From: Mayamaea pseudoterrestris
Lineage: Eukaryota
Reading direction: 5' to 3'
DNA length: 64,000 nucleotides
Assembly: GCA_027923505.1 (NCBI GenBank)
Contig: BROI01000016.1
Coordinates: 620,001 to 684,000 of the forward strand
This document shows positions 1 to 64,000 of the stretch, piece after piece. Positions within the stretch are counted from its first letter, which is position 1. The number at the start of each line of letters is the position of its first letter. Below the pieces are notes generated by a model. It worked only from the letters and a program-made list of their open reading frames with translations, was not told the origin of the DNA and made no database searches. The position numbers and the translations under genes were made by a program.

Positions 1-994
1 CCAGTCGTGGGGTGTGCCCCTGATTCCAGTAGTACAATCGCACTTGCCACACCTTGTCATTTTCGTGCCCCGCAGGAGGTATACCATGATCGTACATGGA
101 ATCCGCCTCCTCCTTGGTCAAAAAGTACGCCTGCTCCAAATCCTGTTCCGTCAAGACGCACGGGGTGCTTGGCATGAAGAAGCACTGCGTGTCGCGCCGC
201 GCACGCTTGCCATCGTCGCACGAGACTTGCGCCCAGGGAACTTGGAGAAACTCCTCACTTCCCACCGGCGAATCGTTCACCCAAATCACAATCCGATCGG
301 CAATGAGAGCATGCAAGTATCCATTGATCATGCCCAGTCGAACGTTGGCGCCAAGTCCAATGGGCGACGATAATCCAATGGCAATGTACTTGGCGTTGGA
401 ACACTCGTAGTCATATGGTCCAACTGTTGACGCTGGTGGATAGCAATCGATTCCCTTGGACGCTTGCTCCTGCCGATGCTTTGCTTCGCGTCGAGCGTGC
501 CGAGTTTGATGGTAATGCATGCTCCAGTAGACGAGTCGCATGGTCCATTGCTTGATTATGGCTGCATCCGTAATTGCGTCCATCGATTGCAGCTCTTGCT
601 GATCAGTGAATTGCCGAAAGCGCGATCCATCCGCGCAAATGGATTGGTCCAATAAGTCTTGCAGAAAGTAGTCATGCCCAAAGCTGTCCAAACGTTGCGA
701 CAATGGTGGAAGAATGTCCAAATCCAGCAGCGAGGAATCATTCACGTTTCCCATTCGCGCGCCCTGCAACCACTCGGGCGAATTGACTGAAAAGCAAGCG
801 TTGAAGCTATTCTGATGTTGATGCAGCTGTTCATTGGCAGTCGTCGATTGCTGCGCCAGCGGCTCGTCCGCCGCTGAAAGCAAATGCTCTTTCGTCGACT
901 TGCTCAGAAAAAAGGTGAAATTGAAAACGACGCTCAACAAGACAAAGAGGAGAAACCATTGGCGAATCGATCGAGCGCCAATTGGCAATGCCAT
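1..994 (-). CDS. GT23/FUT8-like alpha-1,6-fucosyltransferase-family type II membrane protein, paralog 1 (3' part runs off the window start)
   Basis: Manual translation from ATG at 994 gives MALPIGARSIRQWFLLFVLLSVVFNFTFFLS.... The reading stays colinear with the 2704..4308 ORF (LLDQSICAD, RLVYWSMHYHQTRHAR, YDYECSNAKYIAIGL, RDTQCFF). Absent from the ORF track because it has no stop inside the window. Confidence 0.75.
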   Translation of the reverse strand, partial: MALPIGARSIRQWFLLFVLLSVVFNFTFFLSKSTKEHLLSAADEPLAQQSTTANEQLHQHQNSFNACFSVNSPEWLQGARMGNVNDSSLLDLDILPPLSQRLDSFGHDYFLQDLLDQSICADGSRFRQFTDQQELQSMDAITDAAIIKQWTMRLVYWSMHYHQTRHARREAKHRQEQASKGIDCYPPASTVGPYDYECSNAKYIAIGLSSPIGLGANVRLGMINGYLHALIADRIVIWVNDSPVGSEEFLQVPWAQVSCDDGKRARRDTQCFFMPSTPCVLTEQDLEQAYFLTKEEADSMYDHGIPPAGHENDKVWQVRLYYWNQGHTPRL

Positions 995-2128
995 ACGTGT
1001 TAGACTATTGAGTGTGAACTGAAACAATCTCTATGTCTGCATGTGCTTTCGTGCTTGTCAGTGAGAAAAGTCATTTTCACTTTGGAAAAGAAAAACGGCG
1101 TTGGGCCGATTTTTGGAATGGCAGCAACCGCGCCGGCGCGCGTAAAAGTGTCGTAGCGTTACCACGATCAATACCGCTAAGACTATTCGTTCTGTCGACC
1201 ATCAACAACGACTCGTCCAATAGTCACATGCTGCTTCATTCCTTTCTGCTAATATTTCAATGAGCCAAGCATCAACGCGACTACGAGTAGCTGGAGTAAC
1301 TGGTATTGATATCATTCGAAGCGACGGTCATCGAGTGACTGCTTGAGAAAGAGTCGGAACGACGAGACTGGCCGATACAAAGGTGGGCGACAATCGTTGT
1401 CTTACCAAGATGGCTGTGGCTGTGAAAGGCGTCGCGATAAGGCCAGGCATCCAGAGCATGCCAGATGATGGCATTGACGCCTTTGACTTGACGAATGAGG
1501 AGTTTTACGATTTGGTTTATGGGTGCCGCGGTAGGGCTGCCCACACGCCAATGCGCAGAACGTTCCGTCATGGGTCATGGATGTTCGCAAGCAGCACGAG
1601 CCAGCAGCTGGCATCTTAATATTACAAAATTCCTTCATTGGCGTAGTTGGAAATCAGAGGAGTATTATTGACGCAAGTTCACATTATTTAAGGTAAATGG
1701 TTTGTCGGATGGATTCGCCGCGCAAGTAGGGCGTGTTATACTTGTCGTGACATGCGGCTAGTCAAGTGCAGGCATTAAGTTGCGAAGCTGATCCGCGCAC
1801 TTGACGCGTCGGGTTAGTGAACAAACACTCCCTTAACCATGTCAACGCTTTTGAGGTCATTAATGGCAGATTTCGCTAATCGTACCAATCGAGTACTGCT
1901 TTCTCCTGCCCCAAGGTGCGAGCTATAAGGTGGAGCGGCAGGCCAAACGCGAGACGCGATAGCGATTGATTTACTCGTCGTTGCTGGCTTGGGACCTAGT
2001 ACGTCCTTCGTGTAATTTCTTGCGAATATAGATATTTGATACTATGAACTTTGATTAAATTTATTGCTTGCAGAAAATTGTAGCATCAGCAATAGTGTAT
2101 TGCTGCATTGCTCACTCGTATAAATTGA

Positions 2129-4188
2129 TTACAAACTCGCCGATGAGTTTGAGTTTGCGTTCCACTTTTTTATTGCCGCACGCTTGTCATTTGCACAGGA
2201 ATCCAACCACTCGCAACACATCCACAGATTGGGATCCTCCAGCTCCAAAAAACATTGGAAATCATTCACCGGCGCAGCTCCACACCCAGCACTGAGCAAG
2301 TCTCCCAACAAAATGTGAAAGTTGGAGCAGCAATTGGCAAGGGTCACGCGAGCCAATAGCTGAAACTGGAGCGTTGTAATGGCGGACAAGAGGCTGTCAT
2401 CACGACTAATATTTGAAGACACCTGTGTGCTCAAGCCAGAGTCAGGCGTCACATCGTGAATGTTGGATGCAATGCGAAAGGTAAAATTGGGATGACTGTC
2501 GGAAAAGTTGCGCTGCTCGCGAACCATGGCGGTTGACTCCGTTGTAAAGAGAAGGGACGGAGTAATGCTTGATGGCCTTTGTTGAAATTGGGAGAATTTG
2601 TCCCAGACGAGATGCGTTGCCTGTATATGCTCTTGGAAAGACAGACATTCGCTTTCGCCTTCGCACTTGTCAGAAGCTGAACGTGCATGAGAAAGCATTG
2701 CAATTAGTTAGCGCTCACTTTGCAAACACGTTGCGCACCCGCATAACAAAACTTACCTCGCACTGGCAAGCCCATGGAGAACTGTGGGTCAATGGCATTC
2801 GTCGCCTTGAGACTATTCAGTAGCTCCTTCATTTGCCTGGCCTTGTCGCGTCTTGGCCGCATGGCGTACACCACCAGCGCGTGATGCGCCTTGACGTGCG
2901 CCGCCGGATAGTCGTGTCCGACGCGCCACGGATCGGGTGTCAAAATATTGTCGGCCGCCTGATACAAGAGTTTTTGGAAGTGAGGATTCACGTCGGGCGA
3001 CGAAAAGTGCTCTTGAATCAACGTGTAGGAGTGGTTGCGCAAACGCTGCGCTGCCAGTGCCGGAGTGTGGCCCTGCGGCCTGTGAAAAAGCTTGATGTGC
3101 CACACCTTGTCATGTTCGTGTCCAGCGGGATGAATGCCACTGTCATACAACTGGTCAATCTCTCGATCCGTCAAATTGTAGGCTTGATCCACGTCATTGA
3201 CCGTCAAGACGCAGGGCGTTCCTGGCTGGAAAAAGCACTGCGTGTCGCGTCGAGTGCGCGTCGTATTATCGTGACTGTTGTTGTTGTCGCAAGACACCAA
3301 GGCCCAGGGTACCTGCAAGTACTCTTGACTGCCAACGGGTGAATCATTGACCCACACCACAATGCGATCGGCAATCAACGCATGCAAGTAGCCATTGACC
3401 ATGCCCAAGCGCAGTTGCGCACCAAGTCCCACCGGCGAATACAAACCAATCACAATGTACTTGGCATCTGGACATTCGTAGTCGTATGGTCCAACGGATG
3501 AAGCATGGCAGTCAATATTCCTGGCCAGTTGCTTCTGGCGGTGCCTGGCTTCCGCCCGCGCATGTCTCGTCTGATGGTAGTGCATGCTCCAGTAGACGAG
3601 CCGTATCGTCCACTGCTTGAGAAGCGCCGCGTCAAATGTAGCGGCATCATCCTTCGCGGCAAAAAGCTCTTGCCCGTCTTTAAGATTTCGAAATCGCGAT
3701 TCATCCGCGCAAATGGATTGATCCAACAAGTTTTGCAAATAGTGACTGCCTGCTGTGAAACTGTTCCTCGAATGCTGCTGCTTTCGCAAGTGTGACGGTA
3801 ACGGCGACGGAAGAATGTCCATGTCAAAAAGTGAAAGGTCGCGCAGATTCCCCAGACGCTCGCCGAGCAGCCATTCCGGCGAGTTGATCGCAAAGCAAGC
3901 ATTGTAGCTATCATGCTGCTGCAAGGTGGTCTCCCGTTGGTATGTCGCGTAGAATGTATAATGATCCTTGGTAATTATGCGGACGCTGAGGAAAAAGGAA
4001 AAGTGAAAAACGATGCTAAAGAGGACAAAGACGAGCAGCCATCGTCGCGTTGACCGAATGGGTACGACTGGTAGTGTAGTAAGAGCCATGCTTAATGATG
4101 TTGCTGTACTTGTGGTTGCTGGTGATCTTGTCATTCGACGAGAAGGAGCCGATTCGTTTGAGTTGCTGGCAGGTAGTCGTACATCCAT
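2129..4188 (-). CDS. GT23/FUT8-like fucosyltransferase-family protein, paralog 2 (2 exons; intron 2677-2756)
   Basis: N-terminal TM anchor. C..AKYIV...VGLGAQL..GYLHALIADR resembles the FUT8 N-terminal motif. Splicing GTAAGT(2756)..CAG(2677) joins the ORFs to give MGLPVRASDKC, matching the GT23 VHVRRTDK motif. C-terminal NCCSNF is in the place of the TFSS motif. Start could be ATG 4188 or 4089. Confidence 0.7.
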
Positions 4189-4509
4189 TTTTGCTTTCGT
4201 CACGTTGTCTGACAGACGATACCTCGACGAGGAACAGCAGTTGGAGTCGACAATAATGTCTGCGCGCACCAGTGGGCTTACTCTTGTCAGTGGAGGGCTG
4301 TTCCACAACCGCGCCGGCGCGGCAGCAGATTTCGTCCGTGTTCAACATGTGATACACTCTGTCATAATGAGTGGTATTGGATATGAATAGTGTACACTAA
4401 TTGGTATAGTAGAATTCAAACCATTACTGCTGCGACATGCGTTTCGCTCGACCATGACCATCAACGAAACAAATTCGCCCTGCGCTGCTCCCATGAATAA
4501 CGATATAGA

Positions 4510-6042
4510 ATGAGTCAAGCATCAGATCACGACAAGCATGGATCATCCAAAGTATCGCTATCAATTAATTTGAAAAAGTCCAAGAGAAAACAACCTTTAA
4601 ATTTGACAAGTAACGACGACGGAATCGCAGAAGTGTTTGGAGCGAGTCGTCAGCCGTCGGCGGAGGAACAACGTTTGCAGCATCAGCAATCGACTCGCAA
4701 CAATGAGACGCCCCTCGTCATTCCAGTCGCCGCCAACAAGTTTTCCATTCAAGATAGTCTTGCCAAATCTGCAAATGCGCAGCATGACAATGGCGACAAT
4801 GACTATCCGGACGCTCCATCGTTTGCGTCGGAATCGTTTGCGCGCGTTCCAATCAGTCAGTTTGGCGCCGCCATGCTGCGCGGCATGGGATGGAAGCCGC
4901 ATGACAATAGCAAGAGTAATAGTAGTAGTCAGGATGACGACGCGAATGCATTGCCTCGCCCGCATCGCCTCGGCCTTGGCGCCATTCCCAAGCTACCCGA
5001 CGATGTTAGCTGTAGTAGTTTTTACGCACCAACGCACAGTAAGAAGCCTCGCCGACCCGATCAGGTGCAACAGGATGCGGCCAAGCAGGCTCAACTGCGC
5101 GAGTTTCAGTTGGAACGAGAACGTCTCCAGGCGCGAGACAAGCAAGTGACGCTGCAGAATGGAAGCGTCGTGTATGTGTCGCTGAATGATAATGATGACG
5201 GTAATGACGCGGTATTGAACATGCAGAAATCCAAGCAGACATCACCACGCCGCGCCATCATGACGAAACTAGTGGGCGTGCCAGGCTTGAATCGCGTGCA
5301 GGTGCAGTGTGAAGGCAGCCGCGAGTGCGTCATACTGCAACGACGCCAAGTGCTTGGTTTGGTGAGTCGCAGTGAGCTGGAAAAAGCGCCGTTTTTAGAG
5401 CCGCCGCCACGAGCAACAACGGTGCAAACGGCAATGGATGGTACGATCAAGCGAGAGTTGCTTGATGATGAGAGACAACGTGATGGTCGGCGGCGAGACG
5501 AAGAGACGAATCGAAGCAAAGGTCAAAACAATCTGCCGATACGCCAAGACGACCAGCGACACATACGACGGAATGATCACGACAAGAATCGTCCAGCAAA
5601 GCGTATCAAGTCTGATTTGGCGAAGAGCGGCCTACATGAGCAGCATCAACAAAAACAGCAGCATACATCCTGGATCATTCCCCACATTCGCGTGCGCGTC
5701 ACGACGGAAAAGCTCGGCCGCATTCACTATCGACAAAAGGGAACCGTCATTGACGTGACACCCAAGGGAGCGACTGTTCGCATGGACGCGGGCCAGCAGC
5801 AGTCGTTGATTCTCGATCATGTAATTGAAAAACACTTGGAAACGGCACTGCCAAAGGTGGGCGGCAAGGTTGTGATTGTCGCAAAAAGCCACGCCCACTA
5901 CCTGGCCAAGGGAACGTTAATGGAGCGCGACGCGCGCAACAGTTGCGGCATGATTCAGCTGCACCAAGACTTGGCGGTGCTGACACTGAGTTTGGACGAC
6001 CTTGCCGAGTGGTGCGGACCGCTGGATGATGATGACGAGTGA
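4510..6042 (+). CDS. GPKOW: G-patch and KOW domain splicing factor (Spp2/MOS2/GPKOW family)
   Basis: RVPISQFGAAMLRGMGWK...RPHRLGLGA G-patch; C-terminal KIN17-like KOW region (WIIPHIRVRV...HLETALPKVGG). Confidence 0.88.
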   Translation: MSQASDHDKHGSSKVSLSINLKKSKRKQPLNLTSNDDGIAEVFGASRQPSAEEQRLQHQQSTRNNETPLVIPVAANKFSIQDSLAKSANAQHDNGDNDYPDAPSFASESFARVPISQFGAAMLRGMGWKPHDNSKSNSSSQDDDANALPRPHRLGLGAIPKLPDDVSCSSFYAPTHSKKPRRPDQVQQDAAKQAQLREFQLERERLQARDKQVTLQNGSVVYVSLNDNDDGNDAVLNMQKSKQTSPRRAIMTKLVGVPGLNRVQVQCEGSRECVILQRRQVLGLVSRSELEKAPFLEPPPRATTVQTAMDGTIKRELLDDERQRDGRRRDEETNRSKGQNNLPIRQDDQRHIRRNDHDKNRPAKRIKSDLAKSGLHEQHQQKQQHTSWIIPHIRVRVTTEKLGRIHYRQKGTVIDVTPKGATVRMDAGQQQSLILDHVIEKHLETALPKVGGKVVIVAKSHAHYLAKGTLMERDARNSCGMIQLHQDLAVLTLSLDDLAEWCGPLDDDDE

Positions 6043-6816
6043 AGAGTAACGACGAATTGAATTAGATAGTTGTTGTTAAATGTATTTATATGTATTTTAC
6101 GAAAGACTGATTTTTGTATTAATAATATATATTCGTCAAGACGCAAGCCTGCGGAACCTTTTCAGCATGTGACACAGTATTACAAGAGCAACGTGTGCCG
6201 CGCGAGAGAGCTGGCATCGTAACTTCCTTGAATGGTGACACTCTCATCGACATTGTCAAAATAAGGACTATGTTGCAACTGCATTAAAACATGGTCGTGG
6301 CAGTACTTGCGGCTTGGAACGCCGCAGCGAATCGAAAGGGATGGAGTGGCAGATGCAATTAGGAGCAAGAGCGAGAGTAGAAGGAATGGCGAGGAGAAGA
6401 AGGCACGGCCGTTGTTGCCTCTGGACAAGGACATGATGATAGTGCTTGCTGTTGCTAGGGATCGACTTGTATGACAGTGCTCGTTTGTTTGCTTGTTTGC
6501 TTGTTTGCTTGCTCCTTGCTTTGGCTTGACCATCAATATCCGAGTGTCAGCTGCATCTCACTCTTTCGAAAGCACGAGAAATGGTTTGGCGCGCGATCCT
6601 TTGACTTTTCACTAATAAGCAGTATTGCCCTTACGTGTGACACGACTGCATTGACAGTTCTTAATAGTATCACACCGTGACTCAAGGCCACGTCATGATG
6701 TGGAAGGAACCAGCATCGTCATCACCCCCACCATGGCCGCCAGTAACGAAGCATCGAGTTGTTCAATCATCCACGGCTTTCAATCAAATCGCCAAGCAAT
6801 CGCAAGAGTCTTCTTG

Positions 6817-8604
6817 ATGCTTTTGTTGCAAAGCATCAGGATCGATTCTTTCATCAGTGCCATCATTCTACTCGTTTGCGTTATCCAAGGCGTACGGGCC
6901 TTTTCGAAACGCTCAGCAGCATCCGTCGCCTCATCCTCTTTGCTAAAAACAAGATATTATTTCGCAAGAACAAGCCTCCAAATGTCTTTCGCAGCAGCAT
7001 CAAGTTCGCCTGTGATTACAAATCCCGAACGCGTCCAGCATGTCGACAAGCAGTACCTTCCAAGCAACATGAAGGCGGAACGCACCAAAATTCTCGTCGA
7101 AAGCGTTCCCCAGCAGCAACAAGAAGCTTGCGTGTGCTATTGGATGCAGCGCGACGTTCGTGTCCAAGACAATTGGGCTCTTTGTTTGGCGGCGCATTTG
7201 GCGAGTCAGCGAAATCTGCCGCTCAAGGTCTTGTATGCGCTCACGCCTCCGCCCCCTTTAGCAGCATCGAATAGTACTACTACTCCACCACTCGTCCATT
7301 TGCCATGGACCAAGCGACACGCCGATTTTGCGCTGGGAGGACTGGAGTGCGTGCACCGCAAGCTTGCAAAACATAACGTTCCCCTTCACGTCGTCATGGC
7401 ACCGTCGCAAAACACGGTGGGCGCAACCGTCTTTCAACAATGCTGTCATGCAGCCTCCGTCGTCGTTTGCGACTTTACTCCGATTCGCCAGTACCGCGAG
7501 TGGTTGGAGCTGCAACTGGCGCCACTATTGAAAGCACAAGGAATTCCACTGTGGCAGGTGGACGCGCACAACATTGTTCCAGTATGGACGGCGGCGCCGT
7601 CGCGGCAAGTGGGAGCGCGCACGCTAAGACCAAAGATTCACAATGTTTACAAGCAATACATGGCGGACTTTCCAGTGGAACTCAAGGAGCAACTAGCGCC
7701 ATGTCAAGCGTCCATCAAGGAGCTGCCAGCGTTTGAGCGAGCCCAATATGAAAAGTACCTGCAACTGGATGAATCCGTCGCGCCAGTGGCATGGGCCGTG
7801 CCTGGCACCAAGGCAGCCGGCGTGCAGCTGCAAACGTTCATTGACAAGGGTTTGCCGCAGTTTGACAAACTGCGCAACGATCCCACGCTGCCAAACGTTT
7901 GCAGCAACTTGTCGCCATGGATCAATCACGGACAAGTTTCCTTTCAGCGCGTCGCTCACGTGATACAAACGCTCAACAAGCATGGCAACGGCACTGCCAG
8001 TTTCATCGAGGAAGGCGTCGTGCGCCGCGAACTGTCGGACAATTTCCTGTACTACACGCCCCACCACTACGACTCGCTGTGCGGCGCCGCCGAATGGGCG
8101 CAAACGAGTCTGCGCGAGCATGCCAGCGACACGCGCAATCCTTGCTACACGCTTTACCAACTCGAGCACGCGCACACCTACGACGACTTGTGGAACGCGG
8201 CGCAGCTGCAACTGACGCGGGAGGGGCGCATGCATGGGTTCTTGCGCATGTACTGGGCCAAGAAAATACTAGAGTGGACGGCGGATGGGCCGGCCGTGGC
8301 GCTGCAGTATGCGCAGCATTTAAACGACAAGTATGCGCTCGACGGACGCGATCCGAATGGGTTTGTTGGTGTGGGGTGGAGCATTATGGGTATTCATGAC
8401 ATGGGATGGAAGGAGCGACCCATTTTTGGAAAGATTCGGTACATGAACTATGCTGGATGCAAGCGCAAGTTCAAAGTGGCGGCCTTTGTGGCCAAGTACA
8501 AGGGCGCGGCGGAGAATGCGGCCAAGGCGGGAGGAACTGTTGCAGCAACAGGTCCGCCGGCGAAGAAGCAAAAGACGTTGGATATGTTTAAAACACAAAA
8601 GTAA
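6817..8604 (+). CDS. PHR: Class II CPD DNA photolyase
   Basis: YWMQRDVRVQDNWAL, QVDAHNIVPVW, SNLSPWINHGQ, MHGFLRMYWAKKILEW, ALDGRDPNG and ERPIFGKIRYMN are class II photolyase motifs. Start uncertain (ATG 6733, 6817 or 6982). Confidence 0.95.
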   Translation: MLLLQSIRIDSFISAIILLVCVIQGVRAFSKRSAASVASSSLLKTRYYFARTSLQMSFAAASSSPVITNPERVQHVDKQYLPSNMKAERTKILVESVPQQQQEACVCYWMQRDVRVQDNWALCLAAHLASQRNLPLKVLYALTPPPPLAASNSTTTPPLVHLPWTKRHADFALGGLECVHRKLAKHNVPLHVVMAPSQNTVGATVFQQCCHAASVVVCDFTPIRQYREWLELQLAPLLKAQGIPLWQVDAHNIVPVWTAAPSRQVGARTLRPKIHNVYKQYMADFPVELKEQLAPCQASIKELPAFERAQYEKYLQLDESVAPVAWAVPGTKAAGVQLQTFIDKGLPQFDKLRNDPTLPNVCSNLSPWINHGQVSFQRVAHVIQTLNKHGNGTASFIEEGVVRRELSDNFLYYTPHHYDSLCGAAEWAQTSLREHASDTRNPCYTLYQLEHAHTYDDLWNAAQLQLTREGRMHGFLRMYWAKKILEWTADGPAVALQYAQHLNDKYALDGRDPNGFVGVGWSIMGIHDMGWKERPIFGKIRYMNYAGCKRKFKVAAFVAKYKGAAENAAKAGGTVAATGPPAKKQKTLDMFKTQK

Positions 8605-9113
8605 ATATAATTTAGTGACTCTAACGATAGGATCTTTGCGGCTCGCAACATGGACGCAAGGAAGGCACTGAGTTGTGGTTCATGTCGACTTTCAACCATG
8701 GCCGTCATTCGATCACCTCGCAATCAGCTAGGAGGACCGCATCATCGGGCTCGAGCAGCATGTGCATAGTAGTAGACATACTGCATATATAGTTGTGTAA
8801 TACTCGCTGCAACATTATCTTTGCTTTGTCAACGCACGAACACGAAACGGTTCATCGGGCTCACAAATGATGAATTTATGGCCACGTCAAAGGGTCATTT
8901 TCGTTAGGGCAATACATGAAAATATCAAAATGTCAGGCTTTGCACGATTACCTCACAGACGTACGTATCACTTGCGCCGCCTCCGAACTGACACAGACTT
9001 TTGACGACCATCAAGATCAATTTGATCAAACAGTGCGCTCACCTCATATCTTCCATGAAGCTGAAGCATCAATTAAACAAACGCGCGACAGTGTAACAAC
9101 AAGAGTCTCAGCC

Positions 9114-9353
9114 ATGACATTCGGAGGAGTCAACCCCTTCTCCACCGCGCCGCGAAACGCGCATGCAGCTCCGACCATGCCCAGCCGCAAGAAAACCATT
9201 GACATTGCAACAGCTGACTCCGCTCCGAAACCACCTTTGCGTCGAGTGACCCAAGAAACCGCTCCAAGAATGGACCTGCCACGGATGGATCATCTGGTTG
9301 GACAGCTCACGACGAACGAGCCGCAAATGCCGAACAAACGATTGCAGCTCTAG
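9114..9353 (+). CDS. Small disordered protein with PxxPxRxxS/T motifs
   Basis: ATG in GCCATG context; APTMPSRKKT, APKPPLRRVT, PQMPNKR motifs shared with the ORFs at 14.3 and 15.5 kb. Confidence 0.45.
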   Translation: MTFGGVNPFSTAPRNAHAAPTMPSRKKTIDIATADSAPKPPLRRVTQETAPRMDLPRMDHLVGQLTTNEPQMPNKRLQL

Positions 9354-10524
9354 CTTCTTGCTGCGCTACTGAGCTATGAGCATGCACAATATTCTACCGC
9401 CTGGTCCGGTGGTTCGGCCACTGGGTACTACCAGCAGCCGCAGACCTACCATTCTTTGATGTATCCATTGCGCTCCTGGGTCTGGGAGCTTTTGCTGGTG
9501 TCTACCTTCAAGCTTGACAAGGTTAAACGCGACTATCATATATTATTTTCGCTTACTAAAGGCAATGGGCTACATTGTTACATCGTTTGTGTGTTGGCTT
9601 CCAACTCTGTCATCCACATTCCAAATGGTGTCAAGTTTGTAGACGGCTTTTGCAATATCGCACACTTTCCAGGAAGTCCATGCATCGTCGTCAGCTAGGG
9701 TAGGTATAATATGTGCCAGCGCGGACGTCGTATTGCATTGTGCGGAGGTTCATCGATGCCACAATACCTAGGATGATATAACATAGCTGGCGCCATGGCA
9801 GGCAAGCTCATCTTGCTGTGCGTCTAGAGCTTATCCGATGAGAGATTCCCGGAACTCATGCATGTAATTTACTGTCTGATTACTTCAGCAAGACTCTTAT
9901 CATACTCAAGCACTTGTTGCTACCTTCCATCCCACCCACTTGCCACGCCTGCTGCAAGCAACGCGTTAGATGAACCTATTAGATAGCCACCTTATTTTCC
10001 GTAACATAGCTCTCTCACTCCCGCATCCAAGAGACAAGACTTCCTTCCCTTCGCCAAGAGAGAGCACAAGGTTTAGTCGTGCAGCTCAAAGCTCATATAG
10101 GTTCGAGCTCTTTGCTGGATCAAAGTCCACATAGCTTGGGACCAATGGGAGCAGATGGAAGCGTAGGTCATCACGAGGTCACGTCCTCGATTGGGCGTTC
10201 CTCACTGACGTATTTATGTCATCCTCGTCATGATCGGAAATGCTCAACCGTCATTCTTATGCGTAACGCACCTACGTTAAGTAAATAACGTCACCGTTAC
10301 TGCTTTCTGACCGTCATTTCTTACACATGATTCAACACTTATCATGAAAACACAAGCTCCGAGCAAATGGGAGAGCTTGGAGCACGAATCTTGCGCCACG
10401 ACACGTTCCACGACGATTCGCGTACGGTTATTTACTGCCGCGACGGCGCGGCGCTCATCTTGCTTTCGAATTTTCGCTCGTCACAATCGAACGCTATTTT
10501 GATTCACCTTTGACACAAGCCAGC

Positions 10525-11061
10525 ATGAGGGTCCATTCAACAACAACATCCGCCAATACAAGCATGACCAGCGCGTTTATACCTATCAGCAATGAGCATG
10601 TACTCTCTTGTATAAGAGAGAGTACTGTTATCAGCGAAATGTGGAGCAGCGTTAGTCCAACGTCATCATCGCGCTCGACCTCGCCTTCGTGCGAACCGAA
10701 ATCTTTCAACTGTCCTACCACTCCAAGACCTCAATACTTTCCCTCCAATGTTTCTCCAGCCAAGACTAGCAACACTGAATGGATGGACATTGAACCTAGC
10801 GTCGTCATGCCTCGCAAAGTCTCCTGGTGCTCCATGGACGACCATGACGAGAATGGCGACTGCAGCAGCATGATGATGCAGCAAGCTAACGACGACGACG
10901 ATGAAACGTCTTGGTACCAAACCATGAACCAAGTCGAAGCCTGTCCAATCCTCCCAAACGATTTGGAGACTCCTTCGATGCGCAAGCCGTTGCTCATGCG
11001 CCGATCTCAGAGACCAGTTGACTTTGGCAGCTGCGATGACAGCTTGTTCATGTGCTTGTAA
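10525..11061 (+). CDS. Hypothetical Ser/Pro/Asp-rich disordered protein
   Basis: ~178-codon ORF with protein-like low complexity (VVMPRKVS, LLMRRSQRP) in an otherwise intergenic region. Confidence 0.5.
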   Translation: MRVHSTTTSANTSMTSAFIPISNEHVLSCIRESTVISEMWSSVSPTSSSRSTSPSCEPKSFNCPTTPRPQYFPSNVSPAKTSNTEWMDIEPSVVMPRKVSWCSMDDHDENGDCSSMMMQQANDDDDETSWYQTMNQVEACPILPNDLETPSMRKPLLMRRSQRPVDFGSCDDSLFMCL

Positions 11062-12092
11062 CGTCGCCGTAACGCTTTTCGTTGAACCAGCACTATGGCT
11101 CATTTTGATAATAAGCGGCAGCAAGAGGGGAAGGAGAAACGGTCCTTACGTTATATGCAAGCGACTCTTCTTGGGAGCGAGGCAAAAAGCTCGCGCAGTT
11201 ACATTCATTCTCGATTCACGTCTACATGCACTCGGATTCGTTTCATCATGTTCACAGTGCACCAACACAATCACAAAAACATTCATATCTGTTGTTGTTC
11301 CAGTATATCTGTATCATTCATTATAATGTTAACATTACGAGTAACGAATTATTAAAGTTAAAAACATGAAGCTAAACAGTTGCGACGAGCCGAGCGATGA
11401 TACTCGGTGAAACTATAGAGGCACGACTCGAGCAACGCCACTTCCCTTATTTCAGCTCTCCTATCACGCGCTCTTGCTACTCCGTTGAAAAAGCTCGGCC
11501 AGTAGTTCGTAAAGCATGCGAGAGTATCATGTTGCAACGAGGCGGCGATTAGTGTGCCTTCCAAGCGCGTTCCAAAAAGCCACTCACAGTCTGTCGCTGT
11601 TGCAAGGATAGAAAGCGTCAGCTGAGCATTGTATGGCAGCAAACAAGACTTTGGATTGCTACTGTATTGGCTCTTTTCGTCGTCTCGCAACAAGATAAAA
11701 ACAAGCGTCTTGGCATAGCAGAGCGTTTAGCTAGCTCGCTTTAAATCTGAAAGCAGAATGCCTGCGTCAAGTGGACCGAAGCCTTCTGCTTCTCGCTTTC
11801 CACCAATCCTGTCAAGCCTTCCATTGTGATCCATTCGTCATTGAAGTTCTACAGTTCGTGATATAGTAAAAAATGTATGCATGATGGCATCTTGAATTAC
11901 GTGACTTTGGCAAGACTCCGTATGATAGCTAACCGTACCTTGCCTATAGCGAGCGATGCGCTTGTATTAGTGCAAGACCTGGCAAAATCATTATGATCAC
12001 TTCTTGCAACATGTAAGAGATACTACCCGTTTAAACTTATAGTTCCATTGATGAAATTTCGATGAGTGTACGTATCGCCTACTCTTTCTCAT

Positions 12093-13550
12093 CTAATCAT
12101 CCAGCTTGCTCAGCATGTACTCGTACCGACCCTTGCGGTCCGGATCAGCGACCATGAGCTTGTTGATTATATCGTGCCGTTCCTCTAGCGTATCCGTTCC
12201 CGATGGCATATGCCCGAGCGCCTGCAGTAAGCCTAGCCAAGGCCACTTGCTGCGACTGTCCACCTCCTCGACGAGTTCGCGCAAGCTTTCAATGTGAGCA
12301 GTCAACATTTCAAGAAACCAGTTTGGAAGCGGTGGCGTGTCGGAAGTGTTTGCAGAAGAGTTTGCCTCGTTGTGTGTCGTGGTGATGAAGTCAAATAAAA
12401 AGTTTTGGTACCACCAGGCTGTTTGGCTGAGCAAGAGAAGTGAACAAGCAGAGAGTGAGATGGAAATGCATGGACGGCGGAGCGAATGGTTGTGGCCAAC
12501 GTATTGAAAGCCATTTGCGAAGCAGCAACCAACTGCAAGCCCCGATAATTGTACCGCATCTCTGTCGACTCACTCATCCGGCTCGGTGAAGACTGCATTC
12601 TCCACCATTTCCAGCTCCGTCGCCATGACTTCCGCCAAGTCTAGTTGCTCTGATGCATTTAGCATGAGTGGAAGTAGCTTGCTTCGATAGTGGAAGGCAG
12701 AAAAGTTGCTAAAGTTTTCCATAATCTTGGCGAGCGAGTAGTTGAATTCCTGCTGAATGACATGGTAGACCTCGGGTGACATGAATGGACGAGGCGCATC
12801 TGTAGTGTTTGTACAACCGTCTTCGTCGTCAGCTTTGAGCTTTGTCACTGCAACTTGAGGCCCCATGGAGTATTGCGGCGCTTGACCAGCATCATTGTCC
12901 ATTGGCTGCTCCGCCGTTGCATAGTTTGGCCAGCTTCCGTCGGGCAGAGCAAACTGGCCGTCGTCGCCGTCGTCGGCCTCCATGTTCACTGTTCCGCCAG
13001 AGACAACATGCAACTGACACGAGACAATGAAGCGACGATAGTTCCATCCATGAAAGTTTCGCTCGTCGGCTTGCAGCAGTTCGGACAGTAAATTTAGCTC
13101 CGACTCGAACAGCGCCAAGTGCAAGGCTGGATTCACTGGTTCCTTTTGCTTGCAGTCAGCCTTTAGAATTTGCATTATGGTCCATTTACGATGAAACCAC
13201 GCGCCATAGGCTTTAGGGTTGTTTTGAAGAGCCGTCAGCGATAGTGCAAGCTCGGGTTGCCAGATGGATGATTGCATCGCCGTCGAGTCATCCTTGTCAT
13301 CGGATTCATCTTCAAGCTTTTTTACCTGCTGCAACAGCAATTCCCGCCGATGATTCCATAAGTATATTGGATCTGGATTGACCGTCAGTAGCTTTTCAAT
13401 CAGGGCAAAAGTTGTCGGCGAATCGTCCTTCTCTCTTCGTCTGCGTACTAAATCTTGGGAAAGCGTGTGCCATTGGGAGGCCTTTTGCGCCAGCTTGGCA
13501 GCGTTTTCGCGCTGCAGACTCTTGTATTCGGATCGATTGCGGCCGTGCAT
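12093..13550 (-). CDS. RABGGTA: Rab geranylgeranyltransferase alpha subunit (2 exons; intron 12427-12573)
   Basis: MHGR N-terminus; prenyltransferase alpha repeats NPDPIYLWNHRR, NPKAYGAWFHR, DERNFHGWNYRR, NFSNFSAFHYRS. Splicing yields FTEPDDQTAWWY; ends DPDRKGRY. Confidence 0.93.
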
Positions 13551-13796
13551 TTTATTCCTATATTAGTTATGTAGGTTGAAATACCCGTTAGTCAAAGTAT
13601 TTGACAAAGAAATGTCAGCAAGATGAGAGATCAATCTCGTGCATGGCTGTCACGCATCGGCGCGCCAAAATGACTGTCTTTTCAGTAACGCTACATTTCT
13701 AGCTACCGGTAGCATGTCTGCGTGCGCTGCAATGCCTTTCAGCAACGGCAATACTAGCATGCTTGTGCAGCGAGGATTCGACTAAGTATATAGTAT

Positions 13797-13862
13797 GTTT
13801 GACCATCGACTACGGATGCGGTGATGGTGTTTGACCATCGACTACGGATGCGGTGATGGTGT
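13797..13862. repeat. Perfect 32-bp tandem duplication
   Basis: GTTTGACCATCGACTACGGATGCGGTGATGGT at 13797-13828 and 13829-13860. Confidence 0.95.
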
Positions 13863-14274
13863 AGCCATTGCTTGTTGGCTGGCCTAAGCCTAATCAGCCA
13901 TCTCGAATTTGAATCTCCGAGTCCTGTGCTTGAATTCAAATTCGAGCCATAGGCTTCGGCGTTATCGCATTCTTTAGTGTAGAGCGCATCGAGAAACACT
14001 TTATCCTTGTGGACAGGACAAGAAACAGTATATATATGTGCCGGTAGACAATTGCATGCGAGACTCATTACGGCTGGAAGACCAGCCAACGTAAACCTAT
14101 TTGCGTACGGGTTATTTGTATAGAGCAATGATTGTATCGTCGTTCTTACAATTTAGAGTATTTAAATATATGTAACATGTATCGTCGATCCTTTAGCAAA
14201 TGGTGTCGGTTTTTCAAGTTCAATATGTGCATAGCTAGCAGCTAGCCTTGTAGAGCAGCGTGTCTACGGTAGCG

Positions 14275-14562
14275 TCATGCTCCCATAGCGAGAAGCAGAG
14301 GCACTTGTGGCGCTTGCATGGGAACATGAATGGTCAAGCCAACAATGGACTTGATTGCCGAGCGGTCGTTGGATGATCTTGACCTTGGCTTGCGAGCGAT
14401 TGAAGTGGTGCTTCGTCGAGGCATTCGCGGTGGCGAGTCCGTGTCGGAGCCTCGTCGCGGCATTCGAGGACAGTCGTCGTGCTCATTTCTGCATTGCTCG
14501 TAGCATGACGACAGGGATCGGTTAAGGTCGCAAGGAATGGTAATGCTTGTTGTCTCCATCAT
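14275..14562 (-). CDS. Small disordered protein with PRMPRRxS repeats
   Basis: DCPRMPRRGS and SPPRMPRRST repeats; ends LLAMGA. Confidence 0.55.
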   Translation of the reverse strand: MMETTSITIPCDLNRSLSSCYEQCRNEHDDCPRMPRRGSDTDSPPRMPRRSTTSIARKPRSRSSNDRSAIKSIVGLTIHVPMQAPQVPLLLAMGA

Positions 14563-15525
14563 TATTCTTGGTGTGGGGTTTTTGGCTGAGGGAAGGATTT
14601 GTGAGCAGTGCAAGGTTGTTGCATTTCGCTTTCGCTTTCGGGCGATCACAAGTTGGCGAATTGCCCAGGCAGTTCAACACTATATGACATTGTGTACACA
14701 ACTGTCTATACTAACTAGTCAACCATCCCATTGATAGATTGTCACATATGAACTTGTGACTGACTTGCGACACAATGCCTAACGAATGGCCTTCTTCGTG
14801 CCTCGTCAGCACAAATTTGCAGAACACGGTATAGCCCAGAATGTCACCAACTTGCAGTTGAAGCGGAGAAAGAAGGCATTTACGCCAGTGAATGAGCAAT
14901 CGAACGCAGACTCAATCAAAGCCCCCTTCGTTCCGTTTCAATCGGCTGTTGATCCTCGCTTGTCAAACCCTTCCTGGCTATAGCAAGTGATATCTTTTGT
15001 CGAAAGCAGCTGGTTGTTGTCAAGAGAAGGCACTTGCCCGACAACCAATGAGCCCCTTCTTCGTGGGAAGCTGTGGCGTCAACGAGAAAGCCTTGGCAAT
15101 TCGAGCAAAATGAGACATGCTTGCGACATCTTGTACAAGGCGTTTGATAACCTACCTTGGAGATGTTGCTATGTTGATGTTGACGCCCGAATCAGTAGTC
15201 GTGTAAACTGTAAAAACAATTCCTCATGACTACCGGTAGCTCTTGATGTCTGGGCACTGACAGCATGCCTCGGCGCCACCGGACGCTGGACTTGATCACC
15301 ATGATGTTCCTAAGCACAACACCCATATCGCGACTGAATTTTTAAGTACTTCCAGTAGCATTTATATAAAATTACGTACATGCCAGTTACCGTACCGACT
15401 GTTCGTGCGCGCAGCGCTGTTTGCATTGTGCGGGAGACCACCGGTAGCTAGCAACGCCAACGTCAATCGCATTGTAAATGACGGGTAGCAACTGTAAAAT
15501 CGTCCAAACTGGCAACTGATGTTTG

Positions 15526-15834
15526 TTATGCTCCGTTGGCAGCCATAGTGGAAACTATAGGCGCAGCGAGAGCAACACTCATGCTGGCGCTAAAAAGCTT
15601 GCTTGCCAAGCTGTTGCGGGAAAGGTTCATGCTCACCTGTCGAACGGGAAGTTTAGGCGGAGCTGCTTGCCCTTGGGTAGGTCGTCGAATTGGTTGCCTT
15701 GGAGCAGCGTCGGACAGCTTGATTGAATTCTTGCGGTTTGGCATGCGGGGAGACGAGTTGGCAGTTTGCATTGCCGATGATATGTCGTCTCGATGGTGGC
15801 TGTCAGCAGGCCTTGACCTTCGCAATGGCGACAT
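15526..15834 (-). CDS. Small disordered protein with PxxPxRxxS/T repeats
   Basis: SPRMPNRKNS, APRQPIRRPT, PPKLPVRQVS; ends MAANGA. Start may lie a few codons upstream. Confidence 0.55.
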   Translation of the reverse strand: MSPLRRSRPADSHHRDDISSAMQTANSSPRMPNRKNSIKLSDAAPRQPIRRPTQGQAAPPKLPVRQVSMNLSRNSLASKLFSASMSVALAAPIVSTMAANGA

Positions 15835-16749
15835 GGAATTTGAAGGCAGTCAAAGAATGGTAATCGTCTGTCCGATCATCTTAAGTCGAGCGCCAAGACT
15901 GTTCTAGTTGTTGAGGGATGCTGGTGCCTTGGAAGAGGCAAAGCAATGAACAAAAAGTGATGGGATGATCGGACAAAATCCATTACATTGAGAAACATAA
16001 TGACGAGTACGAATGTCAAGATGAAAAGGCCTGGAGCGTCCCTGGCGTCATATCATCGATGAAGTGACCGAAATAGCTCGGATGTTTCCTGAATACTAGT
16101 ACGATATCTCACAACTGATGTTTCGCTACTTATGCGCAAGAGTTTGTCTATCCAGTCGAAGGAGACTGGCATCAACGCAGTTTGGCCTTGGTGTTCCTTT
16201 TGGTTCCTTGAACACGAACAATACGATCGTCAGTCTTCCGCCACGCCTTGGTAGCTTGTTGAGCTAGCTTGTGGGTGCTACTGTAGGAATAGAGCTTTGC
16301 CTGGCACTGTCGCGCTGAATAAAGGCGTCAATGTTGTATGAAAAAGCCAAAAGCTACCGGTAGCCGGTAGGCTTTTGCCCGCACGCTAACTAGACACTTG
16401 ATGCTCGATGGGTCCATTACATGAAAAGTTGAGCTTGAATTGTTCCAGTAGATCAATGTTGTAACATGGATGCTCTTCGAAGGTAAACCTAGCCGTCGAG
16501 GTGGATTTGATAGAGATGATGCCGGCTTGGCTTTATGGCATGAAGCGACGGGTCGACGGGAGCGACGCGTATTCATTGTCGTAGTAGGAATTAACGTCGT
16601 ACCGGTTATGATAGGCGAGCATGCCGCCATCTCGCAACAGCTATCAGCTCCACCATGGAGGACGGCTCGGCCCTTTTTCTCCGCCAGAAATGCGTTGAAA
16701 CGCGCTCCAACAATAGATATCGAGTCGAGTTGCTCATGAATAATTCATA

Positions 16750-19700
16750 ATGACGAGAGTAGCAGCCTGTCGTTGGACAGCATCGACTCTATCCATGTTG
16801 CTACTCGAGCTTTTGCTTCTTTCTCGCTTCGCAAATACTGCTGCAAATGAAAGTATCAGTCGCAGCCATCAGCTGCAGCAGCACGCCCCCGACAATTTTG
16901 ATTATTTTGATACTACTGCCGCTGATGAATCATTCTCGCATGATGACTCCCGATTCTCCGCGCCATTTACACTTGGCAGCAGTCGCTTTCTAGCAAATTC
17001 GGAAGATTCGCTCCAAGCCGACTATTCTGTATTGGGCGTCTTGGTCATGACACTTGGGCTGATTATAGTCGTCGAAGTCATTCGCCACTATTTGGATCTC
17101 AAAGCCAAGGGCCGTCCATTTTTCCAAGCCGTATTGCATGGCGTGTACACCGAGCTTTCGACGCTGGGAATGGTGGAACTCGTGGTGTGGCTGCTCCATT
17201 CCTACTATGACAATTTAAACGTCGCCAAGGAGCAAGTCTTTGCCAAGGTACACTTTTGCTTGTTTTATACGGCACTCTTGAACGCCTTTCAGTCAATCTT
17301 GCTGGCGGCCACGAGCCTGCAGATTGCGCGCAAGCTGTGGGTGCAGACGGAGCGGCTCGAGCTGAATCATTACGTCGAACTACGCGAAGAATTTGATCGA
17401 GTACATGCGCAACTTGGTTTACACAAGAGGAGAAATAGGAGAAAAGAGAGTAGCCACAGTGACGGTAGCAATGGAAACAATGTGATCGAGTCGGCGACGG
17501 AGCGCCCGCAATACACCACTCTTTCCCTTGCTTCCTATGTTTGCTCCGTACTACACTTGCAAATTCGCAATCGCTTCCAGTCGAAACACCATGATCAACA
17601 GCATCATCGTCCTCATCACCACCACCAGTATCCACTACTGCATCGCAAGTACCGTCGCTTGCTGGTGCAGGTGCGCTTCCACGAGTTGCGCGTGCAGTTT
17701 CTGCAAGCCTACAAGTTGCCGCTCTCGCTCAAGATTTCAAACTACCTTTGGCGGAGTCAGTTGTACGTTTTGATTGGACTGGTCCATGTAAATAGCACGG
17801 CGTGGCTGCTGCTGACAATGCTGGCGAATGTACTCTTTGTTGGCGTTGGATTGCTCTTGTATGAGACGCAGGATGCAGATTTGATTGGAACCGTCATGGT
17901 TTGCATCTTTATGGCGTCCTTGACTGGGTTCGTGTTGCTTGCTCTAGTGATGCATCGCAAAATGGAGAGTGTGTTTGATTCCATCATGACGGAGAAGGAA
18001 CTATGGGAAACGACTGGAGCGGCGGAAAATGCTGAAACGACAACGTCCAAGGCGGACATGGGCACAATTTTAAACAATGGATTGGTCAACAAGACGCAAC
18101 AAGACAGTAGCAAAGCTGCGCTTGATGAAACGACGCAGCCGCAGGCGCAACGCGCTACCCAACAGCTGGAACTATTTTGGTTTAGCGATCCGACCGTAGT
18201 CATTGCGCTCGTTCAATTCATGCAATTTGGCTACGCCTTGGCGCTGAGCATTGTCATTATCGTTGCCGATGTCATTGGGGAAGGACGAATCGGTGTGCAT
18301 TGGTACCTGATTGTAATTGCCGTATCATATGCTATTTTCGTCTTGGTGGTGGCGCGGATCATTCCACGCTACACACTCTGCACGAGTCTGGGGCAATTGG
18401 TTGACTCGAAGCGACTGCACGAAACTGTGGCGGAGTTCCATTTGGAAGAGGCAAAGGTATGTGAAAATGCTTGCAATAGCTTGTGGATACTTTATGTTCG
18501 ACAACGAACATTTACTGATTAACGACGCTTCTTTAGTTAAAGCAAAAGGAGGAGAGCGAGTTGCGAAAGTTTTGCGATCGCGTCGTCCAAGTGGACCGCT
18601 CTCAGGGTGTTACAACAGAAGGGACTGCAACAACTGCATCGGGAACTACCTCTTCTATGACTGGATTGGACATGGCTGTTGATACTGCCTCGTCTGCATT
18701 GTCAACTGCTGTGGTCGGAACTACACCATTGGTCAAGAACCGTCCTCACTCGTACATGGAGGAATCACATACTAGAGTGAAACAAGATGCCGCCGAACTT
18801 ATGGCTCATTTGGTCAAACTTGATACGGCAAGCTTACGGACCAATTTACCTGAAACCGAGCAGCATGAGCTTTTCAAAAGAGACGATCGACGAAGGCGTC
18901 GAAAAGCTGTGTCGGAAGGTGTTGGTGCAATGGCCCGAATGAAGGTGGTTTCGGAAGGCGTTGGCGCCATGGCAAGACTAGGTAAACTGAACACCCACAG
19001 GCATATTGCTTCAACGGAAATTATTAGTTCGACAAGGGACGATTCAGTACTAAATGGGAAGCGAAGCACGTTCTACTCTGCAGCGGCATCAGACCTTGAA
19101 GCTGATGGCAATGTGCGACATTATGCGGAGCAGTCTAGCCGTCGACGCAATCGAAAATCCGTATCCGACGGTGTTGCTTTCATGGCAAAATTACAAGAGA
19201 GTTTCGGAAATGATGAGATTATGCCGGCTCCGCCTACTAGAGCAGAACTGCGCGAAATGGGGCGCTCTATGAGTTTGCGACCAGCGCCAAACCCGTTCGG
19301 TGAACATCGACCTCTGCGTCACGACGTTCAAGCTCAACGCGGTTCTATATTACCCACAATTTCTAAAACATCGACAATCCCATCTAACGAACAGCTTGAC
19401 ACTGCCGAGACGCCAAGGTATCCTGCAATGTTGCAAGTGGACGATCATGCTCCAGCATTCTGGCCCGATGCCGCAAGCACAACGAACCCATCCTCGATTA
19501 CTGGATCTCATGCTCCAACAGAACGCAACTTGTCTGCACATAATAGCGTTGCTCAAATTGACGCTATTAATTGTGACTCGCACGATGACGACAACCTATC
19601 AACAAGATCTGACGGCGCTCAAAGCGATGCAAACGATATTCCATCAATCAACCCTGGCCATCCCACAAGTATTGCTTTACCCGCTGTGCGACTACTTTGG

Positions 19701-21926
19701 TGGCAAGTTCTTCGCGCATATTTTTTAAGCAAGCGCTTTGTCGTCATCAGCAATGTTTTCGGAACATTGGCTGCTTTTTTCTTTGTTGGAGAGCGCATTG
19801 CTAGCTTTCTCTATTCTGAGGGTATTTCGGATCCGACGGAGACTGTTTCTTTTCACTTCAACAATACAGTAAATTTTTGGATGCTCTTCATTCTGCTTTG
19901 CCTCTTCTTGGTGACTGATTTTCTTACTCTATACTCTTTGGGCACTTGTGGTCAGCTTCAGACAAACAAGGAGCGAGCGCTTTGCGTTTCAGCTCTATTT
20001 GACATACTTCTATCATCGGCGTGTCTCGTTCTGTTCACCGTATCTGAGGTACAGCGATGTTGTATTGATGACGACTACAATGCCACGTCTCTTAATGCAT
20101 CTTCTCAGAGCGAATACAGCTCGACGGCTGGAACGCCTATCGACTATTCCCAAAACCGCCTCCTTGCAGGAGCGTCAAGTACAATAGAAGTTCCCGAGCC
20201 ACCGACGTGTTCATGTACAGCATTTGGCAGCCGCCTGTACGGAGGATTAGGTTCTATTGAACCATGGGTTTCTATCGTCGGGTTGCGCATCGTGCGCTTT
20301 TGGGTTGCAAAACGAATTGTTTTGGCGTTGGAATCAACTTTTAGTCCTGCATCGGATGCGGCTGAATCAAGACAGCGACATGGGATGAACCTCGATTCTC
20401 TGGCAGTAACGAAAAATCATGATGATTTGCCCATGGTCGGCGAAAAGGGCAGCATTGCCGAGCTTTGGGAAACTGCTGTCAGCAGATACCCTCACATCGT
20501 CGCGAAATATGGCGAGTTCAGTGGTGAGCTGCTTCAGGCAATGCTTGGAGTCGCTCCTGCCTCGTCGTCTTTCAACAACGATGAACCTGAATTGACATCT
20601 GGACGAGCAAATGGCTTTCCGATTTCTGCCGCTTACGAGATAAACCAAAAATACAAGGATCTATCAACCCGAGCACAAGAAATTATCATGTCGGGAGCAC
20701 TGGGTAAGGCGATGAAAGCGGTGCCACCATTGCCGCGACAATCTGCTTTCGGAACGCAGGCAATTATCCACGAAGGCGTGGTGAGCGACCAAAACTGTGT
20801 CGATGAATCGACATTTTTCGAAGCGACCACCCCGTTTGATGTATCTTTCGAGTACGACGGTCGCTTCGTTTGCCCGGAGGCGTGTTTAGTCCGAAGCATG
20901 CGTCGATGCGACCGTAAATTGCTGCCCATGCTCGACACCTGGATTACGGTTGACGTAGTGATGACACATTTTGAAATTGTGTATTTTGATACAGACGGGG
21001 TCGACAATGCAAGCTTAAATATAGAAGCGGAAGACATTAAAGAAGCGCTTATTGCAACGAGCGGCGGCAAAGGCATTCGTCTTTGCGATGTCGCTGCCGG
21101 CCGTCGTGTCGTTGGCCAGCTGGCTCTTTCGGACATTGAAAGCATTCATGTAGACAGAGTGATGCCTCATTTACAATATGAAGCGTCAATCGATGAACCA
21201 ATCAAGCACGTGCATCAAGATGAGTTTTGGATTGTCGAGAAGAATGATAATGTCGCTCACAAACTAGATTTTACCAGCTCTGCTTGGAGCAGCATCAAGC
21301 AAGATATCTTAGTCATTCATTCTTGCGATGGAGGAATTCTCTATTTGCGATTCTATTCCGACTTGAGGGATGCAAAAGATCATCCCGAACGATGGATGAA
21401 GGAAAATGAAGCAAGCGGACATTTGCACAAGGACAATGCTTTCCAGTGGGCGCAATGTTTGGGCCGTTACTGCGGGCGAAATCAGCTGAAACAAGATCTT
21501 CCTCACTTTGGCGACGACTCGGACGATGAGCTTCGAGACTATTTGATCGTCCGGCATGACGACGTAAGCAGCGCCCGTCATCGGAATGGTAGTCGTCACG
21601 AATCGCTTCGCAGAATAAAGAGCTTTCATCATAGCCGTCGGAGAGTGGAGATGCCCAGTCAACTGCTCGATATCCAGCGCACGGTGCACTCTGTCGAAGA
21701 TGCACCTCTGTCGCCAACTGAGAAGCGAAAGACACTGACAGGCGACCGTCGCTCCATCTCCATGGATGACTCCATGACGCACTCACACAAGTTTTCGATT
21801 AAAAGAATGCTATCGCGAAGTTCGGGAGGCGTGGTGAAGAACCAGAGTTCAAATGTGTTGTCAGGCCTAGCGATAGACGAAGATGATGACTTTTTTCGTG
21901 GTAGCGGCAGCGACTTGGAACAATAA
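16750..21926 (+). CDS. MLO-like multipass membrane protein with a second 4-TM voltage-sensor-like module and a C-terminal PH-like region (2 exons; intron 18457-18536; ~1698 aa)
   Basis: Phase-0 intron AAG|GTATGT...TACTGAT...TTTAG|TTA joins the 590-aa and 1121-aa ORFs in frame. MLO-like motifs: VYTELSTLGMVELVVWLL, VHFCLFYTA, FHELRVQFL..ISNYL, LFWFSDP...FMQF. Confidence 0.75.
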
Positions 21927-21975
21927 GGTTCAAATGCTATTTTCGTCAATTCATATCTGCAAATCATAGTTAGCA

Positions 21976-22707
21976 TTACTTTGTCATATCTAATGAGACG
22001 TATGCACCAACCTTCCCACCCATTCGGCTCCAACGACCCGTTCGAGCGCGGCATATTCCATCCATTACTGCATACACTGGCAAGGTCAATGAAAGCCGAG
22101 CAAACAACCGCAAGAGCCTGGCGCAGCCATGAGATTTCTCGTCATGTATCCCATACGATGCCACATCGTGCAGCAACCCAATATGTGTTTCATCGCACGA
22201 GTCCGAATCACCGTAATACCATGCCGCATCCAACCAAAAAGTACTAGCATCACTTTCTTCAATCATGCTGCATCGTGAGAGTGATGAGACGGAGCGGTCG
22301 CCAACACTGAACGAGTAGGAACTTCGACTGCTGTCTGAAAATATCTCTAATTCGGGGGAATCTTTCTTGATTGGAAGCTCTTGACTCGGGTTGACAATAA
22401 TGGTGGAAACCTCGTTTCGGAAAAAGCAAAGCTGGACGTATGGACCGACCGAGGAAGGCGCCCACTCCGACTCGGAGAGAAAAGAGTCAACCGACGACGC
22501 GTCAACATTGCCTGGGTCCATGGGGACAACCCGAGGTACCCAAACAGAAAGTCCATCCGACCCATCCTGTATCATTGCTTCGACTTGATCGTGGACAACA
22601 TCGTCGCCGTCGTCGCCAAGTTCAGGTCCAGGCGCCTGCAAAGCAGCGGCTGATGCAACTGAAAGGGTCATCACTAAAGTCAAGCAAGGGAAGCAACTGA
22701 ACTGCAC
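21976..22707 (-). CDS. Hypothetical Ser/Asp-rich protein
   Basis: 243-codon ORF convergent with the MLO-like gene; hydrophobic N-terminus; no recognisable domain; start uncertain. Confidence 0.4.
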   Translation of the reverse strand: MQFSCFPCLTLVMTLSVASAAALQAPGPELGDDGDDVVHDQVEAMIQDGSDGLSVWVPRVVPMDPGNVDASSVDSFLSESEWAPSSVGPYVQLCFFRNEVSTIIVNPSQELPIKKDSPELEIFSDSSRSSYSFSVGDRSVSSLSRCSMIEESDASTFWLDAAWYYGDSDSCDETHIGLLHDVASYGIHDEKSHGCARLLRLFARLSLTLPVYAVMDGICRARTGRWSRMGGKVGAYVSLDMTK

Positions 22708-23663
22708 AAGATGCGCGCTCCATGAAAAAAGTGAGTCGGACTGTAATGCAACGGGACCGCATGCACGGAGAAAGCACGTTTCTACTCCATTTCACTCCGG
22801 CCAATGAGGTGCGTTAGCATCTCATTTCCGCGCGTTTATATTTCTGCAAAAATTATTGCCACGGAAACAGTCAGAGCCAACTCCAGTCGCCATCCTTGGC
22901 AAGCTCGCGGATCATTTTGAGTCGCTTCAAATATCGGTTGATCAAGCGAGGCGAATGAGCGAAATGCAGCGTGCAACGAGGCAGCCGCGAGAGCAACAAT
23001 CGTCAGAATAAAACCTACGAAGACTTGATGCACCTTGTCAAAGTATCCGACCAAACTTTGCGTCTGTTATGGTTCTATAGCGAGTCCCCTTATGTATAAA
23101 GAGTATCATCCTGCAACAGCATATAACGTTTGTCAGAATGAAGCCTTAAACTTTAAAGCCCTCAGCCCTCGAGTGTGCTGCGACTTGCACCGTTCCCAGT
23201 AGTCGTCGCTGCCACCGTCAGACGAGGCGTTCCTGGTCGCGACACAAGCCATCAATTAGCATGTTTGCAATACTAGTCGTTTGAAGAACTTTTAACGCCT
23301 GTAGCGCCGGACGGAACGCTCAAGTCTTAAGTACCTTTTTGATCATGCTCACTTTTAAAAAAATGTATGGATCACTGCTGGTTCGCAAAATGCAATGATT
23401 CCATTGTTCCCATGACTATTCGCGGTAATATCTGTCGTAGGTCATCCATTGTGTCCGTCCACTGCATTAGCCGTCGCTGCGCCCTTGTAAAGCGATTCGC
23501 CATGGTGGAACGATGTTTGTGACGGAATTGGTCCGTGATCAAAAATCGCACCGGTATTCATTCTGAACGGTGCGACACGCAAAGGTTTTTTTTCCTCGAC
23601 CATGATAATTGATCGGACCCTCCGTTACTGTCGCTACAAATTACCATGCTGTAGTCTTTCAAT

Positions 23664-25354
23664 ATGATATTACTATCAATACTTGTGATATTGTGTAAAA
23701 TCTGCGCTGTCGAGTCTCTTTCCACGCCGGCTGGAAACATCAAAGCGCCGTCACTGCTTCTCTCACCGAATCAACGAGCTCTGGCGAATGCTCCTCCCTT
23801 TCCTCGTACATGGGTTCCCTTGGCCTCTGTCTATGAATTGGACGGCGCGCGTCCAAACAAGGTTCAGTTTCTGGGTCAATCTTACGTCTGCTACCAGAAT
23901 GATTTGAGTGATGAAACCTCGTGGACTGTCGTTGACGATGCTTGTCCCCACAGACTCGCTCCATTGTCGGAAGGTAGAATCATCAACGTCGATTCAAATG
24001 GGAATGAAATAAAGCTAAATGATTTGAAGCAGCAGCAGCAAGGCTGCAGCGTGAATAGGCTCATTGAATGCTCCTACCATGGTTGGGCCTTTGACAAGGA
24101 TGGACGCTGCACTCGCATACCACAAGCGACAATTGAACTGCAGCAACGCACCATTAACAATAATTCAAAGTGTCACGTTCAAAGCTACTCGACGCACATT
24201 GTCAAAAACGTCATTTTCGCATGGCTATGGCCAGAGGACTGCTTGCAGTTTATGCAGGACGAGTGGCGGCAACCGGAACACATGCTGGCCAACCTTGGCG
24301 ATGAAACAACTACCTATACGAGAGACTTGCCGTATGGATGGGATACGTTGCTGGAAAACATTGTTGATCCGGCGTATGTGCCGTGGGTGAGTGAACATGA
24401 TTGAGTCTGCTGGCCTGCTTCGTATCCCTTGTCTCACGTGGTGTCATTTAATGTTCGTCTTTCTCTCAGGCCCACCATGGCATGCAAGGGACTCGCAACG
24501 ATGCCATTGCCATCAACATGACTACACCCAGCAACGTTTCGGAGCAAGGCTTTTCTTGCTGGTACCAGGACCGCACCATGGGTAAGTTGCGGTCCGGTGA
24601 CGGCTACTTTCGGGCGCCGTTTGTAAGCTCGTTCGAGGGAGAGTTTCAAACAACAACTACAGACGACAAGCCACTCTTCAACTTGACAACGATATTGATT
24701 CCGACGAAACCAGGTTGGAGCCGCATTATTATATACGGTGGGCCGGGATCGAGTGGGAAGCGAGCGGATACTGGCGAATCGACGAAAGTAACAAAGCAAA
24801 TGGAGAAAGCGAAAAAGAGAAAACGAAGCCTGTTCTTTCTAATCCTTTCCCGTCTGCCAACGTGGGTCATGCACCAGTTTAGCAGCCGATTTCTAGACAG
24901 CGACTTGGCATTCTTGCACTATCAGGAGCAGGAGCGAATGAAGCGCCAGGTGGATTTGGACGGTTACTGCATACCGGCTCCAGCGGACCGACGCATTGCG
25001 GCCATGCGAAAATGGATCACAAAATATGCGCACATTCCAAGCCTTGAAGCTGTGGCCGGTAAAACTGGCGCAGAGAAGCAATTAGCACTTGTTCTACCAG
25101 CATCACCTATGGATCGGAGCGTACTGTTTGATCACTGGTCACAGCACACGGACCAGTGTAAACACTGCCACAAAGCGCTTGATGGTATCAACACATGGAG
25201 ACGAAACACATTTGTCATCATGGGGATGAGTATGCTTGGAAAATTCTTGGCGGCCCGACTGGTCATTGTTGCTTGTCTGGCGGTGTTGCGCATGCTGTTT
25301 GTAGCGGAGCGTTCCATGACAAAGGGTGGCTTTGATCATTACAAGAATCACTAG
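23664..25354 (+). CDS. PaO/TIC55/PTC52-family Rieske non-heme iron oxygenase, copy 1 (intron 24387-24469)
   Basis: DACPHRLAPLSEGR and CSYHGW Rieske ligands; ENIVDPAYVPW|AHHG; RFLDSDL; C-terminal HTDQCKHC plus TM helix; signal peptide followed by L (VES-LS). Confidence 0.92.
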
Positions 25355-25772
25355 AAAATGACAATGCTGCATAAATTAATTGGACGTGAGCCAAGTGGGT
25401 GGTACCGGAATGGGCTGGACTGCTCTCAATCACATTTCGATCGGACCAAGTTGTAATGAGGCATAAAAGCTGTTCGTCACGCCGCCTCTTCGCGCGAACG
25501 GGAACTTGTTGTTGTTCCAGGTACCGGTACGGTGGTACATTTACCTCCACTGTTCGTCCGGCGGTGCGGCGAATACATGGGTCAACGGTCTACGGAGTTT
25601 GAAGGAGTACTGCATCCAGCCTTCAGAGATTTCGAGATCCAATTCATCGCACGGGGTGGCATCTCGAAAGCTATTTTAGGGACATATACAAACATTCACA
25701 ATGTAAAGAACCAAGCACGTCAGCATTCTATAGTCGCAGTATTGTCTAATCTATTAGCGAGCTTATAGCGAC

Positions 25773-26822
25773 TTAATACAGAGACCTCACGCCCACGGCA
25801 TCATATTGTTCACCTGGCATCTTGATGACATTGCCATCATCGTCAATGTATTCACTCTTCTTTTGTAGAATGAATCGCTCAAAGAACTTTGTCAATATGC
25901 GATCTGTTGTCAGGAACTCGACACTACTCCCTTGCTTTTTGGCGGCAAGAATTTTTGGCACCAGATCAGCCGCCACTTCTTCCGGTTGCGCCGCCAGCAC
26001 TCCAAACGGAAACTTGCGAAGCTCCGGTGTTGAATCGTCCAACAAAAGTTTAGTGAATACCATGCCCGGAGATAGACTGTGCACCATAATTTTGCCTGGT
26101 GTTTCGAGTTTTGGGAACCCTTGTACGCCCTCCTCAATCTCCTTGACTAAACTGGCAGTGAATTGCGGAATGCCTCGCTTGGTGGCGCCGTAGCACGCGT
26201 ACCCAGGTGTACCTCCGCCCTTGACGCCACTGCCAACCGTATTGAAAATGTGGCCCGTCTTGCCGGATTGCTGCCCCATGATATCCATGGCGACTTTGGT
26301 GCACAGAATGATTCCAATCAAGTTGACCCGGACGACGAGTTCCGCCTGCTCGAAGGAGACTTGCCGGAGATCGCGTCTTCCGCCATTAATTCCTGCATTG
26401 TTGACCCAATAGCCAATGGTTCCAAGCTTTTCCTTTGCAAATTTACCAAGTTTCAATACATCTTCCTTCTTTGAAACGTCACATTTTGTCGCAAACACCT
26501 TTCCGTTGGGATGTTTCGCCGTCAAGGACTTTTGAGCTGCGGAGCAGTCCTTGACGTCGCAAATGACAACGTCGTAACCTCGATCCAGAAACTCGGCGGC
26601 GTAGGCGTATCCTACGCCGCCGGCGGACCCAGTAATGACGACCCCACCGTCGGGCATGGCAGATATGGAGGTTGTTGTGGATGTTGCGCCACTATTTTTT
26701 GTAGCGCGCCATGAGCTCAGGGAGGTAAAAGCACTTGTCGAATACACGTTTAGAAGGAGGAAGATTAAAACAGATGACTGCATCGTAGTAAGTAGTATCG
26801 GTAGATGAATGATGTTCCTCAT
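25773..26822 (-). CDS. Short-chain dehydrogenase/reductase of the NYC1/NOL (chlorophyll b reductase-like) group, predicted plastid-targeted
   Basis: VVITGSAGGVG, WVNNAG, GHIFNTVGSG..GGGTPGYACYGATK (YxxxK) and VHSLSPGMVFTKLLL closely parallel NYC1/NOL motifs; signal peptide with STSA-F cleavage. Confidence 0.85.
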   Translation of the reverse strand: MRNIIHLPILLTTMQSSVLIFLLLNVYSTSAFTSLSSWRATKNSGATSTTTSISAMPDGGVVITGSAGGVGYAYAAEFLDRGYDVVICDVKDCSAAQKSLTAKHPNGKVFATKCDVSKKEDVLKLGKFAKEKLGTIGYWVNNAGINGGRRDLRQVSFEQAELVVRVNLIGIILCTKVAMDIMGQQSGKTGHIFNTVGSGVKGGGTPGYACYGATKRGIPQFTASLVKEIEEGVQGFPKLETPGKIMVHSLSPGMVFTKLLLDDSTPELRKFPFGVLAAQPEEVAADLVPKILAAKKQGSSVEFLTTDRILTKFFERFILQKKSEYIDDDGNVIKMPGEQYDAVGVRSLY

Positions 26823-27042
26823 TGCGTTTCAATTTTCAATCAGATCGCGAGTCGAGAGCCGCTCGATCAACTTCAACTTGGTCGAAACGGGGAGTGTCTG
26901 ACCGGTACAGCTATCAAAACCGGTAGGACGTTGCGCAGCGAAAGCGAGAGAGCATCAATCACACATCACGTTGGATTCCCATGTGGAAGTCTCCTGTTTA
27001 TGTTCTATATCCCGACGTTTCCAGCTTTCAATCATTTCCGTC

Positions 27043-28861
27043 ATGCTACTATTGACGCTATTGCTTCCATTATACGCCGCTGATGCGCTTTCCGTGTCCT
27101 CTGGAACGATTTCCAACCGCGTCACACCTCCAGCATCAACTTCAGCTCTATCACATAATCAAAAGGCTTTGGCGAACATGCCTCAATTTCCTCGCACATG
27201 GGTTCCCCTTGGATCAGTCTTTGAATTGGATGGCTCGCGTCCCAATAAAGTGGAATTCATGGGACAGTCCTACGTGTGCTACCAAAACGATCCAAAGGAT
27301 ACAAACTCATGGTCGGTGGTCGATGACGCTTGTCCCCATCGCCTGGCTCCTCTCTCGGAGGGACGAATCGTTCACGCCGACGCGAACGGAAACGAAATCA
27401 AACTCAAGGATTTACGAAAGCACCAAGACGACGCTGCCGTGACGAAACTGGTCGAGTGCGCCTACCACGGCTGGGCCTTTGACAAGCATGGCAAGTGCGT
27501 GCGCATTCCGCAGGCGACGTTGGAGCTGCAGCAGCGCACCATTCAGTCCAATCCAAAGAGTCACGTACAAGCATATTCGACGCAAGTGGTCAAAAATGTC
27601 ATTTTTGCATGGATTTGGCCGGAGGATTGTTTGCAGTTTACCGATGTCAGCGAAACATCCAATCAACACGCCTGGCGACAGCCGCAGCACATGCTGGCCA
27701 ATCTTGGCGGCGAAACAACGACTTATACGCGAGATTTGCCATACGGATGGGATACGCTACTGGAGAATATTGTCGACCCAGCGCATGTGCCATGGGTGAG
27801 TTGGAATAAATTACTTTGCGAGCGCCTATTGATTTGCTATTGCAATGACAACCTGCGACTAACAAGCTTCGCTCCTCTCCTATTCTTTCATTACAACATC
27901 ACAGGCCCACCATGGCTTGCAAGGCAGCCGCCAAGACTCGATTGCCATTAACATGACCACATCCAACAGCATGTCCGAGCAAGGTTTCAGCTACGAGTAC
28001 CAGGATCGCACACTGGGCATGCTTCGCGCCGGCTTTGGTCACTTTCGCGCGCCCTACGTTATATCCTACGAGGCGCAGTTTCAGCCCAAGGAAGATTTGC
28101 AGGAGGCGCGGCCGTTCAACCTAACGGCGGTCATGATTCCCACCAAGCCAGGATGGAGTCGCATTATCATTCACTCCGGCGCTGGAAGTCGAGGCTATCC
28201 AAAGAAGGAGGAAGAAGCAATGGCAGCAGTTTCGACGCAAGCGAAAAAGAAGAAGGACATGAAAACCAACTTGCTCTTTCTCATTGTTGCATTGTTACCA
28301 ACATGGTTGTCGCATCAGTTGAGCAATCGCTTCTTGGACAGCGACCTGGCCTTTTTGCACTACCAGGAGCAGGAGCGCTTGGTCAAGCGCCAGGTTGACT
28401 TTGACGGTTACTGCATGCCCGCGCCGGCGGACCGATGCATTGCGGCGCTCCGCAAGTGGATTCGGCAGTATGCGCACATTCCAACGACTCGCACCGTGGC
28501 TGGAGTGGATGACGCAAGAAGCAGTGGAGGCGGCAGTCGTGAACATGACGACCATGGTAGTGATGAGTCTGTTTCGTCGTCGTTTCAGCAGCCACTATTG
28601 CCCGAGTCGCCCTTGGACAAGAGTTTGCTGTTTGACCGCTGGTCGCAACATTCGGATCAATGCAAATATTGCCACGGCGCCTTGGATGGTGTTAAAGTGT
28701 GGAGACGAAACTCGTTGTTCGTCATGGCGGCGAGCGTGTTGCTGGCCAAGTTTACGTTGGCGCGAATAGCAGTGGTTGCCTGTCTGGCTGTTTTAAAAGT
28801 CTTGTCCATGGTGGAAAGTTCCATATTGAAGGGAGGTTTTGATCATTACAAGAACCACTAA
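27043..28861 (+). CDS. PaO/TIC55/PTC52-family Rieske oxygenase, copy 2 (intron 27796-27904)
   Basis: DACPHRLAPLSEGR, CAYHGW, ENIVDPAHVPW|AHHG, RFLDSDL, HSDQCKYC; signal peptide ADA-LS. Confidence 0.93.
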
Positions 28862-29360
28862 TCTGCAGTCGTTGAAAGAAACGCTTGTTTGTTGTACGTT
28901 GAAAGGCTCGCTGTCATGTGAAAATGAATGCTATTTTGAGGAAACTGAATGTTTAGTGTAAACTCCAACCTGTCACAAGTACAGTTTAAAAAATATATGA
29001 TTAAAATAAATGAGATAATTTTAGGTTACCAGCAATATCGCCGTTGCATTGCCGTGCTTTACATGGCATATGGCATCGTGCTAGCTGAATGCACGCCTTT
29101 GCCCTTTGCCGAAATGATCCGACCAGAGCGCGAGCGCAGGAAAGCTCGCTATTACCTGGATCCGAAGCGCCGTGGCAAGTCCACGATGCGCAATCCATCA
29201 TCTGGCTCTCAAGTGAACCATCGAAGATCGTATGTCCCGCGAGCGTAGTAATTTGGATCTCTACCATAAGGTCAAACTTGATAAGTTACTGCACCTGGTC
29301 CAAATTTGGAACTCATTACTAACTAACTGCAACGATCATAGAGTCAAATCAGAATTCGAA

Positions 29361-31802
29361 ATGGTTGCATCTTCACTAATGCCAAGCATTTGCACTTCGT
29401 CTGGTTCACCTCTTCGTCGACTGCTGTTCCTTCTCGTCTTGTCGCTGGCGGCGCAGGCGCACTGCTTTCTGGCGTCTCCGTCGTCACCAAATAAGACTCC
29501 CGCTTTTTTGAAACGAACCTATCGAGGAGGCGAACTTGATGGCAGTCACTTGAAGCAAGCAGCAGCAGCTGCTACATCTTTGAACGAGCAGCCATCGGAT
29601 GGAACGGTTTCTCCTTCTTCTTCCTCATCATCTACTGCTATTCAGCATCAACAGCATCCGCTCGTCTACGATCCAATTCCACTGGACGACAAGACTAACA
29701 GTAGCAGCATGACGCTGGACGACTACAAGCAGCAATACCAAGAATCCATTCACAATCCAGGCGCCTACTGGAGCAACATTGCCAATCGCCTCATTGACTG
29801 GGACCAAACATTCACAACGAGTCTCACTGGCAACTTGCACGATGGAAACGTGGAATGGTTCGCCGATGGCACACTCAACGTTTGCTACAATGCCGTGGAC
29901 CGGCATGCCTTTAAAACGCCAGACAAGGTCGCCCTGCTGTGGGAGGGCGACGAGCCACACCAAATGCGCCAAATTTCCTACTTGGAGCTCCAGCAAAGGG
30001 TTTCACAAATTGCCAATGCGCTTGCCGCGCAAGGCGTCAAACAAGGCGACGTGGTCACCATTTACATGCCCATGGTGCCCGAGCTTCCAATGACCATGCT
30101 GGCCTGCGCTCGACTAGGCGCAGTACACTCGGTTGTTTTTGCCGGCTTTTCCGCCGATGCCTTGGCGGCGCGCGTCGTTGCATCAAACAGCAAGCACTTG
30201 GTCACGGCCAATCATGGCAAGCGCGCAAGCAAGACGATTCAATTGCTGGAGATTGTCGAGGCGGCGGTGCGCAAAGCGAATCATGTCGTTCAAGCAGTCT
30301 TGGTGTGGGACCATGGACTCGCGAGTGGTTTGGAAGCGTCGTACGTTCCTGCTGCCACTGACAATAATGGCGCAACAGCAACTGCTACTACCGACACCAA
30401 ATATGTGAACATGGATGCACTCGTCAAGGAACAATCGACAGACTGTCCGCCCGTGTCGCGCCGCGCGGAGGATCCACTCTTTATTCTCTACACGTCCGGC
30501 AGCACGGGGCAGCCAAAGGGATTGGTGCACACGACGGGTGGCTACTCCGTCTATGCGGCGCACACGACGCAAACCACCTTTGCACTGGATCCTTTGACTG
30601 ACACTTTTGCCTGCGTGGCGGACTGCGGCTGGATCACGGGTCACTCGTACGTTGTCTACGGTCCGCTGCTGCTGGGTGCCACTTCATTCTTGTTCGAGTC
30701 GACGCCACTGTATCCCAATCCCGGTCGATACTGGGACATGGTGCAGCGCCACAAGCTGACGCATTTTTACACGGCGCCAACAGCCATTCGGTCATTGATG
30801 CAGCATGGAAGCGAGATTCCGCAACAATATGACTTGTCGTCGCTAAAAGTCCTTGGGACGGTGGGTGAACCGATTAATCCGGAAGCATGGCGGTGGTACA
30901 ATGAGTTCATTGGTCGCTCCAAGTGTACCATTGTCGACACGTACTGGCAGACGGAGACTGGTGGTCATATACGTGAGTATCAAATGATTGTTGATGTGTG
31001 CTGGCGTCGTGTGTGTCTTGATCTTGTCGTTTGCCAACTTACAATGGTTGTACAATCGCCCTCACACTGTATATTTTGCCCAGTGTCAAACCTGCCTGGT
31101 TGCACTCCAATGAAGCCTGGTAGCTGCACATTGCCCTTGTTTGGTATTGACGCTGTCGTATTGGATGCGCAATCGGGTCAGGTCATTGACGTGCCTACCG
31201 AAAGCAACGACAGCCTTGGTTCCGTGGAAGGCGTACTGGCGATTCGCCAACCGTGGCCTGGCATGGCGCGCACCTGCTTGAACGACCATGAGCGATTCAT
31301 GACTGTTTACTTGAAGCCGTATCCTGGTTACTACTTTACCGGTGACGCCGTGACAAAGGACCAGGACGGCTACCACTTTATCACTGGTCGCGTCGACGAT
31401 GTCTTGAACGTATCAGGTCATCGGATTGGAACGGCAGAAGTCGAAAGTGCCTTGGTGTTGCATCCATCCGTCGCCCAAGCCGCCGTGGTTGGAACGCCAC
31501 ACCCCATCAAGGGAGAAGCCATTGTCGGCTTTTGCATGCTTGACGTGACGGCGCAGGAGACGGATACCTTGATCAAGGAACTGGTACAGCAAATTCGCTC
31601 CGAGATTGGTGCATTCGCCAGCCCCGACAAGCTTTACATTGTGCCAACCTTACCCATGACGCGGTCCGGCAAGATTATGCGACGCATTCTGCGCAAGATT
31701 GTCGCCGGTGAAGCGGATCAGTTGGGTGACACTAGTACTCTGGCGGATTCAACCATTGTCGAAACGCTCATTGAAATGGTGCAAAACGATTTTGCAAAGT
31801 AA
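29361..31802 (+). CDS. ACS: AMP-forming acetyl-CoA synthetase, predicted plastid-targeted (intron 30973-31083)
   Basis: LYTSGSTGQPKG, TVGEPINP, DTYWQTETGG, GRVDDV, PMTRSGKIMRR. Removing the 111-nt GT-AG intron gives GGHILSNLPG. Signal peptide ending AHC-F. Confidence 0.95.
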   Translation: MVASSLMPSICTSSGSPLRRLLFLLVLSLAAQAHCFLASPSSPNKTPAFLKRTYRGGELDGSHLKQAAAAATSLNEQPSDGTVSPSSSSSSTAIQHQQHPLVYDPIPLDDKTNSSSMTLDDYKQQYQESIHNPGAYWSNIANRLIDWDQTFTTSLTGNLHDGNVEWFADGTLNVCYNAVDRHAFKTPDKVALLWEGDEPHQMRQISYLELQQRVSQIANALAAQGVKQGDVVTIYMPMVPELPMTMLACARLGAVHSVVFAGFSADALAARVVASNSKHLVTANHGKRASKTIQLLEIVEAAVRKANHVVQAVLVWDHGLASGLEASYVPAATDNNGATATATTDTKYVNMDALVKEQSTDCPPVSRRAEDPLFILYTSGSTGQPKGLVHTTGGYSVYAAHTTQTTFALDPLTDTFACVADCGWITGHSYVVYGPLLLGATSFLFESTPLYPNPGRYWDMVQRHKLTHFYTAPTAIRSLMQHGSEIPQQYDLSSLKVLGTVGEPINPEAWRWYNEFIGRSKCTIVDTYWQTETGGHIREYQMIVDVCWRRVCLDLVVCQLTMVVQSPSHCIFCPVSNLPGCTPMKPGSCTLPLFGIDAVVLDAQSGQVIDVPTESNDSLGSVEGVLAIRQPWPGMARTCLNDHERFMTVYLKPYPGYYFTGDAVTKDQDGYHFITGRVDDVLNVSGHRIGTAEVESALVLHPSVAQAAVVGTPHPIKGEAIVGFCMLDVTAQETDTLIKELVQQIRSEIGAFASPDKLYIVPTLPMTRSGKIMRRILRKIVAGEADQLGDTSTLADSTIVETLIEMVQNDFAK

Positions 31803-31874
31803 ACTGCTGAGTTTAATGAGCTAACAATTGTTATTATCTTATATTTATATTGGTTTATTGTCATTGATTTATGG

Positions 31875-32262
31875 TTAGCTTGATCTGGGCATACGCATGG
31901 CTTGAGGTATGGGCCCTTGAAAATTCCGGCATCTGCTGGCCGAGACTGGTGACAAGTTGTCACCAATCAAATTGCATTCTATGAGAGACCAGCCAGGCAA
32001 ATAATCTTGTAGCGCACCTGAAATAAGGATGTTAGCACCATTCTGTCTTGATCTGGGCATACTCATGGCTCTAGGAATGGGCATTTAAAATTTACTGCAT
32101 CTGCTGGCTGAAAATGGTGACAAGTTGTCACTAATCACATTGCAGTCCACTGAGGGACCAGCCAGGCAATGCATCTTGTAGCGCACCTAAAATGAGGATG
32201 TCACACCATTCTGGTGTATTTTGGGCACCTACAGGGCTCAAGGTATGGGCATATGAAAAGCA
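31875..32262 (-). repeat. About 2.3 diverged, inverted monomers of the 169-bp satellite A
   Basis: Contains CTGGTGACAAGTTGTCACCA, ATCTTGTAGCGCA and CACCATTCTG at ~168-169 bp spacing, the reverse complement of the 54.2-59.0 kb array. Confidence 0.9.
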
Positions 32263-32476
32263 TGCTGGACGATCTACTTATAATACCGCTACGACGCCTC
32301 TTCTTGGCCGCTTCGACCACACGACGAGACCTTGAGTTTCTGCCATTACATCCATCACTCCTCCTCCTCCTCTTGATCCTGTCCCATACATCTTCAGGTT
32401 TGCGCATCTATCTACTGTATTATAAATTTGAGCGCGCGAAGGAAAATTTGCATCAAAAATATCAAGCGATAGACGC

Positions 32477-35400
32477 ATGAGGCGACACTTTCGCAGGCAA
32501 AAGAAAGCGACGACTCGAGAAACACAGCCATCAGCGGACGCGGCAAGCAATAGTATGTCTACTACTACCAGCAATCTACTATCCGCGCAAACCGTGGCAA
32601 GCCTTCCTCCTCCGGGACTCTCTGGTCCGTCGCAGGCCGTCTGGAGTCCAGAGTCGAGTCGCTACTTGTGCTACGTGAGCAGCAACGTGCAGTCCGTCCA
32701 GCAAGTTTTGGCGGCGCCTGCCTTGTATCAACCATTGACGGGAGCGTCTAACAATAACAGCAATAACAATATTCCACTCGTCACGACCGCGACAACGACG
32801 GAGCGAACCTTGCTATACTTGGACATGGAGTCGGAAACTCTGGCGCCGCAACCGCTGCTGCACTTTGGCGACAACGCAAGCTCCAGCAATAGCAACAAGC
32901 GATCACTGGAGCAGCCGCAGCAACCAGCAGCAGCAGTTACAATGAAGAATAACAGTAGTAACACTCAATCCAAAGACAGCAACGACAATAATGAATGCTT
33001 GCAGGAGAAACTCCAGCGGGAGCGGCAGCGACGCGGTTCCGGCAGCTCACTCACGCAGTTTGACTGGGTCTGGCACGCACCAAGCCATTGCTATCGACTG
33101 CTCGTTCCAGTCAAGGGTAGTCTGTACATACAAGACGGACTTGGCGGCGGCAAAACGAAGAGCAGCAATGGTAAAAGCAATGGCAATAGCAGCAGCAATT
33201 CACACTCGCAAACTGCATCATCCGCAGCCTACTGCATACACGACAAGTCGCTTTCTCACAGTGCACTGGATGCGCAACTATCGCCCGACGCTACCATGGT
33301 CGTTTGGAACTGCAACGGGGAAGTATACGCCAAGTCTGCCACGTCCAGTCCACGTGATGCAGCCATACAGTTAACCTTTGGTGCAACCTGCAATAACAAT
33401 ACGAACAATACGAACCATCAGACTGCTACAGCTACAAACGCCACTTGCATTAGTCACGGCGTGGCCGACTTTGTGGCGCAAGAGGAAATGGACCGCTACA
33501 CTGGCACCTGGTGGTCGCCCACCAGTGACGGACTGTTGATTACGCGGGTTGATGAAACGCTCGTGCCAGTCTTTCGCATTGTGCACTATCCGAGTACAAC
33601 CTTGACAAGTACAAGTTTGATGCAAACAGTATCGTCAAATGGAAACAGCAGCAGCAATGGCAGTAATATTACGACCGAGCCACCGGTGCATCAGTTTGAG
33701 GACCATCGATACCCCTTTGCTGGCAAGAAGAATCCAGTCGTGCGACTGGCATACATCAAAGTGAATGGCATTTGCGGCGCGACGGCGGAAGCGAAAGTAG
33801 CATCAAGCAATGGCGGCGAGCAGCAACAACCAACCTCCAACGAAACTAATGCAGCGCAAGTAGCAGCAACGCAACACTGGAAGGAGGCAATATGGTTCGA
33901 CGCGCCGCGCGAAGCTTCGGAATACTTGTGCCGGGTCCACTGGCTGCCAAACGGCAAGACGGTTGTGACGCAGTGGCAGAATCGAGCGCAAAACGTATCC
34001 GTCTTGTACAAGATGGACGTTGCAACGGGCAGGAGCAAGACATTGCTGGTGGAGCGATCGGAGCATTGGATCAATCTACATCACATGTTTCAGTTTGTAA
34101 ATCCACCAATACATCCAGACGAGTGCTCCGATTTGGAAGGGAATACTCCGCCGTTACCAAAGACTCTGCCGGAAGGCAGTTTTTCTTTCTTATTCGCAAG
34201 CGAACGAACCGGATACTTGCATCTTTATCTGTATACATATGTGCCGAAGTTTAACGGTGATCAGGCTATATTGCTACGAGCTGTCACTTCGGGCGACTGG
34301 GTGGTCGAACATATAGCTGGAGTCAATTGTAATATAGACACAGTCTATGTCACTGGCACGTTGGACTCTGCGCTGGAGCGGCACTTGTATGCAGTGCCAT
34401 TGACTAATGGTGCACAAATACATGATGGTGGTGGCGACGATGATGTTGACGACGACGATGACGAAATGATGCACGATACGTGCGAAACGTTCACATCTCC
34501 CAATGGCGTGCGAAAGAGTTTGAACAAAGTAATGAATGTGTTCAGTAGTGGGAAAGTCAAAAATGGATCGACTGCAAGAATGAACGGCAAGGCTTGTCGC
34601 AAGCGACCATTGCGCTTGACGGCGAAAAGTGGAATGCACAGCATTGCCATGGACGACAACTGTCGATACTTTTTGGACACTCACAGCGATTTGGATAGAC
34701 CTCCGTCGGTGCACTTGTACGAATTTATGGAAGGAAATGTTGTCAAGCTTGTCAAAACCTTGTTTGATGCCGAAAAAGACGACAAGGCGCTTTCTCTTTT
34801 GAACGGCACTGCTAGCGGCACAAAATTGCCACAACAAATGCAAGCGCTACTACCAGCTCCAGAGATCTTTTCCTTTCCAACGGCGGATGGTTTTGAAACG
34901 TTGTATGCAGCGCTATATCGGCCAGACGCACAAATACATGGGCCAGGACCCTATCCACTTATTTGCGCAGTCTATGGCGGCCCGCATGTTCAACGTGTCA
35001 ATCGATCATGGACCCAGAGCGCCGACATGCGGGCGCAGCGTCTTCGGAACCTTGGTTTTTGCGTCCTCAAGTGCGACAATCGCGGATCAAGTCGCCGCGG
35101 ATTGGCCTTTGAAAGCGCCATTGCCAAAGGTCTTGGCCGCGTTGAAGTGCTGGATCAAGTCGCTGCTGTGCAGCAGTTGATTATCCGAGGCATTGCCGAT
35201 TCATCGCGCGTTGGCATTTATGGCTGGTCCTACGGTGGCTATCTCGCCGCCATGTGCCTCTTTCGCGCCCCCGACGTGTTTCATGCCGCCGTCGCTGGCG
35301 CGCCAGTGACAAGCTGGGATGGCTACGACACACATTACACGGAGCGCTACATGGGCTTGCCTTGCGACAATCCATCCGGCTACCAAGAGTCGGCAGTCTT

Positions 35401-35704
35401 TGATCACGTTCCCAACATGCGCGGCAAGCTCATGATTGTCCACGGCCTGATTGACGAAAATGTTCACTTTCGGCACTCATCTCGCTTGATCAACAAGCTC
35501 ACCAATGCTGGAAAGGATTACGACTTGCTAGTATTTCCCGACGAGCGACACTCTCCCCGACGCCTCCGCGACCGCGTGTATTTGGAGAAGCGGATCAGCG
35601 ATTTCTTCGTGCAACACTTGAACTTGAACAATCCTGCAAGGTCGCAAGGCGAAACTGCCACGAGCCAGGGAGGAGTGAAACGACACTTGGCCGGTCATTT
35701 GTAA
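32477..35704 (+). CDS. S9B dipeptidyl peptidase (DPP4/DPP8/9-like)
   Basis: GVADFVAQEEMDR, YGGPHVQ, GWSYGG (catalytic Ser), HGLIDENVHF (Asp), FPDERH (His); no signal peptide. Confidence 0.93.
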   Translation: MRRHFRRQKKATTRETQPSADAASNSMSTTTSNLLSAQTVASLPPPGLSGPSQAVWSPESSRYLCYVSSNVQSVQQVLAAPALYQPLTGASNNNSNNNIPLVTTATTTERTLLYLDMESETLAPQPLLHFGDNASSSNSNKRSLEQPQQPAAAVTMKNNSSNTQSKDSNDNNECLQEKLQRERQRRGSGSSLTQFDWVWHAPSHCYRLLVPVKGSLYIQDGLGGGKTKSSNGKSNGNSSSNSHSQTASSAAYCIHDKSLSHSALDAQLSPDATMVVWNCNGEVYAKSATSSPRDAAIQLTFGATCNNNTNNTNHQTATATNATCISHGVADFVAQEEMDRYTGTWWSPTSDGLLITRVDETLVPVFRIVHYPSTTLTSTSLMQTVSSNGNSSSNGSNITTEPPVHQFEDHRYPFAGKKNPVVRLAYIKVNGICGATAEAKVASSNGGEQQQPTSNETNAAQVAATQHWKEAIWFDAPREASEYLCRVHWLPNGKTVVTQWQNRAQNVSVLYKMDVATGRSKTLLVERSEHWINLHHMFQFVNPPIHPDECSDLEGNTPPLPKTLPEGSFSFLFASERTGYLHLYLYTYVPKFNGDQAILLRAVTSGDWVVEHIAGVNCNIDTVYVTGTLDSALERHLYAVPLTNGAQIHDGGGDDDVDDDDDEMMHDTCETFTSPNGVRKSLNKVMNVFSSGKVKNGSTARMNGKACRKRPLRLTAKSGMHSIAMDDNCRYFLDTHSDLDRPPSVHLYEFMEGNVVKLVKTLFDAEKDDKALSLLNGTASGTKLPQQMQALLPAPEIFSFPTADGFETLYAALYRPDAQIHGPGPYPLICAVYGGPHVQRVNRSWTQSADMRAQRLRNLGFCVLKCDNRGSSRRGLAFESAIAKGLGRVEVLDQVAAVQQLIIRGIADSSRVGIYGWSYGGYLAAMCLFRAPDVFHAAVAGAPVTSWDGYDTHYTERYMGLPCDNPSGYQESAVFDHVPNMRGKLMIVHGLIDENVHFRHSSRLINKLTNAGKDYDLLVFPDERHSPRRLRDRVYLEKRISDFFVQHLNLNNPARSQGETATSQGGVKRHLAGHL

Positions 35705-36244
35705 ATAGAAAAGGAAGTTAACGCTCTTGCCAAAGAACTATATCTATCGTATGTCGTGCCGCTGCACTAGCTCGATGAGCAAGCAACGTCGTCGCTATAG
35801 TGAGACATGATTGGGTACCGGTACGACGCAAAACACCCTCATTGATTCGCCGTTCGCTTTTACGAGCTAAAAACGCCAAGCGAAGACCCATCCATCACGC
35901 TTTTACGATGCTTTCACGTCTACCGTGACAAACTTGACATACATTGCAGCATCAACAAGAGAGAAAATGACGATGATTCGTTTATCTGTCTTGACTGTCT
36001 TGACTGCGAGTCTCTCGCTGTGTCATGCACTCTCCATGCAGTCGACTGCCGCAGCAAGCAGCAAGGCATCATTCAATCAACGCGCCCTGGCGAATGCTCC
36101 TCCCTTTCCTCGTACATGGGTTCCTCTTGGTTCCACATACGAAATGGACGGCTCGCGTCCAAACAAGGTTCAGTTCCTTGGACAGTCGTACGTTTGCTAT
36201 CAAAATGATTTGAATGACGCCAATTCATGGACAGTCGTCGACGA

Positions 36245-36455
36245 TGTTGGATCTAGAATATATCTTGCGCGCCCTTGAAGCGACACTAATGATTAAGCAG
36301 AACAGAGTCAATAAAACCACTTTACTTATTTTCTCCAAGAAGTGATCGTCCTCGATCCACTCCTTCGGTTGCCGCTTACCGCGCTTACTTAAATGTGACC
36401 GTCTTCGTGACGTCACCGCTGCCGCTTCGGTTTGGGTTCTCATCCATGCTCAACA
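36245..36455 (-). repeat. 3' LTR (211 bp)
   Basis: Base-for-base identical to 41260-41470. Confidence 0.98.
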
Positions 36456-39042
36456 CACTCCTTTGGGCCGAGTAGTACTTACTGCTCGAGGCCAGATTCA
36501 TAACCAGGTTGCGGAGCTTGCCAAACTGGGCTCCCTGCAATGGTTTCGTGAAGAAATCCGCGACCATGTCTCCGGTCGGACAATGCTCAATGTTGACTTC
36601 ACCAGCTGCCACGCGATCTTTCACAAAGAAGTACCGAACATTCATGTGTCGCGTGCGCTTTGTACTTGAGCTTCTGCCATTCTTTTCCAACAGCATTGAA
36701 CTCATATTGTCTTGATACAATTTCGTGTCTTTGACCCCGAAACCTTGCGCCTTCAGAAAATATCCTGTCCACAGCAACTGCGGTAGCACATCATGAACTC
36801 CCACAACTTCGCTCTCCGTCGAGCTTCTTGTTACCAACTTCTGTTTAGCCGACGTACTGTACACTGATCCTTGGCCAAGTGTCATTGTTCCACCAGTGTG
36901 ACCCTTCATGTCTGGGTGCACCGCGTACGACGCATCCACCCACCACTGGACTATCCCGGACTGGTCCGCCTTCAGCGTCAACACCATGTCCACGCTTCCG
37001 CGTAAATATTTAATCACTCTTGCAGCCTTCTTATAGTCGTCTTCGTCAGGCTGCTGCAGCCTCGTGCTCAAGAAAGAAATCGCTGTGCGAATATCCGGTC
37101 GCGCTCGCTGACTCAGATACAGACACTGCATCACAATCGTCACAAAAATCTGCTTCTTCGCTTCGCTCAACATGACAGGATTTTCCGATATCTGAAACAA
37201 GTGACTGGCTGCCGGAGTAGCTGCCGTTCCATCCATGTCGTCTGGCGCATGATGCAGGATGTTCTTCACATAGTCAACCATGTTGATTGCTACTTCTCCA
37301 GGCTTAGTATAGTCCAATACCATGCCGAGGTAGTCGTGCACTTTTCCGCGTGACTTATTCATTGGAGTCTCCTTGCCAAACTCCTCATCCATCTGCGCGA
37401 TGAACTCATCCACTACGCTCACGTCGACGTGCGAAATCTTCAAATCGTCCACGTGCCATCCCACGGTGATTTGCTTCCCATTGACAATCTTGTTGCACAC
37501 ACACGGATCGTACGGGTTCTTCTCGAAGCCCCACTCAAGCAATTTTGCGGACAACTTCTCCCAGAATAGTCGCGCTGCTCGAAGCGTACCATAAAGCGCC
37601 ATGAGTAATTCAACATACATGACTTTCTCGCCATTCTCCATTGTGACGCAAGGCTCGTACATCTCGCGATCAATTTCCAACAGTAGCTCCACCATCTTCC
37701 CAGTGAAACGAACGTGCACCAACTCATCCATTTCCGCTTGCATGAAAGCACCCGGTACATCAACCACAGCAACCTCGCGCCCTTCCATAGCGTCAATGAT
37801 AGCTGTCAGAAAGATGGCCTCTGTCGCTATCGTTGGAGATGCTGCGTCTTCCTTTGCAGTGTATGCTCGTTGCTTGCGTCCATCCGCGCATCCGCGTCCC
37901 TTCACAGTCCCGCATCTCTTGCGCTTGAGAAACATCAAATACGCCAGAGCGTCCTTGCGCTGCTGCGGAGTCAGAGTGCATTGGTGGACTGCCTTCATGA
38001 CGTGCCTGTCGTGTAGCTGCTGCATTTCCTTGCGCACTGCCTCCACTCCAGCATCGCCAAAAGCCTTTAAACCTTGTCGCATATTCATCTGTGCCGTGAC
38101 GAGTGGCTCCGACACTTCCTCTGCAGCGTCGAGCGTGAACAAATGAGCGAACGAGCGAGGTTTGCGCGCACGCAGGCCATACCGACCAGTGCGTGGGCCA
38201 TAGCGCGCATCGAAATCCTCTTCGTCTGCAGCAGCTGGCACTCCTTCAATTTCGCCTTCATCGGGCACTCCTTCAATTTCGCCATCATCCACGGCTGGCG
38301 CGTCGTCAAGTTCGCCGTCAATGGCCTCACCATCCTCGTCGTTCGGCACTCCTTCGATTGCGCCGTCAGCACCATCGTCGTCGTCGTCGTCGTCATCGGT
38401 CGCATTCACTCCTTCGCTTCCGCCGGCAGAGTCGTCGTCACCGCGAGAAGCGTCGTCATCATAATCAGAGTCATCATCATCCTCGGCGTCATCTTCGTGC
38501 CACATGACTGGCTCAGCAGCCTCCGCAACACGGTGGCGGTCCATGAACACGATGCCCGGATTGGCCTTCTGTTGACGAGCGAGACGATGCACGCGCTCAA
38601 TGACATCATCAGGCATGGGCAAAGGCGTAGCGTGCCCACGATTCAGAACTTTGCCCGAAGACAAACTGAGGAAATAAAACCCACCCTGCACATTACCAGT
38701 CGGGCGCAGAGCCAGCGCACCGATCGTGCGCGCCTGCATGTCATTGCTGTGCGACTCATGCGTTTGCACATACTGACCAAATTCATACTTGCAATGCCGA
38801 TTAAAGTCAACTGTCTGACCAGTCACAATAGTGCGTGGACTGAGATCCTTCGAAATGCCACGCTCGTTCGGAAACGCATTCAACCAAAACACGGCAGACT
38901 TCGTCATTTCGATAACCAAGCGTGCCGGCACGTGCTTAAATGGCAACGTGTTGTATGTCGCGCGCACCCGTTCTTTCACGACACGGATAAAACGTTCAAT
39001 TTCGCCAACGTGTTCATCCTCAGATGTCGCATTGAGCGCCAC
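36385..39042 (-). CDS. pol: Pol C-terminal part: integrase C-half, acidic linker, reverse transcriptase, RNase H
   Basis: EHVGEIER (IN Glu); DVPGAF, LYGT..AARLFW, WHVDD (RT); WVDASYA, SSTESE, YQDNMS, MVADFFTKPLQG (RH). The stop codon lies inside the 3' LTR. Confidence 0.95.
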   Translation of the reverse strand: MALNATSEDEHVGEIERFIRVVKERVRATYNTLPFKHVPARLVIEMTKSAVFWLNAFPNERGISKDLSPRTIVTGQTVDFNRHCKYEFGQYVQTHESHSNDMQARTIGALALRPTGNVQGGFYFLSLSSGKVLNRGHATPLPMPDDVIERVHRLARQQKANPGIVFMDRHRVAEAAEPVMWHEDDAEDDDDSDYDDDASRGDDDSAGGSEGVNATDDDDDDDDGADGAIEGVPNDEDGEAIDGELDDAPAVDDGEIEGVPDEGEIEGVPAAADEEDFDARYGPRTGRYGLRARKPRSFAHLFTLDAAEEVSEPLVTAQMNMRQGLKAFGDAGVEAVRKEMQQLHDRHVMKAVHQCTLTPQQRKDALAYLMFLKRKRCGTVKGRGCADGRKQRAYTAKEDAASPTIATEAIFLTAIIDAMEGREVAVVDVPGAFMQAEMDELVHVRFTGKMVELLLEIDREMYEPCVTMENGEKVMYVELLMALYGTLRAARLFWEKLSAKLLEWGFEKNPYDPCVCNKIVNGKQITVGWHVDDLKISHVDVSVVDEFIAQMDEEFGKETPMNKSRGKVHDYLGMVLDYTKPGEVAINMVDYVKNILHHAPDDMDGTAATPAASHLFQISENPVMLSEAKKQIFVTIVMQCLYLSQRARPDIRTAISFLSTRLQQPDEDDYKKAARVIKYLRGSVDMVLTLKADQSGIVQWWVDASYAVHPDMKGHTGGTMTLGQGSVYSTSAKQKLVTRSSTESEVVGVHDVLPQLLWTGYFLKAQGFGVKDTKLYQDNMSSMLLEKNGRSSSTKRTRHMNVRYFFVKDRVAAGEVNIEHCPTGDMVADFFTKPLQGAQFGKLRNLVMNLASSSKYYSAQRSVLSMDENPNRSGSGDVTKTVTFK

Positions 39043-39689
39043 CCGAGATCAGCCAACGCGCCAAGCATTGGAGCGAACTCCCCATCCATCAGAGCCGCGA
39101 CGACACGGAACCCACCGCGTGCGTAAATCTTCAACACAGACTCGATTGCCTTCAACATAACCGGAAGCGTACGGTTTTGAATCACCTCAACCGTAGCAAA
39201 ACGAATGCTGCGGGAGAACGTCACCAACATAGGGACTTTGTTGATATACATGATGTCAGCACAAAGAGTAACGTCTCGATAGCGACTCATGATAGCCGGT
39301 GGAAGCTGCTCAACAATCGCAGGCTTCACCAGATGCGACGCGCGACGCGTCGTCTTTCCTTTTAACGAGCCAACATCTGGTCCAAAGATGTGCTCAGCAG
39401 CCAGGATGTCGGCCTTCGTCACAGGACAGTTCGGCAACTGATTGCTAGTAACGATGCGCAGGTAATCCTTGAGGCTTGGCCGTCCAATTTTGATTTGCAG
39501 TTCCCTAGCTCTAACAGCGCGTAAATAGTCATCATTGGTGTAGTTAGTACGGTTATCGTCTACCGTAGTCAACATCGCCACTCCATCTCTTGACATCGCT
39601 GCGCTTGCCCTTCGAAAAGCTCTCGCAAACATACAGCCCAGAGTCAGTCTCGACAAACTCTCGCTGCTTACCATCCGGCTTCTCCACAA
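38976..39689 (-). CDS. Pol middle part: pre-integrase region and integrase N-half (frameshifted relative to both neighbours)
   Basis: TTVDDN...ARELQIKIGRPS, NCPVT..DI.AA.HIFGPDVGSLKGKT, CADIMYIN (Asp), LMDGEF (Asp). Confidence 0.88.
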   Translation of the reverse strand: MWRSRMVSSESLSRLTLGCMFARAFRRASAAMSRDGVAMLTTVDDNRTNYTNDDYLRAVRARELQIKIGRPSLKDYLRIVTSNQLPNCPVTKADILAAEHIFGPDVGSLKGKTTRRASHLVKPAIVEQLPPAIMSRYRDVTLCADIMYINKVPMLVTFSRSIRFATVEVIQNRTLPVMLKAIESVLKIYARGGFRVVAALMDGEFAPMLGALADLGWRSMRHLRMNTLAKLNVLSVS

Positions 39690-41232
39690 CGAACATTGGA
39701 CGATCCACGCCGTGCATGAGATACTCCACGGTAAACTTCTTGCGGACTTGCGCCAAACTCAAAATGTTCGCCAGTCCCTGCGGATACCACCACACCGGAC
39801 CATAGCCCTCCAGGTCGCCCATCATGTTCGTCCTTACTGTACCAGCGTTGCACTTGATCACCATCCACGTTGGCACCGGGCGAATGTTCGTCAGCATCTT
39901 GGCGTTGCAGAACAGATCCACTGTCGACTGATTGTCCAAGAGCACAGCCTTCTTCGAGATGTTCACCTTCGGCGGCTGCGCGAACATGTATCCGACCTCA
40001 TCGTCGTCATCGCTTTCTTCCTCGCTACCCAGCGTGAAGTGCTGCGCCCCACTAGCCTCTGCAGCCGGCGCACTCTCCGTAGACTCCGTTCTCGTAGGAC
40101 AGTCTCGCTGCACATGACCAACCTGTTGACAGGTCCAGCATCTGGGAGGGTCACGCGCTGTACCAGTCGTGTGAAACGCCACGCCCTCGTTCGTTGGCAA
40201 CGTGGCTTCTCCATCCGCATGCTCACGACGCTGCATGATGTTGTATGCATCGTGGATCGTCAACGGGAAGTTGTCGTGCCCGTCGAGGTAGCAGTTGCGC
40301 AAGTGCTTGCAATACCCAGCGTATTCGCCCGTTGCGCCACGCACGAAAAGCATCGCAAGCTCGAGCTCTTCGGCGGCCTTGATATCCTCCTTGTTCGCCT
40401 TGTTACGATTGTCATCCTTGGCAATGTTCAACGCCACAATCTCGTTGTGCATCGTGACGCCAACCGCCTTCGCCACGTCTGCCAGCGTGACCATGCTTTC
40501 GTAATATTTCTGCAGGCTTTCGCGCGCTCCTTGAGTACGTCCGAACAACTCAGCTTGAATGTCCACGACTTGATCCACAAGTTTGCAGCGCCCTTCGTAC
40601 GTATGCGAGATCTCCTTGATAATCGCCAGCAACTTAATTCCGTCCGTGTCCTCCTCGGCGTCTCGGAACTTGGCGTGCGACTTGACACGATCCTTCATAC
40701 GCTCCGTGCATTGTCCATGCAACACGGCGTAGAGACCAGCGAGGAAGTCGGAGTATACACGCACGCGCTCGACATGCTCTTTCTTGTCGGCCTTGTATTC
40801 CTCGAGCATTATGGACCAGTCCGAGTCCGTCGTGTCGGCATCCTTCGTTGGACGTGCAGGCTCGTCAGGAATCTCCAGTTCCACGTTGCGCATGCCCTTG
40901 AGCAGCTCCTTGGTATATTTCTTGTAGGAGCGCCCGACGAAAGTGATGATCTCGTTCGTCGTACGGATGAATCCATCGGGATCGCGCGAACCGTTATAGT
41001 CGTAGATGAATCCAGCGAGCGTCGGCTCGCTTCCTTGGAAATTTCCACTCGGCGCACGACTCGGTCCGTTGAGTCTGTTACCATTGCCTTGATTCCCGGA
41101 ACGATTCCCAGCACGATTCCCACGACGATAATGACGGTTGCGTCGGTTTCCTTCGCTTGCTGGCGGAGCGGGAGGTGCACCTCCACCGCTCGACGCCGCT
41201 CCTGTCGTCGGAGTATTGCTCGTCGAAGACAT
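39553..41232 (-). CDS. gag: Gag (CCHC zinc knuckle) plus aspartic protease
   Basis: CWTCQQVGHVQRDC knuckle; VLLDNQSTVDLF protease site; ANILSLAQV. ATG lies 27 nt after the 5' LTR. Confidence 0.92.
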   Translation of the reverse strand: MSSTSNTPTTGAASSGGGAPPAPPASEGNRRNRHYRRGNRAGNRSGNQGNGNRLNGPSRAPSGNFQGSEPTLAGFIYDYNGSRDPDGFIRTTNEIITFVGRSYKKYTKELLKGMRNVELEIPDEPARPTKDADTTDSDWSIMLEEYKADKKEHVERVRVYSDFLAGLYAVLHGQCTERMKDRVKSHAKFRDAEEDTDGIKLLAIIKEISHTYEGRCKLVDQVVDIQAELFGRTQGARESLQKYYESMVTLADVAKAVGVTMHNEIVALNIAKDDNRNKANKEDIKAAEELELAMLFVRGATGEYAGYCKHLRNCYLDGHDNFPLTIHDAYNIMQRREHADGEATLPTNEGVAFHTTGTARDPPRCWTCQQVGHVQRDCPTRTESTESAPAAEASGAQHFTLGSEEESDDDDEVGYMFAQPPKVNISKKAVLLDNQSTVDLFCNAKMLTNIRPVPTWMVIKCNAGTVRTNMMGDLEGYGPVWWYPQGLANILSLAQVRKKFTVEYLMHGVDRPMFVVEKPDGKQREFVETDSGLYVCESFSKGKRSDVKRWSGDVDYGRR

Positions 41233-41245
41233 GTCTTTTCACTCG

Positions 41246-41259
41246 CTTCTTGGAGAAAA
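41246..41259 (-). promoter_or_regulatory. Primer-binding site position of the LTR element (TTTTCTCCAAGAAG), complementary to LTR-internal sequence
   Basis: Directly abuts the 5' LTR; lacks the TGG start of a tRNA-CCA PBS; 41246-41260 is the exact reverse complement of 41343-41357. Confidence 0.8.
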
Positions 41260-41470
41260 TGTTGGATCTAGAATATATCTTGCGCGCCCTTGAAGCGACA
41301 CTAATGATTAAGCAGAACAGAGTCAATAAAACCACTTTACTTATTTTCTCCAAGAAGTGATCGTCCTCGATCCACTCCTTCGGTTGCCGCTTACCGCGCT
41401 TACTTAAATGTGACCGTCTTCGTGACGTCACCGCTGCCGCTTCGGTTTGGGTTCTCATCCATGCTCAACA
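41260..41470 (-). repeat. 5' LTR (211 bp)
   Basis: Identical to 36245-36455; contains palindrome GTGACGTCAC (41422-41431) and an Inr-like TCACTT (41360-41355). Confidence 0.98.
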
Positions 41471-43187
41471 GACGATGCTTGTCCCCATCGCTTAGCTCCT
41501 CTTTCGGAAGGCCGCGTCATTAATACAGACGCTGCGACTGGAAACGAAATCCAGCTCAAGGACTTGCCAAAGCATTCTGCTACTGGAGAAACCAAGCGAC
41601 TCTTGGAGTGCGCCTACCACGGCTGGGCCTTTGACAGGGACGGTCGCTGCAATCGCATTCCGCAAGCGACGTTGGAGCTGCAGCAGCGCACCATTCAATC
41701 CAATCCAAACTGTCACGTGCAAGGATATTCAACGCGAGTCTCGAAGAATATACTGTTCGCGTGGCTGTGGCCTGAGGACTGTCTGCAGTTTACGCAGGAC
41801 GAGTGGCGGCAGCCGGACTACATGACGGAAAACATGTTGGAGGATGGATACACGTACACGCGCGACGCGCAGTATGGCTGGGATACGCTGCTGGAGAATA
41901 TCATTGACTTGTCGCACTTGCCGTGGGTATGTATGTGAGCAAACGAGTGTCGAAATGATTACGTTGAAGTCTCTCATTCATTCGTCTCACGCGCGACGTT
42001 TCTTGCATGCATTTATTATTCTCGACAGGCCCACCACGGCCAGCAGGGAACGCGAGACGACACTGTCGTCATGAACATTACGGCGATTGGCAAGCCATCG
42101 GAGCAAGGCATGAAGTTTTCCTTTGACGACAAGACCATGGCGCTCGATCGGACTGGCTTGCTTGACTTTCGGGCGCCCTTTTTCATGCTCTTGTATTCGC
42201 AGCTTCAACCAAAGAGCAAAGACGACATGCCAAAGTACTTTGACATGAATCTTGTCATGATTCCAACCAAGCCGGGCTGGAATCGTCTCATTGTTTGCAC
42301 TGGAAGTGGTAAACGCTCCGGGGAAGAGATGGCAGCAGGAAGCGCAAATGACTCGACGCAAGCTGCAACAAAAAAGTTACCAAAAGCAAGCGTGTTTGGT
42401 AGAGTCTACCGTCGACTTCCCGTTTGGATAAAACATCAGTTTACGCACAAAATTATTGACGCTGATATTATCTTGCTGCACAAGCAGGAGGAGGAGCGAA
42501 CGACCAACCGTGGGGTTGACTATGAAGGTTACTGCATGCCGGCCACGTCGGATCGAGTCATTACTCCCATTCGACGATGGGTGTCAAAATATGCTCACAT
42601 TCCGTCACTGTCAATAAATGGCGACGGTAGTGGCGGACGAGTGGTGCTGCCGGAACCGCCGGTGCAGCGAAGCGTCTTGTTTGATCGTTGGTCGCAGCAT
42701 TCGGATCAGTGCAAACACTGCCACAAGGCGCTTGACGGTGTCAAGACTTGGCGCCGCAACAATTTTATGATCATGGCAGTCAGCATTATAGCGGCCAAGT
42801 TCTTGGCAGCTCGCGTCGCCCTTGTTGGATGCTTGGCCATGTGGCGACTCTTGCATGTTGCGGAGGAGTCGCTTACCAAGGGCCAGTGTGACCACTACAA
42901 GAATCATTGACAGCATCAACGATTTTTTTGAACATTTTTGGGCATGTCAATGATGGACGTCTTTTGGGCTTGTACACGATGTTGCAACACTGCGTCAAGT
43001 GAACAAATGTAGCTGCATCTACATTAATGAAACGTTTGCATATCAAATATACAGTATATTTGGAGTATGTGAATCTTTTGAGGCACACCGCTCTACCGGT
43101 AGCTACCGTCGAGCCGAAATCGACAGAGGAAGCGCAGTCGAATGTCTGTCACGATGCGCCAACCCACCCTGAGTCGCAAACGAAGAT

Positions 43188-43901
43188 ATGGCACAGGGTC
43201 AAAAGAAGTCACGATCAAGGACAAGGATGAACTTGAGCACGGACGAGTCACATGATAGTGGTGGTCTCCGTTTGCGACCAAAAGCCAAAAAGGCGAATAC
43301 AAGTAGTAAGCTTGGTAGTGAGGTTCTGGCGAACGCAAAATTCGGGATTGAGCAGTCTGTCTGGGTTGACATGTATGGTGAAAGCTCTGGAATCGCTACC
43401 GTTTTGGCAAACCATTTGTCGATGAATTTACCGGTGCAAACACAATCAGTGTATTGGGTTGGTTTCTCAAACACAAAACGCGAGCGCATTGTGGAAGAAG
43501 ACGTCATGCACTCGAGTAACGCTTTAAGCGAAGGTGCTCGTATGATGCGCACTGCAGTGGCTCGACCAGCAACGGCTCAATTAGACTGCTCAGGTCTTGA
43601 TAGTGAGGTTGACCGTGCGAATCCTGCCGCCTTTGCTGCAGAGGATGACGATGACGGCAATAAGAAACCCCCTGGACGCTTGTACAAGATTGGGCAAGTC
43701 GTCCTTTACAAGAATATTCTTACTGCAAAGATTGCCAAGCTGGGAGTGTACGGTGAAACTGGATGGTGCTATGATATTAGTCCGCTTCTGGATCGCGTTC
43801 CTATTTTAGATGTTGCTGAACGCTTCTTGGGTCCTATGGGCACTACCGGTAGCAACGTTCAAGCGTCCCTTCGAATGCACCCTTATTATGGTGAGTATTG
43901 A
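43188..43901 (+). CDS. Hypothetical protein
   Basis: 237-codon ATG-initiated ORF; basic N-terminus; no family recognised. Confidence 0.4.
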   Translation: MAQGQKKSRSRTRMNLSTDESHDSGGLRLRPKAKKANTSSKLGSEVLANAKFGIEQSVWVDMYGESSGIATVLANHLSMNLPVQTQSVYWVGFSNTKRERIVEEDVMHSSNALSEGARMMRTAVARPATAQLDCSGLDSEVDRANPAAFAAEDDDDGNKKPPGRLYKIGQVVLYKNILTAKIAKLGVYGETGWCYDISPLLDRVPILDVAERFLGPMGTTGSNVQASLRMHPYYGEY

Positions 43902-44097
43902 ATGTACTCGTAAAGCAAATAGGCAACAAAAAGTTTTGTGGCAACAAACTAAGACAAGTGTAGAATAACAACAGTACTGGTAGTACGCACTGAGGATCTG
44001 AGGATGTCTTCCACCGTACAATTAGCTACGTCTTGTTGCAGGCGAGCTTGGAACACATGTCGACAACTGTCGGAGAGCACCACCACCAGTTTCTAGA

Positions 44098-44270
44098 TAC
44101 TCTGTAGGTTGCCATGTCATTCTTATCTGGCAGCTCCGGAATATTGACGTCGGAACATCTCCTCGTCTTGCTCACGCGAGATAAATGAGATGGCGATTCC
44201 TTTCGCACCGAAGCAACCCAGATGTCCGACACGATGAGTTGATTGATTTCCACCGGAGAAAGTCGTTGAA
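44098..44270 (-). pseudogene. Degenerate fragment of a UAP56/SUB2 last exon
   Basis: HRVGHLGCFGAKGIAISFISREQDEEM and, in another frame, DVNIPELPDKNDMATY align with [27 protein letters not shown]...[16 protein letters not shown] of the adjacent gene. Confidence 0.8.
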
Positions 44271-44909
44271 CAACATGGCGAATCAATTACCTTTTGGTAT
44301 ATCAATGTGGAACCTTTGTTGGAATTACGATGTTGCAACACTACTGCGTCTCCATCAAGTGGAACTACTGTGGTTGCATCTACACTAAATGGCATATCGA
44401 GCAAACAGTATTTGTAGCATGTGAATTGTCTGGTGCACCCGCTGTAGCTCCCGTCAAACTGCAATCGGCCAGGGATGCAATCGGATGTCTGCCAAGCCGC
44501 GCCAATGATAGCGTTCGCCTGTTGCGCCGGCAAATGACGTTGGTCCAACGCACCCCACCCATGCTGTCAACGATTTGTCAACCTTGCTGCCAAAAGGACC
44601 GGAATCGGAATCGGCATGAGCGCGTCGCATTTACATTGCCACGAAAGGACTCCAGGTGATTCGAGCCAAGTCGCCTCCAACACTTTTCGATCGTTCGGTT
44701 GTATCAACCTCTTGAGGCACAAAGCCTCGAAATTCCAAAGCGCGCCAATGAGAAGTAGATATAGACCATATGGTCGTCGTTGATTTGTTTCAAAGCATGA
44801 CTAATTACTCTTTACATATATCTTCATTCGTTGTGCTTCGAACGTGCACCTGCTTGCTTATCAAGGCACCCACTGACAACCCTCCTTCTTGACTTTCAAC
44901 ACACTCAAT

Positions 44910-46530
44910 TTACGTGCTCATGTACTTTGAGACATCAATTTCATCAGGGAGTGTTTCAATGTTCACCTCAAAACGGCTCTGGACCTGTGAAAGAATCTCC
45001 TGATCCTGCTCACTCGAGATAAAAGAGATACCGAGACCTTTCGTACCGAAGCGACCCGCACGCCCGACGCGATGCAAAAACTGATCACTGTCCTCTGGGA
45101 AATCGTAATTCACTACTAAATTGATACGTTCTATCTGTTCATATTAAAGGAGCAATGGGGTAGTGTGAGAAAGAGGGAGGAGGTCCCGGGTGACAGCAAT
45201 GACGACTTACATCGATTCCGCGCCCAAACAGGTCCGTCGCCACCAAAATGCGCGCGTTAAAGTCCTTAAACGACTTGTACTTGGCAATACGCTCCTCCTG
45301 GCGCATGCCGGCATGAATGCAAATGCTTGGAAAGTTGCATTCCGTCAAGAGGCGGTTCAACTCCTTGGCGCGAGCCACCTTGCTGACGAAAATGACCACC
45401 TGGTTGAACTCGAGCGCATCCAACAAGTCATTCAACTTGCGATTCTTCTCCGCCTCGTCAAGCTTGACATAGTACAATTGCAATCCATGCAACGTAAGCT
45501 TGGTTTCGTCGTCAATGTAAATCTCCATTGGATCCTGGCAAAACTTTTTGCAGACCGGACGAATCTCCTTGGACAAGGTCGCGCTAAACAACATAACTTG
45601 CTTCTCGTGCGGCGTCATGCGAAAAATCTCCTGCACATCGCGACGCATGTCGAGCGCCTCCAAGACGCGGTCGCACTCATCCAAGACAAAGTGACGAACG
45701 CTGCTCAACACCAACGTCTTTTCACGCGCCAATCCAAGAATGCGTCCAGGCGTTCCCACAATAATGGCAGGATCGTCATTCTTCAAAATGTCGCGATTCT
45801 GCTTAATGTTGACGCCTCCGTAAAAGACTGCCGTCTTGACCGTCGGCAAGTACTTGCTGAAGCGCTCATACTCGTGCGCAATCTGAAAGGCCAACTCGCG
45901 CGTGTGACACAAGACCAGCACCTGCACTCCCTTGGCGTCGGCGTTGAGCTGATGCAAGGTTGCCAAGACAAAGACTGCCGTCTTGCCCATGCCCGACTTG
46001 GCTTGACAGACAATGTCTCCGCCCAGCATGGCCTGCGGAATGGACTCGTGCTGCACCTCCGACGGATGCTCGAAACCGGCATCGACAATGGCGCGCGTGA
46101 GCTCCGGCTTGAGCAAAAAATCCTTGAATCCACTGGCGTGAATGGCAACGTAGTGGCCCTTCTTGGCGTCAGCCTTTGGAGCAGTACCAGTCTTAGTGTC
46201 CTTGACGGCGGAGACTTCCTGGTGTATTTAATGGATGGAATAATATGGAATGGATTGATAGCACAGCCGGAGCAGCAGTTTGTATCGGGCAATAGAGGTC
46301 ATTTTTGAGTGAGTCAATCGGTCGCTATGAAGAAATAGGGAAGGAGCGGCGACAAGTAAATTACGTTACTGCCCAACAGCCATCTCGAAGGGATCGTGCA
46401 GCGGCTTGATGCTGCTGCAGAAACTTGAATCTTGTATATGGAATCCTTCATTCTCTCACTGGTTCCTCGCAGGGACTAAACGCACCTCCTCCTCGTCGTA
46501 GTCGACCAAATCGTCTTCGTTATCAGCCAT
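44910..46530 (-). CDS. UAP56: DECD-box RNA helicase UAP56/SUB2 (exons 46530-46486, 46218-45211, 45134-44910)
   Basis: [15 protein letters not shown] start; [38 protein letters not shown]; all three exons join through GT-AG introns. Confidence 0.97.
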
Positions 46531-47531
46531 CGTGACTAGTGTAGTTGTATATGTATACTTGGAATCGCAAAAAGCAGGGAGCTAATGGAACGCAATTCGA
46601 GGCGCTCTTCAACGGTTGTGACTGTCATGGTCACAACTGGAGGTGCGGACGAGGGCGTTCGATGTATGCGTATTTGAGACGGTTGACGCGAGACATCGAG
46701 CGCTGACGAGTATTCAACGAGTCGGAGCGTTACTCAGGCATCTGTCACGCTTCTTCGTCCGGTTTAGCTACCCTGGACAAGCATGAAACAAGACTAACAC
46801 TCGACACCCTGCCATACTGCCGTTTCTCTAAGTCAATGGCTGTCAAGCGCCACTTTATAGGATGAGACGCCGTGCAAGAAGCAAACTTGACGTCAAAGCT
46901 GGATTGCAGGAGAAAACCTCGAGAGGTCAAGCCAAGAAACTCACTTTGCTTTCAAACGGCTCACATGTTTCCTGCCGGGGCGCGACATGCGATCGCCGCA
47001 GAGATATTGTGATCCGACAAGACGTTATTTGGGCTATGTACCCGCAGTAATGGGCAGTCAACCGACCTTAAAGACTGCTCAGCTATCTTACTCCCCAGAT
47101 GGCTTGGGATTGAGCAAGTCAGCGGCACGTGCGCCGGGGCAATTCGACCATCACGGAGGAACGAGTGATACTACGAGTGACCTCGGAAGGGATACTTTAA
47201 ACTTCATCTGCAAGTCCATCTTCAAGTGAGACTTATTCGTCGTTTGCTTTCACTGTTACGTGGCGAACGGCATGTGTCATATTCAAAGCGTTTGTCGACG
47301 AGGGCAGTGAGAAAAAGAGCCTCTCCAACTACAGGGCACTAGCGATTTGAGAACCAGTGATATGCCTATAAAATGGCATTGACATAAAGCGACATCTTGT
47401 TTGGAACGCAACTGGCCCTCGGCAATCGAACCTCTGTGCAGCCTTTGGTCGCAAAGTGGTTCCGATTTTCACTCGGGACCTTTCACAATTACCTCGATAG
47501 CGGCTTGAGCAATACGGCAACCTTAGCAACC

Positions 47532-47831
47532 ATGAGCCAGAACAACAACAGCAATGGCGTTCCTGTCAAGCCGAGAAGACCTACAGCAGTAAACCGAAGA
47601 CACGGAGTTGAGTTCAGCCTAGCTAGGACTCTCCTGTTGGACGCGCAAGACACTCCGTTCGGCGGAGCCGCAACATTGATGCCACGAGTCGGCTCCTTGA
47701 GACGCCCCAACACAAACCACGCTGCTGCAAGTAAAGTTGATCGGGCGTTTCTTCGCGCGGTGCTGACCGAGGCGCTTGAGATCCTGGGCGAGGATGGTGC
47801 AACGAATTTTGGAAGTGACAATCGAGCTTAA
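47532..47831 (+). CDS. Small hypothetical protein
   Basis: ACCATG context, upstream CTATAAAA at ~47365, amphipathic C-terminal FLRAVLTEALEIL. Confidence 0.5.
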   Translation: MSQNNNSNGVPVKPRRPTAVNRRHGVEFSLARTLLLDAQDTPFGGAATLMPRVGSLRRPNTNHAAASKVDRAFLRAVLTEALEILGEDGATNFGSDNRA

Positions 47832-48883
47832 GCAATCTCATCCGAGGGGTCTTCAAAATGACAGCATTGCGTCCTGTCTGCAAGTGGAATTATACGTCAC
47901 ACATCCAATATTTAACGCTTCAAAAGCAAGCACTCACTGTCAATACGTTTAGCTTGCTGGAAGGTAACTGCCGCCGAACTATACACTTTCGCAATCGCTT
48001 TAGCATAACATATAATATCTATTAACATTATTGGTCCGCTACAATTTTTTTGTAATCTACCATTAAGTTGAAAGTCGCGCATTTATCAACCTAATAAGCG
48101 AAGGACACTGGTGTCTACTTTTGAACCACCACTCGTCGTTGCCACTCTCTGCACTCTGCACCCAGTCGCCTCCCGAGGGGGCATCACTCGCATTGAGCGA
48201 TTGTAGCAAATGGTACACACGAGTGGTGGGAGAGCCGTTGCTCACTGTAGAAGATGCCACTTTAAGTGCCTGCCGCTTGTCGCCCACATCGGTTTCGAGA
48301 TTCCCGCCAAACTTGATCTGTAACGGATCGACTGACGCTCGTCGAGGATTGAATGCTCTGAGCGCTGTTTTTCTGGCAACTAGACGAATCCAAAATTGCA
48401 GCTACATTTGACTAAAAAGGCTGCTACTTGCGACTGATTCAAGCTACCCTTCGATAAAGCACTTGCTGTCTCTACCGGTACGGTTCGTGCTGGTGCAAGG
48501 CCTCTTACTGTTAGTCGTGCTTTTGTAGGCCAAAAGTACTCCGATAGTGATTGAAGTTCACATGCGTACCTGAGATGAAGCCTTCGTTATAACTTCGTGC
48601 GTCAGGATATGTCGACGTGTATGTTATGTATTCGAGTATCGCTGCCTTGAGCCTAAAACTGGGGCTTATCATCCTGTGAGTGATAGACAACTTCTCGCAC
48701 GCCAGCATTATTGGGCTTCGGTTTTGTCCCATTCAATGAGCCAATAGGATGTCGAGTTGTGCCAACTTTGAGCCCTTCTATCTCCATAATGGTACGTAAC
48801 GGGACCAAATCAAGTATATGAGTTGTTAGAGGATGACAAGCGCTATAAAGGTGTGGAAGGGTTTTCTCTCATTCGCTACCGAC

Positions 48884-48975
48884 ATGAAAGGCAGGTTTCG
48901 GATGGGTAGCTCCAAGTCACAGCGGTAATGAAAGGCAGGTTTCGGATGGGTAGCTCCAAGTCACAGCGGTAATGA
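48884..48975. repeat. Perfect 44-bp tandem duplication upstream of uL4m
   Basis: ATGAAAGGCAGGTTTCGGATGGGTAGCTCCAAGTCACAGCGGTA at 48884 and 48928. Confidence 0.95.
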
Positions 48976-49100
48976 CGGCGGACAGACGCTCGACGCGAGC
49001 CGCATCTACCATGAGGATTGTTTTCCGCCGACGAATTTGAGCCGACCCATCCGCCGCCTGTACCAATAGCGTTCTTTGTAGGATCAAAGCGCCACGCAGC

Positions 49101-50285
49101 ATGCTTCGATCACTCGCTAAAAAATCTCGAGGCGCATGGAAGAGTCTAGCGACTACAACGCAGCGACGACCAATCGTTTCTGTCAATCGTTGCGCCCTTG
49201 ACGTGAACTCTAGCTCGTTCAGACTACTGCGTCTACAATCTACTACATCTGCGGCAAGAGTCTCAGAGGTCCGTCATGTTGTTCCTCCAAACCTCAAGAT
49301 TGATCCGCGGTCATCCTTTGCTCCCGTGCATCCTGTAATGGTCGAGCCGCGGCTGCCTAGGGATGATGACAATGAGGAAGACCAAGCAGTTTCACCAAGG
49401 GACAAGAAGAAAACTGCCTCTGAACTTGGTAGACTCCAAGACAATGAGTCTCTTGCAGATGATGAGTCCGAGTATGAAGAAGAATATGCAGATGATGACC
49501 TTCCACTGTTTCTAGCTGCTCCGGAAATTCGCTACGCTGTTCCCCTGCCGGAGCGGCTCAACGTGACGGTCCACTCACTCTTTTCTTCTACTCCATCAAC
49601 TGCATCCGGTGCCATTTACTTGGACAAAGCTGTCTTTGGCCGCGACCCCATTCGCATTGACTTGATGAAACGCGCTGTTGACTATTATAGAGCCAAGAAG
49701 CGCGGCATGCGCAAGGCTGTCACCAAGACCATATCCCAAGTGTCCGGCAGTGGCCGCAAGATGCGACAGCAAAAGGGGACTGGCAAGGCGCGCATGGGAC
49801 ACTCGCGACCGGCCCATCATCGGGGAGGCGCCAAGGCGCATGGACCAAAGAACGTTACCGACTATGGAAACACCAAGTTGAATAAAAAGGTGCGAAAGCA
49901 AGCGTTGAGTCATGCGCTGTCGCAAAAGTTGCTGGAAGGCAACTTGGTGTTGATTAATTCATTGTTTGAACTGCCGACGCACAAGACGAAAGATTTTGCG
50001 CGGTTGCTGCAGCCGTGGGGAATTGGAGGACGACATGGAACGACGGCGCTCATTTTGGACTGCTACCATGCCGATAAGCAAGTTGATGCTGCAGTCACAG
50101 CCACTCCGCCACCGGTTTCATTCAAGGGTGTTCCGGCAAATGTGGTGGTTGCGTCATCAAATATGCACAATGTCACGGTTGGAAATGATCACCAGGGCAG
50201 CGTTTATGATATTTTAAAGCACGAAAAATTGGTGCTGACATTGGCAGCGCTCGAAAAACTAGAAGCTAGGTTGAAAGATATTTAA
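49101..50285 (+). CDS. MRPL4: Mitochondrial ribosomal protein uL4m
   Basis: VSGSGRKMRQQKGTGKARMG...RGGAKAHGPK, KLNKKVRK.AL, VYDILKHEKLVLT; Arg/Ser-rich N-terminal presequence. Confidence 0.92.
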   Translation: MLRSLAKKSRGAWKSLATTTQRRPIVSVNRCALDVNSSSFRLLRLQSTTSAARVSEVRHVVPPNLKIDPRSSFAPVHPVMVEPRLPRDDDNEEDQAVSPRDKKKTASELGRLQDNESLADDESEYEEEYADDDLPLFLAAPEIRYAVPLPERLNVTVHSLFSSTPSTASGAIYLDKAVFGRDPIRIDLMKRAVDYYRAKKRGMRKAVTKTISQVSGSGRKMRQQKGTGKARMGHSRPAHHRGGAKAHGPKNVTDYGNTKLNKKVRKQALSHALSQKLLEGNLVLINSLFELPTHKTKDFARLLQPWGIGGRHGTTALILDCYHADKQVDAAVTATPPPVSFKGVPANVVVASSNMHNVTVGNDHQGSVYDILKHEKLVLTLAALEKLEARLKDI

Positions 50286-50643
50286 TCAATTGATGCATTG
50301 CCTTGGTTATATGTTGAATGATTATGTTGCTTTAAACGAGACAAAAAATAGGGGTGAGAAAAAAGCATAGTCACTTGTAGGATATTGGCGTACTGCGATG
50401 GTCTGATGGAAGGGGAGAAAAGGAATCGAGTGAACTTTTGACCAGCCGCAGAATTGTCCATGTATCACAAATATTACAATAGCTGGACTCAATGATTGCG
50501 GCGCGCAAGGAAAGAGGAGTGAAAGAATGTGAGGCAAAGACGCGGAGCGAGAACCAAACTTTAAACAAATTGAACGGCACGATCTCGAAAATGAACCCCG
50601 AATGACATGAGCGACCGAAATTACCTCGCCCTACCATCATTCA

Positions 50644-53304
50644 TCAATGCGTTCCCTCTGCCATGAGCTCATGCTTGCGTCTCCGCAAGTCAACCAGTTG
50701 GCCAACAGATTCGGTCAACTTTTCGTGCACAACGTCGCGACGAGCGGCCAGCGAGACAACGTCTTGGTCAAGTGCACGCGAAAGGGCCATCTTTTCTGCC
50801 AGCTCGGGCTCCGCTTGCGCAAGCAACTGCTCCGTCTCGTCAAGCTCTTTCGTCTGGATCGCCAATTCGTCGCGTTGCTTTGCAACCAGGTTTTGAAAAT
50901 GCAGAAGAGTGGACTTTCGTTCAAGTTCCTTGCGCCGTTGTAACAGCTCGTCGCGTGATGGGGCAGATGGTGGAGGAATTGCTGCTGCTGCTGCCGCCGC
51001 GACTGCTGATACAGCAAACGTTTCGTGACTGCTCGGTTCCTGCACATTACAGTTGTCGATGACATGCGCCGCTTCATTACCAGTCGATTTCTCCGTTACA
51101 TCAGATGTATTACGCTCTGTGAGACGACGACGCTTCTCTTTGGCACGGGCGAGTGCATTCTCAAGTTCCAATTTGCGCTTGAGGAGCAGTTCGTGCGATG
51201 CGTCCTTAGCATTCGGTTTTGCGGCTGGAAGGAGTTTGGCGACTTCAAGAAAGCAAGTCTTTTCGTCCGTCGTGTCAATGTTCTTGATAAGCAGCGAGTC
51301 CGTCGATCCTCGCAACGATTTGTACTTGGAATGATCAGGCGTCGACAGGAGCTGTTTGCGATCCAGTGACATCTTCCGAGCTTGAAGAAATTGTTTCTTC
51401 TCCTGGAGCGCCTCTCGTAACTTGGCCTGTGCCTTGGCAAGCTCCGCCTTTGCCATTGAGCGGTTGGTAGTCGACATTATATTTGGCTTGGGAGGCTCAT
51501 TGCCACTTCTTGAGGCAGCAGCAGCAGATGTGTCCGTCTCAGCAGCATCAAAAGTAGAATTCAATTGAACATTGCTGCCGAGAATCCGCTTTTCACGAAT
51601 AGACGCATTGTCCAAGGATACGTGCTTGACCGAATCACTACTTTTCAAAATATTGGATTTGCTTCGATGTTGCAGAGTAATGTCGTCAATGGCAGGGCAG
51701 CTACTTGCTGTTGCCACTGGCGCATTCAATGACGTACAAGCCCGCTTGGCGTCCAAATACCAGCGTTTCTTCTTGAACTGCAGCTTGTGTGGCGCGTTGC
51801 GGATAACGGCAGCCGCTAGATCCGCCAAGATTTCAACATCCTTTGGCACTGGATGATTCAACGTATTGACATTGGAAAGCCGAAACGTGTCCAAAGCGTG
51901 CTGGACCTGGCTTTTGTAATCGTCCTTTCGATGCTCGATGCACTCAAACACAATATCCTCCAATTGCTGCAAGTGCACTTGATCCACCGAGCATGAATCG
52001 TTCCGCTCATGCGCCGTCGACGCGGGCAAATTGCTCGTCGCGACCGATGCTTGCTCCATTGTGACTGCAGCGGTCTGCTTTGAATCGTCAAGTAGAGGTT
52101 CATCAGCGTCAAGAAATTGCAGTGGATCATTCGTAACGGCAATGTCGTCACGTTTGCTCAATTCGGCGGCATGCTGAACATGTAGCTGTTGCTTCTGCGG
52201 CGGTACAATAACACTCGCGTCGTTCACCGTTTCGCTCCCTCGAGTTGCCGCATTGCCCAGCGGGCTTTTCAATGGGCCTTGATTCGTCAATGGTGTTGAC
52301 GCTGCTCGCTCTCGCCGTTTCTTCCCCGAGCGACGCGTCTTTTTCTTCTTGCCAATGCTTGTCGTTTTCGACGCATAACTTGGTACTGGCGGTGGCGACA
52401 AAGTGGAGCTGGCTGAGAGTGATTGCTGCTGCTTCGGCAAGGGCGGTTGCTTTGGTAGTACTTCTTCCTTGTTTACAATGGAGTGACCAATGGCTTCAAC
52501 GCTAGAACAAGGGCCAATGATAGGTTTTGGAGGAGTCGGCAGTGAAAGTGGTAGGGGAAAGCCTAGATAATAACTATTAGTGGCAGAAGAATGGGGCTGC
52601 CATCTTGATTCGTTTGGTGGCGGCGGCGGCAAGAGCTGCTGCATCGTTGCAGCAGTCGAAGGAAGAGCTTGATGTAACGGAGCAGGCACTGTAGAAGAAT
52701 TTGGAGGTAGTTGCATGGAATGATTCAATTTATGTTCGTCCGGATGGTTCGCTTGATGAAAGGCCGCGTTGTGGCTCGTTGCTGCTGCAGCAGCAGGAGG
52801 CGGAGGCGGCAACCAGCTACTTGCAGATGGATGCGGCGGCGGAGGAGGCGTGTAGCGAGAAGGAGGAGGATGCTGAGCATTGATTTGAACTGATGATGCA
52901 TGAGACGTTCCTGCATGGCTGTTCCAAGGCACAGTGCTTGTTGGTAGTGCTGGAGGTATATTAGTTCGTGCCGTTGCCTGATGCTGCGCGTGATGCGGCT
53001 GCACTGGATGCTGGATCGCTTGGTATGCAGCATTATGGTAAGAATGGTGAAGATTCTGCTGCTGCTGCGGATGATGATACTGTAAAGGCTGCTGTTGTCG
53101 CTGCAATGCATTGTAATTGCCATGCTGAAATGACTGCTGCTGCTGAAATGGCTGCTGTGACGACCCGTAAAAACCATTTGAAGACGCTCCTTCAACCGCG
53201 CTTGCTCCTTGAGAATAATTAAAGGTTCCATTCCAAGCTTGCGGAGGCGGCGGCGGAGGTGGAGCTTGCTGCTCTTGCCATTCTCGGCCGTTCCAAATCA
53301 TCAT
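50644..53304 (-). CDS. Hypothetical protein: Pro/Gln/His-rich N-terminus, basic NLS-like stretch, C-terminal coiled coils
   Basis: ~886-codon ORF from ATG 53304; KKKKTRRSGKKRRER; heptad-like C-terminus. Confidence 0.75.
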   Translation of the reverse strand: MMIWNGREWQEQQAPPPPPPPQAWNGTFNYSQGASAVEGASSNGFYGSSQQPFQQQQSFQHGNYNALQRQQQPLQYHHPQQQQNLHHSYHNAAYQAIQHPVQPHHAQHQATARTNIPPALPTSTVPWNSHAGTSHASSVQINAQHPPPSRYTPPPPPHPSASSWLPPPPPAAAAATSHNAAFHQANHPDEHKLNHSMQLPPNSSTVPAPLHQALPSTAATMQQLLPPPPPNESRWQPHSSATNSYYLGFPLPLSLPTPPKPIIGPCSSVEAIGHSIVNKEEVLPKQPPLPKQQQSLSASSTLSPPPVPSYASKTTSIGKKKKTRRSGKKRRERAASTPLTNQGPLKSPLGNAATRGSETVNDASVIVPPQKQQLHVQHAAELSKRDDIAVTNDPLQFLDADEPLLDDSKQTAAVTMEQASVATSNLPASTAHERNDSCSVDQVHLQQLEDIVFECIEHRKDDYKSQVQHALDTFRLSNVNTLNHPVPKDVEILADLAAAVIRNAPHKLQFKKKRWYLDAKRACTSLNAPVATASSCPAIDDITLQHRSKSNILKSSDSVKHVSLDNASIREKRILGSNVQLNSTFDAAETDTSAAAASRSGNEPPKPNIMSTTNRSMAKAELAKAQAKLREALQEKKQFLQARKMSLDRKQLLSTPDHSKYKSLRGSTDSLLIKNIDTTDEKTCFLEVAKLLPAAKPNAKDASHELLLKRKLELENALARAKEKRRRLTERNTSDVTEKSTGNEAAHVIDNCNVQEPSSHETFAVSAVAAAAAAAIPPPSAPSRDELLQRRKELERKSTLLHFQNLVAKQRDELAIQTKELDETEQLLAQAEPELAEKMALSRALDQDVVSLAARRDVVHEKLTESVGQLVDLRRRKHELMAEGTH

Positions 53305-53635
53305 TTTGCTGAAGGAGCCAGTGATTGTCAAGGATAAAAACAGACGGAACGCAGCAGCAGTTCTCAGTGCTAGCAAGTTCAAGGTAAAGCAGCTTATCGT
53401 CTCTCGGTATCAGTATTATTTGAGCATTATCAAGCAAGTCAATCTGCGTCATGAAGCGAACGCGCGCGCATTTTTTTCGCCATGGTCGACCGATGCGTCG
53501 TCACGAAAGCTGGGAAGCGAAGAACGGACGGACGAGTACCGGTACGTCAGCTAGCGTTCATGTCGCAGTGGTCGTGCGACGTTTGGCGGCGCGGCACGAT
53601 GCACAATTCCTACGACGTAGACTGTCTTTCTAGGC

Positions 53636-54240
53636 ATTGCCACCTTAAGACTACGGTAGGTATAAGTGAGGTATATAAGACATTCAATTTTCTTAAACTT
53701 ATGTTCTCCCAACAAAACAGGAGTAGGTATGCTGTATGCCATGCAACTGTATGTCATGCAGCAGCAGCAGCGGTACCACACAAAGAACTCTGGACATCCC
53801 CATCAGCATTGCCACGTTCAACCAAGGTATTGGTTAGGTCCATCAATCTCTACACCTGGCAGTTGTGCGTACATCTCAAGTTTTGAGGATAGAACTGATA
53901 GCTTCCACATAGCCAAGTATCATGCCGCCACACCGCGCCACATCACACCAATAGTTACTCTGGACATCCCCATCAATTGCAAAAAATTGCCACCATGGGC
54001 CAAGATATAATGAGGCCAACTAGCCAAAACTTACCTGGCAAAGCTCAAGTATTTGCAAAGTTGTGGGAGTAGATGTGCCAAATAGAAAAGAAGCTCTGTT
54101 TACAATCCACACCAATCAAACTATGGCCCTGATGGTCGTTTTAGCCATTGCCACCTTTAGACTAGTTATAAATGAAATACTATGAGACATACAATTTAGA
54201 TCAACTCATGTTTTCCCAATGAAACAGGAGTAGATATATA
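53636..54240. repeat. Degenerate repeat zone with ~170-bp periodicity bordering satellite A
   Basis: ATTGCCAC at 53636, 53808, 53986, 54147; ACTCTGGACATCCCCATCA twice 170 bp apart; a ~95-bp block ending ACAGGAGTAG repeated at ~511 bp. Confidence 0.65.
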
Positions 54241-57200
54241 TTCTCACCAGTCTCAGCCCGCATATGCCTTGACATTCTAGTGCCCATACACCAAGCCATG
54301 TATACACCCAAATTACACCAGAATGGTGCCAACATCATTATTCAGGCTGCGCTACAAGATGGTAGGCTTGGCTGGTGTCTCAGGGGATGGCAATGTATTT
54401 GGTGACAACTTGTCACCAGTCTCAGCCCGCAGATGCCGTGACATTCAAACGCCCCTACAGCAAGTCCTGTAGGTGCCCAAATTACACCAGAATGGTGCCA
54501 ACATCATTTTTTAGGCTGCGCTACAAGATGGTAGGATTGGCTGGTGTCTCAGGGGATGGCAATGTATTTGGTGACAACTTGTCACCAGTCTCAGCCCGCT
54601 GATGCCGTGACATTCAAACGCCCCTACAGCAAGCCCTGTTGTTGCCAAAAGTACATCAGAATGGTGCCAACATCATTATTCAGGTGGCGCTACAAGATGG
54701 TAGGCTTGGCTGGTGTCTCAGGGGATGGCAATGTATTTGGTGACAACTTGCCACCAGTCTCAGCTGCCCGCAGATGCCGTGTCATTTAAATGCCCCTACA
54801 GCAAGCCCTGTAGGTGCCCAAAATACACCAGAATGGTGCCAACATCATTATTCAGGCTGCGCTAAAAGATGGTAGGCTTGGCTGGTGTCTCAGGGGATGG
54901 AAATGTATTTGGTGACAACTTGTCACCAGTCTCAGCCCGCAGATGCCTTAACATTCTTGTGCCCATACAGCAAGCCCTGTAGGTGCCCAAAATACACCAG
55001 AATGGTGCCAACATCATCATTCAGGTTGCGCGACAAGATGATTTGCTTGGCTGGTGTCTCAGGGGATGGCAATGTATTTGGTGACAACTTGCCACCAGTC
55101 TCAGCTGCCCGCAGATGCCTTGACATTCAAACGCCTTTTCATCAGGCCCTGTAGGTGCCCAACTAACACCAGAATAGTGCCAACATCATTGTTTAGGCTG
55201 CGCTACAGGATGGTATGCTTGGCTGGTGTCTCCGGGGATGGCAATGTATTTGGTGACAACTTGTCACCAGTCTCAGCTGCCCGCAGATGCCGTGTCATTT
55301 AAATGCCCCTACAGCAAGCCCTGTAGGTGCCCAAAATACACCAGAATGGTGCCAACATCAATTTTCAGGCTGAGCTACAAGATGATTTGCTTGGCTGGTG
55401 TCTCAGGGGATGGCAATGTATTTGGTGACAACTTGTCACCAGTCTCAGCCCGCAAATACCGTGACATTTACACGCCCCTACAGCGAGCCCTATAGGTGTT
55501 CAAATTACATCAGAAGGGTGCCAACATCATTATTCGGGTGGCGATACAAGATGATATGCCTGGTTGGAGTCTCAGGGGTTGGCAATGTATTTGGTGACAA
55601 TTTGTCACCAGTCAGCCCGCATATGCATGACATTCAAACACACCTACAGCAAGCCCTGTAGGTGCCCAAAATACACCAGAATGGTGCCAACATCATTATT
55701 CAGGATGCGCTACAAGATGGTAGGCTTGGCTGGTGTCTCAGGGGATGGCAATGTATTTGGTGACAACTTGTCACCAGTCTCAGCCCGCTGATGCCGTGAC
55801 ATTCAAACGCCCCTACAGCAGGCCCCGTAGGTGCCCAAATTACACCAGAATGGTGCCAACATCATTGTTTAGGATGCCCTACAAGATGGTAGGCTTGGCT
55901 GGTGTTTCCGGGGATGGCAATGTATTTGGCGACAACTTGTCACCAGTCTCAGCCCGCTGATGCCGTGACATTCAAACGCCCCTACACCAGGCCCTGTAGG
56001 TGCCCAAATTACACCAGAATGGTGACAACATCATTATTTAGGCTGCGCTACAAGATGGTAGGCTTGGCTGGTGTCTCCGGGGATGGCAATGTATTTGGTG
56101 ACAACTTGTCACCAGTCTGAGCCCGCTGATGCCGTGACATTCAAACGCCCCTACACCAGGCCCTGTAGGTGCCCAAATTACACCAGAATGGCGCCAGCAT
56201 CATCATACAGGCTGCGCTACAAGATGGTAGGCTTGGCTGGTGTCTCAGTGACATTCAAACACACCTACAGCAAGCCCTGTAGGTGCCCAAAATACACCAG
56301 AATGGTGCCAACATCATTATTCAGGATGCGCTACAAGATGGTAGGCTTGGCTGGTGTCTCAGGGGATGGCAATGTATTTGGTGACAACTTGTCACCAGTC
56401 TCAGCCCGCTGATGCCGTGACATTCAAACGCCCCTACAGCAGGCCCCGTAGGTGCCCAAATTACACCAGAATGGTGCCAACATCATTGTTTAGGATGCCC
56501 TACAAGATGGTAGGCTTGGCTGGTGTTTCCGGGGATGGCAATGTATTTGGCGACAACTTGTCACCAGTCTCAGCCCGCTGATGCCGTGACATTCAAACGC
56601 CCCTACACCAGGCCCTGTAGGTGCCCAAATTACACCAGAATGGTGACAACATCATTATTTAGGCTGCGCTACAAGATGGTAGGCTTGGCTGGTGTCTCCG
56701 GGGATGGCAATGTATTTGGTGACAACTTGTCACCAGTCTGAGCCCGCTGATGCCGTGACATTCAAACGCCCCTACACCAGGCCCTGTAGGTGCCCAAATT
56801 ACACCAGAATGGCGCCAGCATCATCATACAGGCTGCGCTACAAGATGGTAGGCTTGGCTGGTGTCTCAGGGGATGGCAATGTATTTGGTGACAACTTGTC
56901 ACCAGTCGCAGCCCGCTCATGCCGTGACATTCAAACGCCCCTACAGCAGGCCCTGTAGGTGCCCAAATTACACCAGAATGGTGCCAACATCATTATTCAG
57001 GATGCGCTACAAGATGATAGGCTTGGCTGGTGTCTCAGGGAATGGCAATGTATTTGGTGACAACTTGTCACCAGTCTCAGCCCGCTGATGCCGTGACATT
57101 CAAACGTCCCTACACCAGGCCCTGTAGGTGCCCAAAATACACCAGAATGGTGCCAACATCATTATGCAGAATGCGCTACAAGATGGTAGGTTTGGCCGGT

Positions 57201-59070
57201 GTCTCTGGGGATGGCAATGTATTTGGTGACAACTTGTCACCAGTCTCAGCCCGCTGATGCCGTGACATTCAAACGCCCCTACATCAGGCCCTGTAGGTGC
57301 CCAAATAACACCAGAATGGTGCCAACATCATTTTTAAGGCTGCGCTACAAGATGGTAGGCTTGGCTGGTGTCTCAGGGGATGGCAATGTATTTGGTGACA
57401 ACTTGTCACCAGTCTCAGCCCACTGATGCCGTGACATTCAAACGTCCCTACATCAGGCCCTGTAGGTGCCCAAATTACACCAGAATGGTGCCAACATCAT
57501 CATATAGGCTGCGCTACAAGATGGTTGGCTTTTGGCTGGTGTCTCAGGGGATGGCAATGTATTTGGTGACAACTTGTCACCAGTCTCATCCCACAGATTC
57601 CCTGACATTCAAACGCCCCTACAGCAGGCCCTGTAGGGTGCCCAAATTACACCAGAATGGTGCCAACATCATTGTTTAGGATGCGCTACATTAGTTGTGT
57701 CTCAGGAATGGGCAACTTGTAGCCCCTCAGGCCCTGTAGGTGCCCAAATTACACCAGAATGGTGCCAACATCATTATTCAGGATGCGCTACAAGATGATA
57801 GGCTTGGCTGGTGTCTCAGGGAATGGCAATGTATTTGGTGACAACTTGTCACCAGTCTCAGCCCGCTGATGCCGTGACATTCAAACGTCCCTACACCAGG
57901 CCCTGTAGGTGCCCAAAATACACCAGAATGGTGCCAACATCATTATGCAGAATGCGCTACAAGATGGTAGGTTTGGCCGGTGTCTCTGGGGATGGCAATG
58001 TATTTGGTGACAACTTGTCACCAGTCTCAGCCCGCTGATGCCGTGACATTCAAACGCCCCTACATCAGGCCCTGTAGGTGCCCAAATAACACCAGAATGG
58101 TGCCAACATCATTTTTAAGGCTGCGCTACAAGATGGTAGGCTTGGCTGGTGTCTCAGGGGATGGCAATGTATTTGGTGACAACTTGTCACCAGTCTCAGC
58201 CCACTGATGCCGTGACATTCAAACGTCCCTACATCAGGCCCTGTAGGTGCCCAAATTACACCAGAATGGTGCCAACATCATCATATAGGCTGCGCTACAA
58301 GATGGTTGGCTTTTGGCTGGTGTCTCAGGGGATGGCAATGTATTTGGTGACAACTTGTCACCAGTCTCATCCCACAGATTCCCTGACATTCAAACGCCCC
58401 TACAGCAGGCCCTGTAGGGTGCCCAAATTACACCAGAATGGTGCCAACATCATTGTTTAGGATGCGCTACAAGATGATAGGCTTGGCTGGTGTCTCAGGG
58501 AATGGCAATGTATTTGGTGACAACTTGTCACCAGTCTCAGCCCGCTGATGCCGTGACATTCAAACGCCCCTACAGCAGGCCCTGTAGGTGCCCAAATTAC
58601 ACCAGAATGGTGCCAACATCATTATTCAGGATGCGCTACAAGATGATAGGCTTGGCTGGTGTCTCAGGGAATGGCAATGTATTTGGTGACAACTTGTCAC
58701 CAGTCTCAGCCCGCTGATGCCGTGACATTCAAACGCCCCTACATCAGGCCCTGTAGGTGCCCAAATTACACCAGAATGGTGCCAACATCATTATTCAGGC
58801 TGCGCTACAAGATGGTAGGCTTGGCTGGTGTCTCAGGGGATGGCAATGTATTTGGTGACAACTTGTCACCAGTGACTTCCATGCCGTGACATTCAAACGC
58901 CCCTACAGCAGGCCCTGTAGGTGCCCAAATTACACCAGAATGGTGCCAACATCATCATATAGGCTGCGCTACAAGATGATTGGCTTTTGGCTGGTGTCTC
59001 ATGATGGCAATGTTTTGGTGAATTGATCTGCTGACATTCAAACCTCCCTACCCAGCAGGCCCTGAGGGCC
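54241..59070. repeat. Satellite A: tandem array of ~28 monomers of 169 bp with higher-order duplications
   Basis: Period 169 (e.g. 54375 to 54544, 55733 to 55902); every intact monomer carries TGGTGACAACTTGTCACCA or a near variant. Confidence 0.98.
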
Positions 59071-62000
59071 ATACACCATTGAATGGATTGCACATCCTGC
59101 ATCTTTGGCATGCCTAGCAACCGCAGAGACTCAATTGACAACAGGCTCGGCCCACTGGCGGCTATTGAGTGTGTTTGTATTTGAGTAGCTGAAACCATTG
59201 CTGAACCCAACCCCCGGTCATTTTCCTGGTGGGGTTGTAGGTATACCATTGAATGGATTGCACATCCTACATCCATAATGCATGCCTAGCAACCGCAGAG
59301 ACTCGTATTGAAGCGGGCTGGCCCGTGGATGTGGATATTGAGTTTGTTTGTATTTGAGTAGCTGAAACCATTGTTGAACCCAACCCCAGTTATTTTACTG
59401 GAGGGTTTGTAGGTATAAATTTGAACAATTGCACATCCTACATCCTTTATGCATGCCTAGCAACCGCAGAGACTCACATTGAAGCTGGATGGCCCATGGC
59501 TATGGCTATTGAGTGTGTTTGTATTTGAATAGCTGAAACCATTGCTGAACCCAACCCCAGTCATTTTACTGGAGACTTTGAAGGTATACCATTGAATGGA
59601 TTGCACATCCAGCATCTTCAATCCATGCCTAGCAACCGCAGAGACTCCTATTGAAACAGGCTGGCTCATGGCTATGGCTATTGAGTGTGTTTGTATCTGA
59701 ATAGCTGAAACCATTGCTGAACCCAACCCCGGTCATTTTACTGGAGACTTTGAAGGTATACCATTGAATGGATTGCACATTCTGCATCTTCAATTCATGC
59801 CTAGCAACCGCAGAGACTCATATTGAAACAGGCTGGCACATGGCTATGGCTATTGAGTGTGTTTATATTTGAGTAGCTGGACCCATGCCGAACCCAACCC
59901 CGGTCATTTTCCTGGAGGAGTTGTAGGTATAAATTTGAATGGATTGCACATCCTGCATCTTAAATCCATGCCTAGCAACCGCAGAGACTCACTTTGAAGC
60001 AGGCTGGCTCATGGCTATGGCTATTGAGTGGTTTGTATTTGAATAGCTGAAACCATTGCTGAACCCAACCCCGGTCATTTTACTGGAGGGTTTGAAGGTA
60101 TACCATTGAATGGATTGCATATCCTGCATCATTAATCCATGCCTAGCAACCGCAGAGACTCATATTGAAGCAGGCTGGCTCATGGCTATGGCTATTGAGT
60201 GTGTTTGTATTTGAGTAGCTGGACCCAAGCCGAACCCAACCCCGGTCATTTTCCTGGAGGAGTTGTAGGTATAAATTTGAATGGATTGCACATCCTGCAT
60301 TCTTTTTTGCATGCCTAGCAACCGCAGAGACTCAGATTGAAGCTGGCTGGCACATGGCTATGGCTATTGAGTGTGTTTATATTTGAGTAGCTGGACCCAT
60401 GCTGAACCCAACCCCGGTCATTTTCCTGGAGGGTTTGAAGGTATACCATGGAAATGGATTGCACATCCTGCACCCTATATGCATGTCTAGCAACCGCAGA
60501 GACTCATATTGAAGCAGGCTGGCTCATGGCTATGGCTATTGAGTGTGTTTGTATTTGAGTAGCTGAAACCATTGCTGAACCCAACCTCGGTCATTTTCCT
60601 GGAGGAGTTGTAGGTATACCATTGAATGGATTGCACATCCTGCATCCTTTATGCATGCCTAGCAACCGCAGAGACTCAGATTGAGGCTGGCTGGCTCATG
60701 GCTATGGCTATTGAGTGTGTTTGTATTTGAATAGCTGTAACCATTGCTGAACCCAACCCCGGTCATTTTCCTGGTGGGTTTGAAGGTATATTATTTATTG
60801 GATTGCAGATCCTGCATCCTTTATGCATGCCTAGCAACCGCAGAGACTCAAATTGAACTTGGCTGGCTCATGGCTATGGCTATTGAGTGTGTTTGTATTT
60901 GAGTAGCTGGACCCATGCTGAACCCAACCCCGGTCATTTTCCTGGAGAGTTTGAAGGTATATTATTGAATGGATTGCACATCCTGCATCCTTTATGCATG
61001 CCTAGCAACCGCAGAGACTCATATTGAAGCAGGCTGGCTCATGGCTATGGCTATTGAGTGTGTTTGTATTTGAATAGCTGAAACCATTGCTGAACCCAAC
61101 CCCGGTCATTTTACTGGAGGGGTTGAAGGTATAACATTGAATGGATTGCACATCCTGCATCCTTTATGCATGCCTAGCAACCGCAGAGACTCATATTGAA
61201 GCAGGCTGGCACATGGCTATGGCTATTGAGTGTGTTTTTATTTGAGTAGCTGAAACCCATGCCGAACCTAACCCCTGTCATTTTCCGGGAGGAGTTGTGG
61301 GTATCAATTTGAATAGATTGCACATCCTGCTTCTTTAATATATGCCTAGCAACCGCAGAGACTCATATTGAAGCAGGCTGGCTCATGGCTATGAATATTG
61401 AGTGTGTTTGTATCTGAGTAGCTTAAACCATTGCTGAACCCAACCCTGGTCATTTTACTGGAGGGTTTGAGAGTATACCAAACAATGGATTGCACATCCT
61501 GCATCGTTTTTGCATGCCTAGCATCCGCAGAGACTCATATTGAAGCAGGCTGGCTCATGGCTATGGCTTTTGAGTGTGTTTGTATTGGAGTAGCTGGACC
61601 CATGCCGAACCCAACCCCGGTCATTTTACTGGAGGGTGTGAAGGTATACCATTGAATGGATTGCACATCCTGCATCCTTTATGCATGCCTAGCAACCGCA
61701 GAGACTCATATTGAAGCAGGCTGGCTCATGGCTATGGCTATTGAGTGTGTTTGTATTTGAGTAGCTGAAACCATTGCTGAACCCAACCCCGGTCATTTTA
61801 CTGGAGGGTTTGAAGGTATACCATTGAATGGATTGCACATCCTGCATCCTTTATGCATGCCTAGCAACCGCAGAGACTCATATTGAAGCAGGCTGGCTCA
61901 TGGCTATGGCTATTGAGTGTGTTTTTATTTGGACAGCTGGACCCATTGCTGAACCCAACCCCGGTCATTTTACTGGAGGGTTTGAAGGTATACCATTGAA

Positions 62001-64000
62001 TGGACTGCACATCCTGCATCCTTTATGCATGCCTAGCTACCGCAGAGACTCATATTGAAGCCAGCTGACGCATGGCTATGGCTATTGAGTGTGTTTGTAT
62101 TTGAACAGCTGGACCCATTGCTGAACCCAACCCCGGTCATTTTACTGGAGAGTTTGAAGGTATACCATTGAATGGATTGCACATCCTGCATCCTTTATGC
62201 ATGCCTAGCAACCGCAGAGACTCATATTGAAGCAGGCTGGCACATGGCTATGGCTATTGAGTGTGTTTGTATTTGAGTAGCTGGACCCATGCCAAACCCA
62301 ACCCCGGTCATTTTCCTGGAGGAGTTGTAGGTATACCATTGAATGGATTGCACATCCTGCATCCTTTATGCATGCCTAGCAACCGCAGAGACTCATATTG
62401 AAGCTGGCTGGCTCATGGCTATGGCTATTGAGTGTGTTTGTATTTGAGTAGCTGAAACCATTGCTGAACCCAACCCCGGTCATTTTCCTGGAGGGTTTGA
62501 AGGTATACCATTGAATGGATTGCACATCCTGCATCCTTTATGCATGCCTAGCAACCGCAGAGACTCATATTGAAGCAGGCTGGCTCATGGCTATGGCTAT
62601 TGAGTGTGTTTGTATTTGAATAGCTGAAACCATTGCTGAACCCAACCCCGGTCATTTTCCTGGAGGGTTTGAAGGTATACCATTGAATGGATTGCACATC
62701 CTGCATCTTTTATGCATGCCTAGCAACCGCAGAGACTCATATTGAAGCAGGCTGGCTCATGGCTATGGCTATTGAGTGTGTTTGTATTTGAGTAGCTGAA
62801 ACCATTGCTGAACCCAACCCCGGTCATTTTACTGGAGGGTTTGAAGGTATACCATTGAATGGATTGCACATCCTGCATCCTTTATGCATGCCTAGCAACC
62901 GCAGAGACTCATATTGAAGCAGGCTGGCTCATGGCTATGGCTATTGAGTGTGTTTGTATTTGAGTAGCTGAAACCATTGCTGAACCCAACCCCGGTCATT
63001 TTACTGGAGGGTTTGAAGGTATACCATTGAATGGATTGCACATCCTGCATCCTTTATGCATGCCTAGCAACCGCAGAGACTCATATTGAAGCAGGCTGGC
63101 TCATGGCTATGGCTATTGAGTGTGTTTGTATTTGAATAACTGAAACCATTGCTGAACCCAACCCCGGTCATTTTACTGGAGGGTTTGAAGGTATACCATT
63201 GAATGAATTGCACATCCTGCTTTCTTCCTAGCAACCGCAGAGACTCATATTGAAGCTGGCTGCCTCATGGCTATGGCTATTGAGTGTGTTTGTAATCGAA
63301 TAACTGAAACCATTGCAGAACCCAACCCCGGTCATTTTACTGAAGGGTGTGAAGGTATAAAATTGAATGGATTGCACATCCTGCATCCTTTATGCATGCC
63401 TAGCAACCGCAGAGACTCATATTGAAGCAGGCTGGCTCATGGCTATGGCTATTGAGTGTGTTTGTATTTGAATAGCTGAAACCATTGCTGAACCCAACCC
63501 CGGTCATTTTACTGGAGGGTTTGAAGGTATACCATTGAATGGATTGCACATCCTGCATCCTTTATGCATGCCTAGCAACCGCAGAGACTCATATTGAAGC
63601 AGGCTGGCTCATGGCTATGGCTATTGAGTGTGTTTGTATTTGAGTAGCTGAAACCATTGCTGAACCCAACCCCGGTCATTTTACTGGAGGGTTTGTAGGT
63701 ATAAATTTGAATGGATTGCACATCCTACATCCTTTATGCATGCCTAGCAACCGCAGAGACTCATATTGAAGCAGGCTGGCTCATGGCTATGGCTATTGAG
63801 TGTGTTTGTATTTGAATAGCTGAAACCATTGCTGAACCCAACCCCGGTCATTTTACTGGAGGGTTTGAAGGTATACCATTGAATGGATTGCACATCCTGC
63901 ATCCTTTATGCATGCCTAGCAACCGCAGAGACTCATATTGAAGCAGGCTGGCTCATGGCTATGGCTATTGAGTGTGTTTGTATTTGAGTAGCTGAAACCA
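59071..64000. repeat. Satellite B: tandem array of ~28 or more monomers of 172 bp, continuing past the window end
   Basis: Period 172 (TTGCTGAACCC at 62461, 62633, 62805). Confidence 0.98.

Follow-up and report, generated by a model that had tools for sequence, protein, structure and literature searches.

Covariation between the LTR and the primer binding site points to self-priming in a Ty1/copia retrotransposon of a diatom

To our knowledge, self-primed reverse transcription has been established experimentally only for Tf1, and outside the Tf1/sushi gypsy group we know of self-priming from a few sequence predictions. Lin and Levin are said to have found in 1998 that Tf1 additionally requires a U5 stem-loop. 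In Tf1, the leading 11 bases of the element's own RNA pair with its primer binding site (PBS), and cleavage by RNase H falls between bases 11 and 12, as described in PMC7175516. This account agrees with a preliminary description of the DNA analyzed here, which had stated that Tf1 primes with the first bases of its own mRNA; the same description had taken copia elements to be typically primed by tRNA, and PMC6317226 likewise names tRNA-Met or a half tRNA as the primer of most Ty1/copia elements. Self-priming has also been predicted for relatives of Tf1 in the Tf1/sushi group, among them Tj1 of S. japonicus, for which the same complementarity criterion was used (PMC4600332).

Within Ty1/copia, self-priming has been predicted from sequence alone for the plant TAR lineage (Houba, Osr-1) in PMC6317226, which cites Capy 2005 on this point, so that self-priming in a copia element has a precedent. 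In classical copia, Osser and Bianca, the PBS matches a host tRNA or half tRNA and is conserved within the lineage (PMC6317226). The fungal GalEa copia elements are described as having no tRNA-type PBS and as carrying a Conserved Hairpin Site at the PBS position (PMC5445492), and the authors state that an LTR sequence complementary to it was never found. A search of the full-text literature, whose scope largely excluded subscription journals, yielded no account of self-priming in elements of diatoms or other stramenopiles. PBS, tRNA and priming go unmentioned in the main text of the CoDi paper (PMC2806351), and the 'self-priming' of bioRxiv 2022.10.17.512609 was set aside, the term being used there in an unrelated sense (siRNA production). 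Here, we compare these systems with a Ty1/copia element found in a 64-kb stretch of DNA (hereafter, the window), whose PBS is a perfect complement of a segment of its own LTR.

Structure and identity of the element

The window contains a complete Ty1/copia LTR retrotransposon of 5226 bp on the minus strand (36245..41470), for which the LTR pair, ends, length and identity were checked; all element features given below lie on that strand. The 5' LTR (41260..41470), read directly from the sequence, spans 211 bp from TGTTG to CCAACA and is 100% identical to the 211-bp 3' LTR (36245..36455). The element is flanked by a target-site duplication, TCGTC, with its upstream copy at 41471..41475 and its downstream copy at 36240..36244. 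Adjoining the 3' LTR is a purine-rich tract, AAAGGAGTG (36456..36464), which probably functions as the polypurine tract; a comparable GGAGTG precedes TGTTG in a related locus, L001.

The first reading frame (39553..41232) opens with an ATG at 41232, 13 nt past the PBS, and encodes gag and the start of pol, including a CCHC zinc knuckle (40096-40143; zf-CCHC, E 1.1e-5, ORF1 residues 364-379). It is followed by 183 codons in a second frame (39042..39590), located by tblastn of the proteins P0001 and P0193 and lying between two 1-nt frame changes, and by the remainder of pol (36385..39048). The latter contains a reverse transcriptase (~37246-37926) identified by a match to Pfam RVT_2 (E 8.2e-17, 62 bits versus a cutoff of 31.6), followed by a presumed RNase H. 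RVT_2 was also matched in the proteins of 18/18 relatives. The reverse transcriptase is thus copia-type RVT_2 and not gypsy-type, which places the element outside the Tf1/sushi clade. Together with the zinc knuckle, the TG..CA LTRs and the 5-bp target-site duplication, the RVT_2 match bears out the earlier assignment of the element to Ty1/copia.

The pol protein was aligned with 17 homologues (alignment A1). No match to the integrase model (Pfam rve) was obtained at E<=1 in any of 18 proteins, no Pfam protease model was matched in the element or in 18 relatives, and a PDB sequence search with a profile of the polyprotein returned no match. In P0193, the reverse transcriptase occupies roughly residues 1100-1330, with ~290 aa beyond it and ~700 aa separating it from the knuckle, and the alignment consensus between these two domains contains D..D..E-like motifs, which is an argument from layout. 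The copia domain order of the element is therefore a prediction from layout.

Two proteins annotated in the diatom Mayamaea pseudoterrestris, P0001 and P0193, are the nearest to the element, with 99-100% identity, in keeping with the earlier view of it as a diatom element. P0193 (1615 aa) can be aligned over the whole span between the ATG and the pol stop, in three blocks at 99.5-100% identity, its residues 1-548 matching the first-frame gag/pol of the window copy at 100%, so the intact sibling is a single long gag-pol ORF. Relative to P0193, the window copy carries two 1-nt frame changes, at ~39590 and ~39042, despite its identical LTRs. One base is absent at 39588 in 4/4 sequencing runs, and there is no homopolymer at ~39590 or ~39042; the frame changes are either a true defect of this copy or an assembly indel. 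The element is a young, recently inserted copia retrotransposon. In sequencing runs X2-X4, the summed word depth between 39500 and 41700 ranges from hundreds to tens of thousands over the element and from 0 to 70 over the 5' flank, a measure that gauges neither copy number nor expression.

The stop codon of pol (36387..36385) falls within the 3' LTR, at a depth of 69-71 nt. With the boundary set by an initiator-like motif (see below), the predicted U3 comprises 112 nt (41470..41359 in the 5' LTR) and the predicted R plus U5 comprises 99 nt (41358..41260). Since the pol ORF continues for 71 nt within the 3' LTR, 71 of the only 112 nt of the predicted U3 are coding. Such a U3 would be a very compact promoter.

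Elsewhere in the window, a tandem satellite of ~10 kb (54100-64000), with copies 60-100% alike, reaches the window end; its arrays have a period of ~169 bp (roughly 54123-59020) and then of ~172 bp (roughly 59080-63950). The unit is nucleosome-sized, and the satellite could be a centromeric or subtelomeric repeat. A 101-nt direct repeat is also present at 31879-32147 in two copies, 84% alike and 168 nt apart.

The primer binding site and its complement in the LTR

Directly after the LTR lies a 14-nt PBS, TTTTCTCCAAGAAG (41246..41259), which is the perfect complement of 41357..41344. The LTR interior reads TCA (41360-41358) and then CTTCTTGGAGAAAAT (41357-41343). The TCA (41358..41360) belongs to the initiator-like motif, A41358 being the predicted transcription start, and the adjoining 14 nt, CTTCTTGGAGAAAA (41344..41357), would be nt 2-15 of the RNA and constitute the putative self-primer. 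T41343, the next base after the 14-nt arm, pairs with the last LTR base, A41260, which extends the perfect core to 15 nt (41246-41260 versus 41343-41357), with 82 nt separating the arms. When the TCA is included, the arms of the inverted repeat (41243-41260 and 41343-41360) are complementary at 17/18 positions. The same primer sequence is present in the 3' LTR (36329..36342), where it would fall in the 3' R of the transcript.

Our reading of the minus strand reproduces the two observations with which the preliminary description began, namely that the 5' LTR ends in CCAACA and is followed by the PBS without a TGG, and that a perfect 15-nt complement starts right after a TCA within the LTR. Its estimate of a ~110-nt loop needs a slight amendment: the whole fold, from the A of TCA to the PBS end, measures 113 nt, whereas the unpaired loop itself measures 82-84 nt.

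The complementarity was compared with expectation in the whole window. Allowing up to 2 mismatches, the 15-mer occurs 3 times (both LTR copies and, on the opposite strand, the PBS) versus 0.15 expected, and none of 100 shuffles reached 3 occurrences. Seven perfect inverted repeats of at least 11 nt with loops of 30-250 nt are found in the 64 kb, among which the LTR/PBS pair alone exceeds 12 nt. The 15-nt LTR/PBS complement is far beyond chance. No tRNA gene is present in the window.

Register, covariation and folding among related loci

The related elements comprise 79 loci on metagenome contigs (342,183 nt in total), picked solely by similarity of their pol protein; the best segment of each is 37-69% identical to the pol of the window. 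No relatives were found in a viral contig collection. Across the full 342,183 nt, an unbiased scan returned 32 perfect inverted repeats that were at least 12 nt long and had loops of 40-200 nt. In 28 of these, from 27 loci, the layout of the window element recurs, as judged from the flanking bases: the 3' arm lies right after ...AACA and the 5' arm right after YCA. The complement in these 28 sites is perfect over 14-16 nt, and its partner lies 45-118 nt upstream, mostly 82-118. The other 4 of the 32 repeats are located elsewhere than in the LTR/PBS layout. Away from the LTR, in the pol region, two loci (L037:4754-4891 and L039:4335-4472) share the same perfect 13-nt inverted repeat with a 112-nt loop.

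A second set of 33 regions upstream of gag was chosen regardless of repeats. In 19 of them, a perfect 14-16-nt repeat is present with its 3' arm at most 70 nt from the ATG, and for each, 0/30 shuffles contained a repeat as long; in 6 further loci the repeat is more distant from the listed ATG, one of them (L051) carrying it ahead of a second gag start. The complement is present in imperfect form in two others, with two G.U pairs in L043 and with one indel in L008. In L068, a 16-bp pairing is displaced by 2 nt and encloses a loop of just ~31 nt. Two loci with a readable LTR/gag junction, L001 and L028, have no LTR complement of the sequence following the LTR. L001 has a clear TGTTG...CAACA LTR, with a strong local G/C hairpin inside it, followed by unrelated sequence, and L028 has a local palindrome, CTCACA...TGTGAG, just ahead of gag; these loci may be exceptions, use other priming modes or represent chimeric contigs. 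Four of the 33 (L024, L025, L054 and L021a) could not be assessed, the upstream sequence being too short or 5'-truncated.

To describe the pairing column by column, we used an alignment of 28 LTR/PBS regions (A2). Possession of the repeat was the criterion for entering A2, whose percentages thus apply to positive loci and not to all relatives, for which the unselected figures are those of the gag-upstream survey of 33 regions and of the 342,183-nt scan. The register of the pairing is fixed. With the sites anchored on the LTR end (...AACA), PBS positions 1-14 past it are paired in 28-29 of 29 sites, the lone failures at positions 1 and 2 being due to a single locus (L009) mis-anchored on AACAACA. 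Pairing is seen at position 0, the last A of the LTR, in 13/29 sites, at position 15 in 4/29 and at position -1 in 1/29. It was not taken to extend past the 14 nt, either towards the TCA or towards U5, since pairing is at chance level at positions -1 to -4 and at positions 15 to 21.

The sequence held in this register turns over freely. The 28 rows contain 27 distinct PBS sequences, which differ at a median of 8/14 positions; the window element and a near relative, L036, have PBSs that differ by one compensated pair. TGG is found at the PBS start in 0/28 sites. RNAalifold, run on A2, predicts exactly this 14-bp LTR/PBS helix, in which 14/14 pairs show double changes. The helix is paired in 99.7% of cells, versus 55.4% in shuffles, and has a covariation score of 1.02, versus 0.23 in shuffles (0/500 as high), and when the register is slid by 1-3 columns, only 36-52% of cells are paired. 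A single G.U occurs in 381 cells, so that the helix is almost purely Watson-Crick. The preliminary description had proposed covariation between LTR and PBS across related families as a test of self-priming, and the outcome is positive: every pair of the helix is compensated. Because the 28 rows hold 27 distinct PBSs, none of which starts with TGG, a tRNA primer is untenable.

The folds of individual sequences lead to the same helix. In 28/28 minimum-energy folds of the segment from the A of TCA to the PBS end, the structure closes on the LTR/PBS helix. The window sequence folds at -31.2 kcal/mol (z = -3.0), and 0/200 shuffles fold as well. Within the loop, in the U5 region, a bulged hairpin (41282..41301; RNA nt 58-77) is conserved with covariation. 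In A2 (columns 104-111/117-123), it is paired in 72.6% of cells versus 59.4% in shuffles (0/500), with a covariation score of 0.365 versus 0.193 (0/500), and it tolerates G.U pairs, which make up 14 of 175 cells. Many relatives also have a 5-bp hairpin, CTGGTTT...AAACC (GGUUU...AAACC in RNA), right after the 5' arm (A2 columns ~31-75), which is weak in the window and is a possible marker of the RNase H cut site or of the R region.

The bases preceding the 5' arm are also conserved among the 28 sites, with G at -5 in 17, C at -4 in 17, T at -3 in 23, C at -2 in 26, A at -1 in 27 and a pyrimidine at +1 in 27. The motif, GCTCA followed by Y, is placed exactly ahead of the complement in 26-27/28 sites. 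The remaining U3 is unalignable among relatives, the motif alone being conserved, and no conserved TATA box was found upstream of it in the 28 sites. In oomycetes, which are fellow stramenopiles, the initiator follows the pattern YCAYTYY with initiation at the A, as described in PMC3599244, and the motif fits this pattern; the passage of the same paper on the diatom T. pseudonana describes it as lacking the combined INR+FPR motif. The motif thus suggests that transcription of the window element would start at A41358, which agrees with the +1 near 41358 predicted in the preliminary description. Among the 79 related loci, neither poly(A) ends nor poly(T) starts occur, and none of their contigs starts at the 5' arm, so the contig ends yield no start or poly(A) site.

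Proposed mechanism, alternatives and relation to known systems

We propose that the element probably primes its own reverse transcription in a Tf1-like manner, with predicted start, cut and priming steps. Transcription would begin with the A (41358) that closes the conserved GCTCA motif, and nt 2-15 of the RNA would fold back over a structured loop of 82-84 nt and pair with the 14-nt PBS (41259-41246). The element's RNase H would then cut the RNA just past the paired stretch, after nt 15, leaving an RNA of ~15 nt whose 3' OH lies opposite the last U5 base and from which minus-strand strong-stop DNA of 83-84 nt would be primed. This DNA would be transferred to the 3' R, where the transcript carries the primer sequence a second time (36329-36342), so that the full LTR would be rebuilt after the first strand transfer. 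Self-priming, first put forward for this element in the preliminary description, gains strong support from the covariation in relatives and from the absence of a tRNA-type PBS.

The near-pure Watson-Crick duplex, set against the G.U-tolerant inner hairpin, suggests that every cycle may renew the PBS by copying the primer; such re-copying, if true, would explain the duplex. In retroviruses, the tRNA primer is likewise copied. The two G.U pairs of L043 bear on this point: both LTR arms of that locus agree and the PBS deviates at two positions, an observation that either has no bearing on strict renewal of the PBS or speaks mildly against it.

The complementarity could also reflect a conserved long-range RNA structure that serves, for example, in packaging, in dimerisation or in controlling how gag, 13 nt downstream, is translated, the primer being a different one. 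The helix and the two inner hairpins form a conserved multi-branch fold, and the gag ATG lies 13-70 nt past the 3' arm in most relatives, both of which would suit such a role; the support for priming is, moreover, a comparison of sequences and not an observed priming event. However, the 3' arm sits exactly where a PBS is canonically found, its first base being the one that follows the LTR in 28-29/29 sites, and no other conserved or tRNA-like sequence is found between the LTR and gag, where the flanks are unrelated among elements and TGG is absent from all 28 PBS starts. The sharp 14-nt limits and the near-zero G.U content are also more in keeping with a primer/template duplex than with a helix of structural role alone, given that the inner hairpin tolerates G.U. 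We therefore regard a solely structural helix as unlikely.

A second possibility is priming in trans, in which the 5' end of a second genomic RNA, or a short promoter-proximal LTR transcript, anneals to the PBS. Complementarity by itself cannot separate cis from trans, and retroelement RNAs are packaged as dimers. Annealing in trans would, however, need neither a loop confined to 45-118 nt (mostly 82-118) nor the conserved, covarying hairpin within it, which is what would be expected of one folded unit, and we consider this route quite unlikely. Priming by a host tRNA or tRNA half, as in most Ty1/copia elements (tRNA-Met or half tRNA; PMC6317226), with a coincidental LTR complement, retains scarcely any probability and appears effectively refuted by the covariation, given the negligible chance probability of the complement, PBSs that differ at a median of 8/14 positions among relatives and yet always match their own LTR, and the lack of TGG at the PBS start (0/28).

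With self-priming in cis as the preferred reading for the window element, we lean slightly towards a broader one, in which the whole Ty1/copia clade represented by the diatom and the aquatic metagenomes would have abandoned tRNA primers in favor of a 14-nt primer from the capped 5' end of its RNA, set by the initiator and held in a three-way junction, with the PBS re-copied from it and with an origin independent of Tf1/sushi and possibly of TAR. If such an independent origin is true, self-priming would be recurrent or ancestral in LTR retroelements. Diatom copia elements activated by stress are already under study, and the present lineage adds a copia group with unusually clean comparative support, comprising 27 differing primer/PBS pairs in one fixed register. 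Annotation of LTR elements that seeks a tRNA-complementary PBS would miss the PBS of such elements. The finding touches the question of whether LTR elements inherited self-priming from an ancestor or acquired it repeatedly, an idea raised speculatively in PMC3601003, and elements free of tRNA priming would escape host small RNAs derived from tRNA 3' ends (cf. PMC7472051).

Tf1, Tf2 (S. pombe) and Tj1 are among the known systems closest in design. As in these elements, the PBS that follows the LTR pairs with the beginning of the element's own RNA, here a predicted beginning, which makes a tRNA dispensable; the loop of the diatom element contains a conserved hairpin, and Tf1 is said to require a U5 stem-loop. 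Unlike Tf1, which belongs to Ty3/gypsy (Tf1/sushi group), the diatom element has a copia-type RVT_2 reverse transcriptase, its duplex is 14 bp and not 11, and its pairing probably begins at RNA base 2, that of Tf1 beginning at base 1. In line with this, A41358, if it is the first RNA base, is unpaired in 25/29 sites, which we count against the likeness to Tf1. The mechanism is experimentally proven in Tf1 and is predicted in the diatom element.

With the TAR lineage, the element shares both membership in Ty1/copia and a sequence-based prediction of self-priming, although TAR is found in green plants and the present element in a diatom. With classical copia, Osser and Bianca, it shares the superfamily and the overall layout, but its PBS matches only its own LTR. 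GalEa is similar in being a Ty1/copia element without a tRNA-type PBS and with a structure at the PBS position; in GalEa, however, this structure is a local palindrome and hairpin of conserved sequence, whereas in the diatom element the partner of the PBS lies inside the LTR and the sequence of the pair varies freely.
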